Part shown: piece by piece, positions 1 to 40,816 of the stretch
How positions within the stretch are numbered: the first letter of the stretch is position 1
Layout: each line of letters begins with the position of its first letter
Source of the DNA: a virus
Lineage: Duplodnaviria > Heunggongvirae > Uroviricota > Caudoviricetes
Virus record (IMG/VR): IMGVR_UViG_2563366884_000001
Location: 1-40,816 of that record
Length of the DNA stretch: 40,816 nucleotides
Strand: one strand, 5' to 3'
Position numbers and translations under genes: made by a program
The notes under the pieces: generated by a model
Databases searched by the model: none
What the model was told of the DNA's origin: nothing
Seen by the model: the letters and a program-made list of their open reading frames with translations, nothing else

Positions 1-1284
1 CTACTTCTTCGCCTCTGCAACCACTTTGCTACCCACGCCGCGGTTATTGTATTCCCACATGCGGTTGTAGTTAGTGTCATTCAGATTGCGCTGTACTTCG
101 TCGTTATCATCAACGCTGCCGGTGTTACCCGCAAATGGACGATTAGAGATCACCGCATCAGCCCACGGTTTGGCTGTGTTAAAACCTTCGTTGATGGCGC
201 TATCACGGATCACTACCTGACCGTTGGTATTGGCATCAACATCCAGCGAGCGGCCCAGTTGCGCCACGCCATCACCGGAAGCATTGAAACGGCTGTTTAC
301 GGCGAGGAAACCGTAGTAAATGTTGGACAGCGTAGCCGGTGCAAACACATACGCTTCTTGCTGGGTACGGGAGTTCACCACGCGGAATTCGGTGTTATCG
401 AACACCACTGCGCCGCGACCAGAAACGATATCCACATCCCCTTCAATATAGCTGTTGGTCACCAGCGTACGCGGCTGACGATTCGTTTCCAGACGGTTCT
501 GCACACCGCTGTTGGTGACAAAGAAGGTGTTCTGACGACCGAGAATGTTGACGTTATTGATCTGCACTTTGTCGCCATCAGTACGCAGTGCCACCGCCGG
601 ATGGTTACCCGCATCTACGCTATCGCCCAGCGTGTTTTCGATGGTCAGGTTTTGCAGTTGCAGGCCATTGTTTTGTGACCAGAAGACCGCAGAGCAGAGA
701 ACACCGATACTGTCGCTGCGTTTACTCTGGCAGCTATCGTACATATACCACGCCGGTTTACCTGGCATATATTTGCCGCGCGGGTTGACGTCGTGACGCC
801 AGTCGGCAGGGCTCATGCCACCATCAAGGGAAAGCCCAATCTTCACATCAATCGGTTTTTCACCCGTACCGTACAGAGTAATTCCACCCGGAGCGGCAGG
901 GACATACACCGTTCCCTGATACTCACCAGGCATCACGGCAATATACTGGCGCTTGTTGGTACGCTTGATAATTGCCGCATCTACCGCCGCCTGAATCGTG
1001 GTATGCGTTACACCTTGAGTACCCGCCGGGCCGACAACAAAGTCAGGTTGCGCAGGCAGGGTAATCGGGGAAGGATTCCACGCTGCCGCACCTGGTGTCA
1101 GGGATGCAAAATAGTGTTGAGCATCGAAATTCTGCGCTTCTTTTGCCGACAGAATCGGGCGCGAAGAGGTACCAGGCGCGGTTTGATCAGAAGGACGTTG
1201 ATCGGGCGGTGTTGAGCTACAGGCGGTCAGCGTCACGCCAAAAGCCAATGCCAGCGCCAGACGGGAAACTGAAAATGTGTTCAC
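1..1284 (-). CDS. ybhC: YbhC, pectinesterase-family outer-membrane lipoprotein (host gene flanking lambda attB)
   Basis: Complete 427-aa ORF with lipoprotein signal (LTACSS); translation matches my memory of E. coli YbhC; position immediately next to the att core. Confidence 0.85.
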   Translation of the reverse strand: MNTFSVSRLALALAFGVTLTACSSTPPDQRPSDQTAPGTSSRPILSAKEAQNFDAQHYFASLTPGAAAWNPSPITLPAQPDFVVGPAGTQGVTHTTIQAAVDAAIIKRTNKRQYIAVMPGEYQGTVYVPAAPGGITLYGTGEKPIDVKIGLSLDGGMSPADWRHDVNPRGKYMPGKPAWYMYDSCQSKRSDSIGVLCSAVFWSQNNGLQLQNLTIENTLGDSVDAGNHPAVALRTDGDKVQINNVNILGRQNTFFVTNSGVQNRLETNRQPRTLVTNSYIEGDVDIVSGRGAVVFDNTEFRVVNSRTQQEAYVFAPATLSNIYYGFLAVNSRFNASGDGVAQLGRSLDVDANTNGQVVIRDSAINEGFNTAKPWADAVISNRPFAGNTGSVDDNDEVQRNLNDTNYNRMWEYNNRGVGSKVVAEAKK

Positions 1285-1330
1285 AGGTTGCTCCGGGCTA
1301 TGAAATAGAAAAATGAATCCGTTGAAGCCT

Positions 1331-1345
1331 GCTTTTTTATACTAA
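1331..1345. repeat. attL: attL core GCTTTTTTATACTAA, followed by lambda P' arm with Int arm-type sites (1346..~1420)
   Basis: Exact lambda att core; downstream sequence GTTGGCATTATAAAAAAGCATTGCTTATCAATTTGTTGCAACGAACAGGTCACTATCAGTCAAAATAAAATCATTATTTGATTTC matches the lambda P' arm as I recall it. Confidence 0.9.
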
Positions 1346-1418
1346 GTTGGCATTATAAAAAAGCATTGCTTATCAATTTGTTGCAACGAACAGGTCACTA
1401 TCAGTCAAAATAAAATCA

Positions 1419-2489
1419 TTATTTGATTTCAATTTTGTCCCACTCCCTGCCTCTGTCATCACGATATTGTGATGCCATGGTGTCCGACTTATGCCCGAGA
1501 AGATGTTGAGCAAACTTATCGCTTATCTGCTTCTCATAGAGTCTTGCAGACAAACTGCGCAACTCGTGAAAGGTAGGCGGATCCCCTTCGAAGGAAAGAC
1601 CTGATGCTTTTCGTGCGCGCATAAAATACCTTGATACTGTGCCGGATGAAAGCGGTTCACGACGAGTAGATGCAATTATGGTTTCTCCACCAAGAATCTC
1701 TTTGCATTTATCAAGTGTTTCCTTCATTGATATCCCGAGAGTATCAACATGCAATGTTGTAGGGATGGCAATTTTTACACCTGTTTTGCTTTGCTCGACA
1801 TAAAGATATCCATCTACGATATCAGACCACTTCATTTCGCATAAATCACCAACTCGCTGCCCGGTAACAACAGCCAGTTCCATTGCAAGTCTGAGCCAAC
1901 ATGGTGATGATTCTGCTGCTTGATAAATTTTCAGGTATTCGTCAGCCGTAAGTCTTGATCTCCTTACCTCTGATTTTGCTGCGCGAGTGGCAGCGACCGG
2001 GTTTGTTGTTATATGGCCTTCAGCTATTGCCTCTCGGAATGCATCACTCAGTGTTGATCTGATTAACTTGGCTGACGCCGCCTTGCCCTCGTCTATGTAT
2101 CCATTGAGCATTGCCGCAATTTCTTTTGTGGTGATGTCTTCAAGTGGAGCATCAGGCAGACCCCTCCTTATTGCTTTAATTTTGCTCATGTAATTTATGA
2201 GAGTCTTCTGCTTGATTCCTCTGCTGGCGAGGATTTTTTCGTAGCGATCAAGCCATGAATGTAACGTAACAGAATTATCACTGTTGATTCTCGCTGTCAG
2301 AGGCTTGTGTTTGTGTCCTGAAAATAACTCAATGTTGGCCTGTATTGCTTCAGTGATTGCTATCCTCCTGTCTCGGCCTAATCCAAACTCTTTACCCGTC
2401 CTTGGGTCCCTGTAGCAGTAATATCCATTGTTTCTTATATAAAGGTTAGGGGGTAAATCCCGGCGCTCATGACTTCGCCTTCTTCCCAT
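1419..2489 (-). CDS. int: Integrase, lambda Int-type tyrosine recombinase (356 aa)
   Basis: Translation begins MGRRRSHERRDLPPNLYIRNNGYYCYRDPRTGKEFGLGRD, the lambda Int N-terminus; same length as lambda Int; adjacent to attL. Confidence 0.95.
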   Translation of the reverse strand: MGRRRSHERRDLPPNLYIRNNGYYCYRDPRTGKEFGLGRDRRIAITEAIQANIELFSGHKHKPLTARINSDNSVTLHSWLDRYEKILASRGIKQKTLINYMSKIKAIRRGLPDAPLEDITTKEIAAMLNGYIDEGKAASAKLIRSTLSDAFREAIAEGHITTNPVAATRAAKSEVRRSRLTADEYLKIYQAAESSPCWLRLAMELAVVTGQRVGDLCEMKWSDIVDGYLYVEQSKTGVKIAIPTTLHVDTLGISMKETLDKCKEILGGETIIASTRREPLSSGTVSRYFMRARKASGLSFEGDPPTFHELRSLSARLYEKQISDKFAQHLLGHKSDTMASQYRDDRGREWDKIEIK

Positions 2490-2685
2490 TTCTGATCCTC
2501 TTCAAAAGGCTACCTGTTACTGGTCGATTTAAGTCAACCTTTACCGCTGATTCGTGGAACAGATACTCTCTTCCATCCTTAACCGGAGGAGGGAATATCC
2601 TGCACTCGCGTACCCATCGACGAACTGTTTCAAGGCTTCTTGGGCGTCGCTGGCGTGCGTTCCACTCCTGAAGTGTCAAGTACAT
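2467..2685 (-). CDS. xis: Excisionase, lambda Xis-type (72 aa)
   Basis: MYLTLQEWNARQRRPRSLETVRRWVRECRIFPPPVKDGREYLF... matches lambda Xis; 3' end overlaps int start as in lambda. Confidence 0.9.
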   Translation of the reverse strand: MYLTLQEWNARQRRPRSLETVRRWVRECRIFPPPVKDGREYLFHESAVKVDLNRPVTGSLLKRIRNGKKAKS

Positions 2686-2800
2686 CGCAAAGTCTCCGCA
2701 ATTACACGCAAGAAAAGCCGCATTGATGCGGCAATGGTAGGTCTGGATATCTTGAGAAATGAACAGGCCTCATTGGGTTTGAGGCTGTGTGATTCCATGG

Positions 2801-3145
2801 TTAGTCCTTGCGTAGCTCGCTGATTCTTCTGTAAGTCTCTGGTGCTTTGTTTCCGTGTATCTTCATTTCAGACTTCAACAGAGCAACGAGGGAATCCCAT
2901 TCGTTGAGGATTCCTTTGAATGCTGGAACGCGCTTTGCAACCTTGTTGAATGAATCTCTGATTTCTGGAATCTGCTCAACAAGTGCAACGCATCGTCTGA
3001 AATCGGCTGCGTCATGGGGAGCGCCGAAGTGATGACCATAGATATTCTTTTTCAGTCCACATGCGATTGAGGCAAGAGTTGCGCTACTGATGCCAACATC
3101 GCCAGTCGATTGCCATTTCAAAACCTTCATAGCCAAATCTGACAT
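2801..3145 (-). CDS. Hypothetical protein (ea-region accessory gene)
   Basis: 114-aa ORF with GGAGA Shine-Dalgarno 6 nt upstream; no family recognised. Confidence 0.5.
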   Translation of the reverse strand: MSDLAMKVLKWQSTGDVGISSATLASIACGLKKNIYGHHFGAPHDAADFRRCVALVEQIPEIRDSFNKVAKRVPAFKGILNEWDSLVALLKSEMKIHGNKAPETYRRISELRKD

Positions 3146-3157
3146 TTCTTGTCTCCA

Positions 3158-3181
3158 ATAAAAAAACCGCCATCAGGCGGC
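3158..3181 (-). terminator. Putative rho-independent terminator (minus strand)
   Basis: Hairpin CCGCC-ATCA-GGCGG followed on the minus strand by a 6-7 T run. Confidence 0.45.
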
Positions 3182-3246
3182 TTGGTGTTCTTTCAGTTCT
3201 TCAATTCGAATATTGGTTACATTGTTTTCATATATGAATAAATAAA

Positions 3247-3426
3247 TTAGCTTTTTTCGTTGCCTTCGCGTTCTTTATTAATTTTAACAAACTCGTTTTT
3301 ACCACGCTCTCCAAATGCGTCTTTAGAGTCGTTGTATCCGCAATCGCAGCACACATAATCACCAGACCATCCACGCATTGTTTTTTCTTTTGCAATATTT
3401 CCAGAACCGCATTTTGGACAAGACAT
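3247..3426 (-). CDS. Small zinc-ribbon protein (CPKCG ... CCDCG), 59 aa
   Basis: Two CxxC pairs; GGAGGT SD 7 nt upstream of the second Met, so start set at 3426 rather than 3459. Confidence 0.5.
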   Translation of the reverse strand: MSCPKCGSGNIAKEKTMRGWSGDYVCCDCGYNDSKDAFGERGKNEFVKINKEREGNEKS

Positions 3427-3522
3427 ATCACTACCTCCAAAGCATGAGTGAGATGACAACGTAACATTGATTGGAGATTAACAATAGATTGCTGATGTAA
3501 AAGATATGTATAAGCTTCGCTT

Positions 3523-4380
3523 TCAAAGTGGAGGTTCTGGTAGAGGCATCCAGTGTGACGGTTTCCACGACGCACCAGGAATTATCCAACCATCATTAGC
3601 GTCAGGATGCTCCGGGATGTAAGTCGCCCATTTCATTCGCCAGTCACCTTTCCTGTCAAACTCCTTGGCAACAAGAACGGCTGTTTTGGTATCCGGCATT
3701 CGCTCACTACAGCTTATCCACCCCCCCCCCGGAGTTACCGGAGAGTTGCCTGCCAGTCTACGCAAAACAGCCTTAACAGCCTCAATACGGTCATCATCGT
3801 AACTTTCCGCCGTATCTATGCGGTCGAGCATGATGATTGCGTTATCAATATCAGGATTGCCGGTCCACTCATTACCGCGATTGGATTCGGCAGCCTGGTT
3901 GCCGCGTACTGGTTGATTGTCGGCTTTACCCAGTCTGTCGTCGCTGCATGAATGCCCTTCCAGCCAGGCCAATGCTTGTCGCATGAAATACGCAATATGT
4001 TTGCCGTGGTAATCGTCTTCATCGATGTGAAAAGCGATACTACGAATGTATTCAATTGCGTTTTCAATGGCCTCTAACGCTATCGGCGCTGGCGGAGTGG
4101 TGTATAGTTTTCGACATTTGTATATCCAACCGGCATGGTCAGGCGTGTCTGTAAAACGCAAATCGTCTTCGTAGCACTCACGACTACGTTCTTTCCATTC
4201 CGTCCACGGAACACCGCTATTCCAGGTGGGGCGAGTGCAGGACTGATACAGAACAGGCTCTGCTTCCAGCGATGCCAGTGCGATTTCATAAGCACGGCGC
4301 TCAATATCGTCTCGCACGTCCAGGCTGCCGATTCGCTCTTTGATTTCTTTAATCAGTTCTTTGTCGGTAAAAGTGCTCAT
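3523..4380 (-). CDS. Phage protein with C-terminal DUF551-like domain (285 aa); contains a G10 tract
   Basis: AAGGAGAG SD before Met at 4380; C-terminus GGGWISCSERMPDTKTAVLVAKEFDRKGDW resembles DUF551; 10-nt homopolymer at 3721..3730 encodes the GGG. Confidence 0.55.
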   Translation of the reverse strand: MSTFTDKELIKEIKERIGSLDVRDDIERRAYEIALASLEAEPVLYQSCTRPTWNSGVPWTEWKERSRECYEDDLRFTDTPDHAGWIYKCRKLYTTPPAPIALEAIENAIEYIRSIAFHIDEDDYHGKHIAYFMRQALAWLEGHSCSDDRLGKADNQPVRGNQAAESNRGNEWTGNPDIDNAIIMLDRIDTAESYDDDRIEAVKAVLRRLAGNSPVTPGGGWISCSERMPDTKTAVLVAKEFDRKGDWRMKWATYIPEHPDANDGWIIPGASWKPSHWMPLPEPPL

Positions 4381-4381
4381 C

Positions 4382-4807
4382 TCACTCTCCTTTGATGCGA
4401 ATGCCAGCGGCGCGTGGCACATTAACTTCCACGATGCGCACAGTTGGTTTGTACATCTCAATCGCTGTCAGCCAGTCAGCGCCAGTCATGCGCTTTTCTG
4501 CATCGCCATTAGTCCACTTAACCGGTACACCAATAGCCTTCATCGCGATTTCTATTTCCCCGGCAATGGCGCTTTTTCCGCAACCAGTAAAACCAGAAAC
4601 AACGACAAGAACTTCGCCTTTGGCTGGTTTTATTTCCCGTGCTTCCAGTTCTGCAATACGCTTTTTGTCTGCTTCCCGTTCATCCAGTAGTGCCAGCACA
4701 ATCGATGGTGTTACCAGCTCATGGAAAAGGTCCGCGTCAAATCCCCAGTCGTCATGCATTGCCTGATCTGCCGCTTCACGCAGTGCCTGGTAATTAATTT
4801 CGCTCAC
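4382..4807 (-). CDS. Ea22-like protein (141 aa) with Walker-A-like motif GFTGCGKS
   Basis: N-terminus MSEINYQALREAADQAMHDDWGFDADLFHEL and C-terminus ...GIRIKGE resemble lambda Ea22 as I recall it; GTG start with GGAGG SD. Confidence 0.5.
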   Translation of the reverse strand: MSEINYQALREAADQAMHDDWGFDADLFHELVTPSIVLALLDEREADKKRIAELEAREIKPAKGEVLVVVSGFTGCGKSAIAGEIEIAMKAIGVPVKWTNGDAEKRMTGADWLTAIEMYKPTVRIVEVNVPRAAGIRIKGE

Positions 4808-5048
4808 TGGTTGCCTCCTGTTTTTCTGCCTTCAACACCATGCGAGAACCATCATCCAGCTCCCACGCGATCTCACCACCTTCAGCCATGACCAGTCGCC
4901 ACACCAATTGAGCAGCCTCATTGGTAACATCACGACCTGGATCATTGCCAACGCGCATACGTCCACCTTCAACATCGCGCATTTTTGCCAGCATGATAGT
5001 TTTTGATAGCGGTGAAAAACCAAGCTGTAGTCGTGCTGAATTACTCAC
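4794..5048 (-). CDS. Hypothetical protein (84 aa)
   Basis: ORF with GTG start preceded by AGGAGGCAACC; stop overlaps the next gene start. Confidence 0.4.
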   Translation of the reverse strand: MSNSARLQLGFSPLSKTIMLAKMRDVEGGRMRVGNDPGRDVTNEAAQLVWRLVMAEGGEIAWELDDGSRMVLKAEKQEATSERN

Positions 5049-5563
5049 TGGTTGCCTCCTTTGCGAAGCTGGGCGGCGAACTCGTTAAGTGATATGTAGC
5101 AATCTCCAAATGTTAACGAACCGCTCGACTGCATATGCTCCATAGCCATCTCCACGCCCTGCGCCCGTACTTCAGCCAGGAAAGAGTCGGTGGCTGGGGT
5201 TTCGATATCGTTAATTTCAGGAAGAATCTCTTCCCATGTGGCGATATCGCCATTCAAATGCCATCCGGCAATTCCACTGGAGTTATCCGCAACACTCCGA
5301 ACGGCTTCAATAGCTTCATGCATTGCCGCATTCTCCGCCGCCAGCGCCGAAAACTTCTCGTGTGCCAACTTAACAGCTGCATCAGCCTGCTTAATTGACT
5401 CAATCGCTTTCTGGTGGTCTTCGGACAGAGCCGAAATCTTGGCCTCCGCTTCAGCAAATTTACGCACCAGATATTCAGCGTTTGTTTCGTTAACCTTTAA
5501 ATCTCGTGGGATGCATTTACCTTTCAGAAAACCATCCATCTCAATTAGTGACATTTGTTTCAT
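5045..5563 (-). CDS. Hypothetical protein (~172 aa; alternative GTG start at 5581)
   Basis: ORF track 5045..5581; the ATG at 5563 overlaps the stop of an upstream small ORF (ATGA), suggesting translational coupling. Confidence 0.45.
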
Positions 5564-5724
5564 TTCTTCCCACTCCGCCACATCGCATTCAGATATTTGT
5601 TTTGATTCACTGATGGAAACGAGTTTTGCTTAAGTAATTCCTCTCTCGATGGCATTGGCTTTACGCGTTGGCGAATAATCATTTCTGCCGGAAGAATGCC
5701 GGGATTGTATGCAAGTCCTCTCAT
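5560..5724 (-). CDS. Possible small protein (54 aa), translationally coupled on both sides
   Basis: ATG at 5724 overlaps the stop of the 93-aa gene (ATGA) and its own stop overlaps the next ATG; below the ORF-track size cut-off. Confidence 0.3.
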
Positions 5725-6002
5725 GATTTACTCTCAACGAACTGGTCAATAGCCATGCTAAGTGACACACCTAAAGTCTCGATATGCTGCTGAATATCCT
5801 GTAGCGTCTGCGCCTGAGATAACAGGATTTCACGGTTGCATAACTCTTTAACCAGATGCTCAAACTTGCTGTAATAACCGATACGACTTAGTGTTTCTTT
5901 CCCTGCATTCTCGCCTTCTTTGATAATTCCTCTTTCGCTAAGAATCAGATCGTGTTTGGTTCCGGTGATAACGTATTTGCCGAGGTCGATGTTTAGCTTC
6001 AT
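5721..6002 (-). CDS. Hypothetical protein (93 aa)
   Basis: ORF in the leftward early operon; no family recognised. Confidence 0.45.
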
Positions 6003-6018
6003 TGTTAATTATTCCATG

Positions 6019-6333
6019 TTAATTTATTCGTATGCCTGCTCTTTCTTCATCGAGTTTTTTTAGCTTGTATCGCATAGCCCTTACTGAATAAATTGAGCGG
6101 CAGGTTGCAATTGCTATTTCTTCTGCGGAGAACTTACCGAAAAGTGATACTTCTGCTCTTGTCCAGCGTCTTCCACGAAGTCGGCTAACAATGTCAGCGC
6201 CAATCCTTGTTGCTTTCGCCATAACTGCTTTTTCAGTCCTTTCCAGTTTTTCAGCAATAACTTCAACTGGCATTGTCGCCGATACTTCGCGCAAGAAATC
6301 GACTTCCCATTTCTCCCATGGAGTCTTTTTCAT
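6019..6333 (-). CDS. Hypothetical protein (104 aa), basic, possibly nucleic-acid binding
   Basis: ORF in the leftward early operon; Arg/Lys-rich. Confidence 0.45.
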   Translation of the reverse strand: MKKTPWEKWEVDFLREVSATMPVEVIAEKLERTEKAVMAKATRIGADIVSRLRGRRWTRAEVSLFGKFSAEEIAIATCRSIYSVRAMRYKLKKLDEERAGIRIN

Positions 6334-6344
6334 AGGCGATACCG

Positions 6345-6827
6345 TTATTTGATAAGAAGTGAAGGTTTCCCAACCTTGAGTTGAGCACCGGGAATATTTA
6401 TTCCTGCTTTTAGTTGGTGCTTGATTGCCAGTTTGTCGGCTTTAATTGTCGTTTCAAACTCAACGTATTCAGGAGGAAGGGCGCTTGAGTCGATTATTTC
6501 TACAATTTCTGACGGTTTGCGGATTGTTACCTGGTGAATACCTGCTCGAATATTTTTCTTGCCAACCATTTCAAGCGATGACGCTATATATGATTTGATG
6601 CTGTCAATCTTATTTTGAATTACTGCGGCTCGCTCATTCAGTGACTTTGCCTCTTCCTTGAGGCGTTCGGCATAACCAGATTCATTTTTAATGACGGAAA
6701 GAAGTTGTTCTATTTTATCGGTAAATTCTCCTTCCATGCCTTCTATTGTGTCAGCAATCATCTCTGGTTCTAAATCTGAATCCATCAATTTTGCGTATTC
6801 ATTGGCAATTTCATATAGTTTGCTCAC
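6345..6827 (-). CDS. Siphovirus Gp157-like protein (recombination-module associated)
   Basis: Translation resembles the Gp157 family; lies directly downstream of recT; start taken at GTG 6827 with GGAGG SD rather than TTG 6833. Confidence 0.55.
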   Translation of the reverse strand: MSKLYEIANEYAKLMDSDLEPEMIADTIEGMEGEFTDKIEQLLSVIKNESGYAERLKEEAKSLNERAAVIQNKIDSIKSYIASSLEMVGKKNIRAGIHQVTIRKPSEIVEIIDSSALPPEYVEFETTIKADKLAIKHQLKAGINIPGAQLKVGKPSLLIK

Positions 6828-7722
6828 TGGCAACCTCCAGTTTCGCTTTGCATTCTATGTAAATGGCTTGTACGTTCTGCTGCAATTTCATTCCAGATGT
6901 CAGGCGATATGCTTCTGCAAAATATCTCTTCAAATCATCCATGTTTTCAGCCTGAGCCATTTCATCACAAAGAAGTTGTGCTTTTTCCGTTATTTCCTGC
7001 TGGCGTTTCCGTTCATCTTCGCGGATATCTTCCTCTGATTTATGCGGCATAACTGGTTCAGTCCACACACCTTCTTCTTCGTTTAGTACGTGAATAGCAC
7101 TATCAAGACGTGATGCCTTAGGCCAATACTTGCTTGCACGCTTTACGACCGTCTTTCGCGCCATCTCATTCCAGTGATTTACCCATGGTCCTTTATCGCT
7201 GAATGCTGCCTTGCTTGTTTTCCTTACAGCCTCAATTTCAGCCAGACTCATCTCTTCCGTTAGATAATCACCTGCTGGCGTCTTAACTGTGCAGTAAACG
7301 CCAACGATATCACCACGATCACCGAAGGCGTTGTATTTATGGGTTGGTGCTTTATCAAGCCCGTTTGACTCATAGGTATCGTTAGCATGAACAAGTTTTG
7401 CCTGACCCCATGAGATAACACCAGACTCCATTGCAATATGGAGCAATCCCATATAGCTGATATCAAGGCAAACCATGCCATCGCGCGGAACCAGATAAGC
7501 CAGTTTGCTTGCAGGGTTTAAGGTGATGCCGATCGCCGCAACATTGATGATGGCGTTCTGTGCGCTGGTTGGATTTGCCAGTGCTGTTTTAGCCAGGTAA
7601 TCATTTTTCTGGAAATACTGAATTGCAAACTGGCTTTCCTTAGCCCATGTCACCGTCTGTTCAGTCAATGCTCCGCAGAATAACTGCTCCTGCTGTTTAA
7701 CGAATTCAACGATATTGCTCAT
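6811..7722 (-). CDS. recT: RecT-family single-strand annealing recombinase (303 aa)
   Basis: RecT-like motifs including KTVVKRASKYWPK; GGAGAAG SD; position in the early-left recombination module. Confidence 0.8.
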   Translation of the reverse strand: MSNIVEFVKQQEQLFCGALTEQTVTWAKESQFAIQYFQKNDYLAKTALANPTSAQNAIINVAAIGITLNPASKLAYLVPRDGMVCLDISYMGLLHIAMESGVISWGQAKLVHANDTYESNGLDKAPTHKYNAFGDRGDIVGVYCTVKTPAGDYLTEEMSLAEIEAVRKTSKAAFSDKGPWVNHWNEMARKTVVKRASKYWPKASRLDSAIHVLNEEEGVWTEPVMPHKSEEDIREDERKRQQEITEKAQLLCDEMAQAENMDDLKRYFAEAYRLTSGMKLQQNVQAIYIECKAKLEVASEQTI

Positions 7723-8030
7723 GCTGCTTCTCCATAAATGTGTCTGCGTTTGAATATTGCGAAGGCATATTCAGCCTTAACTCTTTCGGTTATTGCATCC
7801 CAGAACCATTCAGCGGCTTTTTCCTGATAGTTACAATCATCATCTTCCAGCCAGTCGATAGCGTCCTTAGTGTGTTCATCTGGTTTATATGAGCGAAGCA
7901 TTTCGCTTATTGGGTCGCAACGTTTGCAGAGGCGAACAACTTCACTGTTGATTCGCTCGTAATCTTCATCAGTAAAACTTGCGATTATTTGCGATATTTC
8001 ACGCTTATCATTCAGAGTCAGAATCATCAT
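7719..8030 (-). CDS. Hypothetical protein (103 aa) upstream of recT
   Basis: ORF with AGGAGA SD; stop overlaps recT start (ATGA). Confidence 0.45.
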   Translation of the reverse strand: MMILTLNDKREISQIIASFTDEDYERINSEVVRLCKRCDPISEMLRSYKPDEHTKDAIDWLEDDDCNYQEKAAEWFWDAITERVKAEYAFAIFKRRHIYGEAA

Positions 8031-8111
8031 CTTTCTCCTGTTCTTTGTGCTGATTGAGCATTTTGTTCATCTGACGAATGAATTCTTCGTCTGACCAGTT
8101 ATCTGTAAAAC

Positions 8112-8264
8112 TCATTTCCTGCGATACCACGGAAGGTTGATAGCTGATTTCATCGCTTTATTTGCTTCAAGCCACATTTTTGAATCACCAATAAATCTGG
8201 CTATTACTGCTTTGTTCTGTGCAGCACGAAGCATCTGGTGATTAATGGCTATTTCATTGCGCAT
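8112..8264 (-). CDS. kil: Putative Kil-like small protein (50 aa)
   Basis: Lies immediately downstream of cIII as in lambda; segment IARFIGDSKMW resembles my recollection of lambda Kil; below the ORF-track size cut-off. Confidence 0.35.
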   Translation of the reverse strand: MRNEIAINHQMLRAAQNKAVIARFIGDSKMWLEANKAMKSAINLPWYRRK

Positions 8265-8374
8265 AATAAGACCTCAACTCTTTTCCATCCGTCACGTAAT
8301 TTACTGGTGATTCGTTCAAGTAAAGATTCGGAAGGGCAGCCAGCAACAGGCCACCCTGCAATGGCATATTGCAT
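8249..8374 (-). CDS. cIII: CIII-like protein (FtsH inhibitor / CII stabiliser), 41 aa with divergent C-terminus
   Basis: MQYAIAGWPVAGCPSESLLERITSKLRDGWKR matches lambda CIII residues 1-32; AAGGAG SD upstream of this Met inside the longer annotated ORF. Confidence 0.8.
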   Translation of the reverse strand: MQYAIAGWPVAGCPSESLLERITSKLRDGWKRVEVLLCAMK

Positions 8375-8433
8375 GGTGTGCTCCTTATTTATACATAACG
8401 AAAAACGCCTCGAGTGAAGCGTTATTGGTATGC

Positions 8434-8461
8434 ATATAAAAAGGCCCTCACACTGGAGGGC
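8434..8461 (-). terminator. Putative rho-independent terminator (tL-like) between the 207-aa gene and cIII
   Basis: Hairpin GCCCTC-N6-GAGGGC followed on the minus strand by CTTTTTAT. Confidence 0.45.
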
Positions 8462-8577
8462 AAAGAAGATTTCCAATAATCAGAACAAGTCGGCTCCTGT
8501 TTAGTTACGAGCGACATTGCTCCGTGTATTCACTCGTTGGAATGAATACACAGTGCAGTGTTTATTCTGTTGTTAGT

Positions 8578-8605
8578 GCCAAAAATAAAGGCCGACTATG
8601 CGGCC
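8578..8605 (-). terminator. Putative rho-independent terminator overlapping the stop of the 207-aa gene
   Basis: Hairpin GGCCG-N6-CGGCC followed on the minus strand by TTTATTTTT. Confidence 0.5.
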
Positions 8606-9219
8606 TCGGAAGGAAGTCCAATCATCTTATTCAAATCTTCTACCCGTAAAGCAGGAAGTGCTGTACTTGCTTTATCTGCTTCTTTTGGTAGCAATTCTTT
8701 GCTTTCAGGCCAAACTTCAATAAGTCGCTTAACTGTTGTGACTGAGTTCAAAGCAGCCCATACATTTGATTCGATATCCTTTTTCTTGGCTTCAAGTTTT
8801 TGTTGCAATGCGCAGATTTCATCAAACCTTTTTGTTATTTCGTGTTCTGCGCTAAACATGCATTTATCTTTGGTCGGAGTAGGGAGCAATATATCTTCGC
8901 CGTTGCCGTCTTTCCCATATGAATGCCATCCAACCCTTCTGCCAGATACAGTCAGATAAATTGAAGTAGAACTAACATCGTATGAGTAAAATGAACATCC
9001 CATCTTTTCAAGTTCTTCACTTATAGCTACCAACTTGGATGATAACTGATCCACTTCCTCAGTTTTCTTTTTACCGCCAAACGCAATAACTCTGGCGTCA
9101 AGTGCAAGCTGGTTCTTTAACTTTGTTACTTCTTCAAGTTCAGTGAAAACCCCAGACTTAATTAAAGCGTTACGAGCGATTTCCTCTTTCATTCTCGTAG
9201 TTAAGCGGATTGATGACAT
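8596..9219 (-). CDS. Hypothetical protein (207 aa) between N and cIII
   Basis: GAGG SD before Met at 9219; no family recognised; occupies the lambda ral/sieB/ssb locus position. Confidence 0.5.
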   Translation of the reverse strand: MSSIRLTTRMKEEIARNALIKSGVFTELEEVTKLKNQLALDARVIAFGGKKKTEEVDQLSSKLVAISEELEKMGCSFYSYDVSSTSIYLTVSGRRVGWHSYGKDGNGEDILLPTPTKDKCMFSAEHEITKRFDEICALQQKLEAKKKDIESNVWAALNSVTTVKRLIEVWPESKELLPKEADKASTALPALRVEDLNKMIGLPSEAA

Positions 9220-9230
9220 ATTAATTCCTC

Positions 9231-9530
9231 TCAAATAAGTGGTTTGCTGCCTAATTTTATTTTCTGGCGACCAACACAAGTCACACCCATTTCACTGCGT
9301 GGCTTGCGGTAGTAAATACGGTTCTGTTTATGCTCGACTTCTTCTGCTTTCTTACAGCGAAGGCTTCCGAGTGATGCTGCTTTATCTGCTCTGACGCAAC
9401 CAGAGAGCTTTAGCGCAATTTTTCGCGCCAGTCGCTGCTCTTGCATTGCCTGTTCACGTTGAGCCTGTCTGCGTGCTCTGCGGCGATTTCTGGCGTTATC
9501 GTCAGCCAGATATGTAATGACTACTGTCAT
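9231..9530 (-). CDS. N: N-like transcription antiterminator (99 aa)
   Basis: Arg-rich N-terminus (DNARNRRRARRQAQREQ); C-terminus GVTCVGRQKIKLGSKPLI resembles lambda N C-terminus GITCSGRQKIKGKSIPLI; GGAGGT SD; first gene downstream of PL/nutL. Confidence 0.8.
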   Translation of the reverse strand: MTVVITYLADDNARNRRRARRQAQREQAMQEQRLARKIALKLSGCVRADKAASLGSLRCKKAEEVEHKQNRIYYRKPRSEMGVTCVGRQKIKLGSKPLI

Positions 9531-9637
9531 GTTGACCTCCGATGATTGACTTTGGCGGTGACGCGCCGGGTGCTTATCTTCCAGTTGCCGTCGTGCAGCT
9601 GCACTTCACGTCACCCCAAAGCCAACTACTCTTTGGT

Positions 9638-9678
9638 TCCCGCATTTCGGCGGGACAATCCCATCAATGTTAAAGAGC
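9638..9678 (-). promoter_or_regulatory. nutL: nutL: boxA GCTCTTTAACA (9678..9668) and boxB hairpin TCCCGC-CGAAAT-GCGGGA (9655..9638)
   Basis: boxA close to the CGCTCTTTA consensus; an identical boxA/boxB pair occurs after cro (nutR). Confidence 0.7.
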
Positions 9679-9699
9679 CTGCCAATCTGTTCCGTTTGG

Positions 9700-9800
9700 C
9701 TACCAGCGTCCTGCTGATGGCTTAAATTTAAGATCTCTTTAATTAATGGTCAAGAGTATTTTTGAAGAAAACTTAAATTTTCTTTCGTAACTTAAGTTTG
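9700..9800 (-). promoter_or_regulatory. PL promoter with OL operators (P22-type half-sites)
   Basis: Minus strand -35 TTGACC (9753..9748), 17-nt spacer, -10 TAAATT (9730..9725); overlapping ATTTAAG/CTTAAAT operator-like half-sites. Confidence 0.6.
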
Positions 9801-9815
9801 GCTTTGATTTTTAAA

Positions 9816-9845
9816 GGAAATAAAAAAAAGGGGCGAATGCCCCCC
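9816..9845 (-). terminator. Rho-independent terminator directly after the repressor gene
   Basis: Minus strand GGGGGGCATTCGCCCC followed by a 9-T run, abutting the c2 stop codon. Confidence 0.6.
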
Positions 9846-10496
9846 TTATGGAAGGTTTGCTAGTTTTGCATCGACAACTACGCCGATGATTTTGCAGTTT
9901 CCGTTGATCTCGATCATCGGATATTGTGGGTTAAGTGGTTTTAGAAACTTCCTGCCTGCATCAATAACTAACTTCTTGAAAGTTGCCTCGTTTTCTCCTT
10001 CGAGCTTTGCAACTACCAGTTTCCCGTTACGCGGCTCTACTTCAGGATCGACGAGTATTATCATTCCTTCAGGGATACTGAGACCGGCCGGAGCCGTCAT
10101 TGAGTCTCCCTTCACGTCCAACCAAAACGAATCTTCTGAACAGTCTACGGTTGTATCGTACCAGTTATCTATTGCACGCTTATGATATGGTTCTACAGCT
10201 TCCATCCAGCATCCTGCGCTCACCCAGCTAATCAGAGGGTATGACCCTCTTGGATCATGCCTACTGTGATAGGCAATGTTTGAAAGACTTTCCTCTCCTT
10301 TCATCAGATAGTCAGGGGAACACTTCAACGCATTAGCCAGGGCGAGAAGATTCTCTCCATTTGGCTCTGTCTCAGAGCGTTCCCACTGAGATATGGCAAC
10401 ATTAGACACGCCGACCATCTTTCCAAGTGCGGCCTGCCTGATCTTGAGTTCTTTTCTCCGAGCGCGAATGCGCTCTCCCATCAATTGAGTTTTCAT
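9846..10496 (-). CDS. c2: Prophage repressor, P22 C2-type (216 aa, LexA-like autopeptidase fold)
   Basis: MKTQLMGERIRARRKELKIRQAALGKMVGVSNVAISQWERSETEPNGENL... and C-terminus ...NGNCKIIGVVVDAKLANLP match P22 C2 along the full length as I recall it. Confidence 0.9.
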   Translation of the reverse strand: MKTQLMGERIRARRKELKIRQAALGKMVGVSNVAISQWERSETEPNGENLLALANALKCSPDYLMKGEESLSNIAYHSRHDPRGSYPLISWVSAGCWMEAVEPYHKRAIDNWYDTTVDCSEDSFWLDVKGDSMTAPAGLSIPEGMIILVDPEVEPRNGKLVVAKLEGENEATFKKLVIDAGRKFLKPLNPQYPMIEINGNCKIIGVVVDAKLANLP

Positions 10497-10576
10497 AGTT
10501 AAGACATCTTAAATAAACTTGACTTAAGATTCCTTTAGTGGATAATTTAAGTGTTCTTTAATTTCGGAGCGAGTCT
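10497..10576. promoter_or_regulatory. OR operators with divergent PR (TTGACT 10520..10525 / GATAAT 10542..10547) and PRM
   Basis: Three P22-type operator-like sites (e.g. ATTTAAGTGTTCTTTAAT at 10546..10563, AGTTAAGACATCTTAAAT at 10497..10514) between the divergent repressor and cro genes. Confidence 0.65.
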
Positions 10577-10762
10577 ATGTACAAGAAAGATGTTATCGAC
10601 CACTTCGGAACCCAGCGTGCTGTAGCTAAAGCGTTAGGCATTAGCGACGCAGCAGTCTCTCAGTGGAAGGAAGTCATCCCAGAGAAAGACGCCTATCGAC
10701 TGGAAGTCGTTACAGCTGGCGCCCTGAAGTATCAAGAAAGCGCTTACCGCAAAGCGGCATAA
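10577..10762 (+). CDS. cro: Cro, P22-type (61 aa)
   Basis: MYKKDVIDHFGTQRAVAKALGISDAAVSQWKEVIPEKDAYRLE... matches P22 Cro as I recall it; divergent from the repressor gene. Confidence 0.85.
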   Translation: MYKKDVIDHFGTQRAVAKALGISDAAVSQWKEVIPEKDAYRLEVVTAGALKYQESAYRKAA

Positions 10763-10769
10763 GCAAATT

Positions 10770-10813
10770 GCTCTTTAACAGTCATGGTCCTCATTCCCGC
10801 CGAAATGCGGGAA
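10770..10813 (+). promoter_or_regulatory. nutR: nutR: boxA GCTCTTTAACA (10770..10780) and boxB hairpin TCCCGC-CGAAAT-GCGGGA (10795..10813)
   Basis: Same boxA and boxB sequences as nutL, placed between cro and cII as in lambda. Confidence 0.7.
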
Positions 10814-10870
10814 TACAACGCGCATAAGTTGATGCGCATAACTTCTTATTTGTTAAGGAAATACTTACAT

Positions 10871-11164
10871 ATGGTTCGTGCAAACAAACGCAACGAGGCT
10901 CTAAGAATCGAGAGTGCGTTGCTTAACAAAATCGCAATGCTTGGAACTGAGAAGACAGCGGAAGCTGTGGGAGTTGATAAGTCGCAGATCAGCAGGTGGA
11001 AGAGGGACTGGATTCCAAAGTTCTCAATGCTGCTTGCTGTTCTTGAATGGGGCGTCGTTGACGACGATATGGCTCGATTGGCACGACAAGTTGCTTCGAT
11101 TCTCACCAATAAAAAACGCCCGGCGGCAACCGAGCGTTCTGATCAAATACAAATGGAATTTTAA
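10871..11164 (+). CDS. cII: CII transcriptional activator, lambda-type (97 aa)
   Basis: MVRANKRNEALRIESALLNKIAMLGTEKTAEAVGVDKSQISRWKRDWIPKFSMLLAVLEWGVVDDDMARLARQVA... is near-identical to lambda CII; start is an internal Met of the annotated 126-aa ORF. Confidence 0.9.
   Translation: MVRANKRNEALRIESALLNKIAMLGTEKTAEAVGVDKSQISRWKRDWIPKFSMLLAVLEWGVVDDDMARLARQVASILTNKKRPAATERSDQIQMEF
11109..11136 (-). terminator. oop-type terminator (to) antisense to the 3' end of cII
   Basis: Minus strand CGCTCGG-TTGCCG-CCGGGCG followed by TTTTTT, matching the 3' end of lambda oop RNA as I recall it. Confidence 0.55.
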
Positions 11165-11186
11165 TAACATCCAACGAGGTAATTAT

Positions 11187-11459
11187 ATGCGAAACAAAGG
11201 CTTTAATCCACCTGATACACACAAAGAAGCTAAGCGTTTGCGCTTCCTTCGTTCCATTGATGAAAGAACTCAAATCTCTTTTGTGAAAGTTGCCAGAACT
11301 GAGCTTCTGAAGGCTGAGGCGAGGGCGTTGCTCCCGTCTCTACCAAAAGAGGAGGGATATACGTTCATTCCAAACGCATTTCTGGAAAAGCTGATCAAAG
11401 AAGACATATCCGTAAGTCAGTTTAACGATGTTCTTAAGGTCTTTCGTCAAGGCAGGTAG
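11187..11459 (+). CDS. Hypothetical protein (90 aa) between cII and the replication initiator
   Basis: GAGGT SD before ATG at 11187; no family recognised. Confidence 0.5.
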   Translation: MRNKGFNPPDTHKEAKRLRFLRSIDERTQISFVKVARTELLKAEARALLPSLPKEEGYTFIPNAFLEKLIKEDISVSQFNDVLKVFRQGR

Positions 11460-11461
11460 TG

Positions 11462-12409
11462 ATGAGCAATACAGCAAAAATCTACGATTTCAGCGCCGCA
11501 CACGAGCGCAGGAGCAACAGGATGGAGAACCAGAAAACTGGTTACATTCCGTTGTACCGGAGCATTCTGAAACAGTCATGGGCGAAAGATGTTTATCTTC
11601 GCACCCTGTGGGAAAACCTTCTCCTGAATGCCGCCAGAAAGCCATACAAAGCGAATTTCAAAGGTCATGAATGGCATCTGCAACCCGGTCAACTGGTTGT
11701 GACAGCAGCTGATTTAGGTCTTCAGTTATGCGACAGGCATGGCAAGCCGGCAAGCCGTGATCAGGTTGAGCGGATGCTTCAGGTTTTTGTGAAAGAGGGG
11801 ATGATCTCCATTGATGGAGAGAAGCAAAAAGGTCGTGTGATCACCATCACAAATTACCATGAATACGCTCAAAAAATGGACAATTCCCCCGCACATGAAG
11901 CCGCACAAACAACCGCACATGATGCCGCACATGATGAAGCCAGTAATGGCGCGGCTTTCAGCGTACATGCCGCACATGAAAGCGCACATGAAGCCGCACA
12001 AACAACCGCACATCATGAACAAGAAGGTATTAACAAGAATATAAATAATACCCCCCTACCCCCCAATGGGGGAGGCGATGGGCAGGTTAAACCTGAACGT
12101 CGCAAGGCAGAACGAATCGACTACGAATCCTTCCTGAACGCCTACAACACCGAAGTCGGTGACAGGCTTCCACACGCTGTTGCGGTCAACGAGAAACGCA
12201 AACGCCGCCTGAAGAAAATCATCCCGCAACTGAAAACGCCAAACGTGGACGGTTTCAGAGCGTATGTCAGGGCGTTTGTGCATCAGGCCAAGCCGTTTTA
12301 CTTCGGAGACAACGACACGGGCTGGACGGCAGATTTTGATTACCTGCTGAGGGAAGATTCGTTAACGGGAGTTCGGGAAGGGAAGTTTGCAGACAGGGGG
12401 ATTGCATGA
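11462..12409 (+). CDS. Replication initiation protein (O-like / P22 gene 18 analogue) with internal origin iterons
   Basis: Position directly upstream of the DnaB-like helicase; contains tandem iterons encoding [10 protein letters not shown]-type peptide repeats; stop overlaps helicase start. Confidence 0.6.
11884..12040. repeat. Putative origin: about six CCGCACATGA iterons followed by an AT-rich tract
   Basis: Repeated (C/G)CGCACATGA(A/T)G units, including two 27-nt copies of CATGAAGCCGCACAAACAACCGCACAT, then ACAAGAAGGTATTAACAAGAATATAAATAATA. Confidence 0.6.
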
Positions 12410-13782
12410 AACAGGATATCGAAGCGAGCGTTATCGGTGGCCTGCTGATTGGTGGATTAACACCAATTGCCAGTGACGTTCTGGCAACGCTTGAGCCGGA
12501 AGCGTTTTCAATACCGCTCTACCGGAAAGCCTTCGAGGTTATCCGCAAGCAGGCGCGAAACAGAAACCTAATCGACGCGCTGATGGTTGCCGAGGCGTGC
12601 GGAGAGGAGCATTTCACGTCAATCCTGATGACCAGCAAAAACTGCCCGAGTTCCGCAAACCTGAAGGGATATGCCGGAATGGTCGCGGATAACTATCACC
12701 GCCGTCTGGTGCTGGAAATCATGGATGAAATGCGTGAACCAATTCAGAGCGGAACCATCGACGCATCGAGTCAGGCGATGGATGAACTTGTAAAGCGTCT
12801 TTCAGCCATCAGAAAGCCCCGTGACGAGGTTAAACCTGTACGGTTAGGGGAAATCATAACTGACTACACTGACACGCTTGACAGGCGTCTGAGGAACGGA
12901 GAAGAGTCCGATACCCTGAAGACCGGAATCGAAGAACTTGACGCCATCACCGGAGGGATGAACGCGGAAGACCTGGTGATAATCGCCGCTCGTCCTGGTA
13001 TGGGGAAAACCGAACTGGCGCTGAAGATTGCCGAAGGCGTTGCAAGTCGTGTTATTCCTGGTTCTGACGTCCGGCGCGGAGTATTGATTTTCTCAATGGA
13101 AATGAGCGCATTGCAGATTGCAGAGCGAAGCATTGCCAACGCCGGGAGGATGTCGGTTAGTGTGCTGCGAAATCCTGCAGCGATGGATGACGAAGGCTGG
13201 GCACGTGTTGCTAACGGCATGAGTCAGCTTGCAGATTTGGATGTATGGGTAGTCGATGCCTCGCGGTTATCGGTCGAAGAAATACGATCAATCGCAGAAC
13301 GGCACAAACAGGAAAATCCAAACCTGTCACTCATCATGGCGGATTATCTTGGCCTGATTGAGAAGCCGAAAGCAGACCGCAACGACCTCGCAATTGCTCA
13401 CATCTCCGGAAGCCTGAAGGCGATGGCGAAAGACCTGAAAACGCCTGTTATCTCCCTAAGTCAACTTTCGCGCGATGTTGAGAAGCGACCAAACAAACGC
13501 CCGACAAACGCAGATTTGCGTGATTCAGGAAGCATTGAACAGGACGCAGACTCAATCATCATGCTCTATCGGGAAGCGGTATATGACGAGAGCAGTAGCG
13601 CCGCGCCATTTGCTGAAATCATCGTGACGAAAAACCGTTTTGGCTCGCTTGGTACGGTTTACCAGCGGTTCTGTAACGGACACTTTGTTGCATGTGACCA
13701 GGATGAAGCCAGACAGATTTGCACAGCATCAAATGCACCTGCTGCGCGTGGCAGACGATATGCACAAGGGGCTGACGTATGA
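12406..13782 (+). CDS. DnaB-like replicative helicase (P22 gene 12 analogue), 458 aa
   Basis: DnaB N-terminal region plus RecA-like core with Walker [10 protein letters not shown] and the DnaB signature near [12 protein letters not shown]. Confidence 0.8.
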
Positions 13783-13807
13783 CCATCTACATCACTGAGC
13801 TAATAAC

Positions 13808-13840
13808 AGGCCTGCTGGTAATCGCAGGCCTTTTTATTTG
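13808..13840 (+). terminator. Rho-independent terminator downstream of the helicase gene
   Basis: AGGCCTGC-N8-GCAGGCCT perfect stem followed by TTTTTATTT. Confidence 0.6.
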
Positions 13841-13854
13841 GGGGAGAGTAAATC

Positions 13855-14061
13855 GTGGTTGAGTTGATTTTCTCTGCATTGAGGATTCTCGGTGCCATGT
13901 GGATGGTGGCGACGTTCATTGTTGTTGCCAGCAGTTTTGTCCGGTTGGTAGGCGAAGGTAAAGACCCGGTGGGTGTGCTTTTCGGTAGCATTTTCCTGTG
14001 GGTGATTATCGGTGTTATGCCTGTTGTCGTAGCAAAAGTGGCGTGGCGTTTTGTGAGTTGA
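13855..14061 (+). CDS. Small hydrophobic membrane protein (68 aa), GTG start
   Basis: GGGGAGAG SD upstream of GTG; two predicted TM helices. Confidence 0.45.
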   Translation: MVELIFSALRILGAMWMVATFIVVASSFVRLVGEGKDPVGVLFGSIFLWVIIGVMPVVVAKVAWRFVS

Positions 14062-14078
14062 ACTGAGGGTAAGTATCG

Positions 14079-14345
14079 ATGGACGAATCAAGAAAGCAGT
14101 TTGAAGAATGGTTTGAAAATTACACCGGATGTGATCCTAAAAATAAAATATACGCCAATATGGTTGAGATGTATTGGCAAGCGTGGCAGGCATCGCGAGC
14201 AGCTATCGAGATTGAGTGTCCTGGAAAAAGAGAGCGTGAGGCATTTTCTACCGATTTCGAGGATGGGGTCACATTTGGTTATAACGACGCAATTAGTGAA
14301 TGCGAAGGACGGATTCGCGCCGCTGGAATCAAAGTGAAGGAGTGA
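14079..14345 (+). CDS. Hypothetical nin-region protein (88 aa)
   Basis: GAGGGT SD; no family recognised. Confidence 0.5.
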   Translation: MDESRKQFEEWFENYTGCDPKNKIYANMVEMYWQAWQASRAAIEIECPGKREREAFSTDFEDGVTFGYNDAISECEGRIRAAGIKVKE

Positions 14346-14347
14346 GT

Positions 14348-14512
14348 ATGAGCGCATACGAAGAAATCATGTTAGCCCTGCGATTCTTTTTCGATGTGGA
14401 AGAAGATGAAAACGTAAATGAGATTATCGGGCAAGACCATGACCCGATAGGGACTATTGCAGCTGCACTTGACGATTACAGGAGCGTAAATGGTGAGGAA
14501 ACTAACGTTTGA
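14348..14512 (+). CDS. Hypothetical nin-region protein (54 aa)
   Basis: AAGGAG SD before ATG at 14348 (internal Met of the annotated 70-aa ORF). Confidence 0.4.
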   Translation: MSAYEEIMLALRFFFDVEEDENVNEIIGQDHDPIGTIAAALDDYRSVNGEETNV

Positions 14513-14933
14513 ACTAAGAAGCACCATCCATCAGCAGAACGCCATTCAAGCTATCCAGCAAATCCTTCCAGACCCAACCAAACCAATCGTAGTAACCATT
14601 CAGGAACGCAACCGCAGCTTAGACCAAAACAGGAAGCTATGGGCCTGCTTAGGTGACGTCTCTCGTCAGGTTGAATGGCATGGTCGCTGGCTGGATGCAG
14701 AAAGCTGGAAGTGTGTGTTTACCGCAGCATTAAAGCAGCAGGATGTTGTTCCTAACCTTGCCGGGAATGGCTTTGTGGTAATAGGCCAGTCAACCAGCAG
14801 GATGCGTGTAGGCGAATTTGCGGAGCTATTAGAGCTTATACAGGCATTCGGTACAGAGCGTGGCGTTAAGTGGTCAGACGAAGCGCGACTGGCTCTCGAA
14901 TGGAAAGCGCGATGGGGAGACAGGGCGGCATGA
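14490..14933 (+). CDS. ninB: NinB (Orf-family recombination mediator)
   Basis: Near-identical to lambda NinB across the protein (…LTFE…HQQNAI…[52 protein letters not shown]…). Confidence 0.85.
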
Positions 14934-15106
14934 GACGACAGCGACGAAGTATCACCGACATCATCTGCGAAAACTGCAAATACCTTCCAACGAAACGCTC
15001 CAGAAATAAACGCAAGCCAACCCCAAAAGAATCTGACGTAAAAACCTTCAACTACACGGCTCACCTGTGGGATATCCGGTGGCTAAGACATCGTGCTAGG
15101 AAATGA
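14930..15106 (+). CDS. ninD: NinD-like small zinc-binding protein (58 aa)
   Basis: [30 protein letters not shown]... resembles lambda NinD; ATGA overlap with ninB stop. Confidence 0.65.
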
Positions 15107-15450
15107 CAATGGATTATTCACAGTTAAGTGATTTTGAAATTAACAGAATGGTAGGAGACATAATTTTTAAAGGCCTTTGGGCATGTAAGCCGGAAACGTC
15201 AGGGAATAATACCAACAAATGGTATTACGGAAACGCTGATACAACTTTTGAGCCATTAAACCATTTACCTGACTACTGCAATGATCCGAGTGCCTCATGG
15301 CCGATTATTGAGAAACACAGGATTTCTATCTTAGACCAGTTAACTGAATGGTGTGTGGATGCAAACGGCGTAAGACCAATATTTGATACCAGACCTCTCC
15401 GCGCCGCCATGATTGTCTTTCTCATGATGCAGGACGCCAATAATGCTTAG
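15103..15450 (+). CDS. Hypothetical nin-region protein (115 aa)
   Basis: ORF overlapping neighbours at both ends; no family recognised. Confidence 0.5.
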
Positions 15451-15619
15451 CCCATCCCAATCCCTTCAATACCAGAAAGAAAGCGTCGAGCGGGCTTTAA
15501 CGTGCGCTAACTGCGGTCAGAAGCTGCATGTGCTGGAAGTTCACGTGTGCTCCGATTGCTGCGCAGAACTGATGAGCGATCCGAATAGTTCAATGTACGA
15601 GGAAGAAGACGATGAATGA
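15443..15619 (+). CDS. ninF: NinF-like protein (58 aa, CxxC ... CxxCC)
   Basis: [36 protein letters not shown]... resembles lambda NinF; below the ORF-track size cut-off. Confidence 0.6.
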
Positions 15620-15824
15620 TTACCTGAAATGGTATCTCTGCCACCGCTGGTTAATTAAGTTTGCTGTAAAAGACTGGATGACAGCGGATGCCAACAAGCT
15701 TAAGCAAAGAAAAGACTATTACTACGCCAGAATGAAGGAAAACTACTGCTCAATTCGCACTCGCATATTTATTAAAAAAGACCTTCAGTCAATTCTTCAA
15801 TTGCGAGGGAAGGTAAATGGCTAA
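15612..15824 (+). CDS. Hypothetical nin-region protein (70 aa)
   Basis: ORF overlapping ninF stop. Confidence 0.4.
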   Translation: MNDYLKWYLCHRWLIKFAVKDWMTADANKLKQRKDYYYARMKENYCSIRTRIFIKKDLQSILQLRGKVNG

Positions 15825-16107
15825 TCTACGCAAAGAAGCACGCGGCAGAGAATGCCAGGTACGTATTTACGGCGTATGCAATGGTAATCCTGAAACTACA
15901 GTTCTGGCACATTACAGGATGGCTGGAATTTGCGGAACGGGAATGAAGCCTGACGACCTGATCGGCGCATGGGCTTGTAGCGCGTGTCACGATGAAATCG
16001 ACCGACGCACCCATAACCTCGACAACAAAGACGCCAGACTTTGCCACCTCGAAGGCGTAATCAGGACGCAGGCGATACTGCTGAAGGAGGGGAAGATTAA
16101 GCCATGA
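15817..16107 (+). CDS. Cys-rich nin-region protein (96 aa, DUF1364-like)
   Basis: Several Cys/His clusters (CQVRIYGVC ... CSACHDEID); sits directly upstream of rusA. Confidence 0.45.
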   Translation: MANLRKEARGRECQVRIYGVCNGNPETTVLAHYRMAGICGTGMKPDDLIGAWACSACHDEIDRRTHNLDNKDARLCHLEGVIRTQAILLKEGKIKP

Positions 16108-16466
16108 ACGAATATCAGTTTGTGCTTCCATACCCGCCGTCGGTGAACACCTACTGGCGAAGACGGGGAAGCCAATACTACATCAGCGATAAAGGCCAGA
16201 AATACCGAAAAGACGTTCAGCAAATCATCCGCCAACTCAAGTTAGACATTTTCACCAAATCACGACTCCGCATCAAAGTAATCGCAGACGTTCCAGACTC
16301 CCGCCGCCGCGACCTCGATAACATCCTGAAAGGTTTACTCGATTCCCTTATCCACGCCGGATTTGCGGAAGACGACGAGCAATTCGATGACATTCGCGTA
16401 ATTCGTGGTGTGAAAGTACCAGGCGGACGGCTTGGAATAAAAATCACCGAACTGGAGAGCGCATGA
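16104..16466 (+). CDS. rusA: RusA Holliday-junction resolvase (120 aa)
   Basis: Length and motifs (…RRRDLDN…, C-terminal …GGRLGIKITELE) resemble E. coli RusA. Confidence 0.8.
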   Translation: MNEYQFVLPYPPSVNTYWRRRGSQYYISDKGQKYRKDVQQIIRQLKLDIFTKSRLRIKVIADVPDSRRRDLDNILKGLLDSLIHAGFAEDDEQFDDIRVIRGVKVPGGRLGIKITELESA

Positions 16467-16651
16467 ACGCCACAATTCAAACGATACCAGAGCTTCTTAT
16501 CCAGACACGAGGCAATCAGACCGAAGTGGCGAGGATGCTTTCCTGTGCAAGAGGAACAGTGCTCAAGTACAACCGAGACAGCAAAGGTGAGCGTCACGTA
16601 ATAGTTAACGGCGTCCTGATGGTCAGACAGGGCAAGAGGGGAAGACCATGA
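16463..16651 (+). CDS. ninH: NinH-like protein (62 aa)
   Basis: …TIPELLIQTRGNQTEVARMLSCARGTVLKY…IVNGVLMV resembles lambda NinH. Confidence 0.65.
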   Translation: MNATIQTIPELLIQTRGNQTEVARMLSCARGTVLKYNRDSKGERHVIVNGVLMVRQGKRGRP

Positions 16652-17271
16652 GACTCGAAAGCGTAGCTAAATTTCATTCGCCAAAAAGCCCGATGATGAG
16701 CGACTCACCACGGGCTACGGCTTCTGACTCTCTTTCCGGTACTGATGTGATGGCTGCTATGGGGATGGCACAATCACAGGCCGGATTTGGAATGGCTGCA
16801 TTCTGTGGTAAGCACGAACTCAGCCAGAACGACAAACAAAAGGCTATCAACTATCTGATGCAATTTGCACACAAGGTATCGGGGAAATACCGTGGTGTGG
16901 CAAAGCTCGAAGGAAATACTAAGGCAAAGGTACTGCAAGTTCTCGCAACATTCGCTTATGCGGATTATTGCCGTAGTGCCGCGACGCCGGGTGCAAGATG
17001 CAGAGATTGTCACGGTACAGGCCGTGCGGTTGATATAGCAAAAACAGAGCAGTGGGGGAGAGTTGTTGAGAAAGAATGCGGAAGATGCAAAGGTGTCGGC
17101 TATTCAAGGATGCCAGCAAGCGCCGCATATCGCGCTGTAACGATGCTAATCCCAAACCTTACTCAACCCACCTGGTCACGCACTGTTAAGCCGCTGTATG
17201 ACGCTCTGGTGGTGCAATGCCACAAGGAAGAGTCAATTGCAGACAATATCTTGAATGCGGTCACACGTTAG
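16648..17271 (+). CDS. Q: Late-gene antiterminator Q, lambda-type (207 aa)
   Basis: MRLESVAKFHSPKSPMMSDSPRATASDSLSGTDVMAAMGMAQSQAGFGMAAFCGK... matches lambda Q essentially throughout as I recall it. Confidence 0.9.
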   Translation: MRLESVAKFHSPKSPMMSDSPRATASDSLSGTDVMAAMGMAQSQAGFGMAAFCGKHELSQNDKQKAINYLMQFAHKVSGKYRGVAKLEGNTKAKVLQVLATFAYADYCRSAATPGARCRDCHGTGRAVDIAKTEQWGRVVEKECGRCKGVGYSRMPASAAYRAVTMLIPNLTQPTWSRTVKPLYDALVVQCHKEESIADNILNAVTR

Positions 17272-17313
17272 CAGCATGATTGCCACGGATGGCAACATAT
17301 TAACGGCATAATA

Positions 17314-17362
17314 TTGACTTTTTGAATAAAGTTGGGTAAATTTGACCTAACGATGGATAAAT
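17314..17362 (+). promoter_or_regulatory. Late promoter PR' with qut-like element (-35 TTGACT 17314..17319, -10 TAAATT 17337..17342, downstream AACGAT)
   Basis: Matches the lambda PR'/qut arrangement (TTGACT-17 nt-TAAATT-TGAC..AACGATGG) immediately downstream of Q. Confidence 0.7.
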
Positions 17363-17378
17363 GCACTCGTTAAATAAA

Positions 17379-17413
17379 GCCCTGAGTTAATAGCTCGGGG
17401 CTTTTTGCGTTTT
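17379..17413 (+). terminator. tR'-like rho-independent terminator about 60 nt downstream of PR'
   Basis: GCCCTGAG-N7-CTCGGGGC hairpin followed by TTTTTGCGTTTT. Confidence 0.55.
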
Positions 17414-17704
17414 AATCACGACCTTTCTGAAAGCACATCAAGCCAAATACCAGACAGACAAAAATAATCACCTTATCCGCTGTGGCTACGGTGCGGTGTG
17501 CTTTGCATAAAAGAAAACCAGCGCAATGGCTGGCTTCGTGAAAGCGGGTGGCAAGAGGTTGCGCTAACAACCTCCTGCCGTTTTGCCCGTGCATATCGGT
17601 CACGAACAAATCTGATTACTAAACACAGTAGCCTGGATTTGTTCTATCAGTAATCGACCTTATTCCTAATTAAATAGAGCAAATCCCCTTATTGGGGGTA
17701 AGAC

Positions 17705-18028
17705 ATGAAGATGCCAGAAAAACATGACCTGTTAGCCGCCATTCTCGCGGCAAAGGAACAAGGCATCGGGGCAATCCTTGCGTTTGCAATGGCGTACCTT
17801 CGCGGCAGATATAATGGCGGTGCGTTTACAAAAACAGTAATCGACGCAACGATGTGCGCCATCATCGCCTGGTTCATTCGTGACCTTCTCGACTTCGCCG
17901 GACTAAGTAGCAACCTCGCTTATATAACGAGCGTGTTCATCGGCTATATCGGTACTGACTCGATTGGTTCGCTTATCAAACGCTTCGCTGCTAAAAAAGC
18001 CGGAGTAGAAGATGGTGGAAATCAATAA
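17705..18028 (+). CDS. S: Holin S (lambda S107/S105 dual-start class I holin)
   Basis: [62 protein letters not shown]... matches lambda S. Confidence 0.9.
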
Positions 18029-18488
18029 TCAACGTAAGGCGTTCCTCGATATGCTGGCGTGGTCAGAGGGAACAGATAACGGACGTCAGAAAACCAGAAA
18101 TCATGGTTATGACGTCATTGTTGGCGGAGAGCTATTCACTGATTACTCAGATCACCCTCGCAAACTTGTCACGCTAAACCCCAAACTCAAATCAACAGCA
18201 GCCGGACGTTACCAGCTTCTTTCCCGTTGGTGGGATGCCTATCGTAAGCAGCTTGGCCTGAAAGACTTCTCTCCCAAAAGCCAGGACGCTGTTGCGCTGC
18301 AGCAGATTAAGGAACGTGGCGCTTTACCGATGATTGATCGCGGTGATATCCGTCAGGCAATCGACCGTTGCAGCAATATCTGGGCTTCACTGCCGGGGGC
18401 TGGTTACGGTCAGTTCGAGCATAAGGTTGACAGCCTGATTGCAAAATTCAAAGAAGCTGGCGGAACGGTCAGAGAGATTGAGGTATGA
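18012..18488 (+). CDS. R: Endolysin R (lytic transglycosylase), 158 aa
   Basis: [49 protein letters not shown]... matches lambda R. Confidence 0.9.
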
Positions 18489-18952
18489 GCAGAGTCACCG
18501 CGATTATCTCTGCTCTGGTTATCTGTATCATCGTCTGCCTGTCATGGGCTGTTAATCATTACCGTGATAACGCCATTACCTACAAAGAGCAGCGCGATAA
18601 AAAAGTCAGTGAGCTGAAGCTGGCGAACGCCACCATTACTGACATGCAACAGCGCCAGCGCGATGCTGATGCACTCGATGCTAAATACACGAAGGAGTTA
18701 GCTGATGCGAAAGCTGAAAATGATGCTCTTCGGCGCAAGCTTGATAATGGTGGCAGGGTGCTCGTCAAAGGAAAATGCCCTGTGCCATCCTCAGCCAAAA
18801 CCTCCAGCGCCTCCGGCATGGGCAATGATGCCACCGTCGAACTCTCTCCAGTTGCTGGACGAAACGTTCTCGATATCCGGGACGGAATTATCCGCGACCA
18901 AACAGCACTGAGAACGCTTCAGGAATACATCAGGACGCAATGCCTTCGATGA
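18485..18952 (+). CDS. Rz: Rz inner-membrane spanin (i-spanin)
   Basis: N-terminal TM helix followed by coiled-coil periplasmic domain; resembles lambda Rz; follows R. Confidence 0.85.
18705..18911 (+). CDS. Rz1: Rz1 outer-membrane lipoprotein spanin (o-spanin), embedded in the +1 frame of Rz
   Basis: Lipobox LIMVAGC and Pro-rich body ([11 protein letters not shown]) like lambda Rz1; lies entirely within Rz. Confidence 0.75.
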
Positions 18953-19298
18953 TAGCGATAATTTTACTCATCATCCTTCACATCTGGCTCTGTAGACAGG
19001 GTGGTGATCACTTCTGGAGTGAATCCAGATTAAACATCTCATTGCTGATGCTTGATATTGAGCATCTTGCGCGCGGTAAGGGGCTGCGTTGAGATAAGAG
19101 CCAGTCATTACAAATACCAGGATTTAGCCTCGCATTCGCGGGGCTTTTTTACATCTGCAGTAAACCGCGCATCGCAGCGCGTAACAATCCCGAGTCTTTC
19201 AGAAAGCTGAGCCTGAGAATTGCCGTATATGGTGGCGACCATCTCGGGGACGGCTTTTCTGTGCGAACAGGCTCATCTTTCTAAAAGGTAAAGACGCA

Positions 19299-19841
19299 AT
19301 GAACTACCCAACCGTTGTTAACGATATAGATTTCAGAGACCTAATTTTTGTAGCAAACAACGATCCGGTTACAGATTCTTTTATGGTGGCAAAAGCATTT
19401 GGAAAGCTGCCGAAGAACGTGGTTCGTGACATTGAACGAACCATAGAAGCTTGCCCTCCTGAGTTTGATACAAAGCTCAACTTTGAGCTTTGCTATAAAA
19501 ACAATGAGTTACAGAATGGTAAGCCGCAAAAATTCTACCGTCTCCGCAAGGATGGGTTGATGCTTTTGGTTATGTCCTACACCAAAAAAGAAGCAATGCG
19601 TATCAAAATTGCTTACATCAACGCATTCAACTGGATGTACGCCATGCTTCAGGTTGGTCATCGTCAATTTGAAGAAGAGAGAAATGCCGTAATGCTGGAG
19701 TACATGAAAGAGAAGGATGTTGCCAGCATGTCAGGTCGCCTGCTTAATCGCTGGGGAAAAATTAAGAAGCCTCAGCTAATGGCGAGAATTGAACGCCTTG
19801 AACAGCACGGGCAAACCGTAATCCCCGGACTCACTAATTAA
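19299..19841 (+). CDS. Rha-family phage regulatory protein (180 aa)
   Basis: N-terminal pattern …DSFMVAKAFGK…NVVRDIERTIE… and …YRLRKDGLMLLVMSYTKKEAMRIKIAYINAFNWM… fits the Rha (Phage_pRha) family. Confidence 0.6.
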   Translation: MNYPTVVNDIDFRDLIFVANNDPVTDSFMVAKAFGKLPKNVVRDIERTIEACPPEFDTKLNFELCYKNNELQNGKPQKFYRLRKDGLMLLVMSYTKKEAMRIKIAYINAFNWMYAMLQVGHRQFEEERNAVMLEYMKEKDVASMSGRLLNRWGKIKKPQLMARIERLEQHGQTVIPGLTN

Positions 19842-20056
19842 CAGCAGTACCACGAAACAACCCAAGCCAGTAAGTGGGGAAATAACACCGGCAGCCACTG
19901 AAAGATGAACCTCCTGCCTTATGGCAAAAAAGATTCTTTGTGGTGGCGGACTGATGGAAAGACATCGGTTATTGCAGAGACCATTCAATGAGTGGTCTCG
20001 ACAATGGCTTATACCCTACACGGGATAACTTAACTGATATCCCTTTTAACGGATAA

Positions 20057-20311
20057 ATGGAGCCAACAATGGCAGAGATTATTCCCATGACTGAAGAACA
20101 GAAATTCCAGCTAGAGATTTACAAACTGGTAATGAACCAGAACGCAGCCGCAGAAGAAGCATTTCAGTTCATTGGCACTGACGAGCTGAAGCTTGAGCTA
20201 TTCAAAATTCACTTCCAGTCAGGTGGCGCTAATTCAGATATCACGACCCGAACTATCGAAGCGGTGCGTAAATCGAAGGAAGCGTTAGATCTGTTCACTA
20301 CCGGAGCATAA
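20057..20311 (+). CDS. Hypothetical protein (84 aa; alternative start at 20069)
   Basis: ORF upstream of terS; GGAG lies 8 nt upstream of the second Met. Confidence 0.4.
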   Translation: MEPTMAEIIPMTEEQKFQLEIYKLVMNQNAAAEEAFQFIGTDELKLELFKIHFQSGGANSDITTRTIEAVRKSKEALDLFTTGA

Positions 20312-20390
20312 ACATGGCAACTCAAGGTTTCGACAACCCATCCAAATTCCGCGATGAATGGGATAAGCAAGCAGAAGGGAAATAATCAAT

Positions 20391-20816
20391 ATGGCGACTG
20401 AGAAAAAGAATGTCGGTCGCCCTTCGGATTACCTGCCGGAGGTGGCTGATGATATCTGTGCGCTGCTTGCCTCCGGGGAAAGTCTGGTTAAGGTTTGCAA
20501 GCGCCCCGGCATGCCAGCAAAGGCTACTGTATTTCGCTGGCTGTCAGAGCATGACGAATTTAGAGACAAGTACGCGAAGGCAACTGAGGCACGAGCTGAT
20601 TCTATTTTCGAAGAGATATTCGAAATTGCTGACACTGCGATTCCAGATGCTGCTGAGGTGGCAAAGGCAAGACTTCGCGTTGATACCCGCAAATGGGCGC
20701 TGGCCCGAATGAATCCCCGTAAGTATGGCGACAAGGTAACTAACGAGCTTGTCGGTAAGGACGGCGGCGCAATCCAGATTGAAACATCACCGATGAGCAC
20801 TCTATTCGGAAAATGA
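20391..20816 (+). CDS. Terminase small subunit (141 aa)
   Basis: Immediately upstream of and overlapping terL; N-terminal HTH-like region; typical size. Confidence 0.65.
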   Translation: MATEKKNVGRPSDYLPEVADDICALLASGESLVKVCKRPGMPAKATVFRWLSEHDEFRDKYAKATEARADSIFEEIFEIADTAIPDAAEVAKARLRVDTRKWALARMNPRKYGDKVTNELVGKDGGAIQIETSPMSTLFGK

Positions 20817-22225
20817 CCTCGATTAATCCTATCTTTGAACCGTTCATTGAGGCGCATCGCTACAAAGTCGCCAAAGGCGGTCGAGGTAGCGGTAAGTCAT
20901 GGGCAATTGCTAGGCTGCTTGTTGAAGCGGCGCGTCGGCAGCCTGTGCGCATACTTTGCGCTCGTGAGCTGCAAAACAGTATCAGCGATTCGGTAATTCG
21001 GTTGCTTGAAGACACCATAGAGCGGGAAGGGTATTCGGCTGAGTTTGAAATTCAGCGTTCAATGATTCGTCATCTAGGAACGAATGCTGAATTCATGTTC
21101 TACGGCATCAAAAACAACCCGACGAAGATTAAATCGCTCGAAGGTATTGATATCTGCTGGGTGGAAGAAGCGGAAGCGGTAACGAAGGAATCATGGGATA
21201 TCCTGATACCAACCATCCGCAAGCCGTTTTCCGAAATATGGGTGAGCTTTAACCCGAAGAACATACTCGACGATACCTATCAGCGATTCGTCGTAAATCC
21301 TCCCGATGATATTTGTCTGCTGACGGTGAACTACACCGACAACCCGCACTTTCCTGAAGTTCTCCGTCTGGAGATGGAAGAGTGCAAACGCAGAAATCCG
21401 ACACTGTATCGTCATATCTGGCTTGGTGAGCCAGTAAGCGCAAGTGATATGGCAATCATCAAACGTGAATGGCTTGAAGCCGCAACCGATGTGCACAAGA
21501 AACTCGGATGGAAAGCGAAAGGCGCTGTTGTTTCTGCACATGACCCGTCAGATACAGGGCCAGATGCTAAAGGTTACGCATCGCGTCACGGTTCGGTGGT
21601 TAAGCGCATTGCCGAAGGTCTGCTGATGGACATCAACGAGGGTGCTGACTGGGCTACTTCGCTGGCGATTGAAGACGGTGCTGACCATTACCTGTGGGAT
21701 GGTGATGGTGTTGGTGCCGGGCTACGCAGACAGACAACGGAAGCATTCTCCGGTAAGAAAATCACCGCCACGATGTTTAAGGGCAGCGAATCGCCATTCG
21801 ATGAAGATGCGCCTTATCAGGCCGGAGCATGGGCTGATGAAGTCGTACATGGCGACAACGTTCGCACTATTGGCGATGTATTCCGCAATAAGCGAGCGCA
21901 ATTCTATTACGCGCTGGCTGACAGGCTGTATCTGACATATCGGGCGGTTGTTCACGGTGAGTATGCAGACCCAGACGACATGCTGAGTTTCGACAAAGAA
22001 GCGATAGGCGAGAAGATGCTGGAGAAGCTGTTTGCAGAACTTACGCAGATTCAGCGCAAATTCAATAACAACGGGAAGCTGGAGCTTATGACTAAGGTCG
22101 AAATGAAGCAGAAGCTCGGTATTCCATCTCCTAACCTGGCTGATGCGCTGATGATGTGTATGCATTGCCCGGCATTGGTCCGCGAAGAAACAGAAATATA
22201 CGTTCCCTCATCCTCCGGTTGGTAA
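20813..22225 (+). CDS. Terminase large subunit (headful-type, 470 aa)
   Basis: Walker A KGGRGSGKS near the N-terminus, ATPase plus C-terminal nuclease domain organisation. Confidence 0.85.
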   Translation: MTSINPIFEPFIEAHRYKVAKGGRGSGKSWAIARLLVEAARRQPVRILCARELQNSISDSVIRLLEDTIEREGYSAEFEIQRSMIRHLGTNAEFMFYGIKNNPTKIKSLEGIDICWVEEAEAVTKESWDILIPTIRKPFSEIWVSFNPKNILDDTYQRFVVNPPDDICLLTVNYTDNPHFPEVLRLEMEECKRRNPTLYRHIWLGEPVSASDMAIIKREWLEAATDVHKKLGWKAKGAVVSAHDPSDTGPDAKGYASRHGSVVKRIAEGLLMDINEGADWATSLAIEDGADHYLWDGDGVGAGLRRQTTEAFSGKKITATMFKGSESPFDEDAPYQAGAWADEVVHGDNVRTIGDVFRNKRAQFYYALADRLYLTYRAVVHGEYADPDDMLSFDKEAIGEKMLEKLFAELTQIQRKFNNNGKLELMTKVEMKQKLGIPSPNLADALMMCMHCPALVREETEIYVPSSSGW

Positions 22226-22227
22226 AC

Positions 22228-24354
22228 ATGGCAGAGACATTAGAGAAAAAACATGAGCGGATCATGCTCAGGTTTGACCGCGCCTATTCTCCACAGCAGG
22301 AAGTGCGCGAAAAGTGCATTGAAGCTACGAGGTTTGCTCGTGTCCCCGGAGGTCAATGGGAAGGAGCAACGGCGGCTGGAACTAAGCTTGATGAGCAGTT
22401 CGAGAAGTATCCTAAGTTTGAAATCAATAAGGTAGCAACTGAACTTAACCGCATCATTGCAGAATACCGCAATAACAGAATCACCGTTAAGTTTCGTCCT
22501 GGTGACAGAGAGGCAAGCGAAGAGTTAGCCAATAAATTAAATGGTCTGTTCCGTGCTGACTACGAAGAAACTGATGGCGGTGAGGCTTGCGATAATGCAT
22601 TTGACGACGCTGCTACTGGTGGTTTCGGTTGCTTCCGTTTGACGTCGATGCTGGTCAATGAATACGACCCCATGGACGATCGTCAGCGTATTGCTATTGA
22701 ACCAATATACGACCCGTCGCGCTCTGTGTGGTTTGACCCTGACGCTAAGAAGTACGACAAATCTGACGCGTTGTGGGCGTTCTGCATGTATTCGTTGTCA
22801 CCTGAAAAATATGAGGCTGAATACGGAAAGAAACCTCCTGCTTCTCTGGATGTAACGTCTATGACCAGTTGGGAATATGACTGGTTTGATGCAGATGTTA
22901 TTTACATAGCGAAGTATTACGAAGTTCGTAAAGAGTCTGTTGACGTTATCAGTTATCGACATTCAATCACTGGAGAGATTGCAACATACGACAGTGATCA
23001 GGTCGAAGATATTGAAGATGAACTGGCAATAGCTGGATTTCAGAAAGTTGCAAGGCGCTCAGTGAAGCGGCGTCGTGTGTATGTATCAGTAGTGGATGGT
23101 GATGGTTTCCTTGAGAAACCTCGACGTATTCCTGGTGAGCATATCCCCCTCATCCCGGTTTATGGAAAACGCTGGTTCATTGATGACATTGAGCGTGTCG
23201 AAGGACATATTGCAAAAGCAATGGATCCACAGCGTTTGTACAACCTTCAGGTATCAATGCTGGCTGATACTGCAGCGCAAGACCCCGGTCAGATCCCTAT
23301 AGTTGGCATGGAGCAAATACGTGGACTTGAGAAGCACTGGGAGGCTCGCAACAAGAAACGACCAGCGTTCTTGCCGTTGCGCGAAGTGAGAGATAAATCT
23401 GGCAACATCATCGCTGGAGCTACCCCGGCAGGATATACACAGCCTGCGGTTATGAATCAGGCATTGGCTGCATTACTACAGCAAACCAGTGCTGATATTC
23501 AGGAGGTTACAGGCGGCAGTCAGGCCATGCAGCAGATGCCAAGTAATATTGCTCAGGAAACGGTTAACAACTTGATGAACAGAGCAGATATGGCTTCGTT
23601 TATCTATCTGGACAATATGGCGAAAAGTCTTAAACGCGCTGGTGAAGTATGGCTGTCAATGGCGCGTGAAGTGTACGGTTCAGAACGTGAAGTGCGCATC
23701 GTTAACGAAGATGGAAGTGATGATATCGCTGTCCTGAGCGCACAGGTTGTTGACAGGCAAACAGGGGCTGTTGTTGCGTTAAATGACCTTTCTGTCGGTC
23801 GATACGATGTGACGGTTGATGTTGGACCAAGCTACACAGCACGACGTGATGCAACGGTTTCTGTACTGACAAATGTCCTTAGCTCTATGCTTCCAACAGA
23901 CCCAATGCGCCCGGCAATTCAGGGTATTATTCTGGACAATATCGATGGCGAAGGCCTTGATGACTTCAAAGAGTACAACCGAAACCAACTGCTGATATCT
24001 GGTATTGCAAAACCACGCAATGAGAAAGATCAGCAGATTGTTCAACAGGCGCAAATGGCAGCACAAAGCCAGCCAAATCCTGAAATGGTTCTCGCTCAGG
24101 CGCAAATGGTAGCAGCGCAGGCAGAAGCGCAAAAAGCAACTAACGAAACTGCTCAAACTCAAATCAAAGCATTTACTGCCCAGCAGGATGCGATGGAGAG
24201 TCAGGCAAACACTGTCTATAAACTGGCCCAAGCCAGAAACATCGATGACAAAGCAGTGATGGAGGCAATACGCCTTCTGAAAGATGTCGCCGAGTCACAA
24301 CAACAGCAATTCCAGTCACCACCACAGTCTCCGGCAGACTTAATGCCGAGTTAA
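22228..24354 (+). CDS. Portal protein, P22/Sf6-like (708 aa)
   Basis: Segment VKRRRVYVSVV...GEHIPLIPVYG resembles P22 gp1 IKRRRVYKSII...GEHIPIVPVFG; directly follows terL; start set at ATG 22228 after the terL stop. Confidence 0.8.
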   Translation: MAETLEKKHERIMLRFDRAYSPQQEVREKCIEATRFARVPGGQWEGATAAGTKLDEQFEKYPKFEINKVATELNRIIAEYRNNRITVKFRPGDREASEELANKLNGLFRADYEETDGGEACDNAFDDAATGGFGCFRLTSMLVNEYDPMDDRQRIAIEPIYDPSRSVWFDPDAKKYDKSDALWAFCMYSLSPEKYEAEYGKKPPASLDVTSMTSWEYDWFDADVIYIAKYYEVRKESVDVISYRHSITGEIATYDSDQVEDIEDELAIAGFQKVARRSVKRRRVYVSVVDGDGFLEKPRRIPGEHIPLIPVYGKRWFIDDIERVEGHIAKAMDPQRLYNLQVSMLADTAAQDPGQIPIVGMEQIRGLEKHWEARNKKRPAFLPLREVRDKSGNIIAGATPAGYTQPAVMNQALAALLQQTSADIQEVTGGSQAMQQMPSNIAQETVNNLMNRADMASFIYLDNMAKSLKRAGEVWLSMAREVYGSEREVRIVNEDGSDDIAVLSAQVVDRQTGAVVALNDLSVGRYDVTVDVGPSYTARRDATVSVLTNVLSSMLPTDPMRPAIQGIILDNIDGEGLDDFKEYNRNQLLISGIAKPRNEKDQQIVQQAQMAAQSQPNPEMVLAQAQMVAAQAEAQKATNETAQTQIKAFTAQQDAMESQANTVYKLAQARNIDDKAVMEAIRLLKDVAESQQQQFQSPPQSPADLMPS

Positions 24355-24367
24355 CCAGGAGTAATCA

Positions 24368-25252
24368 ATGGAAAACGAACTGATCATCGACGGTCAGGTT
24401 ATTGGCCTGTCTGAAACACAGGAAAATGCAGAAGAAACCATCATCCAAACAGAGTCACAGCCTGAGAATGAAAGCCAGGATGACAACGGTAAAGAGGTGG
24501 CAACTGAGCCTGAAAAAACCGAAGAGACACCAGAAGATTACGCCTTGCGTATTGGTGATGAAGAAATTCAGCTTAACGCTGACGATGATGATCACATTGA
24601 CGGGCAACCTGCACCGCAATGGGTGAAAGATCTTCGCAAAGGCTTCAAAGAAACACAGAAAGAAAACCGTGAGTTGCGCCGCCAGCTTGAGGAAGCATTA
24701 GCCAAGCCTGCGGAACATCAGCAACCACAACCAGACGCTATTCCACCAAAACCGACTCTTGAGTCGTGTGATTATGACGAACAGGCGTTTGAACAGGCAT
24801 TGACTGATTGGCATGAGAAAAAAGGCCGTGTCGAACAGCAGCAGCAACAAAAACTACGTCAGCAACAGGAATACCAACAGCGTTTCCAGCAAAGGGTAGA
24901 AGCGCATAAACAACGGGCAGCAAAACTTCCTGTGAAAGATTATCAGGAAATGGAGGCCATTGTTCTTAGTGAGCTACCACCAATTCAGCAGGAAATCATC
25001 ATTCACTGTGCAGACGAAGGCTCTGAACTACTCGCCTATGGCTTAGGTAAGAGCCAGCAATTACGCCAGCGTGTAGCCGCTGAGACAGATCCAATTCGCG
25101 CAGCATTCCTCTTGGGGCAGATTAGCAAACAGGTAAGCCTTGCTCCAAAACCAAAGAAAGCCATCAAGCCAGAGCCGGAAGTACGTGGTGGCGGTGCTGA
25201 TGCGAAACAAGACGAATTCAACAAATTATGCCCCGGCGCAAAAATCGAATAA
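24368..25252 (+). CDS. Scaffolding protein (294 aa)
   Basis: Acidic, Gln/Glu-rich coiled-coil protein between portal and coat genes. Confidence 0.65.
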   Translation: MENELIIDGQVIGLSETQENAEETIIQTESQPENESQDDNGKEVATEPEKTEETPEDYALRIGDEEIQLNADDDDHIDGQPAPQWVKDLRKGFKETQKENRELRRQLEEALAKPAEHQQPQPDAIPPKPTLESCDYDEQAFEQALTDWHEKKGRVEQQQQQKLRQQQEYQQRFQQRVEAHKQRAAKLPVKDYQEMEAIVLSELPPIQQEIIIHCADEGSELLAYGLGKSQQLRQRVAAETDPIRAAFLLGQISKQVSLAPKPKKAIKPEPEVRGGGADAKQDEFNKLCPGAKIE

Positions 25253-25263
25253 GGAAAAGATAA

Positions 25264-26535
25264 ATGCCTAACAATCTCGACAGTAACGTCAGTCAAATCG
25301 TTCTGAAAAAATTCCTTCCGGGTTTTATGTCAGATTTAGTTCTGGCGAAAACCGTAGACCGTCAGTTGCTGGCAGGTGAAATCAACTCCAGCACTGGCGA
25401 TAGCGTTAGCTTTAAACGTCCGCATCAATTCTCATCCCTCCGTACTCCCACTGGTGATATTTCAGGGCAAAATAAAAACAACCTGATCTCAGGTAAAGCT
25501 ACGGGGCGTGTAGGTAACTACATCACTGTTGCTGTTGAATATCAGCAACTGGAGGAAGCGATCAAGCTTAACCAACTGGAAGAAATTCTCGCGCCGGTTC
25601 GCCAGCGAATCGTTACCGACCTTGAAACAGAGCTTGCTCACTTCATGATGAATAACGGTGCGTTGTCACTTGGTAGCCCCAATACTCCAATCACCAAATG
25701 GTCTGATGTTGCGCAGACGGCATCTTTCCTGAAAGACCTCGGCGTTAATGAAGGTGAAAACTATGCTGTAATGGATCCATGGTCTGCACAGCGACTTGCT
25801 GATGCGCAGACTGGTTTGCACGCTTCAGATCAATTGGTTCGTACTGCATGGGAGAATGCGCAGATTCCAACCAATTTTGGCGGCATTCGCGCACTGATGT
25901 CTAATGGGCTTGCCTCTCGTACGCAGGGGGCATTTGGCGGAACACTGACAGTCAAAACACAGCCAACTGTTACCTATAACGCAGTTAAAGACTCATACCA
26001 GTTCACTGTAACATTGACCGGAGCGACAGCCAGCGTTACAGGTTTTCTGAAAGCTGGTGATCAGGTTAAATTCACCAATACCTACTGGCTGCAACAGCAG
26101 ACCAAACAGGCGTTGTATAACGGAGCCACACCAATTAGCTTCACTGCAACGGTTACTGCTGATGCTAATTCAGACAGCAGTGGCGATGTGACGGTTACGC
26201 TTTCTGGTGTTCCGATTTATGACACTACAAACCCGCAGTACAACTCTGTAAGTCGTCAGGTAGCGGCAGGCGATGCCGTATCTGTGGTAGGCACTGCTAG
26301 CCAGACAATGAAGCCAAACCTGTTCTATAACAAGTTCTTCTGTGGACTTGGCTCTATCCCACTACCGAAACTGCACAGTATTGATTCTGCTGTTGCAACA
26401 TATGAAGGTTTCTCCATCCGCGTACATAAATACGCAGATGGCGATGCCAACGTGCAAAAAATGCGCTTCGACTTACTGCCTGCATATGTGTGCTTTAACC
26501 CTCACATGGGCGGTCAGTTCTTCGGTAATCCGTAA
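25264..26535 (+). CDS. Major capsid (coat) protein, P22/Sf6-like (423 aa)
   Basis: Position after scaffold; same size as Sf6 coat as I recall; followed by a strong terminator. Confidence 0.75.
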   Translation: MPNNLDSNVSQIVLKKFLPGFMSDLVLAKTVDRQLLAGEINSSTGDSVSFKRPHQFSSLRTPTGDISGQNKNNLISGKATGRVGNYITVAVEYQQLEEAIKLNQLEEILAPVRQRIVTDLETELAHFMMNNGALSLGSPNTPITKWSDVAQTASFLKDLGVNEGENYAVMDPWSAQRLADAQTGLHASDQLVRTAWENAQIPTNFGGIRALMSNGLASRTQGAFGGTLTVKTQPTVTYNAVKDSYQFTVTLTGATASVTGFLKAGDQVKFTNTYWLQQQTKQALYNGATPISFTATVTADANSDSSGDVTVTLSGVPIYDTTNPQYNSVSRQVAAGDAVSVVGTASQTMKPNLFYNKFFCGLGSIPLPKLHSIDSAVATYEGFSIRVHKYADGDANVQKMRFDLLPAYVCFNPHMGGQFFGNP

Positions 26536-26540
26536 TAACA

Positions 26541-26562
26541 AGGGGGCTTACGCCCCTTTTAT
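26541..26562 (+). terminator. Rho-independent terminator after the coat gene
   Basis: GGGGGC-TTA-CGCCCC hairpin followed by TTTT. Confidence 0.55.
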
Positions 26563-26578
26563 GTTTTAAGGAAACAAT

Positions 26579-26764
26579 ATGGATCGCATGAGTGTATTCC
26601 TTGCCGCAGATAACGAATCAGGACATGTACAGGCCGTTATCGCAGAAAAAGACTTCCAGTTTTTCGAAAAGTTGGGCTTTGTTGCCTCAGTTGATGAATT
26701 GAAACCGACCAGTAAGCGAGGTCGTAAGGCGGCAGACAATGGCAACAGTACTGACAAAGGGTGA
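26579..26764 (+). CDS. Hypothetical small protein (61 aa)
   Basis: ORF between coat and the gp4-like gene. Confidence 0.35.
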   Translation: MDRMSVFLAADNESGHVQAVIAEKDFQFFEKLGFVASVDELKPTSKRGRKAADNGNSTDKG

Positions 26765-27221
26765 GATCGTCCTTTTTGCGCTTCGTAAGTTTGCTATTGC
26801 TTCTAATGCATCGCTGACTGATGTTGAGCCGCAATCAATTGAAGATGGTGTAAATGATCTGGAAGATATGATGTCCGAGTGGATGATTAACCCCGGCGAC
26901 ATTGGTTACGCTTTCGCAACTGGAGATGAGCAGCCATTACCTGATGATGAGTCAGGTCTTCCAAGAAAATACAAACACGCAGTAGGCTATCAGTTATTGC
27001 TGAGAATGCTATCTGATTACAGCCTTGAGCCAACTTCGCAAGTTCTCAGTAACGCCCAACGCTCATATGATGCCTTGATGACCGACACTCTGGTTGTTCC
27101 TTCAATGCGACGACGTGGAGATTTTCCTGTAGGACAGGGTAATAAATATGACGTGTTTACATCTGACCGATATTATCCAGGCGATCTCCCTCTGATTGAT
27201 GGCGATATCCCAAACGCATAG
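26739..27221 (+). CDS. Head-to-tail adaptor / tail accessory factor (P22 gp4 analogue)
   Basis: Size and position equivalent to P22 gene 4. Confidence 0.55.
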   Translation: MATVLTKGEIVLFALRKFAIASNASLTDVEPQSIEDGVNDLEDMMSEWMINPGDIGYAFATGDEQPLPDDESGLPRKYKHAVGYQLLLRMLSDYSLEPTSQVLSNAQRSYDALMTDTLVVPSMRRRGDFPVGQGNKYDVFTSDRYYPGDLPLIDGDIPNA

Positions 27222-27229
27222 GTGAATAA

Positions 27230-28648
27230 ATGCCTATTCAGCAACTTCCGCTTATGAAAGGTGTCGGCAAAGACTTTCGAAACGCCGACTATATCGACTA
27301 TCTGCCAGTGAATATGCTGGCAACCCCCAAAGAAATCCTTAACATCAGCGGATATCTTCGCTCATTCCCGGGCATTGCCAAACGCTCTGATGTAAACGGT
27401 GTATCGCGCGGAGTCGAGTACAACATGGCGCAGAATGCTGTTTATCGCGTGTGTGGTGGCAAGCTCTACAAAGGAGAAAGTGAAGTCGGTGATGTTTCCG
27501 GAAGTGGTCGTGTATCAATGGCGCATGGTCGGACATCACAGGCGGTAGGCGTTAATGGTCAACTGGTCGAGTATCGCTATGATGGCACGGTTAAAACCGT
27601 ATCAAACTGGCCTGCAGACAGCGGATTCACGCAGTATGAGTTAGGTTCGGTCCGTGACATTACGCGTTTACGTGGGCGTTATGCGTGGTCAAAAGACGGT
27701 ACTGATTCATGGTTTATCACTGACCTTGAAGACGAATCGCATCCTGACCGTTACAGCGCACAATATCGCGCAGAATCGCAGCCGGACGGCATCATCGGCA
27801 TAGGTACATGGCGAGACTTCATCGTCTGCTTTGGTTCATCGACGATTGAATATTTCTCCCTGACTGGTGCAACCACCGTTGGTGCCGCTTTGTATGTCGC
27901 ACAGCCATCACTGATGGTGCAGAAAGGGATTGCCGGAACCTACTGCAAAACGCCGTTTGCTGATTCGTATGCGTTCATCAGCAATCCGGCAACAGGTGCG
28001 CCGTCTGTATACATCATCGGCTCCGGTCAGGTGTCACCAATCGCCAGCGCGAGCATTGAGAAAATCCTCCGCTCCTACACTGCTGATGAACTGGCTGATG
28101 GCGTGATGGAATCGTTGCGGTTTGATGCTCATGAGTTGCTGATTATCCATCTTCCGCGCCACGTCCTCGTATACGACGCATCTTCAAGCGCCAATGGTCC
28201 GCAATGGTGTGTGTTGAAAACAGGCCTGTATGACGATGTGTACCGCGCTATCGACTTCATTTACGAAGGCAATCAGATAACGTGCGGCGATAAGCTGGAA
28301 TCGGTTATCGGCAAATTGCAGTTCGATATCAGCAGCCAGTACGACAAGCAACAGGAACACCTGTTGTTTACTCCGTTGTTCAAAGCGGATAACGCAAGAG
28401 TGTTCGACCTTGAGGTTGAATCTTCAACTGGCGTTGCGCAGTACGCTGACCGCCTGTTCCTCTCTGCAACCACTGACGGAATCAATTACGGACGTGAGCA
28501 GATGATTGAACAGAATGAACCGTTCGTTTACGACAAACGTGTTTTGTGGAAGCGAGTCGGGCGCATCAGGAAAAATGTCGGCTTCAAATTGCGCGTTATC
28601 ACGAAGTCACCTGTCACTCTGTCTGGCTGCCAGATAAGGATTGAGTAA
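27230..28648 (+). CDS. Packaged-DNA stabilisation / tail hub protein (P22 gp10 analogue), 472 aa
   Basis: Same length as P22 gp10 (as I recall it) and same position. Confidence 0.65.
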
Positions 28649-29496
28649 TGGTTGATTCATCACTGAATGATCCTGTTGTGGTTCAGGCTACGCGCCTTGA
28701 TGCTTCAATTTTGCCACGCAATATATTCAGCCAGTCTTACCTACTATATGTCATAAATCAGGGAGCTGATGTCGGTGCAATCGCCGGGAAGGCAAATCAG
28801 GCTGGTCAGGGCGCTTATGATGCACAGGTCAGGAACGATGAGCAGGATGTGATTCTCGCTGACCATGAGCAGCGAATTTCTGCTGCGGAAGCAACGCTTG
28901 TTAATCATGAGGAGCGAATCAGCCAGGCAGAATCAACTCTTCAGGAACATGAAACACGAATAGCTCAGAATGAAAGCGATATTGCCTCGCTTGATACCAG
29001 AGTTCAGTCGCTGGAATCGCAGGTTTCAGACCATGAAACGCGCATCGATGCTCTGGAGTATGCCACTACTCGCAAAAAGTCAGAGGTTGTTTACTCTGGT
29101 GTATCTGTAACCATCCCGACAGCGCCGACCAACCTTGTTAGCCTGCTGAAAACGCTCACGCCATCATCCGGCACGTTGGCACCATTCTTCGACACCGTTA
29201 ACAACAAGATGGTTGTGTTCAACGAGAACAAAACCTTGTTCTTCAAGCTGTCGATCGTCGGGACGTGGCCCAGCGGAACCGCCAACAGGTCAATGCAGCT
29301 AACCTTTTCCGGCTCTGTTCCTGACACACTGGTAAGCAGTCGCAACTCGGCGACAACAACCGATAACATCTTGTTAGCTACGTTCTTCAGCGTGGATAAA
29401 GACGGCTTTCTTGCCACAAATGGCAGCACGTTAACCATTCAGTCTAATGGTGCGGCGTTTACTGCCACAACCATCAAAATCATTGCGGAGCAGTGA
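28648..29496 (+). CDS. Tail needle (P22 gp26 / Sf6-type with C-terminal knob), 282 aa
   Basis: Heptad-like repeats ([43 protein letters not shown]…) typical of the trimeric needle coiled coil; C-terminal domain rich in Ser/Thr/Gly/Asn. Confidence 0.7.
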
Positions 29497-29975
29497 TGGA
29501 AATAAAGCTCATCGATAATCCGGTGAAGCTTGCAGAATTCCTCAACAACCCGGCAAACACGGGAAATATCGTAGACAGTGGAGACAAATACTACATCAAG
29601 CCTGATGCGGTATACCTCGGCATCTACGAAGGACTGATGCTGGTCGGAGTGCATGAAGTGCGTAACTTCTGGCATAGCGTTGTTGAATGCCATGCGGTGT
29701 ACGACCCCGGATTCCGTGGCGAATATGCACTGCAAGGGCATCGATTATTCTGCAAATGGCTTCTCGAAAACTCACCATTCCTTAACAGCATCACTATGGT
29801 TCCTGACACCACGAAATACGGACGGGCAATTATCCGTTTGCTTGGCGCTACCCGTGTTGGTCACCTTGATGATGCTTATACCAGCAATGGAAAGCCTGTA
29901 GGCATCACGATTTATCAGTTACCGCGCTCAAAATACGAGGAGCTAACGAATGTTAATTTTCCAGATTGCCAATAA
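29493..29975 (+). CDS. Possible P22 gp14-like head-assembly/ejection-associated protein (160 aa)
   Basis: Position between the needle and ejection-protein genes. Confidence 0.4.
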
Positions 29976-30603
29976 GCACCTCAGCAAAGCTGTTTACTGC
30001 AAAGGTGGCAGTGATAGCGGAGCAAAAGAGCAGGCCCGCGCAACTGAAAAGGGCATCGAACTGCAGCGTGAAATGTGGCAGACGAACATGCAAAACCTTG
30101 CACCGTTCACGCCACTCGCTCAGCAGTACGTATCACAGTTGCAGAATCTTTCCTCTCTTCAGGGGCAAGGTCAGGCGCTTAACCAGTATTACAACTCTCA
30201 GCAGTATAAAGACCTTGCAGGGCAGGCGCGCTATCAGAGTCTGGCAGCAGCAGAGGCAACTGGTGGATTAGGCTCTACAGCAACAGGAAACCAGTTAGCA
30301 GCAATCGCACCTACACTCGGTCAAAACTGGCTGTCAGGTCAGATGAACAACTACAACAATCTGGCAAATATCGGCCTTGGCGCTCTTACAGGTCAGGCAA
30401 ACGCCGGGCAGAACTATGCCAACAACGTCAGCCAATTGTATCAACAGCAGGCGGCAGCATCTGCGGCTAATGCGAATAAACCATCAGGATTTCAGAGCGC
30501 CTTGGGTGGAGCGGCAGCAGGTGCAGCTGCAGGTACTGCAATCATGCCTGGTTGGGGTACAGCAATTGGTGCTGGCGTCGGTCTTCTTGGTTCACTTTTT
30601 TAA
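29950..30603 (+). CDS. Ejection (DNA-transfer) protein, P22 gp7 analogue
   Basis: Gln/Ala/Gly-rich low-complexity protein with hydrophobic C-terminus; GAGGAG SD; position. Confidence 0.55.
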   Translation: MLIFQIANKHLSKAVYCKGGSDSGAKEQARATEKGIELQREMWQTNMQNLAPFTPLAQQYVSQLQNLSSLQGQGQALNQYYNSQQYKDLAGQARYQSLAAAEATGGLGSTATGNQLAAIAPTLGQNWLSGQMNNYNNLANIGLGALTGQANAGQNYANNVSQLYQQQAAASAANANKPSGFQSALGGAAAGAAAGTAIMPGWGTAIGAGVGLLGSLF

Positions 30604-30615
30604 TGGAGGTGTCTC

Positions 30616-31992
30616 TTGGCTACATGGCAACAGGCTGGTAATTCAGGCGCGCTTCTTGCCGGGTTAGGCGGCATGAACTCCAACGCTCCAAGAGCAAGTG
30701 ATGCAGACGCCACGCTTGCATACATTCGACAGAATAACGAGATGGAGCGTTCAGGACGTAATAACGTTGGCTTGCAGGCTTTACAGGGCATTTCATCTGT
30801 CATGGATATGTATAAGCAGATGGATCAGCAGAAGCGACAGCAAGAGTTTCAGCAGGCTTATGCTGATGCATATACATCTGGTGACCGCGATGCAATGCGA
30901 AAGCTGGCATCACAGTATCCTGAGCAGCTTGACGCTGTAAGAAACGGCATGAAATTTGTCGATGAAGACCAGCGTTCCACTGTCGGTACACTGGCAGCAA
31001 GTGCCAGACTCGCAGCTTCATCTCCAGAAGCCATGATGTCATGGTTGCAGAACAACTCATCTGAGCTTACTCGTGCCGGAGTAGACCCTCTGGATGTGGC
31101 GAAAATGTATCAGCAAAATCCACAAGGTTTCACAGAGTTTGTTGATCACCTTGGAATGGCTGCACTTGGTCCGATTGATTACTTCAATGTTCAGGACAAG
31201 ATAGCTGGTCGTGAGATTGACCGAGGCAGACTGGCAGAGACAATCCGCAGCAATCAGGCTGGCGAGGCGCTAACAGCGCGTGGTCAGAATATCACGATGC
31301 GCGGTCAGGATTTATCGATGCAGAGAGCATCAATGAAAGGGGCGGTTGGGAATAATGAGCGTACAGTTCAGTTAGCAGATGGCAGAACTGTAACGGTAGG
31401 CGGGAAGCTTCACGGCGCTGGGGCTAATGCGTTCTACGAAGGTATCGACAACGAGGGGAATATGGTTCGCGTTCCTGCTGGTTCTATTGCCGCTCCGGCT
31501 ACATCGGCAGCAAGCGCGCAGAATTACGCAATGAAGAAAGATCTTGATGCAATTTCTGGTGCATCAATTGACGATCTTGGCTTCATGACTGGCATTACAG
31601 GCTCTTCAGGTTCTCCTGCTCTTGGTGCAGATATTCGTAGCCGTGCATCTGGTGGTGATCAGAGGAAACTATACAACGCTGCACAGCGAATCCAAGGAAA
31701 GATGCAGAATCAGGGCATTGCAGCAGCCAGAGACATGGGGGCATCCGGTATCAACACCGTTGCAGAAGCAAAGATGTATTTTCAAGGTATGCCACAGGTT
31801 GATTTCTCAAGCCCTGAAGCACTGCAACAATCAATGCGCGACATTCAGCAATATACCGACAATTACAACCAGCAATATAACGTTAATGTCGGTAATGGCG
31901 GGAAGAAATCATCAAGGCAACAGCCAGCTACTCAGCAATCAGCAGGAGGTAGCTACACGTCAAAATCAGGCATTCAATTTACGGTGGAATGA
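30616..31992 (+). CDS. Ejection (DNA-transfer) protein, P22 gp20 analogue (TTG start)
   Basis: GGAGGT SD 5 nt upstream of TTG; size and position equivalent to P22 gene 20. Confidence 0.55.
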
Positions 31993-33830
31993 TGAAAGTA
32001 ACTGCAAACGGTAAGACATTTACCTTCCCTGATGGTACGAGCACGGAAGATATTGGCACCGCCATTGATGAGTATTTTGCTGGTCAGGCTGTTCAGCAAC
32101 AAACAGTTAATCAGGCCAATAATGCACCAACACGGGAAGAACCATCATTGATGCAACAAGCTGGCGATTGGCTCACTGGTGGTCAAAGTGCAGGGCAAAT
32201 TGCAGAACAGGCTGGTCGTGGTCTGGTAAACATACCATTTGACGTATTACAGGGCGGCGCAAGTCTGATTAATGCAATCAGTCAGGGGCTTGGTGGCCCC
32301 AAGGTTTTGGATGATGTTTATCGTCCAGTAGACAGACCGACAGACCCCTACGCTCAAGCTGGAGAAACAATTGGCGGGTATTTAGTTCCAGGAGTTGGAA
32401 CGGCAGGAAGCATGGCTATTGGATCACTGGCAGAGGCCGCAAATCAGAAAGGTGATTTCGCACAAAATGCAGCTAAAAATGCCGGAGTTAACCTTGCCGC
32501 TCAGGGTGTTCTTTCCGCAGCAGCAAAGGGAATAGGGCGTGGAATAACGGCTATAAAAGGTGATATTGCGCCAGAAGTGGCAAAGAAAATTGCCACATCA
32601 GAATCGATGGGCGTGACACCAATGACATCTGATGTTATCCCGCCGAAAAATGCTTTCACTCGCGGACTTACTCAAGATGCTGAGGGGGCTTTGCTCGGGA
32701 CAGGCTCAAAGCGAGCGGAGCAATATGCAACGCGTAGTAAGCTGGTAAGCAATTATTTTGACCGTTTTGGTGAGTACAACCCTGATGATGTGGTGAGATC
32801 TCTGACCACCACGTTAAGGGGACGGAAGGATGCCGCTGGCGCTGTTATCAATGACGTCACCAATAAAATGGGTAATGCCGCAGTTGATACCACAAATACC
32901 ATGAATGCTCTGAATACAGCGATCGCAAGACAGGAACGGCTTGGGACTTCTGCCAATCAAAACCTGCTTACATCCTTGCGTAACCTACGTGAAGAATTAG
33001 CAAACCCTGCAACTGATTTGGATGTTACGTTTGATCTCTTGCGCCAGCACAGAACAGCATTTAGATCTAATGTTCAGGGAGATGCCATGGTCTTCCCCAA
33101 CCAGGCAAAAGCAGCTACCAATATGGTAGAGAATGCAATGTCAAAAGACCTTCGTAACGCAGTTGCCAAAAACCTCGGTGCTTCAGACGCAGCAAAATAC
33201 CTTAAAGCAAATTCCGATTATGCAAACGTTTATAATAAGGTGCTTAATAAAAACATTGCTAACAAGCTCAACAAGGCAAGCAGTGAAGCCAGTCCTGAAC
33301 TTATAAATACCGTTGTATTAAGCAGAAAACCATCTGACGTGAAACGAATCTGGAGCGCACTTGATGATAAAGGGAAAGATGCTATGCGTGCAGCTTACGT
33401 CAGCAAAATAGCGGAAAAGGCCGGTGACTCTCCAGCCAAGTTCATCACTGAAGTTAATAAGCTGAAATCTCAGTCAGGCGGTGAAATTTACAACACTATT
33501 TTTTCTGGAAAGCACATGAAAGAACTTGATGCTCTTCATGAAGTTCTACAGCAAGCAGCAAGATCAGACACCGCAAATGTAGTAACTCAGACGGGGCAAT
33601 CGCAAGCCAACAGGATAAGGACGATTGGCGCAACTACGACTCTTGGCGTATCAATGGGGCTTGAGGCTGGTTTCGGTGCAATGATGCGCTTGTATGAATC
33701 CAAAGCAGCAAGGAATGCGCTCTTACGTCTGGCAAACACTAAAGCTGGAACGCCAGCTTATGAAAGAGCGCTAAATCAGGCGGCTACTGCCGTGCGCCCG
33801 CTCTTAGTTAACGAAGCTACCCGGCAGTAG
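31989..33830 (+). CDS. Ejection (DNA-transfer) protein, P22 gp16 analogue (613 aa)
   Basis: Size and position equivalent to P22 gene 16; last gene of the co-directional virion block before the accessory island. Confidence 0.6.
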
Positions 33831-33852
33831 CACTGTAAGCCAAGGACGGCAT

Positions 33853-34335
33853 TTATTTTATAGTTTTTATGAATTCTTTATTAAATCCCTTCGCTTCTCC
33901 GGGGTATCTTCCGAAGACAATTTTTATAAAAACAGAAAAAATAAAGATAGCAACGCTTAACAACAATTGCAGTATCATTGGAACCCAAAGAACTACAGGC
34001 TCTATATTCATGAAACCAAATATTCTTCCGGCGATCATGGCGAAGTACCACACTGTTATCAGCAAACTTAGTGGCATATGAATTACTGATATTACCAATC
34101 CAAGAGCATCAGTAATTCTGTTTTCAAATTTTTCAGGGGAAAACTTTTCTTTAAGGTAATTCAGTGCGCAGGCCTCATTCTCTGGATTTTCAGCATTTTT
34201 CCCTATAGCAATAGAAATCTCAGATATCCTTGATTCAATTCTTTTACGTTTAATAAAACTAGAAAAAAAGAACCACGCAATCTGCAACCCTATCCCCAGA
34301 AATAGAGTTGCGGCAACTAGCACAGCGTAACTCAT
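33853..34335 (-). CDS. Multi-pass membrane protein (160 aa), low-GC moron at the sieA-equivalent locus
   Basis: TAAGGAGGT SD before Met at 34335; three or four hydrophobic helices; markedly AT-rich codon usage compared with flanking phage genes. Confidence 0.6.
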
Positions 34336-34377
34336 AGAATCAGACACACCAACCTCCTTAGTTTTGCGCAGGATACC

Positions 34378-34743
34378 ATGAAAAAAGTTAACATTGGAAA
34401 CGTACCAAAGATGCTCGTTCCGCTCTTTGAGAGCGGTACAATTGTGTTTTGTAGAGACTTTCCAGAATGGCAACGCCTGCATCAAAAACTTGGCGTTGAC
34501 GTGCATGACTCGGACGCCAACGGAGCGTCTCATACAATGAGTAGCGAGAATGGTGTTTTGCATGTGATAGGCGTGTTCAATGGCAAACTATCTACTATTG
34601 CCCATGAGTGCGCTCACATGGCATTCGATATCTGCTCAAGGGTAGGTGTTGATGTTGAACCAGGAAGAGCCAACGAGACTTACTGCTACTTAATGAGCAG
34701 GCTTGTTGAGTTCTGCGAGCGACATATCAAAAAGCCGGAGTGA
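34378..34743 (+). CDS. Small HExxH-motif protein (121 aa), putative minimal zinc metallopeptidase
   Basis: [11 protein letters not shown] contains an HExxH motif; divergent from the membrane-protein gene (42 bp apart); stop codon sits inside a hairpin. Confidence 0.5.
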
Positions 34744-34749
34744 CCCGGC
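34733..34749. terminator. Putative bidirectional terminator hairpin between convergent genes
   Basis: GCCGG-AGTGAC-CCGGC flanked by AAAAA upstream and T-rich sequence downstream; contains the stop codon of the HExxH gene. Confidence 0.4.
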
Positions 34750-34756
34750 TTGATTA

Positions 34757-34936
34757 TTACTTTTTGCTGTCTGGAGTTCGCTTATCCAATACCCAGCCAT
34801 GACCTGGCTTTGTTGTTGGTGGAAGCCTTTCGTTGTCCTTGACGGTTGCAAAATTGTCTTTCTTACCGCCGCGTGGGCCAACTTCTTGGTATATTCCGCC
34901 GTTTTTTCCTGTGTTTTCACCTGGTTTTTTCGCCAT
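34757..34936 (-). CDS. YjzC-like small protein (59 aa)
   Basis: KPGENTGKNGGIYQEVGPRGG…LPPTTKPGHGW fits the YjzC-like pattern (KPGE…G.Y.E.G…P.T…W); GAGGT SD; own sigma70-like promoter (TTGACT…AATATT) at ~34950..35010. Confidence 0.5.
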   Translation of the reverse strand: MAKKPGENTGKNGGIYQEVGPRGGKKDNFATVKDNERLPPTTKPGHGWVLDKRTPDSKK

Positions 34937-35026
34937 GATATACCTCAACATACACCCGTTATTGGGCGATTAAATATTGATCTCATTTTATAAGTAGTCA
35001 ATATGGCCCAGGTAAATGCAAAAATT

Positions 35027-35050
35027 AACCCACCTTCAGGTGGGTTTTTT
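35027..35050 (+). terminator. Terminator hairpin overlapping the 3' end of mnt
   Basis: AACCCACC-TTCA-GGTGGGTT perfect stem followed by TTTTTT on the plus strand; the mnt stop codon lies in the loop. Confidence 0.55.
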
Positions 35051-35287
35051 GTACAAATCCTTCAGCGTATCAAACACCATCTTCTTAACAAGCTCTGACT
35101 GCTCATCAGCGATGCGTTCCGCATCGTCTCGATAGCCTGAAATTTTGGATGGCTTTGATACAGCATCAGTCACTATCTGAACTAATTCTGAATTAAGAGA
35201 GCGGCCATTGGATTTGGCTCGCTGTTTTAGTTTTTCCTTTAATTCGTAAGGTAGCCGCAGATTAAATTGCGGGTCATCTCTTCCCAT
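35036..35287 (-). CDS. mnt: Mnt repressor, P22-type ribbon-helix-helix protein (83 aa)
   Basis: MGRDDPQFNLRLPYELKEKLKQRAKSNGRSLNSELVQIVTDAVSKPS…GYRDDAERIADEQSELVKKMVFDTLKDLYKK matches P22 Mnt as I recall it. Confidence 0.85.
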   Translation of the reverse strand: MGRDDPQFNLRLPYELKEKLKQRAKSNGRSLNSELVQIVTDAVSKPSKISGYRDDAERIADEQSELVKKMVFDTLKDLYKKPT

Positions 35288-35350
35288 TCTTGATGCCTCG
35301 CTTTTGTGAGTGGATCGGCATCTTATTATCTGCTGGTTGCATCCTCAATA

Positions 35351-35365
35351 AGACCACAGTGGTCT
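35351..35365. promoter_or_regulatory. Mnt operator-like perfect palindrome AGACCACAGTGGTCT
   Basis: 15-bp perfect inverted repeat in the mnt–tailspike intergenic region, similar to the P22 Omnt core (GTCCAC.GTGGAC). Confidence 0.55.
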
Positions 35366-35433
35366 CTTTGTTTGATTAATAATGCATCACTGTGGCAATG
35401 CTGCGGCGATTCCTTGTATCTGGAGCAAATTAA

Positions 35434-38379
35434 ATGACAGACATTACAGCCAATGTTGTAGTGAGTATGCCTTCGCAACTCTTCACTATGGCGCGTTCTT
35501 TTAAAGCCGTAGCCAATGGCAAAATTTATATCGGTAAAATTGACACTGACCCGGTAAATCCTGAAAACCAGATTCAGGTTTATGTAGAGAACGAAGACGG
35601 TTCTCACATTCCTGTTTCGCAACCAATAATCATTAACGCTGCTGGATATCCGGTATATAACGGACAGATTGCCAAATTCGTTACCGTGCAAGGCCATTCT
35701 ATGGCTGTTTATGATGCGTATGGTGCGCAGCAGTTCTATTTTCCTAATGTGCTGAAGTATGATCCTGATCAGTTACGGCAGCAATTAGAAGACCCAGATG
35801 GAGCGAATAAATACCCAAAACTTCAGATAGCAAGATGGAGAGACAGTTATGATGTAAGAGGTTGGGGGGCTATTGGTGATGGTGTTCATGATGACACATC
35901 AGCTCTATCAGAATTACTTTCTGTTGCAACAGGTGGTGAAAAGATAGATGGGCGAGGGCTTACTTTTAAAGTATCAACTCTTCCAGATGTCAGTCGATTT
36001 AAAAATGCTCGTTTTTTATTTGAGAGAATACCGGGTCAGCCTCTTTTTTATGCTTCTGAAGATTTTATCCAGGGAGAGTTATTTAAAATTACAGATACAC
36101 CGTGGTACAACGCCTGGACGCAGGATAAAACGTTTGTATATGACAATGTCATCTATGCGCCTTTTATGGCTGGAGACCGCCATGGTGTAAATAACCTCCA
36201 TGTTGCATGGGTTCGCTCAGGAGATGACGGGAAGACCTGGACAACGCCGGAATGGCTTACAGATTTACATGAAAACTATCCCACAGTTAACTATCACTGC
36301 ATGAGTATGGGGGTTGTCAGAAATCGCCTTTTTGCTGTAATTGAGACGCGGACCGTGAGCGGAAATAAACTGCAGGTTGCAGAGTTGTGGGATCGCCCAA
36401 TGAGTCGCAGCCTTCGCGTTTATGGTGGTATAACGAAAGCAGCAAATCAGCAAGTCGCTTATATTCGCATTACTGATCACGGATTATTTGCTGGTGATTT
36501 TGTCAACTTCTCAAACTCTGGTGTTACAGGTGTTACCGGGAATATGACGGTGACTACTGTTATTGATAAAAATACTTTTACAGTTACGACGCAAAATACC
36601 CAGGATGTGGATCAGAATAACGAGGGTAGATACTGGAGTTTTGGTACATCATTTCACTCGTCACCATGGAGAAAAACCAGTCTTGGAACTATTCCTTCTT
36701 TTGTTGACGGAAGCACTCCTGTTACTGAGATTCACAGTTTTGCGACGATTAGCGATAACAGTTTTGCTGTTGGCTACCATAATGGTGATATTGATCCACG
36801 CGAGCTTGGGATACTCTATTTCTCTGATGCTTTCGGTTCTCCTGGTAGCTTTGTTCGCAGACGCATACCTGCAGAATATGAGGCGAATGCATCTGAGCCA
36901 TGTGTAAAATATTATGATGGCATTCTGTATCTGACGACCAGGGGGACATTAAGTACTCAACCCGGTAGTTCATTGCACAGAAGCTCTGATTTAGGTACAT
37001 CATGGAATTCTCTTCGCTTCCCAAATAATGTTCATCACTCAAACCTTCCTTTTGCCAAAGTTGGCGATGAGCTGATTATTTTTGGCAGTGAGCGCGCATT
37101 TGGTGAGTGGGAAGGAGGAGAACCTGATAACCGTTATGCAGGAAATTATCCAAGAACATTTATGACCAGAGTTAACGTCAATGAGTGGAGTCTGGATAAT
37201 GTAGAGTGGGTTAATGTTACTGATCAGATTTATCAGGGCGGAATAGTTAACTCTGCGGTTGGTGTTGGTTCAGTTTGTATCAAAGACAACTGGCTGTACT
37301 ACATTTTCGGTGGGGAAGACTTTCTAAACCCATGGAGCATAGGGGATAACAACAGAAAATATCCTTATGTTCACGATGGTCACCCGGCTGATTTGTATTG
37401 TTTCAGGGTGAAAATTAAACAGGAAGAATTTGTTTCAAGGGATTTTGTCTACGGAGCCACTCCTAACAGAACGCTTCCTACTTTTATGTCGACGTCAGGC
37501 GTGAGGACGGTTCCTGTACCCGTTGATTTCACAGATGATGTTGCCGTCCAGTCACTGACTGTCCATGCAGGTACATCAGGACAAGTTCGCGCGGAAGTCA
37601 AACTTGAGGGTAATTACGCCATTATTGCGAAGAAAGTACCGTCTGATGATGTTACCGCTCAGAGATTAATCGTTAGCGGAGGTGAAACAACGTCTTCAGC
37701 AGATGGTGCAATGATAACGTTGCATGGTTCCGGAAGCAGTACTCCACGTCGCGCGGTATATAACGCACTCGAACATCTTTTTGAGAACGGAGATGTTAAA
37801 CCTTATCTTGATAATGTAAATGCTCTTGGTGGTCCGGGAAACAGGTTCTCGACAGTTTATCTTGGCTCCAATCCTGTGATTACCAGTGACGGAACATTAA
37901 AGACAGAGCCGGTCTCTCCTGACGAAGCATTGCTGGATGCCTGGGGTGACGTCAGGTATATCGCTTATAAATGGCTGAACGCTGTCGCTATAAAGGGGGA
38001 AGAAGGGGCGAGGATACATCATGGTGTAATCGCGCAGCAACTTCGTGATGTTCTTATTTCTCACGGACTCATGGAAGAAGAAAGCACAACATGCCGCTAT
38101 GCCTTTCTTTGCTATGACGATTATCCCGCAGTATATGATGACGTCATTACTGGCCAAAGGGAAATGCCGCTGACTGATAATGACGGGAGCATCATTGTTG
38201 ATGAGGATGATAATCCAGTGATGGTAATGGAAGACATCATTGAGCGCGTTGAAATAACGCCAGCAGGATCTAGATGGGGGGTCAGACCTGATCTCTTATT
38301 CTATATCGAGGCGGCATGGCAGCGCAGAGAAATAGAAAGAATAAAAGCTAGGTTAGACTTAATAGAAGGGAAGCACTAA
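35434..38379 (+). CDS. Tailspike: P22-type N-terminal head-binding domain fused to Asp-box sialidase-like beta-propeller and C-terminal intramolecular-chaperone-like domain (981 aa); putative K1 endosialidase
   Basis: N-terminus [47 protein letters not shown]… matches the P22 tailspike head-binding domain; Asp boxes SGDDGKTW and SSDLGTSW; long C-terminal extension. Confidence 0.75.
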
Positions 38380-38520
38380 ATGTTTCGTTGGCGTCAAAAA
38401 TATGAACTGCTCACATAAAGAAGTAAGTACATTGGCAAAAAATATTGACGTCAACGAAATTAAATATAAAACATCATGCAGACATATTACCAATATTAAT
38501 ATAAGGTAATAAAAATATAA

Positions 38521-38560
38521 TTTACAAAAAAGCCCGTTGGAAGCGACGGGCATTAACCGC
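38521..38560 (-). terminator. Putative terminator hairpin in the AT-rich right-end region
   Basis: Minus strand GCCCGT-N8-ACGGGC followed by TTTTTT. Confidence 0.35.
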
Positions 38561-38803
38561 GGTAATGGATAAATTATTAATATTTTTAGATTGTGAACGA
38601 TATCATATTGTGCGGAAGTAGTGAAGTAACCATGTAAAATGATTGTTTCATAGCCTATGAGACACACAAGGCTTTGTGCTCTTCGATAGTTGTTAAGGCG
38701 GATCACTCTACCTTCTCATCAAGCCAATCCGCCCACCACTGCATCATTTCTCTGCGCTTATCGAGATACTGAGCATGGTTGTAAATTCAACTAACCAAGT
38801 CCG

Positions 38804-38844
38804 TTGACAAAAAATTAGCGCAAGAGGACAAAAAATCACCTTGC
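38804..38844 (-). promoter_or_regulatory. sib: sib / tI-like retroregulator hairpin (lambda-type) on the P-arm side of att
   Basis: GACAAAAAATTAGCGCAAGAGGACAAAAAATCACCTTGCGCTAATGCTCTG closely matches the lambda sib/tI region as I recall it; hairpin GCGCAAG…CTTGCGC with a T run on the minus strand. Confidence 0.6.
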
Positions 38845-38995
38845 GCTAATGCTCTGCCTCAGGTCACTAATACTATCTAAGTAGTTGATTCATAGTGACT
38901 GGATATGTTGTGTTTTGTAGTATTATGCAGTCTATTATTTAGACTAAATCTTTCATAACATATTGATATTTACAGTGTTTTCTGTTTCTCGTTCA

Positions 38996-39010
38996 GCTTT
39001 TTTATACTAA
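38996..39010. repeat. attR: attR core GCTTTTTTATACTAA, preceded by a lambda-like P arm (~38850..38995)
   Basis: Second exact copy of the 15-bp core; the upstream P arm contains Int arm-type sites (AGGTCACTAA, CATAGTGACTGG). Confidence 0.9.
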
Positions 39011-39100
39011 CTTGAGCGAAACGGGAAGGTAAAAAGACAAAAAGTTGTTTTTAATACCTTTAAGTGATACCAGATGGCATTGCGCCATCTGGCAGAGTGA

Positions 39101-39577
39101 TTAACTAAACATCGCAGTAATCGAGGCACTCGCCAGAGAGTGAAAATGAACGTTAAACCCGACCATCGCGCCGCTGGCACCTTCATCGACATCAATACGT
39201 TCTACATCCAGCGCGTGAACGGTAAAAATGTAGCGATGGGTTTCGCCTTTCGGCGGCGCTGCGCCATCGTACCCGGTTTTACCAAAGTCGGTACGCGTCT
39301 GCAAAACGCCGTCTGGCATAGCTACCAGACCAGAGCCAAACCCTTGCGGTAATACGCGGGTATCAGCGGGTAAATTAACAACTACCCAGTGCCACCAGCC
39401 GGAGCCGGTTGGCGCATCCGGGTCATAGCAGGTGACAACAAAACTTTTCGTTCCCGCAGGAACATCATCCCACGCCAGATGCGGTGAAATATTATCGCCA
39501 TCGTAACCCATGCCGTTAAAGACATGACGATGCGGCAGCTTATCGCCATCGCGCAGATCGTTACTGATGAGTTTCAT
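39101..39577 (-). CDS. ybhB: YbhB, PEBP-family protein (host gene flanking lambda attB)
   Basis: 158-aa ORF matching E. coli YbhB as I recall it; position on the far side of the att core from ybhC. Confidence 0.85.
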   Translation of the reverse strand: MKLISNDLRDGDKLPHRHVFNGMGYDGDNISPHLAWDDVPAGTKSFVVTCYDPDAPTGSGWWHWVVVNLPADTRVLPQGFGSGLVAMPDGVLQTRTDFGKTGYDGAAPPKGETHRYIFTVHALDVERIDVDEGASGAMVGFNVHFHSLASASITAMFS

Positions 39578-39685
39578 TAGAATGCCTCCGGGAAACCTCG
39601 GCCTTCAGACCGGGGAGGAAAGGAGGCGGTTTTCCGACTAACTGTACTTTGCATAATCACATTTTCCTCTTTAGTATGTGAACAC

Positions 39686-40816
39686 ATGAAACGCGCATAT
39701 AAATACCGGTTTTACCCGACAACTGAGCAGGCTGAGCTTTTAGCTCAGACGTTTGGCTGTGTGCGCTTCGTCTACAATTCCATCCTTCGTTGGCGTACCG
39801 ATGCGTACTACGAGCGAAAAGAAAAGATCGGTTATCTACAGGCCAACGCTCGCCTTACGGCGCTCAAAAAAGAGCCTGAATACATATGGCTGAATGATGT
39901 TTCCTGCGTTCCCCTCCAGCAGTCGTTGCGCCACCAACAAGCCGCCTTTGCTAACTTCTTTGCCGGACGAGCTGCATATCCGGCTTTCAAAAGCAAACGG
40001 CACAAACAGGTGGCTGAGTTCACTGCCAGCGCGTTTAAACACCGTGACGGCGAGTTGTATATAGCAAAGAGCAAGTCGCCGCTGGATGTTCGCTGGAGTC
40101 GAGAATTACCATCTGCGCCGTCAACCGTTACCATTTCCAGAGATAGCGCTGGCAGGTACTTTGTTTCCTGCCTGTGTGAGTTTGAACCTGTATCAATGCC
40201 TGTTACCGCTAAAACGGTCGGCATTGATGTGGGCTTAAAAGATTTATTCGTCACCGATACCGGATTCAAAACCGACAATCCCCGCCACACCGCTAAATAT
40301 GCGAAGCGATTAACGCTGCTACAGCGACGTTTAAGCAGGAAGCAAAAAGGCTCAAGAAACCGAATTAAAGCCCGCTTAAAGGTCGCCCGACTCCACGCGA
40401 AAATCGCCGATTGCCGGATGGACAATCTGCACAAGTTGTCCCGCAAACTGATTAACGAAAACCAAGTTGTTTGCGTCGAATCCCTCAAGGTGAAAAACAT
40501 GATCCGCAACCCGAAGCTGTCTAAAGCAATAGCTGACGCAGGCTGGAGCGAACTTGTTCGCCAGCTCCAGTACAAAGGCAAATGGGCCGGGCGGTCAGTG
40601 GTCGCCATTGACCAGTATTTACCGTCCTCAAAATGCTGTAGTTGCTGCGGTTTCACCATGCAAAAAATGCCTCTTAATGTTCGTAAATGGCACTGCCCTG
40701 AATGCGGCGCAGACCATGATCGCGACATTAACGCGGCACGTAATATTAAAGCTGCCGGGCTGGCAGTGTTAGCCCACGGAGAGCCTGTAAACCCTGAATC
40801 GCAGCACGCGGCTTAG
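39686..40816 (+). CDS. tnpB: TnpB (IS200/IS605 OrfB-family RNA-guided nuclease-like protein), 376 aa, no tnpA partner in window
   Basis: Typical OrfB N-terminus (MKRAYKYRFYPT…), RuvC-like acidic residues and C-terminal zinc finger (CxxC…CxxC); stop codon is the last three bases of the window. Confidence 0.8.
   Translation: MKRAYKYRFYPTTEQAELLAQTFGCVRFVYNSILRWRTDAYYERKEKIGYLQANARLTALKKEPEYIWLNDVSCVPLQQSLRHQQAAFANFFAGRAAYPAFKSKRHKQVAEFTASAFKHRDGELYIAKSKSPLDVRWSRELPSAPSTVTISRDSAGRYFVSCLCEFEPVSMPVTAKTVGIDVGLKDLFVTDTGFKTDNPRHTAKYAKRLTLLQRRLSRKQKGSRNRIKARLKVARLHAKIADCRMDNLHKLSRKLINENQVVCVESLKVKNMIRNPKLSKAIADAGWSELVRQLQYKGKWAGRSVVAIDQYLPSSKCCSCCGFTMQKMPLNVRKWHCPECGADHDRDINAARNIKAAGLAVLAHGEPVNPESQHAA

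Follow-up and report, generated by a model that had tools for sequence, protein, structure and literature searches.

A slippage-prone G10 tract in a DUF551 gene of an Escherichia coli prophage: probably an accidental toggle between full-length and truncated protein

Introduction

Slipped-strand switching is a familiar phenomenon in Haemophilus, Neisseria and Campylobacter. For Escherichia coli, the only example in the literature that we searched is neuO, a gene on a prophage related to the one analyzed here. Carried by prophage CUS-3 of E. coli K1 and described as a "mobile contingency locus", neuO contains a poly-psi heptanucleotide repeat (PMC9659370, and the papers of Vimr, Deszo and King cited there). 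Slipped-strand changes in the length of this repeat shift the gene in and out of frame; switching has been demonstrated, and the trait that is switched, O-acetylation of the capsule, protects against K1 phage.

Poly-G tracts reportedly recur in the genes of Campylobacter phages, whose host is said to lack canonical mismatch repair. In the work of Sorensen et al. (2021, Cell Rep 35:109214), as it is cited in PMC11868660, these in-gene polyG tracts are hypermutable, and variation in their length gives rise to subpopulations with different protein products. Homopolymeric tracts are likewise associated with phase variation and microevolution in Bordetella pertussis (PMC1891110) and Neisseria (PMC5084427): the G/C runs found within open reading frames measure about 8 to 12 bases, many tracts occur per genome, and close isolates differ by length polymorphisms that switch the frame.

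Here we analyze a run of ten G's within a gene of a 40,816-base stretch of prophage DNA, referred to below in its entirety as the window. As in neuO, the repeat is embedded in the coding sequence of an accessory gene that is not essential, the carrier is a P22-like E. coli prophage, and the repeat travels with the phage; by analogy, the working mode of the gene would be that of a simple-sequence contingency locus, most like neuO on CUS-3. It differs from neuO in that the repeat is a mononucleotide run situated at three quarters of the gene's length, so that in the OFF state a truncated protein would still be made and the gene would not be a null; in addition, the tract is present in only a tiny fraction of alleles, and its toggling is predicted from sequence. 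With the genes of the Campylobacter phages, as far as that work is cited, it shares the in-gene run and the prospect of different protein products, whereas its host is a mismatch-repair-proficient E. coli and the tract is not conserved among homologues. It also resembles the tracts of B. pertussis and Neisseria in length, in location and in frame-switching polymorphism among close relatives, but the window contains only a single such run. Our analysis indicates that the G10 tract is probably an accidental example of a simple-sequence contingency locus.

Results

The window, a mosaic lambdoid prophage of the P22/HK620/Sf6-like type, matches scaffold KB733149.1 (E. coli KTE194, GCA_000352805.1) at 100% identity; about 46% of the left half of the window is shared with CUS-3, at 97.5% identity. 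The gene order is RecT, Sipho_Gp157, several small genes, DUF7446, Ead/Ea22, the DUF551 gene that contains the tract, a lar-like gene, a 114-aa gene, xis and int, and beyond int there is a host gene with a match to the pectinesterase family of Pfam. The DUF551 gene is an early-left accessory gene, located upstream of xis and int and transcribed in the same direction; it occupies positions 3523..4380 on the minus strand and encodes a 285-aa EaA-like/DUF551 protein (GenBank ELH17309.1, E. coli KTE194). The open reading frame as such spans 3523..4461, and we took the coding sequence from the ATG at 4380, the likely start codon, which directly adjoins the stop codon of Ead/Ea22, the gene upstream.

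On the plus strand, the tract is a run of ten C's at 3721..3730, flanked by an A at 3720 and a G at 3731 (...CAGCTTATCCA-CCCCCCCCCC-GGAGTTACC...), which reads as G10 on the coding strand. It corresponds to nucleotides 651-660 of the coding sequence, that is, the last base of a Pro codon followed by three GGG Gly codons, within the encoded stretch ...SPVTP-GGG-WISCSERMP, where Gly3 lies in the presumed linker immediately ahead of DUF551. No other G/C run in the window is longer than six bases; under an i.i.d. model, about 0.03 C or G runs of at least ten bases are expected per window, and the longest G/C run across 1.15 Mb of related IMG/VR prophage loci is 9. The initial annotation, which had described a C10/G10 tract coding for Gly-Gly-Gly in a DUF551 gene, was right in every detail, and its remark that the tract is unusually long is borne out by these values. 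The longest A/T runs of the window (A8, A7, T7 and A7, at 9822-9829, 3160-3166, 6055-6061 and 34263-34269, respectively) are unremarkable for its base composition. The related IMG/VR loci contain further G/C runs, 8 or 9 bases long, at L098 496-504, L119 311-319, L133 1622-1630, L084 4146-4153 and L140 7682-7689, and at one site found both in L072 (7455-7462) and in L156 (4198-4205); all of these sites are unrelated to the DUF551 gene.

Residues 1-216 of the protein (3733..4380, minus strand) constitute the EaA-like N-terminal module, with residues 35-217 almost invariant among homologues. Residues 220-284 (3529..3723, minus strand) match DUF551 (PF04448) over model positions 1-67 of 68 with 74.9 bits (E = 9e-21), above the gathering cut-off of 22, which places the protein among the DUF551 proteins. 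In the literature, DUF551 appears only as a portable domain, which is also found in YfdS, in an Ea22 variant (Ea22_V2) and in MazZ. Comparisons that might give a clue to function returned only PHROG matches of 'unknown function' and no PDB relative, PADLOC match or NCBIfam match for the 285-aa protein, and none of these four comparisons gave an indication of a surface, restriction or receptor role. The AlphaFold model, built with 63 close homologues, is poor (mean pLDDT of 48), with values of about 70 to 88 confined to residues 1-40 and the DUF551 part. Gly3 falls at the end of a low-confidence stretch of this model, a predicted placement that is compatible with an inter-domain linker without proving one.

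We modelled the effect of tract length on the reading frame. Besides G10, only the lengths G7 and G13 among those modelled keep the frame. Loss of one base or gain of two (G9 or G12) leads to a TAA stop at 3714..3716 (minus strand), so that the product ends after PGGGG(G) at 221 or 222 aa, while loss of two bases or gain of one (G8 or G11) leads to a TAG stop at 3707..3709 (minus strand) and a product of 223 or 224 aa with the tail PGG(G)VDKL*. In the shifted frames translation would stop after 1 or 4 codons, and a one-base change thus truncates the protein before DUF551, as the initial annotation had stated, and leaves the N-terminal module. The gene contains one of the features that characterize a contingency locus, namely a slippable tract within a coding sequence where length alters the reading frame.

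The sole start codon available to the orphaned domain in an out-of-frame allele is an internal ATG at the start of DUF551 (Met228, 3697..3699, minus strand), from which RefSeq annotates a 58-aa ORF (WP_248698864.1); at most, and speculatively, the orphaned DUF551 might be re-initiated there. An early stop could in principle exert a polar effect on xis and int. In lambda, P22 and other lambdoid phages that have been studied well, the early-left transcripts are anti-terminated, and for this reason we expect little effect of this kind.

The same tract is found well beyond the window. Exactly ten G's are present in at least five independent assemblies and in two unrelated prophage contexts: in the window (GCA_000352805.1; L050), in GCA_032901485.1 (L051), in an ENA metagenome scaffold (L052), in GCA_013040725.1 (L173) and in SRR8040851 (L174). 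The identical 285-aa protein is encoded on other contigs too (L051 and L052), all of them with exactly G10. In proteins, the Pro-Gly-Gly-Gly-Trp junction occurs in at least five backgrounds, with differences both before and after the tract: the junction is combined with a different N-terminal leader in P0123, with different C-terminal ends in P0124 and P0125, and with a quite different DUF551 subtype in P0057. The DNA encoding P0057 (L173 and L174) belongs to an unrelated prophage with YfdP- and DUF2303-family (YfdQ-like) genes, and there, too, the run is exactly G10.

In relatives, the DNA that flanks the tract, CCGGTAACTCCGGATGGT|TGGATAAGCTGTAGTGAGCG (window 3697-3745; L184-L205 junctions), is conserved even across different N-terminal modules, which places the tract exactly on a mosaic module joint. 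The N-terminal modules that meet DUF551 at this conserved joint are unrelated to each other (EaA-like, Ead/Ea22 and dATP/dGTP pyrophosphohydrolase), and BLAST matches to the window gene end near the tract position. Judged from these alignments, the site looks like a recombination joint at which DUF551 modules are shuffled.

In close homologues, the ten G's are replaced by the 7-nt sequence GGATGGT (CCG GAT GGT TGG, Pro-Asp-Gly-Trp). All 120 IMG/VR loci with the same flanks have non-repetitive 7-nt alleles, which on the plus strand are ACCATCC (87 loci), ACTATCC (16), GCCAGCC (5), GCCATCC (5), ACCACCC (3) and three rarer ones. The allele ACCACCC corresponds to GGGTGGT on the coding strand (Pro-Gly-Gly-Trp), is also carried by L193, and is plausibly an initial step on the way to a G run. 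Among the 216 family proteins retrieved, 156 have DG or DS at the junction and 6 have GGG. We found the tract allele in none of 5,426 complete E. coli genomes, nor among PLSDB plasmids, INPHARED phages, IMG/VR or JGI metagenomes, and a 16-mer scan of GTDB representative genomes gave 44 chance matches, none of them enterobacterial. A conserved repeat, as evolved mutability would entail, is not what these data contain; judged from the homologues, G10 is a rare, recently arisen, derived allele and not a conserved switch.

The length of the tract is not fixed among close relatives. Contig DABTJZ010000001.1 (GCA_014629915.1; L181), found among contigs that carry the Ead/Ea22 neighbour of the window gene, has G11 in a gene that is identical to that of the window on both sides of the tract, with 99.83% identity over 2,333 nt for the locus. 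Its frame ends in ...PGGGVDKL*, and the G11 site is located 640 nt from the contig end, that is, well inside the contig. Look-ups with other neighbours of the window gene gave no length variant beyond G11.

We also modelled the truncated products expected for each tract length in known backgrounds, and matched them by exact sequence among about 15 billion proteins. P0137, a 221-aa protein encoded on a 20-kb Logan contig, is exactly the predicted G9 product (...SPVTPGGGG). Its tail demands nine bases of the form GGGNGGNGG before TGGATAA, and its N-terminus is common with that of the G10 protein P0123; given this common background, G9 is much the simplest reading of P0137. A second protein of the same cluster, P0146 (223 aa, ...SPVTPGGVDKL), is found in ENA on 8 contigs, the longest of 418 kb. 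Its tail fits G8, but GGGTGGT with one inserted G would give the same tail, which makes this the weaker evidence. Exact look-up of 23 further modelled products (G6 to G13, four backgrounds, orphan ORFs) returned P0137 only: in-frame G7 or G13 products and other out-of-frame products were not found in the backgrounds tried. In protein searches, a profile for the frameshifted tails recovered only 4 irrelevant short proteins, and the truncated product as query gave no new truncated cluster representatives.

Close relatives thus show a frame-changing polymorphism of tract length, with G11 read as DNA and with G9 and a G8-compatible length known from deposited proteins; in principle, all three could be homopolymer errors of their assemblies. 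The initial annotation had suggested comparing tract length in related prophages, and had named homologues without a homopolymer as one half of what would refute a switch. The comparison has a divided outcome: the lengths do differ, as expected from slipped-strand mutability, while such homologues, with GGATGGT for Pro-Asp-Gly-Trp, are almost universal. In-frame and out-of-frame contigs number about 12 and 10, respectively, a ratio that is silent on selection either way because the contigs are non-independent and pseudogenes are under-counted in NCBI annotations.

The four near-identical prophage copies (window, L051, L052 and L181) are separated by 1, 1 and 3 (clustered) substitutions, plus one change of tract length, over about 6.5 kb of prophage DNA. 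As a rough estimate, this suggests that the tract changes of the order of 10^3 times faster per site than its surroundings, which agrees with the finding that indel rates in E. coli climb exponentially with homopolymer length (PMC8510543).

A second poly-G site is located in the N-terminal leader of related DUF551 genes, where eight IMG/VR loci form an allelic series with fixed flanks. Five loci (L215-L219) carry GGGGTGCGG, which encodes Ser-Leu-Gly-Val-Arg-Asp in frame; in GGGGGGCGG (L214 868-908), one T-to-G change has produced a G7 run that is still in frame; and two G9 alleles, of 10 and 11 nt, have lost the frame and leave ORFs of 26 and 35 aa (L120 5166-5174; L220 11164-11206). Read as steps of one series, these alleles show a route within the DUF551 family by which substitutions would merge short G runs, slippage would expand the merged run and the gene would become frameshifted. 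The process is the same as the one envisaged for the window site, and amounts here to homopolymer-driven pseudogenisation. The two sites differ in outcome: the second has only an in-frame G7 and dead G9 alleles, whereas at the window site an expanded G10 is back in frame and has spread.

Discussion

We consider it likely that the G10 tract is genuinely slippage-prone and that it switches the protein, by accident and not under selection, between a full-length (on) and a truncated (off) form. Of the phase-variable switch that the initial annotation had proposed, the slippage-prone tract that toggles the protein stands; an evolved, conserved contingency locus is not supported, the tract being absent from nearly all homologues.

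We infer the following order of mutational steps. Starting from the ancestral linker CCG GAT GGT TGG, substitutions towards G, with GGGTGGT as an intermediate, would have merged short G's into a run in one allele lineage of the mosaic EaA-like + DUF551 gene, and replication slippage would then have lengthened the run, so that the series would proceed from GGATGGT to GGGTGGT, by further steps to G7, and from there to G8, G9, G10 and G11. The expanded run would have come back in frame at G10 and would then have been spread by recombination. In the window, the in-frame G10 would yield a two-domain protein with a Gly3 linker. A one-base slip at G10/C10 during replication would cause the ribosome to meet TAA or TAG after 1 or 4 codons, and the product would be the N-terminal module alone, 221 or 224 aa long and without DUF551; a later slip would restore the frame, making the toggle stochastic and reversible. 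Such a toggle would be a mutational by-product, and may be a step towards decay of the gene.

The most serious alternative is that the tract is a selected, mobile contingency locus, in which stochastic attachment and removal of DUF551, or on/off switching of the activity of the entire protein, benefits the prophage or the lysogen under fluctuating conditions. We regard this as unlikely, although several observations speak for it. The natural lengths of 8 to 11 cover both frames, and neuO provides a precedent on a P22-like E. coli prophage (PMC9659370) with which the window shares sequence. Moreover, a run of exactly ten G's is retained across five protein backgrounds, and in both the P22-like (xis/int) and the YfdP/DUF2303 contexts; this shows persistence and spread by recombination, which is not the simplest expectation for a fast-decaying neutral accident. 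Against selection, nearly all homologues lack the tract, as do all 5,426 complete E. coli genomes, which means that the repeat is not a conserved property of the gene. No surface, restriction or receptor role is indicated for the gene, and the second poly-G site, with nothing but an in-frame G7 or a dead G9, looks like decay. Finally, the tract is 3'-proximal, 76% of the way along the coding sequence, so that the OFF state keeps most of the protein. A more specific form of this proposal, which we hold to be somewhat more doubtful, is that G10 is a mobile selected locus at a module boundary, coupling and uncoupling DUF551 and the EaA-like module, and is passed between unrelated prophages. If that were true, phase variation by a mononucleotide repeat would be described for the first time in a gene of a lambdoid coliphage.

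That the tract is an assembly or sequencing artefact in the window itself, a hotspot of the kind the initial annotation had allowed for, has a negligible probability: homopolymers are classic error hotspots and no complete genome searched has the allele, but NCBI, Logan and ENA assemblies that are independent of each other, from different strains and from a metagenome, share the ten-base run together with identical flanks, and we reject this explanation. Homopolymers of about 10 bases are known sequencing trouble spots, and G10 could be a stable, neutral in-frame variant (an Asp-Gly to Gly-Gly-Gly polymorphism) if G11, G9 and G8 were all sequencing or assembly errors. It is true that all five assemblies retrieved through the intact protein have exactly G10, and that each out-of-frame length is represented by a single assembly or source. 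However, retrieval through the intact protein returns in-frame alleles only, which makes the uniformity of G10 partly circular, and the three out-of-frame lengths come from three sources (NCBI, Logan and ENA), one of them on 8 contigs and another well inside its contig rather than at its end. The independent second poly-G site behaves alike, and a stable run of this length would be at odds with the exponential rise of E. coli indel rates with run length (PMC8510543), all of which makes a stable variant improbable. The last possibility is recoding, in which a single allele would give two products by programmed ribosomal frameshifting or transcriptional slippage. The sequence G GGG GGG permits perfect re-pairing of tRNA-Gly in the -1 frame, and homopolymers can also make RNA polymerase slip. 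Nevertheless, both alternative frames run into a stop within 1 and 4 codons and hence offer no extended alternative product, predicted folding of the 100 nt downstream does not exceed that of shuffled sequence (z = +0.30), and the run is wholly absent from homologues, which argues against a conserved recoding function. The site therefore lacks the properties of a recoding site, and we consider this explanation highly improbable.

If the tract is, as we favour, a genuine but accidental toggle, it offers a natural snapshot of how a contingency locus is born, or fails, within a gene of an E. coli prophage. It would illustrate how such a tract can arise from nothing: G runs merge, slippage expands them, the frame is regained, and recombination spreads the result. 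Because the allele is very rare and the function of its gene unknown, the biological importance of the toggle is modest unless a phenotype is found.

A practical consequence is that the tract site is a predictable source of assembly differences and annotation disagreements. Existing annotations of the gene clash: the protein has 285 aa in GenBank (ELH17309.1), whereas the RefSeq entry WP_349235989.1 starts at Met133 and covers only the last 153 aa, and in the G11 strain (L181) no gene is called at the locus. Close homologues in a P1-like plasmid (L002 1482-2363) and in a complete chromosome (L003 1324-2196) are split by PGAP into 'incomplete' DUF551 fragments and pseudogenes; these homologues nonetheless align with the window protein in a single frame (tblastn), and the fragment calls may reflect an internal stop codon, a different leader module or a problem with the start codon.

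A further difference between strains concerns the DNA adjacent to the prophage. The prophages of the window and of L051 are the same, separated by a single substitution over about 3 kb, and the pectinesterase-family host gene next to them (window about 523-1284; L051 3124-3885) differs at 19 positions, or about 2.5-3%. These 19 differences would be explained either by recent movement of the prophage between diverged E. coli lineages or by recombination of the attachment-site flank.

Follow-up and report, generated by a model that had tools for sequence, protein, structure and literature searches.

The early-left region of this prophage raises two questions: whether a short sequence recurring at several of its gene boundaries marks places where genes are exchanged by recombination, and how a RecT-type annealing protein comes to be encoded there without an exonuclease partner. 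The window, by which we mean the whole stretch of 40,816 nucleotides analysed, contains a complete P22-like prophage whose ends are lambda-type att cores (GCTTTTTTATACTAA at 1331..1345 and 38996..39010), and the annotation of relatives places its insertion between ybhC and ybhB. The region considered here is the pL (early-left) operon of this lambdoid E. coli prophage integrated at the lambda attachment site. We regard it as likely that three features are joined in this region, namely a coupled operon, a linker serving as a patch for gene exchange, and a nuclease-free Rec module of the HK140 type; the linker and the module are both instances of already known kinds.

Organization of the early-left operon

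All genes between 4382 and 8367 are carried by the minus strand (Table 1), and consecutive genes from cIII through the DUF551 gene are spaced by -23 to +16 nt. Each predicted early-left ribosome-binding site is located inside the gene before it, the usual layout for translational coupling. The four ATGA overlaps listed in the first-pass annotation (5560-63, 5721-24, 7719-22 and 8112-15) are all present, and its description of a tightly packed series of small genes holds. From 8404 to 3183 the minus strand shows no terminator-like site; the hairpin following the one upstream of cIII appears on that strand only at the far end of this interval, and the gene chain is therefore devoid of internal terminator-like sites. 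The 35-aa ORF, whose first 21 residues are 76% identical to HK97 p32, occupies the place held in P22 by arf, between kil and the annealing gene.

Table 1. Features of the early-left region, in order of transcription (window coordinates).
Feature	Coordinates	Strand	Remarks
Terminator-like hairpin	8444..8461	-	upstream of cIII
cIII-like gene	8254..8367	-	heads the coupled chain; translation and PGAP name in relative L001 (99.7% identical)
kil	8112..8264	-	head of the chain; translation and PGAP name in L001 (99.7% identical)
orf35, 35-aa ORF	8008..8115	-	between kil and orf103; PHROG 17766/2123
orf103, 103 aa	7719..8030	-	function unassigned; PHROG 3486; 5' flank of the Rec core
RecT-family single-strand annealing protein, 303 aa	6811..7722	-	Pfam PF03837, 2.9e-32
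RecT/Gp157 junction	6823..6838	-	GGAGGTTGCCAGTGAG; 13/16 bases like the linker
Siphovirus Gp157 family protein, 160 aa	6345..6827	-	GTG 6827; Pfam PF05565, 2.4e-37
orf104, 104 aa	6019..6333	-	PHROG 11492/323; 3' flank of the Rec core
DUF5405 gene, 93 aa	5721..6002	-	Pfam PF17399
DUF2737 gene, 54 aa	5560..5724	-	Pfam PF10930, 2.1e-30; ATGA overlap at each end
172-aa gene	5045..5563	-	ATG 5563; PHROGs 614, 368, 492
Linker copy A	5044..5065	-	core GGAGGCAACCAGTGAG 5044..5059; cgcaaa prefix extends to 5065
DUF7446 gene, 84 aa	4794..5048	-	Pfam PF24233, 1.3e-18
Linker copy B	4803..4819	-	GTG 4807..4805, start of the Ea22-like gene
Ead/Ea22-like gene, 141 aa	4382..4807	-	Pfam PF13935, 1.1e-12
Next terminator-like hairpin	3164..3183	-	

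A recurrent junction sequence combining ribosome-binding site and start codon

The sequence GGAGGCAACCAGTGAG is found exactly at 4803..4818 and 5044..5059 on the minus strand; both copies of the junction motif reported in the first-pass annotation are thus real, but the positions given (4801..4816 and 5045..5060) were off by 1-2 nt. The third, imperfect copy differs by three mismatches and starts at 6823 instead of the earlier 6824. At up to three mismatches the window contains five matches to the linker where 0.26 are expected, and none of 100 shuffled sequences gave five. The GTG of each of the three minus-strand copies opens the ORF that follows: DUF7446 starts at 5048, the Ea22-like gene at 4807 and Gp157 at 6827, the last of these in agreement with the 160-aa length of homologues in databases.

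In copy A the SD GGAGG is followed, across the 6-nt spacer CAACCA, by a GTG start (5048..5046); the 172-aa gene ends on a TGA (5047..5045) overlapping this start. The description of the junction as SD, upstream stop and GTG applies to this copy but not to the other two: the DUF7446 ORF crosses copy B in another frame (..QEATSERN*) to end at TAA 4794..4796, 7 nt beyond the motif, and RecT ends at 6811..6813, 10 nt past 6823..6838. The full form of the linker, (A)AAGGAGGCAACCAGTGAG, would act as a portable stop-start adaptor of the Escherichia/Shigella/Salmonella lambdoid gene pool, providing a strong SD separated by a 6-nt spacer from a GTG start; an upstream gene entering in one frame would terminate on the TGA overlapping the GTG (tail ..KGGNQ*), and one entering in a second frame (..EATSE..) would terminate at most 10 nt further.

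The linker joins many unrelated gene pairs

In a scan of IMG/VR the linker was found in at least 120 loci, joining at least 17 upstream and at least 14 downstream protein clusters in at least 28 combinations, and it is also carried by HK97. The motif is therefore not unique to this phage and lies between many unrelated gene pairs. Among the matches listed, a GTG opens an ORF in 133/133 occurrences, the upstream stop falls within the motif in 94 and 4-10 nt beyond it in 34, and the commonest context, in which an Ea22-like C-terminus precedes an Ea22-like N-terminus, accounts for 57. Arrays are short (at most three copies per locus), and matches to the linker/Ea22 island, present in 410 phage records, begin either with the edge of the linker or with the GTG.

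A sample independent of the motif was obtained by anchoring on RecT, relatives of which occur in 418 viral contigs (tblastn, E ≤ 1e-3); the best 80 of these 418, with RecT 99-100% identical, were retained. A copy of the linker family is present in 61 of the 70 informative loci, and 35 of the 75 copies in this sample are exact; the flanking sequences fall into 12 groups upstream and 8 downstream. The RecT/Gp157 junction behaves differently, and had been taken in the first-pass annotation for a variant of the same motif: apart from about 9 unrelated chance hits, its approximately 190 occurrences invariably connect RecT to Gp157, a constancy by which it is ruled out as a reused linker. This sequence could fold as ACTGG-AGGTTG-CCAGT. 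No homology break falls on this junction in the 80 RecT-anchored loci, a result that is little informative since RecT itself is 99-100% identical there.

Mosaic breakpoints coincide with the linker

The upstream edge of the linker is the most variable homology breakpoint of the region: positions 4815-4819 show the largest number of distinct flanks, with 18 flanks in 32 of the 80 RecT-anchored loci. At the other copy, homology to relatives breaks off at 5065 in 13 loci and at 5041-5045 in 11. The DUF7446 gene together with one linker copy forms a 241-bp cassette between the two linker copies, a spacing found in 22 loci; one relative (L190) is an exact empty site lacking precisely this cassette, and in another (L133) the cassette stands behind DUF2737 instead. 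What follows the 3' end of DUF2737 in relatives is either the 172-aa gene or the linker itself, behind which at least eight different genes are found. By these comparisons the linker is a reused sequence and a recurrent mosaic joint. The DUF5405 gene, precisely missing in 37 of the 80 RecT-anchored relatives (joint 5999|5725), is a dispensable cassette.

The 172-aa protein is a mosaic, with a coiled coil and a C-terminus of the Ea22-like family, part of its tail being encoded by the linker, and joints occur inside its gene at 5450, 5438, 5326 and 5147-5158. The 141-aa protein begins with the lambda-Ea22-like N-terminus MSEINYQALREAA.. and carries a Walker-A-like GFTGCGKS in its C-terminal part. 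It shares this N-terminal segment with lambda Ea22 and the Ead/Ea22 family, in which the N-terminus and coiled coil are common and the C-terminal domains variable (PMC10834534). A 61-bp island (4759..4819) spanning the start of its gene is conserved in about 30 relatives with 76-93% identity.

The linker as a possible patch of homology

Genes with nothing else in common are separated by one and the same stretch of 17-22 nt, and the linker would therefore constitute a patch of homology, extended to about 60 bp where the downstream gene is of the Ea22 type. Phage single-strand annealing proteins or host RecA could use this patch to swap whole genes, or to add or remove them, and such exchanges would leave reading frames and coupling intact. 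Phage annealing proteins can use short or diverged homology, the minimal efficient pairing segment being 23-27 bp for Red-beta and 31-34 bp for RecA (PMC3945230). We infer from these comparisons that recombination took place within the linker. The earlier proposal of module exchange at a conserved linker is thus borne out insofar as mosaic breakpoints coincide with the motif, but the copy at 6823..6838 drops out and the mechanism is deduced from comparison.

It is rather unlikely that common descent alone produced this pattern, with tandem Ea22-like duplicates having kept their 5' and 3' ends, the other joints having arisen by illegitimate recombination and selection (Hendrix model), and the linker being no preferred site. 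The exact shared core of 16-22 bp is at or below the published pairing minimum, so that exchange in the core alone should be rare, and the prevalence of Ea22-like to Ea22-like pairs among the matches listed means that recurrence may partly reflect the common descent of paralogues. The linker is also no more conserved than the adjoining Ea22 N-terminal codons (76-93% identity), and exact gene-boundary joints free of the linker exist in the same operon, as in the gain and loss of DUF5405 and in SEN22, where the Rec core was swapped with the ATGA and the orf104 ATG as joints and without a shared linker. However, random joints would not time and again leave the same 16-19 nt, with a spacer that has no function, between sequences as unrelated as those of the motif-independent sample (at least 12 upstream and at least 8 downstream); L190 differs by exactly one cassette and one linker copy, as expected from exchange between repeats; and point variants of the linker are seen in all combinations with the same flanks. 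It is still less likely that the motif serves as an RNA or DNA element in its own right, recognized for example by a translational repressor, a small RNA or a nuclease, with its position at joints a side effect. The preservation of CAACCA and of the unusual GTG in 35 of 75 motif-independent copies, although a role is evident only for the SD and the start codon, would fit such an element, as would a strong 7-8 nt SD combined with a weak start codon, which suggests tuned translation. Against it, there is no inverted repeat or conserved flanking structure at the linker, both flanks vary, single-base spacer variants are common, and a search for the sequence string in the searchable literature returned nothing. 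The linker is, moreover, one of several alternative leaders in the Ea22 family, whose genes use at least three unrelated ones besides, lambda ea22 matching it at only 10 of 16 bases.

Exchange at the linker, the reading we favor, has precedents in the 'boundary sequences' or linkers of lambdoid phages, which belong to the modular-exchange model of Susskind and Botstein and of which seven were described by Clark et al. 2001 in the HK620 genome. As summarised in PMC3233612, those sequences resemble ours in being short, conserved between unrelated neighbours, located at gene or module boundaries and coincident with mosaic breakpoints, and they were proposed as foci of homologous recombination. 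The present linker differs in its location, within the 'ea' part of the early-left operon, and in being itself a ribosome-binding site with a stop/start overlap. Integron cassettes with attC are similar in that gene-sized units lie between short repeated sites, are precisely present or absent and occur in varied contexts. In contrast to attC, the linker has neither an imperfect palindrome nor a dedicated site-specific recombinase, comes in arrays of only 1-3 sites and doubles as a translation start; exchange is presumably homologous.

RecT belongs to a nuclease-free module

The RecT assignment is supported by TIGR00616 (82 bits, cutoff 52.65) and by the PDB structure of RecT (7UB2, E 0.0046). 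Scans of all early-left ORFs with Pfam, NCBIfam and PHROG detected no Exo/RecE-type nuclease, no nuclease or SSB family was found in the early-left region, and tblastn searches of the whole window with lambda Exo and the SEN22 RecE-type protein yielded no match below E 0.4. The first-pass annotation was therefore right that no such exonuclease is recognisable in the window, and with it in the complete prophage. It had also singled out the 103-aa and 172-aa proteins for possible nuclease folds: the AF2 model of orf103, a member of a small family of proteins of about 100 aa, contains helices only (pLDDT 74) and matches nothing significantly in the PDB, and the 172-aa protein has no Pfam, NCBIfam or PDB nuclease match.

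The absence of a partner nuclease is real but no anomaly: modules of this type, HK140 or 'P22 functional', have been published. The HK140 Rec module combines RecT with a MuGam-type protein (Gp157) and is nuclease-free, a nuclease being missing from 84 of the 246 lambdoid Rec modules surveyed (Zheng et al. 2025, PMC12315714). Over 5450..8115 the window and HK140 share 97.3% DNA identity, and viable isolated phages possess the same module (HK140, mEpX1, Kapi1 and Gally). Gp157 falls in PHROG 253, labelled 'Mu Gam-like end protection', and matches MuGam weakly by hhalign (E 0.02), its fold having no match in the PDB; it is probably a MuGam-type DNA-end protection or anti-RecBCD partner of RecT. 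The prophage contains no Chi site, an absence typical of phages with an anti-RecBCD function (PMC12315714, Table 1). The partner of RecT is thus most likely an end-protection or anti-RecBCD protein rather than a nuclease. Judging from the published classification, the module would comprise an annealing protein and an anti-RecBCD/end-protection protein of the MuGam type, with neither nuclease nor SSB; host enzymes would then carry out resection, or single-stranded DNA at replication forks would serve as the substrate of RecT.

That one of the neighbours Gp157, orf103, orf35 or orf104 is a cryptic exonuclease seems highly improbable. The block orf35-orf103-recT-gp157-orf104 (5999..8115) is invariant in 80/80 RecT-anchored loci, the Gp157 model has the order alpha-beta-beta-beta-alpha-beta, and its weak BFVD matches (E 0.014 to 1.4) are labelled PD-(D/E)XK or exonuclease, all of which could accommodate such an activity. 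The invariant residues of Gp157, however, lack a D..(D/E)XK triad and the protein has no PDB nuclease match; orf103 is predicted to be all-helical, and a 95% identical copy precedes a RecE-type gene in SEN22, so it does not substitute for one; orf104 resembles HTH proteins and, weakly, Mu gp9 (a 'D5-like regulator'; BLASTP E 8e-5), and is 90% identical to SEN22_30; and the AlphaFold 3-based survey assigns HK140 no nuclease (PMC12315714).

Compared with Rac RecE/RecT and lambda Exo/Beta, the annealing gene likewise lies in the pL operon, with kil/cIII on one side and the ea genes on the other, and, as for Rac recE/recT, it overlaps the gene before it in an ATGA-type arrangement, the 3' end of orf103 also holding the RecT ribosome-binding site. 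The difference is that the gene upstream of RecT encodes a predicted helical protein of 103 aa instead of a nuclease, no Exo/RecE homologue having been found in the prophage. P22 Erf-Abc1-Abc2-Arf is also a nuclease-free lambdoid Rec module relying on a modulator of host nuclease, but here the annealing protein is of the RecT type rather than Erf and the modulator is the MuGam-like Gp157 rather than Abc2 (tblastn with Abc2 was negative). From the HK140 module ('P22' functional class) there is no difference of substance, SAP-4 (RecT-type) and MuGam-type proteins being present and nuclease, SSB and Chi absent in both (PMC12315714), and the present module is another copy of it. It is to be noted that the flanking orf35, orf103 and orf104, which PMC12315714 does not discuss, are here as conserved as the core.

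Organization of the prophage and its early-left operon

The window contains a complete 37.7-kb prophage inserted between ybhC and ybhB and bounded by lambda-type att cores (GCTTTTTTATACTAA, 1331..1345 and 38996..39010). Its Int and Xis are lambda-like, and in relatives that are 99% identical the virion genes are of P22 type (tailspike, gp10, portal and ejection proteins). All genes of the pL (early-left) operon lie on the (-) strand; beyond the Ea22-like gene follow a DUF551 gene, more small genes and then xis and int. The Nmad5 gene stands at the position held in lambda by ral/sieB/ea10.

Features of the early-left operon in order of transcription
Feature	Position	Strand	Remark
N-like gene	9231..9530	(-)	first in the transcription order listed
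Nmad5 gene	8596..9219	(-)	207 aa; Pfam 'nucleotide modification associated domain 5', 1.2e-71; between N-like gene and cIII
Terminator-like hairpin	8444..8461	(-)	between Nmad5 and cIII-like genes
cIII-like gene	8254..8367	(-)	
kil	8112..8264	(-)	
orf35	8008..8115	(-)	35-aa protein; between kil and orf103
orf103	7719..8030	(-)	103-aa protein
recT	6811..7722	(-)	
gp157	6345..6827	(-)	
orf104	6019..6333	(-)	104-aa protein
DUF5405 gene	5721..6002	(-)	
DUF2737 gene	5560..5724	(-)	
172-aa gene	5045..5563	(-)	
DUF7446 gene	4794..5048	(-)	
Ea22-like gene	4382..4807	(-)	141-aa protein

From cIII to the DUF551 gene the intergenic spacing ranges from -23 to +16 nt. The four ATGA stop/start overlaps reported in the first-pass annotation are all present (5560-63, 5721-24, 7719-22 and 8112-15); a GTGA overlap is found at 5045-48 and overlaps of 11-23 nt elsewhere. 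Short gaps or overlaps, with the ribosome-binding site inside the preceding gene, are the layout of a translationally coupled operon, and no terminator-like site was detected on the (-) strand from 8404 to 3183. Judged by this layout, the early-left region is an ordinary phage operon with probable tight coupling between its genes.

A junction sequence shared by many gene boundaries

Two gene boundaries share the 16-nt sequence GGAGGCAACCAGTGAG, hereafter the linker, which occurs exactly at 5044..5059 (copy A) and 4803..4818 (copy B), 1-2 nt from the positions first assigned to it. When up to 3 mismatches to GGAGGCAACCAGTGAG were allowed, 5 matches were found in the window against 0.26 expected, and no shuffled sequence gave 5. 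The description of the motif as a combined Shine-Dalgarno sequence, stop and GTG start applies strictly to 5044..5059 only, whereas at 4803..4818 and 6823..6838 a different frame of the upstream gene runs across the motif, with the stop codon 7-10 nt beyond it.

An IMG/VR scan with the exact 16-mer, which defines a sample chosen by the motif itself, yielded at least 120 loci and 133 occurrences among the matches listed. Nearly all of these matches are enterobacterial lambdoid contigs, and about three look like unrelated chance matches. The GTG opens an ORF beginning MS.. in 133 of the 133 occurrences listed; the upstream ORF stops on the TGA overlapping this GTG, with the tail ..KGGNQ before the stop, in 94 of them, and in 34 it uses a second frame (..EATSE..) with its stop 4-10 nt further downstream. 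By clustering, the linker neighbours among the matches listed comprise at least 17 upstream and at least 14 downstream protein families in at least 28 combinations. The commonest pairing in this set has an Ea22-like C-terminus upstream and an Ea22-like N-terminus downstream; others include DUF2737, DUF7446 and about a dozen more genes.

Because this sample had been selected by the motif, a second, motif-independent sample was built from 80 loci anchored on RecT (the best 80 of 418 contigs, RecT 99-100% identical). A copy of the linker family lies downstream of RecT in 61 of the 70 informative loci. The linker is exact in 35 of the 75 copies, the remainder differing by 1-2 bases, and the copies separate 12 upstream from 8 downstream sequence groups. 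An identical DUF2737 3' end is joined in these loci either to the 172-aa gene or to the linker plus at least 8 different genes, and in front of Ea22-type N-termini stands either the linker or one of at least 3 unrelated leaders. The linker is absent from lambda, where ea22 has a different leader, and present in HK97 after gp37. A linker/Ea22 island was found in 410 records of sequenced phages, with alignments starting at the 5' edge of the linker or exactly at the GTG. Searched for in related phages, the motif is not unique to this phage and stands between unrelated neighbours on both sides. A 19-mer scan of GTDB species representatives gave 2 Escherichia matches and 6 in unrelated metagenome-assembled genomes against about 4 expected by chance, and this set is therefore uninformative on host range. 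The linker sequence string was not found in the searchable literature.

The RecT/Gp157 junction does not carry a linker copy

A look-alike of the linker, GGAGGTTGCCAGTGAG (13 of 16 positions, 6823..6838), had been taken for a variant copy. We rejected it as a third copy of the linker, as the viral-contig scan shows it in the RecT-to-Gp157 context only, bar about 9 chance matches in unrelated contigs among some 190 occurrences in the loci examined; the same RecT 3' end is always upstream and the same Gp157 start always downstream. No homology break was observed at this junction in the RecT-anchored loci, in which RecT is 99-100% identical. From its constant context, GGAGGTTGCCAGTGAG is to be read as a fixed intragenic ribosome-binding site whose resemblance to the linker is by chance. 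The segment 6826..6841 can fold as ACTGG-AGGTTG-CCAGT, in which case a small hairpin would contain the Gp157 Shine-Dalgarno sequence; pairing of this kind is absent from the true linker.

Homology breaks at the linker delimit gene-sized units

Breakpoints were mapped by blastn of the window against the RecT-anchored loci, and homology was found to end at a few discrete positions. The largest number of distinct non-homologous flanks, 18 in 32 loci, meets the window at the upstream edge of copy B (4815-4819), and breaks at copy A fall at 5065 in 13 loci and at 5041-5045 in 11. The clearest single piece of evidence on linker breakpoints comes from the alignment of two relatives' loci. L190 is identical to the window up to the 3' end of the 172-aa gene, one copy of the linker included, and then runs straight into the Ea22-like N-terminus, so that it lacks exactly a 241-bp unit made of DUF7446 and one linker (an empty site in the alignment); L133 carries this 241-bp unit behind DUF2737. 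The 241-bp linker spacing recurs in 22 loci, and linker arrays never exceed 3 copies.

The DUF5405 gene is precisely absent from 37 of the 80 RecT-anchored relatives. The joint connects 5999 to 5725, the DUF2737 start codon replacing that of DUF5405.

RecT in a module devoid of exonuclease

RecT passes the profiles of its family (PF03837, 112.3 bits for a cutoff of 24; TIGR00616, 82.4 bits for a cutoff of 52.65) and matches the RecT structure PDB 7UB2 over residues 34-207 with a weak yet specific E-value of 0.0046. On profile grounds, its assignment as a RecT-family single-strand annealing protein is secure. The first-pass annotation had also stated that no exonuclease partner could be recognised, and family profile scans indeed detected no nuclease family in any early-left ORF. 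Searches of the whole prophage by tblastn with lambda Exo and SEN22 RecE gave best E-values of 0.46 and 0.86, and those with lambda Gam, Abc2 and Mu Gam gave nothing in any prophage frame. The adjacent 5'-3' exonuclease of lambda Exo/YqaJ or RecE type that defines the two-component RecET/Red systems was not found.

The 103-aa and 172-aa proteins had been singled out as possible cryptic nucleases. In Rac, recE occupies the position of orf103, which likewise overlaps recT by ATGA. The orf103 product is all-helical in its AF2 model (pLDDT 74), for which the PDB gave no significant neighbour. Its family is small, with about 47 cluster representatives, all of about 100 aa; UvsY matches at E 3-9 were dismissed as noise. 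The 172-aa protein belongs with Ea22-like PHROG families and has no match among PDB sequences. In Salmonella phage SEN22 (locus L309, 2503..4515), a RecE-type exonuclease VIII and a 189-aa protein are encoded between orf103 (95% aa identity) and orf104 (90%). The exonuclease and the 189-aa protein replace RecT and Gp157, with joints exactly at the ATGA overlap (window 7719) and at the orf104 ATG (6333), and no shared linker lies at these swap joints. Since orf103 and orf104 also flank the RecE-type nuclease of SEN22, they are conserved flanks rather than nuclease stand-ins.

One relative, L163, carries a 1.95-kb insertion next to recT that was considered as a nuclease gene and rejected. It is an IS21-family element (L163 6014..7963; IstA 340 aa, IstB 260 aa) that interrupts the orf103 homologue in its 3' end, just upstream of recT, with about 11 bp of target duplicated (window 7750..7760).

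The same arrangement has been described in a survey of 325 lambdoid phages (Zheng, Casjens, Davidson, Amundsen and Smith, Genome Res 2025, PMC12315714). In that survey HK140 combines a RecT-type annealing protein (SAP-4) with a MuGam-type anti-RecBCD protein, nuclease and SSB being absent; the nuclease is missing from 84 of 246 Rec modules, with P22 as the classical example, and few or no Chi sites are typical of the phages with an anti-RecBCD function (PMC12315714). Over 5450..8115 the window shares 97.3% identity with HK140. As in HK140 and the 'P22 functional type' so described, the annealing protein is present, nuclease and SSB are absent, and the module is nearly identical to its prototype. 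The low Chi content of the HK140 type is also found, with no Chi octamer between the att cores on either strand, the sole copy in the window (39392) lying in host DNA. The same module is carried by the viable phages HK140, mEpX1, Kapi1 and Gally and is therefore no decayed remnant. We conclude that the missing exonuclease is real and that this module type is known and common, with a published architecture. Annotators should not mark RecT beside Gp157 as a recombinase system that is incomplete.

Possible relationship of Gp157 to Mu Gam

Gp157 adjoins RecT and is assigned to PHROG 253, labelled 'Mu Gam-like end protection'. Gp157 and Mu Gam are alike in architecture, each with a long helix at the N-terminus and a C-terminal domain rich in beta structure, and hhalign places Gp157 residues 93-155 colinear with Mu Gam 95-161 (E 0.037 against Mu Gam alone and 0.022 against a Mu Gam alignment, from shallow alignments with Neff of about 1.7). 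Foldseek of the Gp157 model against PDB gave nothing below E 0.6 and a profile search of PDB sequences nothing relevant. Next to gp157, orf104 encodes a protein with weak homology to Mu gp9 (BLASTP E 8e-5), whose gene adjoins gam in phage Mu (L306 1483..2326), and from this gene order the pairing of a Gam-like with a gp9-like gene seems to recur. Taken independently of the PHROG label, these comparisons weakly suggest a MuGam-like Gp157. The missing nuclease might instead be Gp157 itself, as a Foldseek search of BFVD with the Gp157 model (m1d5e80f2a943) returned, after Gp157 relatives, weak matches (E 0.014-1.4) to phage proteins labelled PD-(D/E)XK endonuclease-like, exonuclease or RecB-like. 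We nevertheless regard a cryptic nuclease as highly improbable because the invariant residues of Gp157 include no nuclease catalytic triad.

Proposed linker-mediated exchange and mosaic formation

The proposal of module exchange at a conserved linker holds in that the comparative data fit a reused linker with mosaic breaks, but not for the variant copy. The pattern fits whole genes having been exchanged, gained or lost at this linker, a recombination step that we infer from the breakpoints. As the linker supplies a strong Shine-Dalgarno sequence and a start codon, along with stop codons serving two upstream reading frames, exchange within it would keep expression. The published minimal pairing length of Red-beta is 23-27 bp and that of RecA 31-34 bp (PMC3945230), and the exact linker core of 16-22 bp is at or below these values. 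When an Ea22-type gene is downstream, the common patch extends to about 61 bp at 76-93% identity, a range in which diverged DNA is recombined by the annealing proteins of phages (PMC2327257, PMC3945230). Conserved boundary sequences acting as recombination foci in lambdoid phages are an established idea, as set out where PMC3233612 summarises Clark et al. 2001.

It could further be supposed that the linker, rather than a passive by-product, is a selected cassette-exchange site through which annealing proteins run the 'ea' region of lambdoid phages as a small system of gene cassettes; we consider this unlikely. A frame-tolerant stop-start adaptor would then let any small accessory gene be inserted, swapped or lost, RecT, Erf or Beta would work with some 20 bp of identity, and translational coupling would automatically secure expression of the inserted gene. 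An integron-like system was rejected, there being no palindromic attC-type site and no dedicated site-specific recombinase; the linker contains no inverted repeat and, in contrast to integrons with their dedicated recombinase, the window's only site-specific recombinase genes are the lambda-type int/xis acting at att.

Two models of phage mosaicism have long competed: in one, homologous exchange takes place at conserved short linkers, and in the other, illegitimate joining is random and selection acts afterwards. Both kinds of joint occur within 4 kb in this operon: linker-type joints in dozens of gene combinations, and bare gene-boundary joints in the SEN22 swap of the RecT/Gp157 core for a RecE-type core and in the gain or loss of DUF5405. 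The linker and the nuclease-free module are fresh instances of already known kinds, and current understanding is unchanged by these findings. The operon offers a compact natural test bed for linker-mediated versus illegitimate mosaic formation, in which exchange at the linker of about 20 bp could be compared with RecT present and absent. For annotation, genes that follow the linker should be taken to begin at its GTG.

Additional features of the operon

The 141-aa Ea22-like protein joins a lambda-Ea22 N-terminal segment to a C-terminal part with a Walker-A-like GFTGCGKS and shows weak PDB matches to the NTPases Cdc6 and FtsY (E 0.04-0.3); searches of PDB sequences with the 141-aa and 172-aa proteins gave nothing useful. 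A 65-bp island (3156..3220) is conserved in most relatives despite differing flanks and contains a strong terminator-like hairpin with a T-run at 3183..3164 (-), just upstream of a 114-aa ORF (2801..3145). The first 21 residues of orf35 are 76% identical to HK97 p32 (PHROG 2123, labelled 'recombinase'). This gene occupies the place of arf in P22, and in the database protein P0023 orf35 is fused to the C-terminal half of orf103.

Follow-up and report, generated by a model that had tools for sequence, protein, structure and literature searches.

The 207-aa gene at 8596-9219 on the minus strand of the window (the whole stretch of DNA analysed here, 40,816 nucleotides) is a real gene and certainly an ordinary member of the Nmad5 family, which Pfam names "nucleotide modification associated domain 5" (PF18757; InterPro IPR040835). 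The gene is not new, as the family is named in Pfam and the exact protein is already labelled in RefSeq. For its role we favor, tentatively and at a little under an even chance, a non-essential early protein that assists phage DNA metabolism (replication, recombination, or nucleotide supply) and would act without catalysis by docking onto a conserved partner.

Family membership and distribution

The 207-aa protein matched PF18757 with E=1.2e-71 (241.5 bits, against a cut-off of 27). Residues 4-203 align with positions 1-206 of the 206-position model, which makes this a full-length, single-domain match. The protein also matched PHROG 1965, whose annotated function is unknown (E=6e-84), and it is 100% identical to RefSeq WP_001519588.1, "Nmad5 family putative nucleotide modification protein". 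These matches correct the first-pass annotation, in which the gene had been left without a family. NCBI and UniRef give the Nmad5 name to both close and distant homologues. Among 66 distinct close alleles pN/pS is 0.40; together with the strength of the Pfam match, this value rules out a chance open reading frame.

NCBIfam contained nothing that matched the 207-aa protein, and no PADLOC-DB family (0 at E<=1) did so. No match to the Ral family was found in Pfam, PHROGs, or NCBIfam, and no SSB family in Pfam matched. For characterised anti-defence proteins (Ocr, Gam, Abc2, Tad, Acb, and others) there was neither a Pfam hit nor a fold match in the PDB. The clear homology is to the uncharacterised Nmad5 family and not to a characterised replication or recombination protein. 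The "NMAD" domain reported for validated and predicted DefensePredictor defence systems was considered as a link to defence and set aside, as according to the supplements it is Nmad2 (PF18753) and not Nmad5.

An identical copy with the same annotation is carried by an E. coli FDAARGOS_1251 prophage that occupies the ybhC attachment site, and the gene was detected (at >=80% coverage) in 209 of 5,426 complete E. coli genomes, or about 4%. Copies with 97-98% identity are found in phages mEp235, HK542, and PhiR12_2 and in Stx1a-converting phages; phage Kapi1 has a collinear copy (Kapi1_018), and its record mentions an Nmad5 motif. Other members include mEp235 gp37, Pseudomonas phage M6 gp56, and CDS7 of the Dhillonvirus SM_A8. 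Of 50,697 phage records, 345 contained the family. When 1.84 billion representatives were searched with a profile, 2,306 clusters (50% identity) were recovered at E<=1e-3. Nearly all of these representatives are stand-alone proteins of 190-220 aa, and the hosts of the phages are Gamma-, Beta-, and Alphaproteobacteria.

The name of the family reportedly goes back to Iyer et al. (2013) and is said to rest on genomic association with DNA or nucleotide modification genes. We looked for a modification gene in the pL operon of the window and of the collinear phages and found none; across the family such genes are a minority of the neighbors. The association is one of context and not of sequence, and membership based on homology is therefore unaffected.

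Organization of the gene and the pL operon

The features of the operon and of the region upstream of it, from higher to lower coordinates, are as follows.

9846-10496: cI, upstream of the pL-like promoter and N
9753-9725, minus strand: pL-like promoter between cI and N (TTGACC, 17 nt, TAAATT; consensus match only)
9639-9678, minus strand: nutL-like site, with a boxA-like GCTCTTTAAC (9678-9669) and a boxB-like hairpin CCCGC-CGAAAT-GCGGG (9654-9639)
9231-9530, minus strand: antiterminator N, 99 aa, arginine-rich N-terminus (weak match to PF25694, N_peptide)
9232-9226, minus strand: Shine-Dalgarno site GAGAGGA of the 207-aa gene, read from the sequence
8596-9219, minus strand: Nmad5-family coding sequence (PF18757; PHROG 1965), 207 aa, with ATG at 9219-9217 and stop codon TAG at 8598-8596
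8578-8607, minus strand: G+C-rich intrinsic-terminator-like hairpin GAGGCCGCATAGTCGGCCTT (8607-8588) followed by the T tract TATTTTT
8461-8444 and 8423-8404, minus strand: two more terminator-like hairpins between Nmad5 and cIII
8249-8374, minus strand: cIII, 41 aa, the next gene downstream of Nmad5 (PF02061, Lambda_CIII, E=4e-20)
8112-8264, minus strand: kil, 50 aa, annotated as Kil in the collinear mEp235, Kapi1, and FDAARGOS_1251

The predicted protein begins MSSIRLT, and its ATG is also the start used by homologues and by PGAP; a mechanical list of open reading frames extends the gene upstream to a TTG at 9279, giving 227 aa. The Shine-Dalgarno site lies 6 nt from the ATG and overlaps the stop codon of N (TGA, 9233-9231), and the TAG of the 207-aa gene is located inside the loop of the terminator hairpin. 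The open reading frame, its good ribosome-binding site, and the terminator over its stop codon were thus read correctly in the first-pass annotation, as was the placement of the gene between N on one side and cIII and kil on the other. N is the immediate upstream neighbor in the same transcription unit, and PGAP labels the neighbor of the same gene "antitermination protein N". RecT is encoded downstream of cIII and kil.

We searched for a canonical lambda boxA (CGCTCTTA) near nutL; it is absent, and a P22-like GCTCTTTAAC with a hairpin is found instead. The nutL assignment is putative and follows the known architecture of lambda and P22 nut sites. A strong terminator after cI blocks read-through, and no promoter-like site belonging to Nmad5 itself was seen. 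Scanning from the pL-like promoter to the Nmad5 stop codon, including the interval between N and Nmad5, revealed no terminator-like site; the hairpin over the stop codon is the first one downstream of the promoter on the same strand. From this arrangement, immediate-early expression together with N, independent of N-mediated antitermination, is predicted.

Of 82 distinct related loci, at least 52 have retained the hairpin over the stop codon. Many E. coli prophages without the Nmad5 gene, such as those of E2348/69 and a prophage of DH5alpha, nevertheless share the 47 nt that include the terminator (8560-8606); such a block is typical of a module boundary.

Several other features of the region were noted. 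Three terminator-like hairpins fall within about 200 bp (8404-8607, minus strand) between the Nmad5 stop codon and cIII, and 11 terminator-like sites were observed in 7500-10800, against 2.8 expected. The cIII gene is short (41 aa), and its 3' end shares 16 nt with the start of kil. Neither of the two open reading frames between kil and recT (40 aa, 8008-8130; 103 aa, 7719-8030) belongs to a Pfam family. On the plus strand, 11459-12409 encodes a replication-region protein of 316 aa with a His/Ala-rich, near-repetitive stretch, opposite which lies a long, spurious Cys/Met/Gly-rich open reading frame.

The slot between N and cIII in lambdoid relatives

The view that the interval is a variable cargo site agrees with what we found in HK140 (locus L186, 2510-3505). 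Here ral and an opposite-strand sieB take the place of Nmad5, and the RecT/Gp157 module is 97% identical to that of the window, which makes HK140 a direct example of cassette exchange in the slot between N and cIII/kil. In DE3/lambda, ral and ea10 occupy the same region. In prophages of E. coli, Klebsiella, Serratia, and Providencia and in other lambdoid prophages, Nmad5 follows the repressor either directly or as the second gene.

Among the 106 loci of the E. coli-type group, 102 have an N-family open reading frame upstream in the same orientation, and in 58 it is the direct neighbor. The annealing protein encoded downstream in this group is of the Rad52 type in 30 loci, Erf in 26, RecT in 23, and Bet/Exo in 8. 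With four types of single-strand annealing protein, Nmad5 does not depend on any one phage recombinase. Mutual exclusion of Nmad5 and Gam, as an anti-RecBCD role would predict, was also considered: one 933W-like locus has an open reading frame preceding bet, which gave no Gam hit. Phage mEp235 has both Nmad5 and Abc2, which argues against simple redundancy.

The genes directly following Nmad5 vary. In locus L011 (6744-7763) and in 12-18 other E. coli-type loci, a 340-aa K/E/A-rich coiled-coil protein without a Pfam hit is encoded directly downstream; in other loci DUF2528 (122 aa) and other small open reading frames take this position, so the slot carries further variable cargo. The coiled-coil protein was considered as a conserved partner and rejected, as it shows no relationship to the 340-aa Eaa adjacent to Nmad5 in SPN3UB or to the PolA-module protein of ~300 aa described below. 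In 933W-like loci with Nmad5, a eukaryote-type Ser/Thr protein kinase (Pkinase, E=2e-46; locus L023, 3854-4897) is located between the repressor and N.

Genomic context across the family

For the survey of genomic context we used 175 loci, which form 29 clusters at 85% protein identity; open reading frames were called, the neighbors were clustered, and the recurrent ones were annotated. No neighbor is universal across the collected loci. In 11 of the 29 clusters, Nmad5 is part of a module encoding a ~300-aa protein, a DUF2800 PD-(D/E)XK nuclease, an SSB of the Enc34/T7 gp2.5 type, Nmad5, PolA, VRR-NUC, and an SNF2 helicase. The VRR-NUC is a probable assignment made by reading the sequence, as Pfam gave no hit. 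In two of these clusters, Nmad5 has left this place and now comes directly after the repressor. The 11 clusters probably represent one phage lineage and for this reason do not count as independent observations.

The protein directly upstream of the DUF2800 nuclease (~260-320 aa; L138, 3106-4077, and L092, 8794-9570) was seen in 10 of the 29 clusters and had no Pfam hit. One of the polymerases (L117, 9044-12148) has 1,035 aa, whereas those of its relatives have ~687 aa; the additional stretch (…CIAAGTPVLT … LIVHNCENV…) resembles an inserted intein.

Lambdoid loci make up about nine of the clusters and have Nmad5 as the first or second gene of the pL operon (E. coli, Klebsiella, Serratia, Providencia, and a metagenomic phage). 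N4-like phages encode PolA, ThyX, Nmad5, a PD-(D/E)XK exonuclease, primase, Sak4, and SSB. In some loci Nmad5 is located between a DEDD exonuclease and a dNMP kinase, with overlapping stops and starts; it overlaps ThyA in one lineage and follows a C5 methylase in another. In SPN3UB its place is the nin region. Two genes before it lies gp54, a queuine tRNA-ribosyltransferase according to the record, for which Pfam gave no hit. In Dhillonviruses, nmad5 is a lone opposite-strand gene amid the head genes. In M6-like phages, Nmad5 is located within the cassette for 5-NedU thymidine hypermodification, six genes before PolA. We considered whether the M6 arrangement is the DUF2800-SSB-PolA module with inserted hypermodification genes; PolA is present, but HMMs found neither DUF2800 nor an Enc34-type SSB, and we did not retain this weakly supported idea.

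Among 125 neighbor families that had not already been classified, a Pfam survey recovered C5 DNA_methylase twice and Thy1 once, and helicases, nucleases, SSBs, and regulators were dominant. We suggest that the name "nucleotide modification associated" fits a minority of Nmad5 contexts only. A Tad2-like gene (PF11195) lies directly upstream of Nmad5 in one locus (L182, 6451-6933), and a CAP12/Pycsar-type TIR gene lies a few genes downstream in another (L092, 14130-14888); defence and counter-defence genes thus share these early operons.

Sequence conservation and predicted structure

In an alignment of 149 diverse Nmad5 sequences, R5, I14, A18, K21, R43, G48-G49, and G93 are conserved (window numbering). 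The strongest conservation is found in the C-terminal quarter, at T162, K164, K/R165, L166, W170-P171-E172, E175-L176, P178, L188-P189, L196-N197, and I200-G201-L202-P203; W170, P178, and N197 are essentially invariant. The window protein has every family motif, namely LGG, G93, TVK[KR]L..WPE..ELLP, and the C-terminal LPA..V..LN.[LM]IGLP. In every case the end of the motif LN..[ILV]G[LIV] is 1-12 residues away from the C-terminus.

AlphaFold2 models had a mean pLDDT of 84.7 (20 sequences) and 89.5 (57 sequences). In the latter, residues 1-180 were mostly above 90, whereas residues 181-207 reached only 49-58 despite being the most conserved part of the sequence. The predicted fold has three long helices in its N-terminal part, a small beta-sheet, one helix of 32 residues, and short helices towards the C-terminus; in the model this combination of helices and small sheet contains no OB fold. 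Comparison of the model with the PDB returned no solved structure alike and no recognisable catalytic fold, and sequence searches of the PDB with two profiles gave coiled-coil noise only. The protein, of ~23 kDa, is predicted to be soluble: the maximum Kyte-Doolittle hydropathy over 19 residues is 0.61, and a transmembrane segment is absent. Its pI is 6.2, and the family median is 7.6. An invariant tail that the monomer model leaves unplaced has the look of a docking or oligomerisation peptide.

Function of Nmad5

Four lines of evidence point to an accessory of DNA metabolism: the constant size of the family, its invariant motifs, its wide host range, and its presence in replication, recombination, and nucleotide operons of unrelated phages. 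These wider contexts favor such a role over a function of the Ral or SieB type. As the second cistron of the pL transcript, Nmad5 should appear at the same time as N, as soon as induction or infection begins and ahead of any need for N to carry transcription through into cIII, kil, and recT. We infer that the C-terminal subdomain and the terminal peptide (TVK[KR]L..WPE..ELLP ... LPA..V..LN.[LM]IGLP) dock onto a partner that is conserved across Proteobacteria. The phage neighbors differ wholly by lineage and the C-terminal peptide is invariant, so the partner should be something that those phages share, most plausibly a core DNA-metabolism protein of the host, or DNA itself.

The published phenotype of the family comes from Dhillonviruses, in which a single nmad5 substitution (K216E in SM_A8, K296E in SMS22) gives escape from Tmn (PMC11846954). 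Deletion of nmad5 was tolerated by the phage, left its sensitivity to Tmn unchanged, and gave no escape; the gene could not be cloned and appeared toxic (PMC11846954). As deletion was without effect on Tmn, the wild-type protein is neither the sole Tmn trigger nor a Tmn inhibitor. In our alignment SM_A8 K216 corresponds to R165 of the window protein, a conserved basic residue just before WPE; 111 of the 149 sequences have a K or an R there. The location of the escape substitution speaks for the relevance in vivo of the conserved C-terminal subdomain, in line with the accessory reading. Weighing against that reading, anti-defence genes too sit in early DNA-metabolism operons, and synteny is indirect evidence; the lambdoid slot in E. 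coli otherwise holds ral and sieB, which fits cargo or anti-defence equally well. The conserved polar residues R43, T162, E172, E175, and N197 could form an active site, contrary to the proposal that the protein is non-catalytic.

The first-pass annotation had proposed, from position, an anti-defence or exclusion gene, and these two parts fared differently. That Nmad5 is an immediate-early product that neutralises or evades host immunity (nuclease- or NTPase-based, e.g., Tmn), by binding the system or its sensor, is in our view unlikely overall but deserves serious consideration. It would account for the slot shared with ral in HK140, the position as first or second pL gene in many lambdoid prophages, the moron-like setting of the lone gene in the Dhillonvirus head region, the Tad2-like neighbor in one locus, and the patchy occurrence in E. 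coli (209/5,426 genomes), and the K-to-E change that maps to R165 fits it as well. The unchanged Tmn sensitivity of the deletion phage (PMC11846954) counts against it, as do the conserved place inside replication modules and a family that is very large, of constant length, with invariant motifs, and spread over phages of Gamma-, Beta-, and Alphaproteobacteria. Dedicated inhibitors of host defences tend to be narrower in distribution and faster-evolving. A SieB- or Rex-type protein made from the prophage and acting in superinfection exclusion or abortive infection, as also put forward at first, would fit the slot shared with sieB in related phages, and yet is highly improbable. The protein is soluble, its position in the same orientation as N behind pL, with no promoter-like site and with a terminator after cI, implies repression in the lysogen, and the family occurs in virulent N4-like, Dhillonvirus, and M6-like phages; PADLOC also returned no hit.

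An enzymatic role in the modification of DNA or nucleotides, or an obligatory accessory role to such an enzyme, would explain why Nmad5 lies in the 5-NedU cassette of M6-like phages, why ThyX, ThyA or hydroxymethylase, dNMP kinase, or C5 DNA methylase adjoins it in several lineages, and why SPN3UB gp54 is encoded two genes upstream; the invariant polar residues are compatible with it. We nevertheless regard this as quite improbable. The pL operons of the window and its relatives are without a modification enzyme, those of Klebsiella prophages consist of Nmad5, Kil, and small open reading frames only, the surveyed neighbor families include few such enzymes, and the fold is not recognisably catalytic. 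Moreover, gp51-gp55 lysates served to elucidate the 5-NedU pathway of M6, purified enzymes sufficed to reconstitute its steps, and Nmad5 (gp56) is not among the pathway proteins (PMC8989533). A bolder version of docking onto a host protein, which we consider improbable, is that Nmad5 represents a new class of immediate-early host-takeover factor with an unseen fold, whose LN.[LM]IGLP peptide docks on a core hub of host DNA metabolism. The beta sliding clamp, SSB, or a repair nuclease would be candidate hubs, and docking would redirect or blind host DNA surveillance in favor of phage replication. The hexameric motif that binds the beta clamp is QLxLxL (e.g., QLVLGL in Pol IV), and we take LN.[LM]IGLP to be loosely like it. 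If true, docking on a host hub would account for the spread across unrelated phages, for the toxicity in cloning, and for escape from Tmn by a charge reversal near the motif.

The locus itself holds an ordinary annotated member at a site already known to vary, and such modest interest as there is belongs to the family. With ~2,300 clusters, Nmad5 is one of the larger groups of early phage proteins of uncharacterised role, its predicted fold is without a solved relative, and its sole phenotype to date is the gain-of-function escape from Tmn. The E. coli lambdoid copies (mEp235, HK542, Kapi1) offer a genetically easy route to the role of the family.

Comparison with known systems

The window protein resembles other Nmad5 members end to end: the HMM match covers the whole protein, a single domain of ~200 aa, all invariant positions are present, and identity to the copies in E. 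coli prophages and phages is 97-100%. The setting differs, being the pL operon here, the hypermodification/PolA cluster in M6, and the head-gene region in Dhillonviruses, and the Dhillonvirus proteins are longer (at least 254 aa, compared to 207 aa).

With Ral of lambda and P22, Nmad5 shares the slot of the pL operon between N and cIII/kil and early transcription. There is no relationship in sequence or in Pfam, the ral coding sequence of HK140 has 201 bp whereas Nmad5 here has 207 aa, and Ral is confined to lambdoid phages, whereas Nmad5 is found in many phage types. SieB of P22 and lambda occupies the same variable slot. SieB is expressed in the lysogen. In HK140, sieB is on the strand opposite to N; in contrast, Nmad5 is soluble, is on the same transcript as N, and is also found in virulent phages.

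The lambda proteins Ea10 (SSB-like) and Gam and the P22 protein Abc2 are early, non-essential pL proteins that aid the DNA metabolism of the phage through binding of single-stranded DNA or host nucleases. Nmad5 has no homology to them and lacks an OB fold. Phage mEp235 carries Nmad5, Abc2, and SSB together, and Nmad5 is therefore not simply an analogue that replaces these proteins. By analogy, we think that Nmad5 may work as pL accessories of the Ea10, Gam, and Abc2 type do.

Follow-up and report, generated by a model that had tools for sequence, protein, structure and literature searches.

The question raised by this locus is whether two copies of a boxA-like sequence followed by a short hairpin, found on opposite strands to either side of the immunity genes, are the nutL and nutR sites of an N antitermination system, and whether they are matched to the N protein encoded beside them. 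A preliminary description had reported identical boxA and boxB elements downstream of PL on the minus strand and after cro on the plus strand, and both were found at 9678-9639 and 10770-10811, respectively, of the window, which is the whole 40,816-nucleotide stretch of DNA that was analysed (Table 1). The hairpin pair very probably represents the genuine nutL and nutR of a CUS-3/HK620-like (P22-like) lambdoid E. coli prophage with antitermination of the N type, and comparison suggests that these sites are matched to the RNA-binding end of the prophage's own N protein. Phage CUS-3 (CP000711) is approximately 99% identical to the window.

Table 1. Features of the early regulatory region and their positions in the window (ARM, arginine-rich motif).
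Feature	Position	Strand	Basis or remark
Terminator-like hairpin with T-run (candidate tL1)	8588..8607	-	Lies past N and the gene that follows it; pattern match only
N gene, 99 aa	9231..9530	-	ORF; first gene of the PL operon; small basic protein with N-terminal ARM
ARM codons, residues 11-27 (DNARNRRRARRQAQREQ)	9450..9500	-	Read from the sequence
N leader hairpin, boxB-L to N ribosome-binding site	9535..9640	-	Long hairpin, -42.6 kcal/mol, z = -3.9
nutL boxB (CCCGC-CGAAAT-GCGGG)	9654-9639	-	Equals nutL annotated in HK620
nutL boxA (GCTCTTTAACA)	9668..9678	-	Same as boxA-L of phage 21 and HK620, where annotated as boxA-L or nutL
PL-like early-left promoter (TTGACC-17-TAAATT)	9725..9753	-	Promoter scan
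cI/c2 repressor, P22/phage-21 immunity type	9846..10496	-	HTH_3 and Peptidase_S24 domains
PR-like early-right promoter (TTGACT-16-GATAAT)	10519..10546	+	Promoter scan
cro, P22/phage-21 type	10577..10762	+	P22_Cro, 9e-28
nutR boxA (GCTCTTTAACA)	10770..10780	+	Begins 8 nt past the cro stop codon (10762)
nutR boxB, sequence as in nutL	10796-10811	+	100% identical to nutR annotated in HK620
Second hairpin (GCGCAU-AAGUUG-AUGCGC) with U-rich tail (candidate tR1)	10820..10854	+	Fold; pattern match only
cII, lambda type	10871..11164	+	Phage_CII, 5e-48; 98% identical to lambda cII

Each site consists of the boxA, a spacer (13 nt in nutL and 15 nt in nutR) and a 16-nt boxB, CCCGCCGAAATGCGGG, which is identical at the two places. 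In nutL the stem with its flanking U-A pair occupies 9655-9638 as U-CCCGC-[C-GAAA-U]-GCGGG-A, with the hexaloop CGAAAU at 9649-9644. The nutR hairpin (10793..10814, plus strand) reads AUUCCCGC-[C-GAAA-U]-GCGGGAAU, with the hexaloop at 10801-10806 and a stem that can be extended to 8 bp (ATTCCCGC/GCGGGAAT, 10793-10814). This layout of boxA, short spacer and boxB stem-loop, present once ahead of N and once in the interval from cro to cII, matches that annotated in lambda, P22, phage 21 and HK620. The boxB 16-mer was found in exactly two copies in the window, even with two mismatches allowed, and averaged 0.05 copies in shuffled sequences, with two or more copies in 0 of 100 shuffles. The 11-nt boxA alone was also found twice, which is not improbable given that two or more copies occurred in 20 of 100 shuffles. 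As boxA is statistically unremarkable by itself, the evidence lies in its pairing with boxB and in its position.

The isolated boxB folded into a stem of 5 bp carrying a loop of 6 nt (-7.8 kcal/mol, compared to -7.9 kcal/mol for the lambda boxB), and within the nutR context an 8-bp stem was obtained at -12.5 kcal/mol. A failure of the hairpin to fold stably, raised in the preliminary description as a possible objection, was thus not encountered. A scan of 9000-11500 against Rfam, with E up to 1, returned no match and no boxB or nut family, and as no such family was matched the scan is uninformative either way.

Promoter-like sites were detected at the places expected for PL and PR, so that nutL falls within the early-left leader, ahead of N (9530-9231). 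The segment carrying the PL-like promoter is 93-97% identical to the PL/OL region of phage 21 (annotated in OL657228). The long hairpin in the N leader may have a role comparable to that of the RNase III site in the N leader of lambda, by analogy with which it is interpreted, and in CUS-3 an extra insertion of ~205 bp lies between this hairpin and the ribosome-binding site of N. Two possible terminators were also noted. The U-tailed hairpin following nutR is a candidate for tR1, and HK620 annotates tR1 directly 3' of nutR. The terminator-like hairpin at 8588..8607 is a candidate tL1 which N would have to override.

The N protein is a hybrid, with residues 1-64 of HK620 type (98% identical to HK620 N) and residues from about 34 to 99 of phage-21 type. 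Its identity to phage-21 N is 71% overall, with the DNA of the C-terminal part (9230-9410) being 93-100% identical to that of phage 21. Residues 62-99 align to lambda N (PDB 6GOV chain N, residues 74-110; E = 2e-4), and over the final 37 residues the identity reaches 54%. The lambda-like C-terminus proposed in the preliminary description was therefore borne out, although the wording was imprecise, as the C-terminal two thirds as a whole are those of phage-21 N. The lambda-like RNA-polymerase-binding tail belongs to this phage-21-type part. The protein matches PHROG 271 (N-like) at 4e-36. With the Pfam N_peptide model (PF25694) it scores 20.2 bits, under the gathering cut-off of 27.9; this says little on function as the model reflects the P22-type C-terminus, and bona fide N proteins of phage 21 (22.4) and lambda (16.4) fail it too, with HK620 N (58.4) and P22 gp24 (152) passing.

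The nut/N pair is not new, as the GenBank record of HK620 (AF335538; Clark et al., 2001) labels both sites as putative nut sites (nutL and nutR). The nutL of HK620 is identical from boxA through the spacer to boxB, its nutR is identical through to the cII ATG, and the DNA is 98% identical to the window over 9339-9725. Both features of the HK620 class are present in the window, namely an ARM of the form xNRRRxRR with Arg17 inside a MTVVITYLADDNARNRRRARR N-terminus, and a [C/A]-GNRA-U loop closed by a C-G pair, here CGAAAU at nutL and nutR. HK620 differs in its repressor and cro, in its cII, which is of P22-c1 type, and in the C-terminus of N, which is of P22/H-19B type (…NVAIYAAGYRKSKQLTAR) whereas that of the window is of phage-21/lambda type (…GVTCVGRQKIKLGSKPLI). 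It should be noted that the preliminary description did not recognise the pair as the known HK620/CUS-3 type.

Phage 21 (NMR structure 1NYB; nut sites in OL657228) carries the boxA of the window at both of its sites and has in common with it the module of PL/OL, cI, cro and PR (80-100% DNA identity) as well as the C-terminal two thirds of N. The ARMs are homologous (xAKxRxxARR frame), and the boxBs of both consist of a G/C stem and a hexaloop with a non-Watson-Crick flanking pair. However, phage 21 has Tyr17 (SRYKARR) and the loop C-UAAC-C where the window has Arg17 (NRRRARR) and C-GAAA-U, which separates the window from the phage-21 class (KSRY[KR]ARR with a C-UAAC-C loop), and its boxB stems differ between nutL and nutR whereas those of the window are identical. 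The CUAACC hexaloop of phage 21 is documented to fold in a GNRA-like manner, flanked by a C-C pair, and a GNRA-like fold is common to the boxB of lambda, P22 and phage 21 (PMC12550061).

Lambda, for which N36-boxB structures and the structure of the N antitermination complex (6GOV) serve as references, has the same architecture, with N first in the PL operon, boxA plus boxB at nutL and nutR and a boxB loop of GNRA type, and its ARM shares the RRRxRR cluster. It differs in its boxA (CGCTCTTA instead of GCTCTTTAACA), in an unrelated immunity region and in the two elements that define its class. One is Trp18, which aligns with an Ala in the N of the window. The other is a U-A-closed pentaloop, GAAAA or GAAGA (GCCCUGAAAAAGGGC in nutR and GCCCUGAAGAAGGGC in nutL), in place of which the window has a hexaloop. 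P22 (gp24-boxB, 1A4T) shares an immunity module (c2, cro and operators) that is 92-95% identical at the protein level. Its nutR boxB, ACCGC-C-GACAA-C-GCGGU, is like that of the window in having a GNRA-like loop between flanking unpaired pyrimidines and a CCGC/GCGG stem. Its loop is however a GACAA pentaloop, gp24 gives only a weak, ARM-level match to the N of the window (28% over 65 aa, E = 0.011), and the P22 class combination of [KR][TS]RRHxRRR with that pentaloop is absent from the window. The boxB is thus non-lambda, as had been stated, and is also distinct from the GACAA loops of P22 and the CUAACC loops of phage 21.

The genes around the nut sites show a mosaic arrangement. The repressor shares 92% identity with P22 c2 and 97% with phage-21 cI, and Cro is 95% and 97% identical to its counterparts in P22 and phage 21, respectively. 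The immunity region was described previously as P22-type, which holds, and it is equally of phage-21 type. Homology to P22 and phage 21 stops at 10782-10783, directly after boxA-R, identity to HK620 is 100% over 10770-10873, and DNA homology to lambda covers 10854-11160. The HK620-specific part is confined to 10784-10853, from boxB-R to the ribosome-binding site of cII. Both the mosaic junction at nutR and the lambda-type cII beyond it had been pointed out in the preliminary description and agree with these boundaries. A 126-aa ORF at 10784-11164, which covers the nutR boxB, was considered as the real cII and rejected, as the lambda-identical cII starts at 10871 behind a shared ribosome-binding site.

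In comparison with phage 21 over 9230-10789, identity was mostly 77-100%. The ARM codons (9440-9529) showed the lowest identity of the compared region, at 30-63%. Identity in the two bins covering boxB-L and the spacer (9620-9679) was 50% and 67%, below nearly all of the compared region, and was 40% at boxB-R. This pattern suggests that the ARM, boxB-L and boxB-R travel as one specificity set, which would recombine independently of the intervening immunity genes, the C-terminal module of N and cII. The window, phage 21 and HK620 can be regarded as a clean three-way natural experiment, with the ARM and both boxBs exchanged as a set and the N C-terminus, immunity and cII swapped independently.

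To place this set among its relatives, approximately 250 related loci were surveyed, with counts dereplicated. The phage collection was searched with DNA; tblastn with the 34-aa ARM gave nothing, probably due to the low-complexity filter and the short query. A scan of genome contigs with the ARM alignment gave five loci, with diverged ARMs and loops from Phytobacter, Pantoea and Erwinia, and the nut sites of the diverged loci were read by hand. Both nut sites were present in 75 of 80 IMG/VR loci carrying this N, flanking at least six repressor types, and the segment comprising nutL and the ARM was found in 510 (~9%) of the 5426 complete E. coli genomes. Among the ~250 loci, the NRRRxRR ARM was found only with [C/A]-GNRA-U loops, loops of lambda, P22 or phage-21 type never accompanied an R17-type ARM, and CGAAAU was never seen with an ARM of another class. 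The R17 type, with 32 distinct N-termini, had a [C/A]GNRAU loop (GAAA, GGAA, GAGA or GCAA) in 65 of 68 distinct ARM/boxB combinations. Two of the three exceptions are errors of the hairpin finder (L092 nutR and L227 nutL) and the third, a 1-nt loop insertion in the 1.1-kb contig L193, was taken as an error. A sister N of Y17 type (RY[KR]ARR, the phage-21 type; 10 distinct N-termini) had C-U-N-R-C-[A/C] loops in 20 of 20 combinations, and a third variant, L182, combines an RKYKKTGEFF ARM with AAGGU loops. Residue 17 is the sole position within 11-21 that separates the R17 and Y17 classes. The association of ARM class with loop class was perfect in 42 distinct N-termini, although such co-occurrence counts overstate independence because the sequences are phylogenetically related. 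The co-evolved ARM/boxB specificity suggested in the preliminary description is thus supported by comparison, as the ARM codons are the most diverged part relative to phage 21, the boxBs also fall below nearly all of the compared region, and each ARM class has its own loop class.

Among 23 distinct boxB sequences, both sides of the stem change in 6 of 10 pairs. There were 22 covarying cells compared to 8.6 in shuffles (22 was reached in 0 of 500), and the covariation score was 0.267 compared to 0.163 in shuffles, with every slid register lower. These compensatory changes, which extend across genera, suggest that the boxB hairpin is maintained by selection. The survey also suggests that the HK620-type boxB may correspond to the phage-21 hexaloop recast as a bona fide GNRA tetraloop; the loop variants behind this reading number only four and come from related lineages of Erwinia and Pantoea.

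The proposed mechanism is that transcripts from PL and PR would carry boxA followed by boxB. The boxA RNA, GCUCUUUAACA, which both nut sites of phage 21 and the nutL of HK620 carry in identical form, would be bound by NusB-NusE if lambda is taken as a guide. The N-terminal arginine-rich helix of N (about residues 11-27, DNARNRRRARRQAQREQ) is expected to bind the boxB hairpin, and the phage-21/lambda-type C-terminal part to engage NusA and RNA polymerase. The elongation complex could then read through downstream terminators, for which the candidates are tR1 after nutR and tL after N. The specificity class would be that of HK620, with a G/C-rich stem and a hexaloop read as a GNRA tetraloop (GAAA) on a C.U (or A-U) pair, in parallel to the CUAACC loop of phage 21, which would be a GNRA mimic on a C.C pair.

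An alternative which accepts the nut sites as genuine is that boxB has no separate specificity, its differences being drift inside one functional class in which the N of lambda and/or P22 would be interchangeable with this N. Cocozaki et al. in 2008 are said to have found that the boxB requirements of P22 and lambda overlap, which was counted in favour of this view. The ARM also aligns without gaps to P22 and to lambda (A3, R6, R7, R8, R10 and R11 shared), and the loop variants obey GNRA, with the boxB folds of lambda, P22 and phage 21 all being GNRA-like (PMC12550061). This explanation is nonetheless considered unlikely, since across the ~250 loci ARM and loop classes were never exchanged, the ARM has Ala at the position of lambda Trp18 and faces not a pentaloop but a 6-nt loop whose 3' U is invariant, and the ARM and both boxBs were always replaced together when the N C-terminal or immunity modules were exchanged. 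A literature search found no binding or antitermination experiment with HK620-type N/boxB.

It is far less probable that the hairpins serve another purpose, as terminators, RNase III or Rho entry sites or sites for another protein, and resemble nut sites by position only. Leaders often have hairpins, this N leader has a large one, and a U-tailed hairpin follows boxB-R; however, neither boxB is followed by a T-run or was called as a terminator, the succession of boxA, spacer and hairpin recurs, with an established function, at the corresponding positions of lambda, P22 and phage 21, and the loop sequence tracks the ARM class of N and not the flanking genes. The notion that the duplicated 16-mer is a functionless chance repeat or recombination scar has nothing in its favour beyond the boxA alone being not improbable, and it is effectively refuted by the shuffles, by the retention of both sites in 75 of 80 loci and of the segment in 510 of 5426 E. 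coli genomes, and by the compensatory stem changes across genera.

Genuine nut sites matched to their own N are thus the preferred reading. As the pairing was annotated in HK620 already in 2001 and is present in ~9% of complete E. coli genomes, the feature is an ordinary one, and as a genome feature it adds little, being the early antitermination switch that is standard in a common type of E. coli prophage. The sole new lead is the possible role of residue 17, for which the literature search found no published test. In the N family sharing the MTVV(I/V)T(Y/I)LA… N-terminus, it is tentatively suggested that this one ARM position could act as a natural specificity switch for the boxB hexaloop. 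Arg17 would possibly be paired with C-GNRA-U loops, in which a true GNRA tetraloop is set on C.U or A-U, and Tyr17, just as tentatively, with C-UNRC-C/A loops, in which the UMAC mimic of phage 21 is set on C.C or C.A. The N-boxB pair of lambda has found wide use as a tool for RNA tethering, and further orthogonal ARM/boxB pairs would therefore be of practical use if their specificities were confirmed experimentally. If the suggestion is true, these two classes together with the L182 variant would constitute a small natural set of orthogonal peptide-RNA pairs lying very few residues and nucleotides apart.

Within the window, exactly two copies of the boxB 16-mer were detected when up to two mismatches were allowed (0.05 expected; at least two copies in none of 100 shuffles), each preceded by the same boxA, at nutL on the minus strand and at nutR on the plus strand. 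This confirms the identical elements reported in the preliminary description. The boxA on its own is not improbable, occurring at least twice in 20 of 100 shuffles, and the evidence therefore lies in the pairing of boxA and boxB in canonical positions. The nutR site starts 8 nt past the cro stop codon, and its boxB stem can be extended to 8 bp (10793-10814). On folding, the boxB hairpin was found to be stable, with an energy of -7.8 kcal/mol against -7.9 kcal/mol for lambda boxB, and of -12.5 kcal/mol in the nutR context. A strong terminator-like hairpin was also observed between the end of cI and PL, as the counterpart of the tIMM annotated in HK620 and of a phage 21 terminator annotated at the equivalent position.

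Features and homologous segments of the early region (window positions)
Feature	Position	Strand	Details
PL-like promoter	9753-9725	minus	TTGACC-17-TAAATT; upstream of nutL
nutL boxA	9678-9668	minus	GCTCTTTAACA, read from sequence; 13-nt spacer follows
nutL boxB	9654-9639	minus	CCCGC-CGAAAT-GCGGG
nutR boxA	10770-10780	plus	GCTCTTTAACA; 15-nt spacer follows
nutR boxB	10796-10811	plus	same 16-mer as nutL
N	9530-9231		99 aa, begins MTVVITYLADDNARNRRRARRQAQREQ…
cI	10496-9846		92% identity to P22 c2, 97% to phage 21 cI
cro	10577-10762		95% identity to P22 cro, 97% to phage 21 cro; stop codon at 10762
cII	10871-11164		98% identity to lambda cII
Candidate terminators for N read-through	10820-10854; 8607-8588		second is a terminator-like hairpin following the Nmad5 gene
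Terminator-like hairpin	9826-9847	minus	AAGGGGGGCATTCGCCCCTTTT and T-run
N leader hairpin	9535-9640	minus	boxB-L to N ribosome-binding site
Nmad5 protein gene	8596-9222	minus	directly 3' of N
cII as annotated in CUS-3	10784-11164	plus	126-aa ORF; 3261-3641 in the CUS-3 locus (L001)
Homology to P22	9662-10783
Homology to phage 21	9230-10782
Homology to HK620	9339-9725; 10770-10873		98%; 100%
Homology to lambda	10854-11160
Phage 21, N C-terminal part	9230-9410		93-100% identity
Phage 21, ARM codons	9440-9529		30-63% identity
Phage 21, boxB-L and spacer	9620-9679		50-67% identity
Phage 21, boxA-L and PL	9680-9739		93-97% identity
Phage 21, boxB-R	10790-10819		40% identity

As proposed, the immunity genes are of P22 type and cII is of lambda type. 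Residues 1-64 of the N protein share 98% identity with HK620 N, and from about residue 34 to its C-terminal end the protein is essentially phage 21 N. Its C-terminus had been described as lambda-like, which holds in that the last 37 residues share 54% identity with lambda N and match the lambda N chain in the antitermination complex structure 6GOV (E = 2e-4), but it is properly of phage 21 type. The protein matched PHROG 271 ("anti-termination protein N-like", 4e-36) and scored 20.2 bits with Pfam N_peptide, under the cut-off of 27.9; as this cut-off is also missed by the experimentally studied N proteins of phage 21 and lambda, this shortfall is explained by what the model covers.

The gene following N encodes a protein with a "nucleotide modification associated domain 5" (PF18757, 1e-71) which also matches PHROG 1965 (function unknown), and occupies the position of other early-left accessory genes in lambda, phage 21 and HK620. 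The N leader folds into an extended hairpin with an energy of -42.6 kcal/mol (z = -3.9), which resembles the RNase III site of the lambda N leader. In CUS-3 and in several metagenomic relatives (L001, about 1822-2026; L183, L193, L227), the leader contains an insertion close to its 3' end, immediately ahead of the N ribosome-binding site; these insertions are approximately 205-230 bp long and belong to two or more unrelated kinds; an Rfam scan of the CUS-3 insert gave no match. It should also be noted that the cII CDS of CUS-3 in GenBank begins at an ATG within the nutR spacer and spans the nutR boxB and the tR1 candidate. Since the start of the lambda-identical cII is at 10871, preceded by a conserved ribosome-binding site, the public start looks mis-annotated.

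The alignment to phage 21, with identity taken in 30-nt bins, showed that the specificity determinants, namely the ARM (arginine-rich motif of N), boxB-L and boxB-R, stand out from a background of mostly 77-100%. Divergence was greatest in the ARM codons, and the two boxBs were both replaced. The suggested mosaic junction at nutR was correct, with two junctions in fact present, after boxA-R and at the cII ribosome-binding site. Of 80 IMG/VR loci carrying N of the window type, 75 had nutL as well as nutR, with an unchanged boxB. The repressors enclosed by the pair are of six or more types, among them HK620-type, P22/21-type and lambda cI, and cII 3' of nutR is either lambda-type or P22-c1-type. 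In one locus (L054, about 3250-3400), HK620-type nutL and N lie directly behind a lambda-type PL/OL (TATCTCTGGCGGTGTTGACA), with the boxA variant GCACTTTAACA, and HK620-type nut sites also flank lambda cI in some surveyed loci. Thus six or more immunity types occur in combination with the nut/ARM set.

To compare N proteins with their sites, approximately 250 related loci were gathered from viral, genome and metagenome collections, and the N-terminus and boxA-linked hairpins were extracted for each. Every ARM class was paired with its own boxB loop class: HK620-type (NRRRxRR) with C-GAAA-U, and in Erwinia/Pantoea relatives also A-GGAA-U, A-GAGA-U and C-GCAA-U; phage 21-type (xRY[KR]ARR) with C-U[A/G/U][A/G]C-[C/A]; P22-type with GACAA or C-GACAA-C; and lambda-type with GAAAA and GAAGA. 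Five further classes from IMG/VR (L182, L124/L140/L122, L147-L159, L126/L136/L162, L138/L139) had their own loop at both nutL and nutR: SKSRRMRERG with CGCUU, SRRYLKRGE with CCUU/CCGU, KARELRK with GAUUC/GUUUC, KQRYNAKRA with GAUGC and MTVVITYLAKDNAKNRKYKKTGEFF with AAGGU. After dereplication to distinct N-termini and ARM/boxB combinations, kinship being ignored, 65 of 68 combinations with Arg at N residue 17 (HK620 type, 32 N-termini) and 20 of 20 with Tyr (phage 21 type, 10 N-termini) fitted their loop class; the three exceptions were two mis-called hairpins and, on a contig of 1.1 kb, a loop with 1 nt inserted. Compensatory changes were found at 6 of 10 boxB stem pairs (23 distinct sequences), with 22 both-side-changed cells against 8.6 in shuffles, a value reached by none of 500, and all slid registers scored lower than the true one. 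The comparison supports the proposed co-evolution of ARM and boxB, as the ARM classes track the loop classes and the ARM and boxBs diverge together from phage 21. In the Erwinia/Pantoea relatives (L005, L006, L091, L092, L120, L125, L130-L132, L142), the two sites show a conserved asymmetry: in the boxB stem of nutR, the third pair counted down from the loop is a 1x1 mismatch (C.A or C.C), while nutL of the same phages is fully paired.

All four HK620-class loop variants fit [C/A]-GNRA-U, and they differ only at N, at R and at the base flanking the tetraloop on its 5' side; an A at this last position can pair with the invariant U. The phage 21 CUAACC hexaloop is described, in a passage of PMC12550061 citing Cilley and Williamson (2003), as a GNRA-like (UMAC) fold with a flanking C-C pair. 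By analogy, the HK620-type loop would be a true GNRA tetraloop resting on a C.U pair (A-U in some relatives), and the ARM helix would bind it in the major groove. The window ARM can be aligned gap-free with those of lambda, P22 and phage 21, among which Ala3, Arg6, Arg10 and Arg11 are conserved. In common with lambda it has the RRRxRR cluster, but lambda Trp18 is absent. In the established lambda model, NusB-NusE assembles on boxA, the C-terminal part of N binds NusA and RNA polymerase, and tR1 and tL are read through. By analogy, boxA of the window sites may be bound by NusB-NusE, the C-terminal part of N would contact NusA and RNA polymerase, and the modified complex would read through tR1 and tL.

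The 2.5-kb region is approximately 99% identical to CUS-3 and several further E. coli P22-like phages. The segment with the ARM codons and nutL is present in HK620, HK140, HK630, mEpX2, mEp213, CUS-3, some Stx phages and others, and in 510 of 5426 complete E. coli genomes. The HK620 record (AF335538) annotates sequences identical to those of the window as "nutL; putative N-utilization leftward" and "nutR; putative N-utilization rightward"; a literature search for binding or antitermination experiments on the HK620-type pairing found none. Given this annotation and wide occurrence, the ARM/boxB pairing is a known, widespread type, and the feature is the already annotated, putative nut system of a very common prophage family. 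The nut-site observation is real and its interpretation supported, with two corrections: the N C-terminus is of phage 21 type and the pair of HK620 type. The only new leads are comparative, namely the GNRA-hexaloop reading and the link of Arg17/Tyr17 to loop class, an association which was perfect among the otherwise near-identical N-termini surveyed.

Follow-up and report, generated by a model that had tools for sequence, protein, structure and literature searches.

The location of a replication origin inside the O gene is textbook biology of the lambdoid phages. Such an origin within the initiator gene is established for lambda, and it was inferred from repeats for P22 and phage L (PMC8022706). 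The lambda O protein binds its origin with the N-terminal 162 residues (PMC2629481). The lambda origin lies between the parts of the initiator gene coding for the origin-binding N-domain and for the C-domain, and it comprises initiator-specific repeats, an A+T-rich tract of approximately 35–40 bp, and an imperfect dyad, in this order. Its repeats are four inverted-repeat iterons of 18–19 bp, which are bound by an O dimer, and O recruits the DnaB helicase of the host through P. The iterons of HK97 and P22 are dyads as well, namely the 19-bp ATTAGCY-N5-RGCTAAT in HK97 and TCGGTAAA..TTTACCGA in P22; among P22, HK97, and lambda, iterons are annotated in the lambda record only. The HK97-type module is known as Eru2A/Eru2B in the Stx-phage literature, where the terms 'iteron', 'origin of replication', and 'repeats' are absent from the main text (PMC8044961).

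For gene 18 of phage L (Lederbergvirus ST64T), the authors annotated a putative origin (MW013502, rep_origin 31649–31725), a prediction which they worded as 'likely the origin' (PMC8022706). Direct-repeat arrays that lie beside an A+T-rich region and are bound by monomeric winged-helix initiators are also a feature of the theta plasmids P1, F, RK2, pSC101, and R6K (PMC5043065). A literature search yielded no paper on the CCGCACAT repeat family described below, on the rule of two blocks, or on the conservation of the spacer box and the dyad; the unit CCGCACATGA, when looked for in full texts, matched nothing but unrelated primers.

The DNA analysed in this study, hereafter called the window, comprises positions 1 to 40,816 of the IMG/VR record IMGVR_UViG_2563366884_000001 (Caudoviricetes), and all coordinates refer to it. 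The window is a P22-like/lambdoid phage. Based on the ORF list and Pfam, the genes around the initiator are arranged in the order cI-cro-cII-orf-O-helicase. Specifically, a cI-type repressor gene on the minus strand (9846–10496) and a pR-like promoter (10519–10546) precede cro (10577–10762), cII (10784–11164), a 90-aa ORF between cII and the O-like gene (11187–11459), the O-like replication initiator gene (11462–12409, plus strand), and a gene for a DnaB-type replicative helicase of the P22 gene 12/HK97 gp55 type (12406–13782, plus strand). The initiator has 315 aa when counted from the ATG, and the ORF list starts it at a GTG at 11459 (316 aa). The helicase was recognized by Pfam (DnaB_C, 1.2e-77; DnaB, 6.6e-13) and PHROG 19. 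CUS-3, JEP4, HF4s, and many Stx2a-converting phages have O genes with 98–99% nucleotide identity to the O-like gene. In the feature lists that were checked, for example those of CUS-3, JEP4, Klebsiella phage 2b LV-2017, and Yersinia phage 29.18, no rep_origin feature is present under the match. The records of the Stx2a phages are nearly without annotation.

The N-domain of the O-like initiator was identified as Pfam Phage_rep_O (PF04492, aa 21–133, E 3.4e-15, 56.8 bits with a cutoff of 28.7), and the protein as PHROG 345 'replication initiation O-like' (2e-100). Its N-terminus resembles that of lambda O (MTNTAKILNF), MxNTAKI being common to both. AlphaFold2 predicted a confident N-domain (aa 33–138, pLDDT ~80–88) and a helical C-domain (approximately aa 218–310), and between these two folded domains a segment with a pLDDT below 50, which is predicted to be disordered (aa 139–217, encoded by 11873–12109). 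When the N-domain was compared to the PDB by Foldseek, the top matches were all winged-helix DNA binders, none of them significant (best E 0.09), and a PDB sequence search with the initiator gave no match. Therefore, no structural family was assigned, and the weak structural resemblance leaves the N-domain, encoded on the plus strand by 11519–11872 according to Pfam, AlphaFold2, and Foldseek, as a presumed winged helix with a presumed role in origin binding. The C-domain (12110–12406, plus strand) is presumed to recruit the helicase; it was delimited by AlphaFold2 and by its identity to HK97 gp54. The last 120 aa of the initiator (12047–12406) are 100% identical to HK97 gp54 and ST104 gp18, and 60.7% identical to P22 gp18. 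Among the related loci compared, this P22/HK97-type C-domain was always paired with a DnaB-type helicase gene.

The DNA coding for aa 139–217 corresponds exactly to a series of repeats, an A+T-rich tract, and a dyad, which together occupy 11889–12072. The repeat array (11889–12017) encodes aa 144–187, that is, it lies between the Pfam N-domain and the C-domain. It consists of eight direct units of 12 nt with the core CCGCACAT, arranged in two blocks of four. Block 1 (11889–11936, plus strand) reads CCGCACATGAAG, CCGCACAAACAA, CCGCACATGATG, CCGCACATGATG and block 2 (11970–12017, plus strand) CCGCACATGAAA, GCGCACATGAAG, CCGCACAAACAA, CCGCACATCATG, each with an exact 12-nt period; a spacer of 33 nt (11937–11969, plus strand) separates them. 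A near-copy of the core, CCGCACACGA, is found at 11496–11505, at the 5′ end of the O-like gene.

Repeat copies within the O-like gene at a spacing of roughly 12 nt had already been recognized in the first-pass annotation, and both their position and their spacing were borne out. The count of about six copies holds for the motif (C/G)CGCACATGA, with five exact copies (starting at 11889, 11913, 11925, 11970, and 11982) and one copy with one mismatch (12006), but the hexamer CGCACA gives eight units. This hexamer occurs eight times within 11890–12012 and 14 times on the plus strand of the whole 40.8-kb window, so that six copies lie elsewhere. The two exact repeats reported with a length of 27 nt do exist, but the longest exact repeat extends over 31 nt (11890–11920 = 11983–12013). 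Peptide repeats were correctly expected from the array, as a 10-residue peptide appears twice in the translation of the initiator ORF. The same is true for the spurious ORFs: one of 61 aa in another frame (11859–12044, plus strand) and one of 98 aa in antisense direction (11726–12022, minus strand) overlap the array, both being products of the stop-free repeats. No other repeat cluster of comparable strength was detected in the 40.8-kb window, and Rfam gave no RNA family in the array region. Inverted repeats with 5-nt arms and a gap of ≤9 were not found in 11885–12020; the same test yielded eight for lambda, eight for HK97, eight for Proteus V3, and two for P22.

The left part of the spacer, together with position 11936, forms the box GAAGCCAGTAATGGCGCGGCTT (11936–11957, about 22–23 nt), which is common to all clades of unit specificity. 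Conservation of the box extends over 38 loci, phage L among them, and its third-codon positions carry 1.0–1.7 bits, often more than the first and second positions. Further to the right, 11961–11969 (GCGTACATG) represents a degenerate extra unit within the spacer. In close relatives, the array region occurs in 46 sequence variants, 14 of which contain GCGCACATG. A DnaA box, an IHF consensus (≤1 mismatch), and GATC were searched for in 11850–12110 with negative results, and therefore no host factor can be put forward as a candidate for reading the spacer box. A spacer hairpin (AAGCC..GGCTT) was considered and dropped, its complementarity being lost in other loci.

As had been noted before, the repeats are followed by an AT-rich tract. 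This purine-rich stretch of 35 nt, ATGAACAAGAAGGTATTAACAAGAATATAAATAAT (12015–12049, plus strand), has 80% A+T and 71% purine on the top strand, and it is presumed to be a DNA-unwinding element. It is the least stable 30-bp segment within 10.5–13.8 kb and the seventh least stable in the whole window. The motif GAACAAGAA followed by an A+T-rich run is kept in 32 of the 36 printed related loci and parallels the ACAAAAGACA..ACAAAAGA.. of P22, HK97, and lambda. To the right of the tract, the direct repeat ACCCCCCT/ACCCCCCA (12050–12072, plus strand) ends in the GC-rich dyad CCCCCA-A-TGGGGG (12059/12060–12072). In 10 out of 11 sequence-distinct right arms, the AT tract is followed by an inverted repeat with arms of 5 bp or more, the background being 0.126 per 40-nt window. 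The variants of the dyad are compensatory (CCCAC/GTGGG, CCCGC/GCGGG, and TCCCCT/AGGGGA, and also GTCATCT/AGATGAC between lineages), and the arms reach 10 bp in locus L036 and in phage L. Both the array and the AT-rich tract are covered by the extent proposed in the first-pass annotation (11880–12045), but conservation of the element reaches further, at least to the dyad at 12059–12072.

We assign a probability of roughly 85% to the reading that 11889–12072 is a replication origin within the linker-coding part of the O-like initiator gene, in which the repeats are very probably the putative initiator-binding sites. Gene context, array position, constraint on the DNA, covariation of the units with the N-domain, the AT tract with its dyad, and the annotation in phage L all support a lambdoid origin at this place.

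The lambdoid pattern of an origin inside the initiator gene, as it had been claimed, applies to the layout. Like in lambda, the element is situated in the initiator gene between the coding parts of the two domains, and initiator-specific repeats are followed by an A+T-rich tract and an imperfect dyad; transcription of the gene from pR, the Phage_rep_O N-domain, and the MxNTAKI N-terminus are shared too. The claim does not extend to the iteron grammar. In place of the inverted-repeat iterons of lambda, the window has eight 12-bp direct units without dyad symmetry, and lambda has no counterpart to the two equal blocks around a conserved spacer. In addition, whereas lambda O relies on P and the host DnaB, the phage in the window encodes its own DnaB-type helicase. 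The half-sites of dyad iterons start about 12 bp apart (11–14 bp), which is similar to the spacing of the units in the window, but their orientation is different. The comparison thus places the array outside the dyad-iteron subtype of lambda, P22, and HK97.

P22 gene 18 and HK97 gp54 have the C-domain, the DnaB-type helicase partner, and the right arm of the origin in common with the window; in this arm, an AT-rich ACAA-repeat tract is followed by ACCCCC..ACCCCC..GGGGG. They differ in the N-domain, neither of them having been found with the N-domain of the window at E ≤1e-5, and in the iterons. Phage L gp18, in contrast, is homologous to the initiator along its entire length (22% identity, E 4e-10). 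In its gene, short direct units form two equal blocks (3 + 3) around a 33-nt spacer with the same box (ACCAGTAATGACGCGGCT), and an AT-rich tract and then a dyad lie downstream. The unit of phage L is TGTCCAACGGA with an 11-nt period, compared to CCGCACAT with a 12-nt period in the window, and the C-domain and the helicase type are different. The window shows the phage-L-type layout throughout, with equal blocks of 11–12-nt units, a spacer of ~33 nt with the CCAGTAATGNCGCGGC box, an AT tract, and a homologous initiator. We therefore regard the element, as far as its sequence features tell, as a member of the lambdoid origin-in-O class and of the short-direct-unit subtype that was first noted in phage L. 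The theta plasmids differ in that their iterons lie outside the initiator coding sequence, whereas the repeats in the window are intragenic, and no sequence relation or significant fold relation of the initiator to the WH1-WH2 Rep proteins was found.

The units could also be binding sites that serve regulation, be it autoregulation, copy control or handcuffing, or the exclusion of related phages, with the origin residing elsewhere. Ectopic lambda iterons can inhibit replication (PMC3349717), and the near-copy of the core at 11496–11505 would be in line with such a role. However, the window has no comparable repeat cluster elsewhere, and the array directly adjoins the AT tract, which has the lowest stability in the module, and a right arm that P22, HK97, and lambda likewise have behind the repeat arrays of their O-like genes. 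Moreover, the genetic work of Hilliker on L and P22, to the extent that it is cited in PMC8022706, puts the origin specificity in this region. We consider regulation with an origin at another site improbable and retain the reading of an origin at 11889–12072.

For a comparison across phages, we collected loci with a related N-domain, 36 of them in bacterial genomes and 80 in viral contigs, and added records of Klebsiella, Yersinia, Salmonella, and Enterobacter phages. Unit statistics are based on 190 units of 30 loci from ~16 enterobacterial genera with an N-domain at least 65% identical to that of the window. These units have the core CCGCRCAT; positions 1–8 are conserved, with positions 2, 3, 6, and 7 almost invariant, and positions 9–12 are nearly free. 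A lax segmentation threshold split five loci as 2+4 or 3+5. With a stricter threshold, 28 loci were fully segmented, and equal unit numbers in both blocks (3+3 or 4+4) were found in all 28; L020 and L034, which have CCGAGC variants, were left out of this set.

The codon frame of the units (xCC-GCA-CAT-nnn-n) puts third-codon bases at positions 2, 5, 8, and 11. At position 2, all 176 tabulated units of the 28 segmented loci had a C, although the codon stands for P, A, T, S, G, N, or Y. Position 5, the third base of the alanine codon, was A in 20 loci and G in eight, and it was uniform within 26 of the 28 loci, L002 and L025 having one deviant unit each. On this pattern, the exchange of GCA for GCG is a concerted synonymous change. 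In the same 28 loci, position 8 was mostly T and position 11 random. For reference, where conserved residues of the N-domain have four-fold degenerate codons, the third positions had a mean of only 0.49 bit in these loci. Among close relatives, 76 near-identical prophage copies were measured out of 80 fetched; they comprise 46 sequence variants of the array, all of them 133 nt long. The minor-allele load per site in these 76 copies amounted to 0.0044 in the cores, 0.035 in unit positions 9–12, and 0.040 in the spacer. Counts of segregating sites alone did not set core and non-core third positions significantly apart in the 76 copies (Fisher P 0.07), but the minor-allele load and the comparison at deep divergence did separate core from non-core positions. 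Taken together, the distribution of changes indicates that the units are conserved as DNA and not as peptide.

These data bear on an explanation at the protein level only, according to which the repeats form a His/Ala-rich low-complexity linker that grows and shrinks by slippage or unequal crossing-over and has no function in cis as DNA. The disorder predicted by AlphaFold would agree with it, and so would the block number, which varies from 1 to 4 by 93-nt unequal crossing-over between the 31-nt exact repeats. Nevertheless, it is very unlikely, as the third-codon positions of the core are more conserved than the encoded amino acids, and as 76 of 76 measured relatives have kept one length despite 46 variants. 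Furthermore, other N-domain clades retain the architecture with entirely different peptides (PDEPCDKPSD, GVEGSDEPPVE, and EVTKQVSNEVTN). The 11-nt period of phage L cannot yield a peptide repeat, and therefore the peptide repeats are passengers. The AHEA/AQTT peptide repeats and the ORFs in additional frames would then be by-products of a DNA repeat placed in a tolerant linker.

A second line of evidence for an origin read by the initiator comes from the modular composition of the loci. Units of the CCGCRCAT type go with N-domains at least 65% identical to that of the window, whatever the C-domain. They are combined with a P22/HK97-type C-domain and a DnaB helicase in the window and in L014, with a lambda-O-type C-domain and a P-like gene in ~25 loci, including Klebsiella phage 2b and Yersinia phage 29.18, and with a phage-L-type C-domain in P0079. 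Conversely, the C-domain type of the window was found with five other repeat types, namely CCGATGAAC, CGATACACC, and the 19-bp dyad iterons of HK97, P22/BTP1, and Proteus. The CCGATGAAC-type units were seen in Salmonella S.Inf 5-2 and two Pantoea loci, and the CGATACACC units in a Sodalis locus; GTCGAA/GACGAG units occur in Enterobacter phage ENT1, and GAGGTAACAAA units in Pseudescherichia and P. wallisii. Overall, six unit types follow six N-domain clades, while the CCGCRCAT units occur with three types of C-domain. Across the loci compared, the unit sequence tracks the N-domain of the initiator, independent of the C-domain or the helicase/loader partner, which is the classical signature of repeats read by the N-domain.

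In the clade of the window, the N-domain residues 83 (A/P vs. S) and 101 (D vs. H) split perfectly with A vs. G at unit position 5. They are located at the starts of two helices predicted by AlphaFold2 (83–89 and 100–112). This covariation is suggestive, and the shared ancestry of the G-type clade may explain it.

The number of blocks ranges from 1 to 4 in nature by means of a 93-nt higher-order repeat, and two blocks are by far the modal form. The one-block form, with three units and no spacer, corresponds to an exact deletion between the 31-nt repeats; four distinct prophage mosaics, their helicase genes intact, carry it. Variants with three and four blocks occur as well. Given the one-block variants in intact-looking prophages, the spacer and the arrangement in two blocks may be dispensable.

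BTP1 combines the N-domain of P22 with a C-domain of the HK97 type, and the mosaic joint between the N-domain with its units and the C-domain lies in or beside the shared GAACAAGAA/AT-rich sequence. That the conserved sequences are mainly recombination junctions for the shuffling of N- and C-domains, kept for mosaicism, would fit this joint and the BTP1 hybrid and could account for the shared AT tract and spacer box, but it accounts neither for clade-specific units covarying with the N-domain nor for the equal unit numbers in the blocks of 28 out of 28 loci, so that it has very little probability as the main explanation, and a role as junction would be compatible with origin function in any case.

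For the origin at 11889–12072, a sequence of events can be proposed by analogy to lambda O and ori-lambda. The N-terminal winged-helix domain would bind the units, probably head to tail with one domain per 12 bp. Such binding is more likely than that of dimers on dyads because the units have no dyad symmetry; for the same reason, the O-dimer model of lambda is not directly transferable, its iterons, as those of P22 and HK97, being dyads. The resulting nucleoprotein array, similar to an O-some, would distort the DNA. With the help of negative supercoils and of transcription that runs rightward from the pR-like promoter (10519–10546), it may open the adjacent AT tract, and the C-terminal domain would then bring in the DnaB-type helicase of the phage itself (12406–13782). 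The steps of O-some formation, melting, and helicase loading follow the lambda paradigm (PMC5043065, PMC3349717, PMC7466680).

A more specific joint reading can be formulated, which we put forward as tentative and, with all its parts combined, rather doubtful. According to it, monomeric winged-helix domains would sit head to tail on 11–12-bp direct units, and the two equal blocks would flank the box GAAGCCAGTAATGGCGCGGCTT, the recognition of which would fall to one common factor, be it a protein of the host or a part of the initiator that does not vary. The dyad, variable in sequence but conserved in structure, would mark the side of helicase loading, and position 5 of the unit (A vs. G) would be recognized by residue 101 (D vs. 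H), where the recognition helix begins.

As an origin inside O is textbook knowledge, the present finding mainly confirms a correct annotation. The replication module is widespread in prophages of E. coli and Salmonella, including those of many Stx2a-converting phages, in which phage replication drives toxin output. Origin specificity also sets the replication compatibility of co-resident prophages, and phage origins are sensed by defence systems, as Lamassu is enriched at ori-lambda (PMC12663957). With six unit types, concerted synonymous changes, and variants of one to four blocks, the comparative set offers a clean natural experiment on the specificity of initiators and their co-evolution with iterons within a coding sequence. 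If the joint reading is true, the initiator family that includes phage L gp18 would use an iteron grammar different from that of lambda.

The two blocks of 12-nt direct repeat units in the O-like gene, which encodes the predicted replication initiator, are separated by a spacer carrying a 22-nt box, GAAGCCAGTAATGGCGCGGCTT (11936-11957). This box was kept across 38 loci, with all unit-specificity clades represented; phage L, at 22% protein identity, is one of the 38. Across the 38 loci, conservation at codon position 3 of the box was equal to or above that at positions 1 and 2. DnaA, IHF, and GATC motifs were looked for within the box, and none was found.

Natural variants with one, three, or four blocks were identified (loci L131-L135; proteins P0001, P0008, P0045, and P0106). 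Unequal crossing-over by 93 nt at the 31-nt exact repeats gives rise to them. Variants with a single block, from which the spacer box is wholly absent, were seen in four distinct mosaic prophages whose helicase genes are intact.

Directly after the AT tract, the segment 12050-12072 contains the direct repeat ACCCCCCT/ACCCCCCA, followed by the GC-rich dyad CCCCCA-A-TGGGGG; a second dyad, CAGGTT-A-AACCTG, lies at 12083-12095. An inverted repeat at the site of the GC-rich dyad was retained in related loci, where the sequences differ by compensatory changes, and the peptide encoded there varies (PPNGG, THEVG, and TREAG).

Upstream of the O-like gene, a 90-aa ORF on the plus strand (11187-11459) follows cII, and 2 nt separate its stop from the O ATG. 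In position it corresponds to P22 orf48 and HK97 gp53, and it is called as a gene in the related prophages L131-L135, with no Pfam match. A strong leftward intrinsic terminator (11113-11140, minus strand; a 12-bp stem, then a T run) falls within the 3' end of cII. As the oop terminator of lambda is found at the corresponding place, an OOP-like antisense RNA is suggested by analogy. Additionally, the cIII thermoregulator element Lambda_thermo was detected by Rfam on the minus strand at 8329-8387 (88.5 bits, E 1.9e-20).

In most database entries, the O-like protein starts at the internal Met22 (11522 rather than 11462), giving entries of 295 aa, and of 326, 264, and similar lengths for the block variants. 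This short start is probably a mis-annotation, because the part upstream of Met22 is a match for the start of lambda O (MTNTAKILNF) and the CUS-3 annotation gives the long form. Within the 5' end of the gene, a near-copy of the unit core, CCGCACACGA (11496-11505, coding for AAHE), stands alone; the array lies approximately 390 nt farther downstream. The CUS-3 and Stx2a phage copies carry this near-copy, and the Klebsiella and Yersinia relatives do not; it may be due to chance or represent a candidate autoregulatory site.

In the N-domain, residues 83 (11705-11707) and 101 (11759-11761), each at the start of a predicted helix, track the unit type and split the loci perfectly: A or P at 83 and D at 101 in the 21 loci with CCGCACAT units, S and H in the nine with CCGCGCAT units. 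Phylogenetic confounding may lie behind this split. Both are candidate base-reading residues of the N-domain.

Follow-up and report, generated by a model that had tools for sequence, protein, structure and literature searches.

The DNA between the lysis genes and the terminase genes of this phage raises the question of whether it is an insertion and of what its small genes do. The interval (positions 18953-20390, ~1.4 kb) is bounded by Rz and the Sf6-type small terminase gene of a P22-like prophage; the window is the whole 40,816-nt stretch of DNA analysed here. The preliminary description of the sequence had taken lambda as its reference and read the interval as 1.4 kb of inserted DNA. Its listed features were all recovered, at the same positions or within a few bases of them. 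The comparison with lambda did not hold. The Rz-bor-cos-Nu1 region of lambda is the same lysis/packaging junction of a Q-antiterminated late operon, but it contains the oppositely oriented bor and cos, neither of which is present in the interval, and the window phage is of the P22/Sf6 type, with headful packaging from a pac site. The phage's own lineage, P22, Sf6, HK620 and CUS-3, carries the interval throughout, which makes lambda the wrong baseline and leaves nothing that counts as inserted.

We consider it likely that the interval is the standard, dispensable accessory region between the lysis and packaging genes of P22-like (Lederbergvirus) phages, and that it forms a row of independent cassettes. 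Taken as a whole, the region is known already, and the version in the window is near-identical to that of deposited, annotated phages. It is real but ordinary, with the exception of a tiny 23-aa gene.

Layout of the interval and its relatives

The interval contains, in order, a gene-65-like ORF, a terminator hairpin, Rha, DUF2560 and a 23-aa ORF, followed by the small terminase gene (Table 1). All interval genes are co-oriented with the late operon, and the gaps around DUF2560 measure 2-5 nt. CUS-3, Sf101 and vB_EcoP-720R6 are 98.4-98.5% identical to window 18953-20318 at the nucleotide level. They share the order from the gene-65-like ORF through the hairpin and Rha to DUF2560, but differ after DUF2560, where another small terminase or a gene-68-type ORF is found. 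The counterpart of Rz is annotated as an Rz-like spanin in Sf101, epsilon34 and CUS-3.

The same gene order is annotated in Sf6 (genes 65-68), HK620 (hkbK-N) and P22. The P22 genes rha (orf201), orf25, orf80 and orf59c lie at the corresponding place, between gene 15/Rz1 and gene 3; the hairpin stem after Rz is shared, and orf80 encodes a DUF2560 protein 98.8% identical to that of the window. P22 differs in ~600 bp of extra DNA before orf80 and in carrying orf59c in place of the 23-aa ORF. HK620 and Sf6 share the flanks, linkers and DUF2560 of the window, with HK620 matching positions 18400-19303 and 19832-20309. An Rfam scan at gathering thresholds detected no RNA family in the interval; its sole match was the lambda CIII thermoregulator at 8329-8387.

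Table 1. Features of the interval and of the genes that bound it (window coordinates).
Feature	Position	Strand	Evidence or remark
Rz (i-spanin)	18485..18952	+	PF03245, 104 bits; last lysis gene, left boundary
50-aa ORF, Sf6 gene 65 homologue (protein coding doubtful)	18940..19092	+	phrog_11822, E = 3.9e-38
Intrinsic-terminator-like hairpin	19126..19150	+	8-bp G+C-rich stem, loop ATTC, then TTTTT
Leader of slot-A gene	19152..19298	+	long inverted repeat, 19196-19215 with 19268-19287
Rha, 180 aa	19299..19841	+	Pfam, NCBIfam and PHROG matches
Conserved non-coding linker (leader of gene 66 in Sf6)	19842..19966	+	
Empty site for Sf6 gene 66 cassette (PF13876 Phage_gp49_66, ~413 bp)	19966..19968	.	
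10-bp hairpin, GAGACCATTC / GAGTGGTCTC, no U-tract	19977..19999	+	in DUF2560 leader
DUF2560 gene (P22 orf80, Sf6 gene 67, HK620 hkbM), 80 aa	20069..20311	+	
23-aa microprotein gene (MATQGFDNPSKFRDEWDKQAEGK)	20314..20385	+	GGAG 7 nt upstream
Small terminase subunit, Sf6 type	20391..20816	+	PF20901, 150.6 bits; phrog_1482; right boundary

The gene-65-like ORF was absent from the preliminary description. It is found in 42 of 74 related loci and is annotated in Sf6, epsilon34 and Sf101, and also by PGAP. Its variable sites are spread over the three codon positions (9/10/13), with 10 synonymous and 24 non-synonymous changes, which is no coding signature; its pairwise diversity is 0.022, compared with 0.067 at the third positions of DUF2560. 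Judged from these substitutions, it is doubtful that the ORF is protein coding. Two further ORFs in region 18953-19298, both on the minus strand, a 44-aa ORF (19108-19242) that appears HTH-like by eye and an adjoining 45-aa ORF, have no Pfam or PHROG match and no coding signature, and were rejected.

Exchange of Rha and neighbouring cassettes

The composition of the interval was surveyed in 74 related viral contigs that carry a near-identical DUF2560 gene. The distance from Rz to DUF2560 spans 299-1908 bp in these loci, and the smallest state consists of 299 bp only. The slot is occupied by Rha in 31 loci, KilA-N in 13, GIY-YIG in 4, Tad2-like genes in 3, and other genes or nothing in the remaining 23; Rha is thus missing from 43. 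The alternative occupants include KilA-N+ORF11CD3, GIY-YIG/T5orf172, Tad2-like and Acb2/Tad1-like genes, and 14 of 20 possible slot combinations were seen. Such varied occupants beside a near-identical DUF2560 indicate, by comparison of sequences, that Rha is exchangeable cargo. The notion of an accessory slot in the preliminary description therefore stands for Rha, which is swapped among the 74 loci, and fails for DUF2560, which is a conserved late gene.

Exchange breakpoints were located at 19114, 19127, 19303, 19819-19841, 19966/19968 and 20309-20318, with the exchanges at gene boundaries, and the comparison yields a clean map of cassette boundaries. The pattern suggests that the cassettes, which sit inside the late operon, would pass from phage to phage through recombination at gene boundaries and in conserved non-coding linkers. 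Three slots may be distinguished in the window: slot A holds Rha, slot B is empty through the precise absence of gene 66, and slot C is occupied by the 23-aa microgene. Slot A contains KilA-N+ORF11CD3 (hkbK) and hkbL in HK620 and is empty in Sf6, slot B contains gene 66 (PF13876) in Sf6, and slot C encodes an unrelated 59-63-aa hkbN/gp68 protein in HK620 and Sf6.

The empty site for gene 66, which the preliminary description did not include, is defined by two alignments with the Sf6 locus L006: window 19841-19966 aligns with 1959-2084, and 19968-20309 with 2498-2842. The same pattern was obtained with Huey, phiKp_30 and 611R6. Gene 66 occurs in 22 of the 74 loci. A relationship of gene 66 to the Tad2-like protein was considered and rejected, as BLASTP detected no similarity.

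Rha is also found in other surroundings. In Klebsiella prophages, an 85% identical Rha lies between the tail chaperone/tube genes and the tape-measure gene. The Stx-like phage POCJ13 carries Rha between Rz and the terminase, and Providencia prophages have it between the lysis genes and DUF2560.

The assignment of the protein to the Rha family was borne out by matches above cut-off to PF09669 (77.1 bits, cut-off 29.9) and TIGR02681 (84.8 bits, cut-off 45.95), together with PF10549 ORF11CD3 (90 bits). An N-terminal pRha domain (residues 25-113), described in the literature as a DNA-binding winged helix-turn-helix, is followed by a C-terminal ORF11CD3 domain (residues 125-176), predicted to be a long helical hairpin. 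The variable sites of the gene are distributed 20/12/66 over the codon positions. The AlphaFold2 model, of adequate confidence (pLDDT 80.6), has helices at residues 97-142 and 146-170. A Foldseek search of the PDB with this model returned no match at E <= 0.001, the best hits being weak winged-helix regulators (probability <=0.3), and a sequence search of the PDB with Rha and DUF2560 returned nothing. The combination of pRha with a helical-hairpin ORF11CD3 suggests that Rha would bind DNA as an oligomer.

Rha of P22 likewise consists of pRha and ORF11CD3 and is 55% identical to the window protein overall. The two proteins are nearly identical over the C-terminal third but have diverged in the N-terminal DNA-binding domain, and the 23-residue N-terminal extension of the P22 protein is absent from the window. 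DNA homology to P22 begins at 19670, the domain boundary, with 91% identity onward; the gene carries an intragenic recombination joint at this boundary. The ORF11CD3 domain is joined to pRha here, to KilA-N in HK620 hkbK and to P22_AR_N in POCJ13 gp42. Domain-swapping proteins of this kind (Bro-N, KilA-N, Rha, Ant, ORF11CD3) form the Bro network (PMC10111431), and Rha has both an N-terminal domain of the network and an exchangeable C-terminal domain. In the literature, ORF11CD3 was mentioned only as a member of this network.

By position, orientation and homology to P22 rha, the gene belongs with the late-operon genes. PMC4936722 describes rha of P22 and phi80 as a late-operon gene, the product of which harms phage growth in a host that lacks IHF, and cites Mozola & Friedman 1985 and Henthorn & Friedman 1995 for the genetics. 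Rha may be a late non-structural regulator or antirepressor-type factor aimed at host, resident prophage or satellite DNA, rather than a factor in virion assembly.

These properties also bear on a second reading, in which the interval would be an island of counter-defence or conflict between elements: Rha and KilA-N proteins would act as antirepressor-type effectors on prophages or satellites, and DUF2560 or the microprotein might inhibit host factors. The slot holds Tad2-like genes (PF11195) in Huey and three IMG/VR loci, and Acb2/Tad1-like genes (PF24729) in a Serratia locus (L092) and an E. coli locus (L039). Rha itself matches PHROG families annotated as antirepressors, ORF11CD3 is also part of a P22_AR_N 'Ant' protein of POCJ13, and a Klebsiella homologue of Rha (L104) adjoins an arc-mnt-ant immunity region. 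This evidence is guilt by association, however. Only the alternative occupants match Tad2 or Acb2/Tad1; Rha, DUF2560, the gene-65 ORF and the 23-aa peptide match no PADLOC model and no anti-defence family in Pfam, PHROGs or NCBIfam. DUF2560 is conserved and not variable, unlike typical counter-defence genes, and late expression is unusual, though not unknown, among such genes. As an account of the whole interval this reading is possible but rather unlikely. The uncharacterised occupants (among them Rha/KilA-N+ORF11CD3, gene 66 and DUF551) are nevertheless reasonable candidates for a screen of phage-host conflict genes, because the slot of relatives carries recognised counter-defence genes, the Tad2-like and Acb2/Tad1-like genes. 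The region is unmentioned in the accessory-gene screens of Silas et al.

DUF2560 and the 23-aa microgene

The gene next to the 23-aa ORF had been described as encoding an 84-aa protein, for which a homology search was proposed. That search identified DUF2560 (PF10834, 147.5 bits, cut-off 25), with 72 of 72 profile positions covered. The gene is real, but the start requires correction. Most homologues have ACG where the window has ATG at 20057, and the next ATG, at 20069, is preceded by a GGAG Shine-Dalgarno sequence and gives the 80 aa called by PGAP and RefSeq. The true gene is for these reasons most likely 20069-20311. Its variable sites fall 17/9/56 on the codon positions, with 72 synonymous and 23 non-synonymous changes, a pattern of strong purifying selection that marks it as a conserved late gene and not as cargo. 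The DUF2560 family comprises 88 clusters, all from Enterobacterales. DUF2560 matches 171 phage records, and the P22-type portal of the window matches 225, ~140 of them enteric by organism name. From the separate totals of these two lists we estimate that DUF2560 is present in nearly all enteric P22-like phages, and a knockout would be worthwhile. AlphaFold2 predicts a four-helix bundle (pLDDT 81), for which Foldseek retrieved no PDB fold at E <= 0.001, and the literature search on DUF2560 returned irrelevant mentions only.

The start of the 23-aa ORF is separated by 2 nt from the DUF2560 stop codon, and its end by 5 nt from the small-terminase start. The preliminary description had proposed it as a possible peptide with a good Shine-Dalgarno sequence; both are present, and the comparison shows that it is not a chance ORF. 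Homologues, which were sought by tblastn and by a degenerate DNA pattern, have the same length and a Shine-Dalgarno sequence in HK544, Emek, Pm34 and Brookers, and the ES2 form has 27 aa. Among 80 IMG/VR matches examined, 27 distinct peptides of 23-29 aa were found, with the consensus x(1-7)-[QE]G[FS][DN]NPx[KQ]FR[DE]E[WL]D[KRS]xxxx. With a looser pattern, applied to all collected loci with the window and phage records included, 118 of 119 matches keep the stop codon in register, and similarity becomes near-random straight after the stop. The ORF is uncalled by PGAP, and 212 of 5426 complete E. coli genomes contain it; among deposited phages, segment 20312-20390 is common only to E212, EC.P3 and APC_JM3.2.

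The 23-aa ORF thus appears, on the basis of its conservation, to be a microprotein that annotation pipelines have missed, and the one new item of the interval. We favour, with some reservation, the view that it is a genuinely translated member of a widespread, unannotated family of lambdoid late operons, which behaves as a mobile minimal cassette in three positions. These would be behind the spanin genes (with a GTGA start/stop overlap in one group), behind the late-leader terminator, and directly upstream of the small terminase gene. If this is true, the peptide could be a small late effector with a host or phage protein as its binding partner, or a sequence-specific nascent-peptide regulator of the downstream gene; the conserved peptide sequence would point to one role or the other. 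In four of five family members a sub-threshold match to DUF2740 (PF10872) was observed, at 13-15 bits (cut-off 27) over profile positions 19-32 of 43, and a distant relation is possible. No mention of DUF2740 was found in the literature. An origin of the ORF as a remnant of hkbN/gp68/orf59c was rejected, as the sequences are unrelated.

The proximity of these genes to the small terminase suggests a further reading, in which DUF2560, the 23-aa peptide and/or Rha would help the small terminase, perhaps to recognise the pac site, and the interval would be part of the packaging module rather than accessory cargo; the preliminary description had named such a requirement in packaging as the finding that would overturn its own account. 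In P22-like, Providencia (Mu-F type) and other phages, DUF2560 does closely precede the terminase genes; it shows tight coupling to the gene that follows and strong purifying selection, and all 12 loci that could be scored pair the 23-aa ORF with an Sf6-type small terminase. The toxicity of rha, linked in PMC4936722 to IHF, a DNA-bending protein, may be a further pointer in this direction. However, near-identical DUF2560 genes stand beside at least three unrelated types of small terminase, with no co-variation with pac specificity, and in epsilon34, Serratia and Shimwellia prophages one or two genes stand between DUF2560 and the small terminase. More distant phages with a P22-type portal (APSE, Vibrio, Ralstonia) were recovered in the portal search and none of them in the DUF2560 search. 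The predicted four-helix bundle does not indicate a DNA-binding fold. Homologues of the 23-aa ORF occur well away from the terminase: in Proteus phages they follow Rz directly, and in ES2-like phages they precede the holin gene. Rha is missing from 43 of the 74 loci, and other phages have it in tail operons. A role in packaging is accordingly without support here, and we regard it as improbable.

Probable late transcription and conserved non-coding elements

Both PR' (17314-17342) and tR' (17376-17404) were located in the window. Downstream of them, a consensus scan, which misses weak or activator-dependent promoters, detected no sigma-70-like site on the + strand from 17343 to 21000. Because no promoter-like site precedes the genes, Q-antiterminated late transcription is the most likely source of their expression. 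Antitermination by lambda Q and P22 gp23 is established; from it we infer that Q-modified polymerase from PR' would read through tR' and the hairpin at 19126-19150, and that the genes would be transcribed only then. DUF2560 and the 23-aa peptide would be real late genes under this scheme.

The lack of a sigma-70-like promoter, the presence of a terminator only upstream of Rha and the tight co-oriented packing argue that the interval is not a self-contained moron. Morons, as defined in HK97/HK022, are extra genes between genes that are adjacent in relatives, with presence/absence variation and a slightly different base composition. It is very improbable that Rha, perhaps with its neighbours, is a classical moron, an autonomous unit of lysogenic conversion expressed from the repressed prophage to the advantage of the host, for instance in superinfection exclusion: Rha does vary in presence between the same flanking genes, has a G+C content of 0.41-0.45 compared with ~0.50 in the flanks, and some alternative slot-B cassettes bring their own terminators, but the consensus scan, a weak test, gave it no promoter, no terminator follows it, it is co-oriented with the late operon in every context seen, it matches no PADLOC defence model, and the rha phenotype described in PMC4936722 is that of a late-operon gene.

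The hairpin with a T-tract that had been placed at ~19124..19150, before Rha, was located and is conserved. It has the structure of a rho-independent terminator, with a G+C-rich stem in which 6 of 8 pairs are G-C, a short loop (stem and loop 19126-19145) and a U-tract directly after it (19146-19150), and it folds at -14.6 kcal/mol (z = -2.56). Of 95 related loci, 46 retain the hairpin; the annotations of epsilon34, HK544 and Emek list it as a rho-independent terminator, and its loop differs in P22. By analogy, it would halt unmodified polymerase only, and would shield Rha and the virion genes in the lysogen against stray transcription.

The leader of the slot-A gene is common to the window, HK620 and epsilon34 through base 19303, beyond which the genes differ. 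Its inverted repeat I1 (20 nt, 90% complementary) pairs with the AAGG Shine-Dalgarno sequence of Rha (19285-19288), and the leader folds with z = -2.54. A consensus structure is kept in 18 sequences, with a covariation term of ~0. The leader hairpin is plausible on these predictions and would damp translation of Rha. In P22, a small-RNA study identified discrete RNAs just upstream of rha (P22F, with its 3' end 6 nt before rha) and across its 3' end (P22G) (PMC13397905). The leader is positionally equivalent to P22F, and the rha 3' end with the following linker corresponds approximately to P22G (window ~19783-19986, matched by eye). The two RNAs could reflect a local start site or processing instead of simple read-through.

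The linker at 19842-19966 is 95-97% identical in Sf6, Huey, phiKp_30 and 611R6, regardless of the neighbouring genes. Over 87 loci its pairwise diversity is 0.025, compared with 0.067 for the third positions of DUF2560 in those loci; the non-coding linkers are ~3-fold less diverse than the neighbouring synonymous sites. In terms of sequence diversity, this low value is left unexplained by a view of the interval as pure passenger DNA.

The intergenic DNA at 19836-20056 has a folding z of -4.29. Within it, a covarying hairpin at 19977-19999, absent from the preliminary description, has 99.4% of cells paired over 16 distinct sequences, which represent only about three haplotypes. Compensatory changes occur at four pairs, and the observed score was reached by 0 of 500 shuffles. 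When the 3' partners were shifted out of register as a control, 33-51% of cells paired.

Late-region setting and exchange of the Rz-terminase interval

The window comprises an E. coli prophage of the P22-like (Lederbergvirus) type, and the features of its late region are listed in the table below. The E. coli CUWW11 chromosome carries the same 5 kb at 97.8% identity, and at least 80% of that 5 kb is present in 53 complete E. coli genomes. Outside the late region, Rfam detects the lambda CIII thermoregulator element, which indicates that the prophage has a lambda-type cIII leader.

Features of the prophage late region, its Rz-terminase interval and the cIII leader
Feature	Coordinates	Remarks
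Lambda CIII thermoregulator element (RF01804)	8329-8387	minus strand; 88.5 bits
PR'-like promoter	17314-17342	late region, downstream of Q
tR'-like terminator	17376-17404	late region, after PR'-like promoter
Holin	17705-18028	
Endolysin	18012-18488	
Rz	18485-18952	
Gene-65 ORF	18940-19092	50 aa; Sf6 gene 65 homologue
Hairpin with T-tract	19126-19150	8-bp stem at 19126-19145, then TTTTT
Rha leader inverted repeat	within 19196-19287	20 nt; 3' arm over Shine-Dalgarno sequence
Rha	19299-19841	
DUF2560 leader hairpin	19977-19999	10 bp
DUF2560	20069-20311	most likely extent
23-aa ORF (microgene)	20314-20385	GGAG 7 nt before start codon
Small terminase, Sf6-type	20391-20816	right after the interval; then large terminase and P22-type portal

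For the interval between Rz and the small terminase gene (18953-20390), megablast against deposited phages gave 238 records. Five of them cover most of the query, and CUS-3, Sf101 and vB_EcoP-720R6 match at 98.4-98.5%; the remaining records keep the flanks and have the middle replaced. The region is already known and is nearly identical in sequence to deposited phages. The sole item beyond existing annotation is a conserved family of 23-aa ORFs, followed in importance by the gathering of recognised counter-defence genes in the same slot of relatives. The architecture is shared with P22 (annotated rha, orf25, orf80 and orf59c), Sf6 (genes 65-68), HK620 (hkbK, L, M and N) and epsilon34 (gp67, a terminator, a GIY-YIG gene and gp69).

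Pairwise blastn located the cassette joints. Sf6 homology spans 18917-19114, is interrupted, and picks up again at 19841, and phiKp_30 homology covers 19127-19831, which comprises the hairpin, the leader and Rha. In HK620 and epsilon34, homology extends up to 19303, 5 bases inside the Rha coding sequence, and resumes at 19832 and 19819, respectively, so that the swap is confined to the Rha coding sequence. Gene 66 (PF13876) sits exactly between window positions 19966 and 19968 in Sf6, Huey, phiKp_30 and 611R6. The window thus has a clean empty site for this cassette of the N4 gp49/Sf6 gp66 family, which consists of a ribosome-binding site and coding sequence alone. Past 20309-20318, the sequence varies with terminase type. 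Between orf25 and orf80, P22 carries about 600 bp without an annotated gene; this stretch holds a 104-aa ORF on the opposite strand (P22 record 40446-40760; 1647-1961, minus strand, in our extracted locus L008). In vB_EcoP-611R6 (locus L010, 2567-3007), the gene at the small-terminase position is annotated as an HNH homing endonuclease and matches the CUS-3 small terminase in size and place; the label, which made the slot appear to hold a homing endonuclease, is probably a mis-annotation.

Eighty IMG/VR loci encoding an essentially identical DUF2560 protein were compared, 74 of which also contain Rz. The Rz-to-DUF2560 distance in these 74 ranges from 299 bp (a gene-65-like ORF alone) to 1908 bp. 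The Rha position is occupied by Rha (31 loci), KilA-N (13), GIY-YIG (4), Tad2-like (3) and other small ORFs or nothing (23); the gene-65 ORF occurs in 42 of the 74 and gene 66 in 22, and 14 of the 20 possible slot combinations were seen. This variability marks Rha as cargo that is exchanged at a genuine hot spot. Some alternative occupants belong to recognised counter-defence families. An Acb2/Tad1-hairpin protein (PF24729) is found in an E. coli locus (L039 3432-3716) and a Serratia P22-like prophage (L092 4371-4652), and a Tad2-like gene (PF11195) at L007 1422-1922; both families are known as sponges for immune signalling molecules. A DUF551 protein is another occupant. The Huey record places an "anti-CRISPR" label on both its Tad2-like gene and its gene-66 homologue.

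Rha and DUF2560

The Rha assignment of the preliminary description holds, with scores far over the curated cut-offs for PF09669 and TIGR02681 and an ORF11CD3 domain at the C-terminus. In the structural model (pLDDT 80.6), the N-terminal domain is alpha/beta, and the ORF11CD3 part after it forms a long hairpin of two helices (97-142 and 146-170); a search of the PDB gave no significant match, the best being weak ones to winged-helix regulators. Variable sites among related loci fall 20/12/66 on codon positions 1/2/3, and 78 changes are synonymous against 34 non-synonymous; these codon-position statistics show purifying selection on Rha. P22 Rha is 55% identical to the window protein overall, its C-terminal third being nearly identical. 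DNA homology to P22 rha starts at 19670 (residue ~124), at the pRha/ORF11CD3 boundary, with 91% identity downstream, whereas upstream of ~19670 the proteins are only weakly similar; this domain boundary is the site of an intragenic recombination joint. ORF11CD3 is elsewhere partnered with KilA-N (HK620 hkbK) and P22_AR_N (POCJ13 gp42), combinations that are instances of the "Bro network" domain shuffling that PMC10111431 describes.

Rha homologues with 54-88% identity are common in Enterobacterales prophages, always in late operons and co-oriented. In the Stx-like phage POCJ13, which has window 19138-20057 in common, Rha sits between Rz and terminase, whereas Providencia prophages have it between the lysis genes and DUF2560. 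Klebsiella and Serratia prophages carry it between tail chaperone/tube genes and the tape-measure gene, once adjoining an arc-mnt-ant region. [quoted passage not shown]

The protein previously described as 84 aa is present and belongs to DUF2560 (PF10834, 147.5 bits), but both PGAP and RefSeq give 80 aa. In the 44 distinct upstream sequences that 97 loci provide, position 20057, ATG in the window, is usually ACG, and the ATG at 20069 is invariant with GGAG ahead of it; the shorter gene is therefore the most likely one. With variable sites of 17/9/56 by codon position (72 synonymous, 23 non-synonymous in related loci), DUF2560 is constrained as Rha is. Matches were found in 171 phage records, including a ~43%-identical subfamily (ST104, L, SPN9CC) and the HK97-like remnants described below, and the family is confined to Enterobacterales. 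The window's P22-type portal matches 225 records, of which organism names assign ~140 to enteric hosts; the Vibrio, APSE and Ralstonia phages among the 225 are absent from the DUF2560 search. We estimate from these counts, comparing the two match lists by totals alone, that nearly all enteric P22-like phages carry DUF2560.

DUF2560 precedes four small-terminase families (Sf6_terminase, CUS-3 type, HK620 type and GP3_package/Terminase_2 types), sometimes separated from the small terminase by 1-2 extra genes. AlphaFold2 predicts a four-helix bundle (pLDDT 81), for which no PDB fold match was found. DUF2560 is a conserved late gene without co-variation with packaging specificity, and evidence for a packaging role of the interval genes was looked for and not found. 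The proposal of an accessory slot stands for Rha and the slot, exchanged in the 74 loci, but not for DUF2560. HK97-like siphophages (HK97, HK544, HK75, HK446, mEp) retain the first 28 DUF2560 codons alone, at 93-96% identity, directly upstream of an HNH endonuclease and the terminase region; this remnant is a mosaic joint within the gene.

Transcription and conserved non-coding elements

A consensus scan of the plus strand from PR' to base 21000 gave no sigma-70-like site. The genes share one orientation and are separated by short gaps, of 2 nt from DUF2560 to the microgene and 5 nt from there to the small terminase gene. The accessory reading is imprecise on autonomy, because the cargo here belongs to the late operon and does not form a self-contained moron. 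The hairpin and T-tract noted upstream of Rha were confirmed; the element is kept in 46 of 95 loci, and P22 has the same stem with a different loop. Q-type antiterminators let modified polymerase pass terminators. Q-modified polymerase from PR' would read through this hairpin, and unmodified polymerase would stop there.

The Rha leader is 147 nt long. Its inverted-repeat structure is kept in 18 sequences, some of them from KilA-N and tail-operon Rha genes, with almost no covariation; in other phages, the same leader lies ahead of KilA-N, GIY-YIG and tail-operon Rha genes. The leader corresponds positionally to P22F, an 89-nt RNA with its 3' end 6 nt before rha in a 2026 study of P22 small RNAs; P22G from the same study is a 204-nt RNA over the rha 3' end and downstream linker (PMC13397905). 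By eye and unaligned, the published P22G sequence resembles window ~19783-19986. Both RNAs may be stable structured pieces of the late transcript, or local-initiation products.

In the same loci, pairwise diversity is 0.025 in the linker (19842-19966) and 0.022 in the gene-65 region, compared with 0.067 at DUF2560 third codon positions. The gene-65 ORF, called by PGAP, has one-third the diversity of neighbouring synonymous sites. Since its variable sites (9/10/13) lack codon-position bias, conservation may act at the nucleotide level, and the ORF is possibly no protein gene but a conserved non-coding element. Compared with shuffles, the intergenic stretch 19836-20056 folds far better (z = -4.29). 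The DUF2560 leader hairpin, which lies within this stretch, shows compensatory changes at four pairs in three haplotypes and 99.4% pairing, compared with 33-51% of cells when the 3' partners are shifted out of register; none of 500 shuffles reaches the observed score. This hairpin may be a cassette boundary or RNA processing element. Sf6 has a related hairpin, with GATAATG behind it, after gene 65. The conserved stretches match features that the CUS-3 and Sf6 records label "boundary sequence" and could be recombination linkers, RNA processing/stability elements, or both.

A family of 23- to 29-aa late-operon ORFs

The 23-aa ORF had been proposed with a good Shine-Dalgarno sequence, as is the case. 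Full-length tblastn matches of the same size occur in HK544 and Emek (both 61%) and in the Proteus phages Pm34 and Brookers (57-72%), and Cronobacter phage ES2 has a 27-aa form (75% identity); every homologue has a Shine-Dalgarno sequence, and nearly all lack annotation. The core motif, written as a degenerate DNA pattern, matched 116 IMG/VR stretches; 80 of these were read and yielded 27 distinct peptides of 23, 27, 28 or 29 aa. When a looser pattern was applied to all loci compared, including the window and phage records, the stop codon lay 19 codons past the motif glycine in 118 of 119 matches. In the tail, which the pattern leaves unconstrained, pairwise difference is 0.31-0.43 and jumps to 0.64-0.69 right after the stop, indicating that homology ends at the ORF boundary. 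There is thus good comparative evidence, drawn from sequence, for a real microprotein gene.

The gene occurs behind Rz/Rz1 (one group having a GTGA start/stop overlap), at the gene-66 site, just before the small terminase gene, or between the late leader terminator and the holin gene. Of 5426 complete E. coli genomes, 212 carry the microgene segment; PGAP does not call the gene. NCBIfam, PHROG and PADLOC gave no family match; a sub-threshold DUF2740 match is the same in four of five family members. Many lambdoid phages, with Escherichia, Salmonella, Proteus, Providencia, Cronobacter and Enterobacter hosts, carry the family in their late operons; its core is QGFDNPxKFREEWDK. Members also lie in further compared loci, at L106 ~1502-1573, at 1501-1572 in L107, L108 and L110, and in L111-L190. 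In ES2-like phages (L135 ~4320-4400), a hairpin with the tR' core sequence AAAGCCCTGAGTTAATAGCTCGGGGCTTT lies directly before the 27-aa form.

Follow-up and report, generated by a model that had tools for sequence, protein, structure and literature searches.

The minus-strand gene at 33853..34347 of the window (the whole stretch of 40,816 nucleotides that we analysed) appears to be a functional type A sieA, carried by a P22-like prophage that targets the K1 capsule and serving the same function as SieA of phage P22; we would put the probability of this reading at about 0.92. The P22-like function is assigned because the protein is 92% identical to P22 SieA and its signals are conserved. We regard this as a correct annotation, that of an ordinary P22 sieA in an E. 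coli K1 prophage, and not as a discovery; sieA is already known from P22-like prophages of E. coli, where types A and B have been reported at the same locus (Leavitt et al. 2024, PMC10883804).

Identity with P22 SieA and choice of start codon

When the window protein was compared by tblastn with 50,697 phage records, it matched P22 SieA at 92.1% identity over 164/164 amino acids with an E value of 1e-72. There were 41 matches, all of them to Salmonella P22-like phages at 90-95% identity, and because every sieA record in the phage collection was of this kind, the exact allele of the window was seen only in bacterial chromosomes. The PHROG family 7745, 'superinfection exclusion SieA-like', covered residues 1-164 of 164 (E 7e-109), and in a large protein collection the precomputed Pfam family PF26849 (SIEA) is assigned to close relatives of the protein. 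Our own Pfam-A search of SieA gave nothing but sub-threshold noise (Kri1, DUF6161, DUF485), because the version searched did not contain PF26849; NCBIfam and PADLOC, neither of which has a SieA model, gave no match for sieA or its neighbours. The original prediction had proposed a SieA-like membrane protein, to be checked by sequence comparison with SieA; that comparison, by tblastn and PHROG, led to P22 SieA, and the full-length identity disposes of its hedge that the protein might be an analogue or some other membrane effector. Judged by sequence, the gene is a true sieA orthologue, not an analogue.

The window and P22 proteins differ by 12 substitutions (F26L, S30N, I37L, I44V, E53K, C60Y, A61V, K73R, V85I, M91I, V132I and K153N), which are mostly conservative and of which six lie in the cytoplasmic loop. 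The 12 non-synonymous and nine synonymous differences correspond to a dN/dS of 0.36 by the Nei-Gojobori method, and sieA is evidently under purifying selection. The similarity extends beyond the coding sequence, the DNA being about 97% identical to that of P22 from the mnt terminator through sieA, upstream region included. The gene and its signals are as follows.

33853..34347, minus strand: sieA coding sequence, type A; 164 codons from GTG 34347, plus the stop codon TAA at 33853-33855
34352..34360, minus strand (reading 34360-34352): Shine-Dalgarno sequence TAAGGAGGT, read from the sequence and identical in P22
34378..34408, minus strand: PsieA equivalent, putative promoter; 31/31 bases identical to P22 PsieA (BK000583 13861..13891)

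The start codon that had been proposed, ATG 34335, opens a 160-amino acid frame that runs to the stop codon at 33853-33855 and is real and in frame with the longer one given above. The Shine-Dalgarno sequence TAAGGAGGT assigned to that ATG is indeed present, but the assignment does not hold, since the AGGAGG core lies 17 nt from the ATG and 5 nt from the in-frame GTG 34347. Both the P22 annotation (BK000583 13336..13830) and the PGAP annotation in E. coli, which gives the same 495-nt coding sequence, start at the GTG and yield 164 amino acids. In an alignment with eight homologues that are 55-84% identical to the window SieA, the N-terminal pattern M-S/T-D/E-S was kept in all eight; at residue 5, two had Ile and one had Phe in place of Met, so that a start at codon 5 is impossible in these three. 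Given the Shine-Dalgarno spacing, the P22 and PGAP annotations and the conserved N-terminus, we prefer the 164-amino acid form, with GTG 34347 as the most likely start; the ATG, probably not the start, was set aside on account of the spacing and the N-terminal conservation. For P22 itself the start codon has been described as uncertain, the protein being given as '162- or 164-amino acid' (PMC10883804). A mechanically called frame of 236 amino acids at 33853..34563 was discarded as an artefact that extends upstream into sequence antisense to the neighbouring gene; among database entries for SieA (proteins P0001-P0004), several with 177-209 amino acids appear to be over-extended in the same way. 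The coding sequence has a GC content of 35.6% against 47.2% for the whole window (local profile 0.36-0.37), which agrees with its earlier description as AT-rich. We consider the open reading frame to be real and far beyond what chance would give, because of the full-length 92% identity to a characterised protein and the dN/dS of 0.36.

Locus, putative promoter and carrier prophage

The neighbours of sieA that are needed to describe its locus are listed here in order along the window.

30616..31992, plus strand: gene 20 homologue, ejection protein of 458 amino acids; 61% identical to P22 gp20, Pfam Inj_translocase E 4e-72
31989..33830, plus strand: gene 16 homologue, ejection protein of 613 amino acids; 75% identical to P22 gp16
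34378..34743, plus strand: ORF121, 121 codons, equivalent to HK620 hkcC; divergent from sieA, with the two start codons 30 bp apart
35036..35433 (region): mnt, 83 amino acids, with Arc and Repressor_Mnt domains
35434..38379, plus strand: tailspike gene, identified by Pfam domains
39101..39577, minus strand: host ybhB, PEBP family, at the right end of the prophage
39686..40816: IS605-family TnpB/InsQ gene, running off the window end

The original prediction had the gene transcribed against the late operon in the position of P22 sieA, and both statements stand: sieA is on the minus strand and is flanked by the homologues of gene 20, gene 16 and the tailspike gene on the plus strand, and it is convergent with gene 16, ending 22 bp beyond the gene 16 stop codon, a spacing equal to that in P22. 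The order of gene 16, sieA, the 121-codon frame on the late strand, an orf59a homologue and mnt is also that of P22. The window prophage differs from P22 in that arc and ant are absent and the tailspike gene follows mnt directly. A palindrome, AGACCACAGTGGTCT, at 35351-35365 occupies the place of the P22 Mnt operator, GGTCCACCGTGGACC; a promoter that leads directly into the tailspike gene may thus be under Mnt control.

Transcription of sieA would come from the putative PsieA, whose promoter function is assigned from the P22 annotation and from a published construct in which 85 bp of upstream DNA sufficed for exclusion by P22 sieA (PMC10883804). In the window, 84/85 of the bases upstream of the sieA start match P22, the single mismatch being at 34367. 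A scan for the sigma-70 consensus gave no call in the PsieA region. The P22 mnt terminator has its counterpart in the bidirectional hairpin at 34732-34751, and therefore sieA is not simply read through from mnt.

PsieA lies inside the 5' end of ORF121, which is 99.2% identical to HK620 hkcC and 120/121 identical to the corresponding sequence of P22, where the reference records annotate no gene; its dN/dS relative to P22 is 0.05. More distant homologues, at 27-40% identity, occur in phages L, epsilon34, ST64T and mEp044 and in one Pseudomonas phage, and an H76-E77-x-x-H80 motif, N99-E100 and four cysteines are invariant in fifteen homologues. The ORF121 model (pLDDT 88.4) consists of a beta-sheet followed by two helices that bear the H76-E77-x-x-H80, N99-E100 and cysteine residues, and the protein gave weak sequence matches to the active-site region of thermolysin (E 0.09-0.66). 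As a reasonable but unproven suggestion, ORF121 may be a minimal zinc metallopeptidase. When the literature was searched for hkcC, only acronyms of unrelated meaning came up.

The window is an essentially complete, K1-specific P22-like prophage of E. coli, similar to CUS-3 and HK620. Its virion module is closest to those of HK620, Sf6 and CUS-3. In its tailspike the P22 head-binding domain is joined to a K1 endosialidase, made up of beta-propeller, beta-barrel and tailspike domains, and to an S74 intramolecular chaperone; on account of the K1 endosialidase we regard the prophage as CUS-3-like in host range and receptor specificity. The likeness to CUS-3 does not extend to sieA: CUS-3 was present in the phage collection and yet absent from the SieA tblastn matches, and therefore lacks a type A sieA, whereas the window prophage carries one. 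Positions 33700-34800 of the window match the chromosome of E. coli CUVET21-PYO5 with 100% identity, and there the element adjoins ybhB and bioA, the lambda attachment region. At the right end of the prophage, within 38380..40816, there is an AT-rich stretch (38400-39150, 32-40% GC) followed by ybhB; this end is assigned to the neighbourhood of lambda attB because bioA follows in the matching genome. No tRNA genes were found within the window.

The allele group, defined by at least 95% nucleotide identity, was present in 35/5426 complete E. coli genomes, or about 0.6%. An E. coli copy that is 99.8% identical in nucleotide sequence is named 'superinfection exclusion protein A' in RefSeq. The naming is inconsistent, the identical protein WP_001519614.1 being a 'hypothetical protein' in the same database, a label that the allele group often bears there. 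The identical SieA sequence has been kept in several lineages of E. coli, one occurrence being in a deleted prophage remnant. This remnant, in E. coli Res13-Lact-ER02-39 (NZ_CP062895.1 1856357-1865035; L008), belongs to a group of pig E. coli isolates; in it the order runs from a repressor gene, directly adjoining a truncated gene 20, through gene 16 to the identical sieA, and upstream of sieA genes for a Panacea-domain protein and a ClpP-like protease stand in place of hkcC.

Predicted membrane topology and proposed mode of exclusion

Three hydrophobic segments, at about residues 8-28, 81-105 and 118-146, were found with Kyte-Doolittle hydropathy in 19-residue windows at a threshold of at least 1.6. 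They and the conserved motifs between and after them are located as follows.

34264..34326, minus strand: transmembrane segment 1, about residues 8-28, from hydropathy and charge counts, within AlphaFold2 helix 2-52; KRKR follows, on the cytoplasmic side
34105..34146, minus strand: cytoplasmic motif, residues 68-81, leading into segment 2, from alignments; N76, R77 and D80 fully or almost invariant throughout the wider SIEA family
34033..34107, minus strand: transmembrane segment 2, about residues 81-105, from hydropathy, within AlphaFold2 helix 74-109
33910..33996, minus strand: transmembrane segment 3, about residues 118-146, from hydropathy and AlphaFold2; invariant W121 at its periplasmic end
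33877..33915, minus strand: C-terminal cytoplasmic motif FxRYPxEAxxFNK, residues 145-157, from the sequence, conserved in alignments

The number of hydrophobic helices, earlier given as three or four, is thus three and not four, both by hydropathy, the topology check that had been suggested, and in an AlphaFold2 model built with nine homologues, which has helices at 2-52, 74-109 and 117-145. Three transmembrane segments are also predicted for P22 SieA, and the FxRYPxEAxxFNK motif (P22 residues 145-157) has been described for all SieA types (PMC10883804). Positive charge is concentrated in the predicted cytoplasmic loop, with KRKR after segment 1, and in the C-terminal tail. With 164 amino acids, three predicted transmembrane segments and no N-terminal extension, the protein is of type A, and the alignments showed all the residues that are invariant in the SIEA family to be intact in it. 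The quality of the model is only moderate (pLDDT 76.8, pTM 0.59). A profile search of the PDB with SieA found no relative (best E 0.51) and neither did Foldseek with the model, for which the best match was TolQ/R with an E value of 5 and a probability of 0.08; since the model is moderate and no PDB match was significant, the structure lends the mechanism no support. We expect that the window SieA should be located in the inner membrane, as the FLAG-tagged P22 protein is, which fractionates only with that membrane (PMC10883804).

The published experiments with P22 SieA describe a strong and specific effect. P22 sieA in single copy on the chromosome, with 85 bp of DNA upstream, lowered P22 plating by a factor of at least 10^7 and lysogenisation 10^5-fold and abolished the K+ efflux that accompanies DNA entry; exclusion was limited to P22-like phages, and in the E. 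coli K1 strain EV36 CUS-3 was excluded to 10^-8 or less (PMC10883804). For escape from SieA, as many as three C-terminal changes in the ejection proteins were needed, among gp16 G532W and P546S and gp20 T338I, T341I, A348T and G350D, and the ejection proteins of HK620 conferred partial resistance (PMC10883804). The authors favour an interference of SieA with how the gp20/gp16 conduit is assembled or works at the inner membrane, and raise as an alternative that SieA occludes a host factor such as YajC (PMC10883804).

Carried over to the window, these results suggest the following sequence of events. In the lysogen, sieA would be expressed from its own weak promoter, against late transcription, and the 164-residue protein would insert in the inner membrane with its N-terminus outside and its 50-residue loop and C-terminal tail inside. 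There it would keep the DNA of superinfecting P22-like phages from crossing the inner membrane, most likely by disturbing how the trans-envelope conduit formed by gp20 and gp16 is put together or works. We infer both that the window allele behaves like that of P22 and that SieA contacts gp16 and gp20 directly; in this way, acting at or close to the gp16/gp20 conduit, the window SieA should stop P22-like phages at the inner membrane from injecting their DNA. The resident gp16 and gp20 are themselves of the P22 type and keep the wild-type residue at 5/6 of the escape positions: the equivalents of T338, T341, A348 and G350 in gp20 and of G532 in gp16 are all kept, and P546 of gp16 is replaced by Thr. 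The lysogen should therefore exclude phages of its own kind. The presence of sieA would explain why lysogens of this K1-specific prophage should resist superinfection by CUS-3-like and other P22-like phages, an immunity of practical relevance where K1 E. coli are treated with phages or typed by them.

The same exclusion could arise by another mechanism, in which SieA masks or sequesters a host inner-membrane factor, for which YajC has been suggested, without any contact with the ejection proteins; we hold this to be unlikely, while giving it more weight than the other alternatives considered here. It was raised by the authors of the P22 study themselves, and it would explain how very different SieA types can exclude phages with very different gp16 and gp20 proteins. 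In addition, the SIEA-invariant residues N76, R77, D80, R147, P149 and A152 are placed on the cytoplasmic face, away from the periplasmic conduit, and distant SIEA members occur outside P22-like prophages; both observations fit a partner on the host side at least as well as one on the phage side. However, the escape mutations map to gp16 and gp20, the HK620 ejection proteins give partial resistance, and exclusion is saturable at high multiplicity of infection, all of which speak against it (PMC10883804). On a yajC mutant the triple escape mutants continue to fail and so do not bypass YajC, a finding that decides neither way (Table 2 of PMC10883804).

A different objection is that the window SieA, assigned above as functional, is inactive or changed in specificity, owing to the 12 substitutions or to poor expression in E. 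coli. In its favour are the 12/164 residues that differ from P22, with six of them in the cytoplasmic loop, the 'hypothetical protein' name of the identical protein in RefSeq, and the co-resident gp16, whose divergent patch falls exactly on SieA-escape positions, a hint of local co-evolution. Yet the frame, start codon, Shine-Dalgarno sequence and putative promoter are intact, the dN/dS is 0.36 with all family-invariant residues kept, and several lineages of E. coli have retained the identical sequence. Type B SieA, with just 24% identity to that of P22, excludes the same range of phages, and P22 SieA is active in E. coli (PMC10883804). We consider loss or change of function very improbable on these grounds. 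As for an unrelated small membrane protein in the sieA slot, such as a holin-like protein, a toxin or a transporter fragment, it might be suggested by the empty results from Pfam (in a version without PF26849), NCBIfam and PADLOC, but it is already refuted by the full-length 92% identity to SieA and the membership in PHROG 7745, and we give it next to no credence.

In comparison with known systems, the window protein shares with P22 SieA its length of 164 amino acids, the layout of three transmembrane segments, the FxRYPxEAxxFNK motif, the Shine-Dalgarno sequence and the 31-nt sequence of the putative PsieA, as well as its place between gene 16 and mnt, in antisense to the late operon. It differs from P22 SieA in its 12 substitutions and in its carrier host, E. 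coli and not Salmonella, and the phage differs from P22 in having a K1 endosialidase tailspike and in lacking arc and ant. Type B SieA, from prophage HS1 of E. coli HS, and type C SieA, from prophages of Providencia, Proteus and Morganella, belong to the same family and occupy the same locus in P22-like prophages, type B with the exclusion spectrum of P22 SieA; both have 30-40 extra N-terminal residues with an additional transmembrane segment (PMC10883804), which the window SieA lacks. HK97 gp15, Sie2009 of Lactococcus phage Tuc2009 and Ltp of Streptococcus phage TP-J34 are membrane proteins that stop DNA entry after adsorption and for which, as for SieA, escape maps to DNA-conduit proteins, but they act on long-tailed phages through the tape-measure protein and not on the podovirus conduit of gp7, gp20 and gp16 (PMC10883804). 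In the searches run, no sequence relationship was detected between the window SieA and HK97 gp15, Sie2009, Ltp or T4 Imm. The last of these is an injection-blocking phage membrane protein. P22 SieB is an abortive-infection system that acts after DNA entry, is encoded in the early region and is not known to be related to SieA in sequence or mechanism. It is the second superinfection-exclusion gene of the phage family that carries SieA (PMC10883804).

Divergence of gp16 and the wider SIEA family

Over the C-terminal half of gp16, identity to P22 in 20-residue windows was 70-100%, except in a trough of 45-60% at P22 residues about 533-566, which correspond to residues about 537-570 of the window protein (33597..33698). 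The trough starts one residue after G532, which is conserved (G536 in the window), and includes P546 (T550 in the window), the site of the escape allele P546S. It may be the trace of an arms race between SieA and gp16, or simply of mosaicism. A local co-evolution of sieA and gene 16 seems to us quite improbable. In a first look at phage gp16, the C-terminal variants occurred in phages both with and without sieA. The published work reports that SieA tolerates very different gp16 proteins and that P546S of gp16 alone gave no escape (PMC10883804). If the arms race were real, the phage could have partial resistance to type A SieA, and its own SieA, with the 12 substitutions, could be tuned so as to restore self-exclusion; if the two genes had co-evolved, they would offer a natural handle on the contact surface between SieA and the conduit. 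The variation of gp16 around the escape sites could guide work on how SieA recognises the DNA-delivery conduit.

A SIEA profile search of 1.84 billion cluster representatives recovered, at E values up to 1e-3, 85 clusters at 50% identity; among the proteins recovered, P0014-P0016 and P0019 have N-terminal extensions like those of types B and C. In their alignment the common core consists of N76, W121 and P149, which are invariant, and R77, D80, R147 and A152, which are nearly so. The wider set is made up as follows.

L003 8001-8600, L005 8001-8522 and L006 5942-6460: loci of SIEA family members in the wider set
P0014-P0097: proteins of the wider set

Members were found at the early/integrase end of a Pseudomonas prophage, at a chromosomal site adjoining a DDE transposase, and in a Methylococcales locus from a metagenome-assembled genome, beside ParE-type toxin-antitoxin genes. 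Because of these other contexts the family is not confined to the slot between gene 16 and gene 9 of P22-like prophages, and it is much wider than the three described types. SIEA, a widespread membrane module, may block injection by other types of phage. Two members, read from their sequences, are fusions, P0048 with a trypsin-like domain and P0032 with a J-domain.
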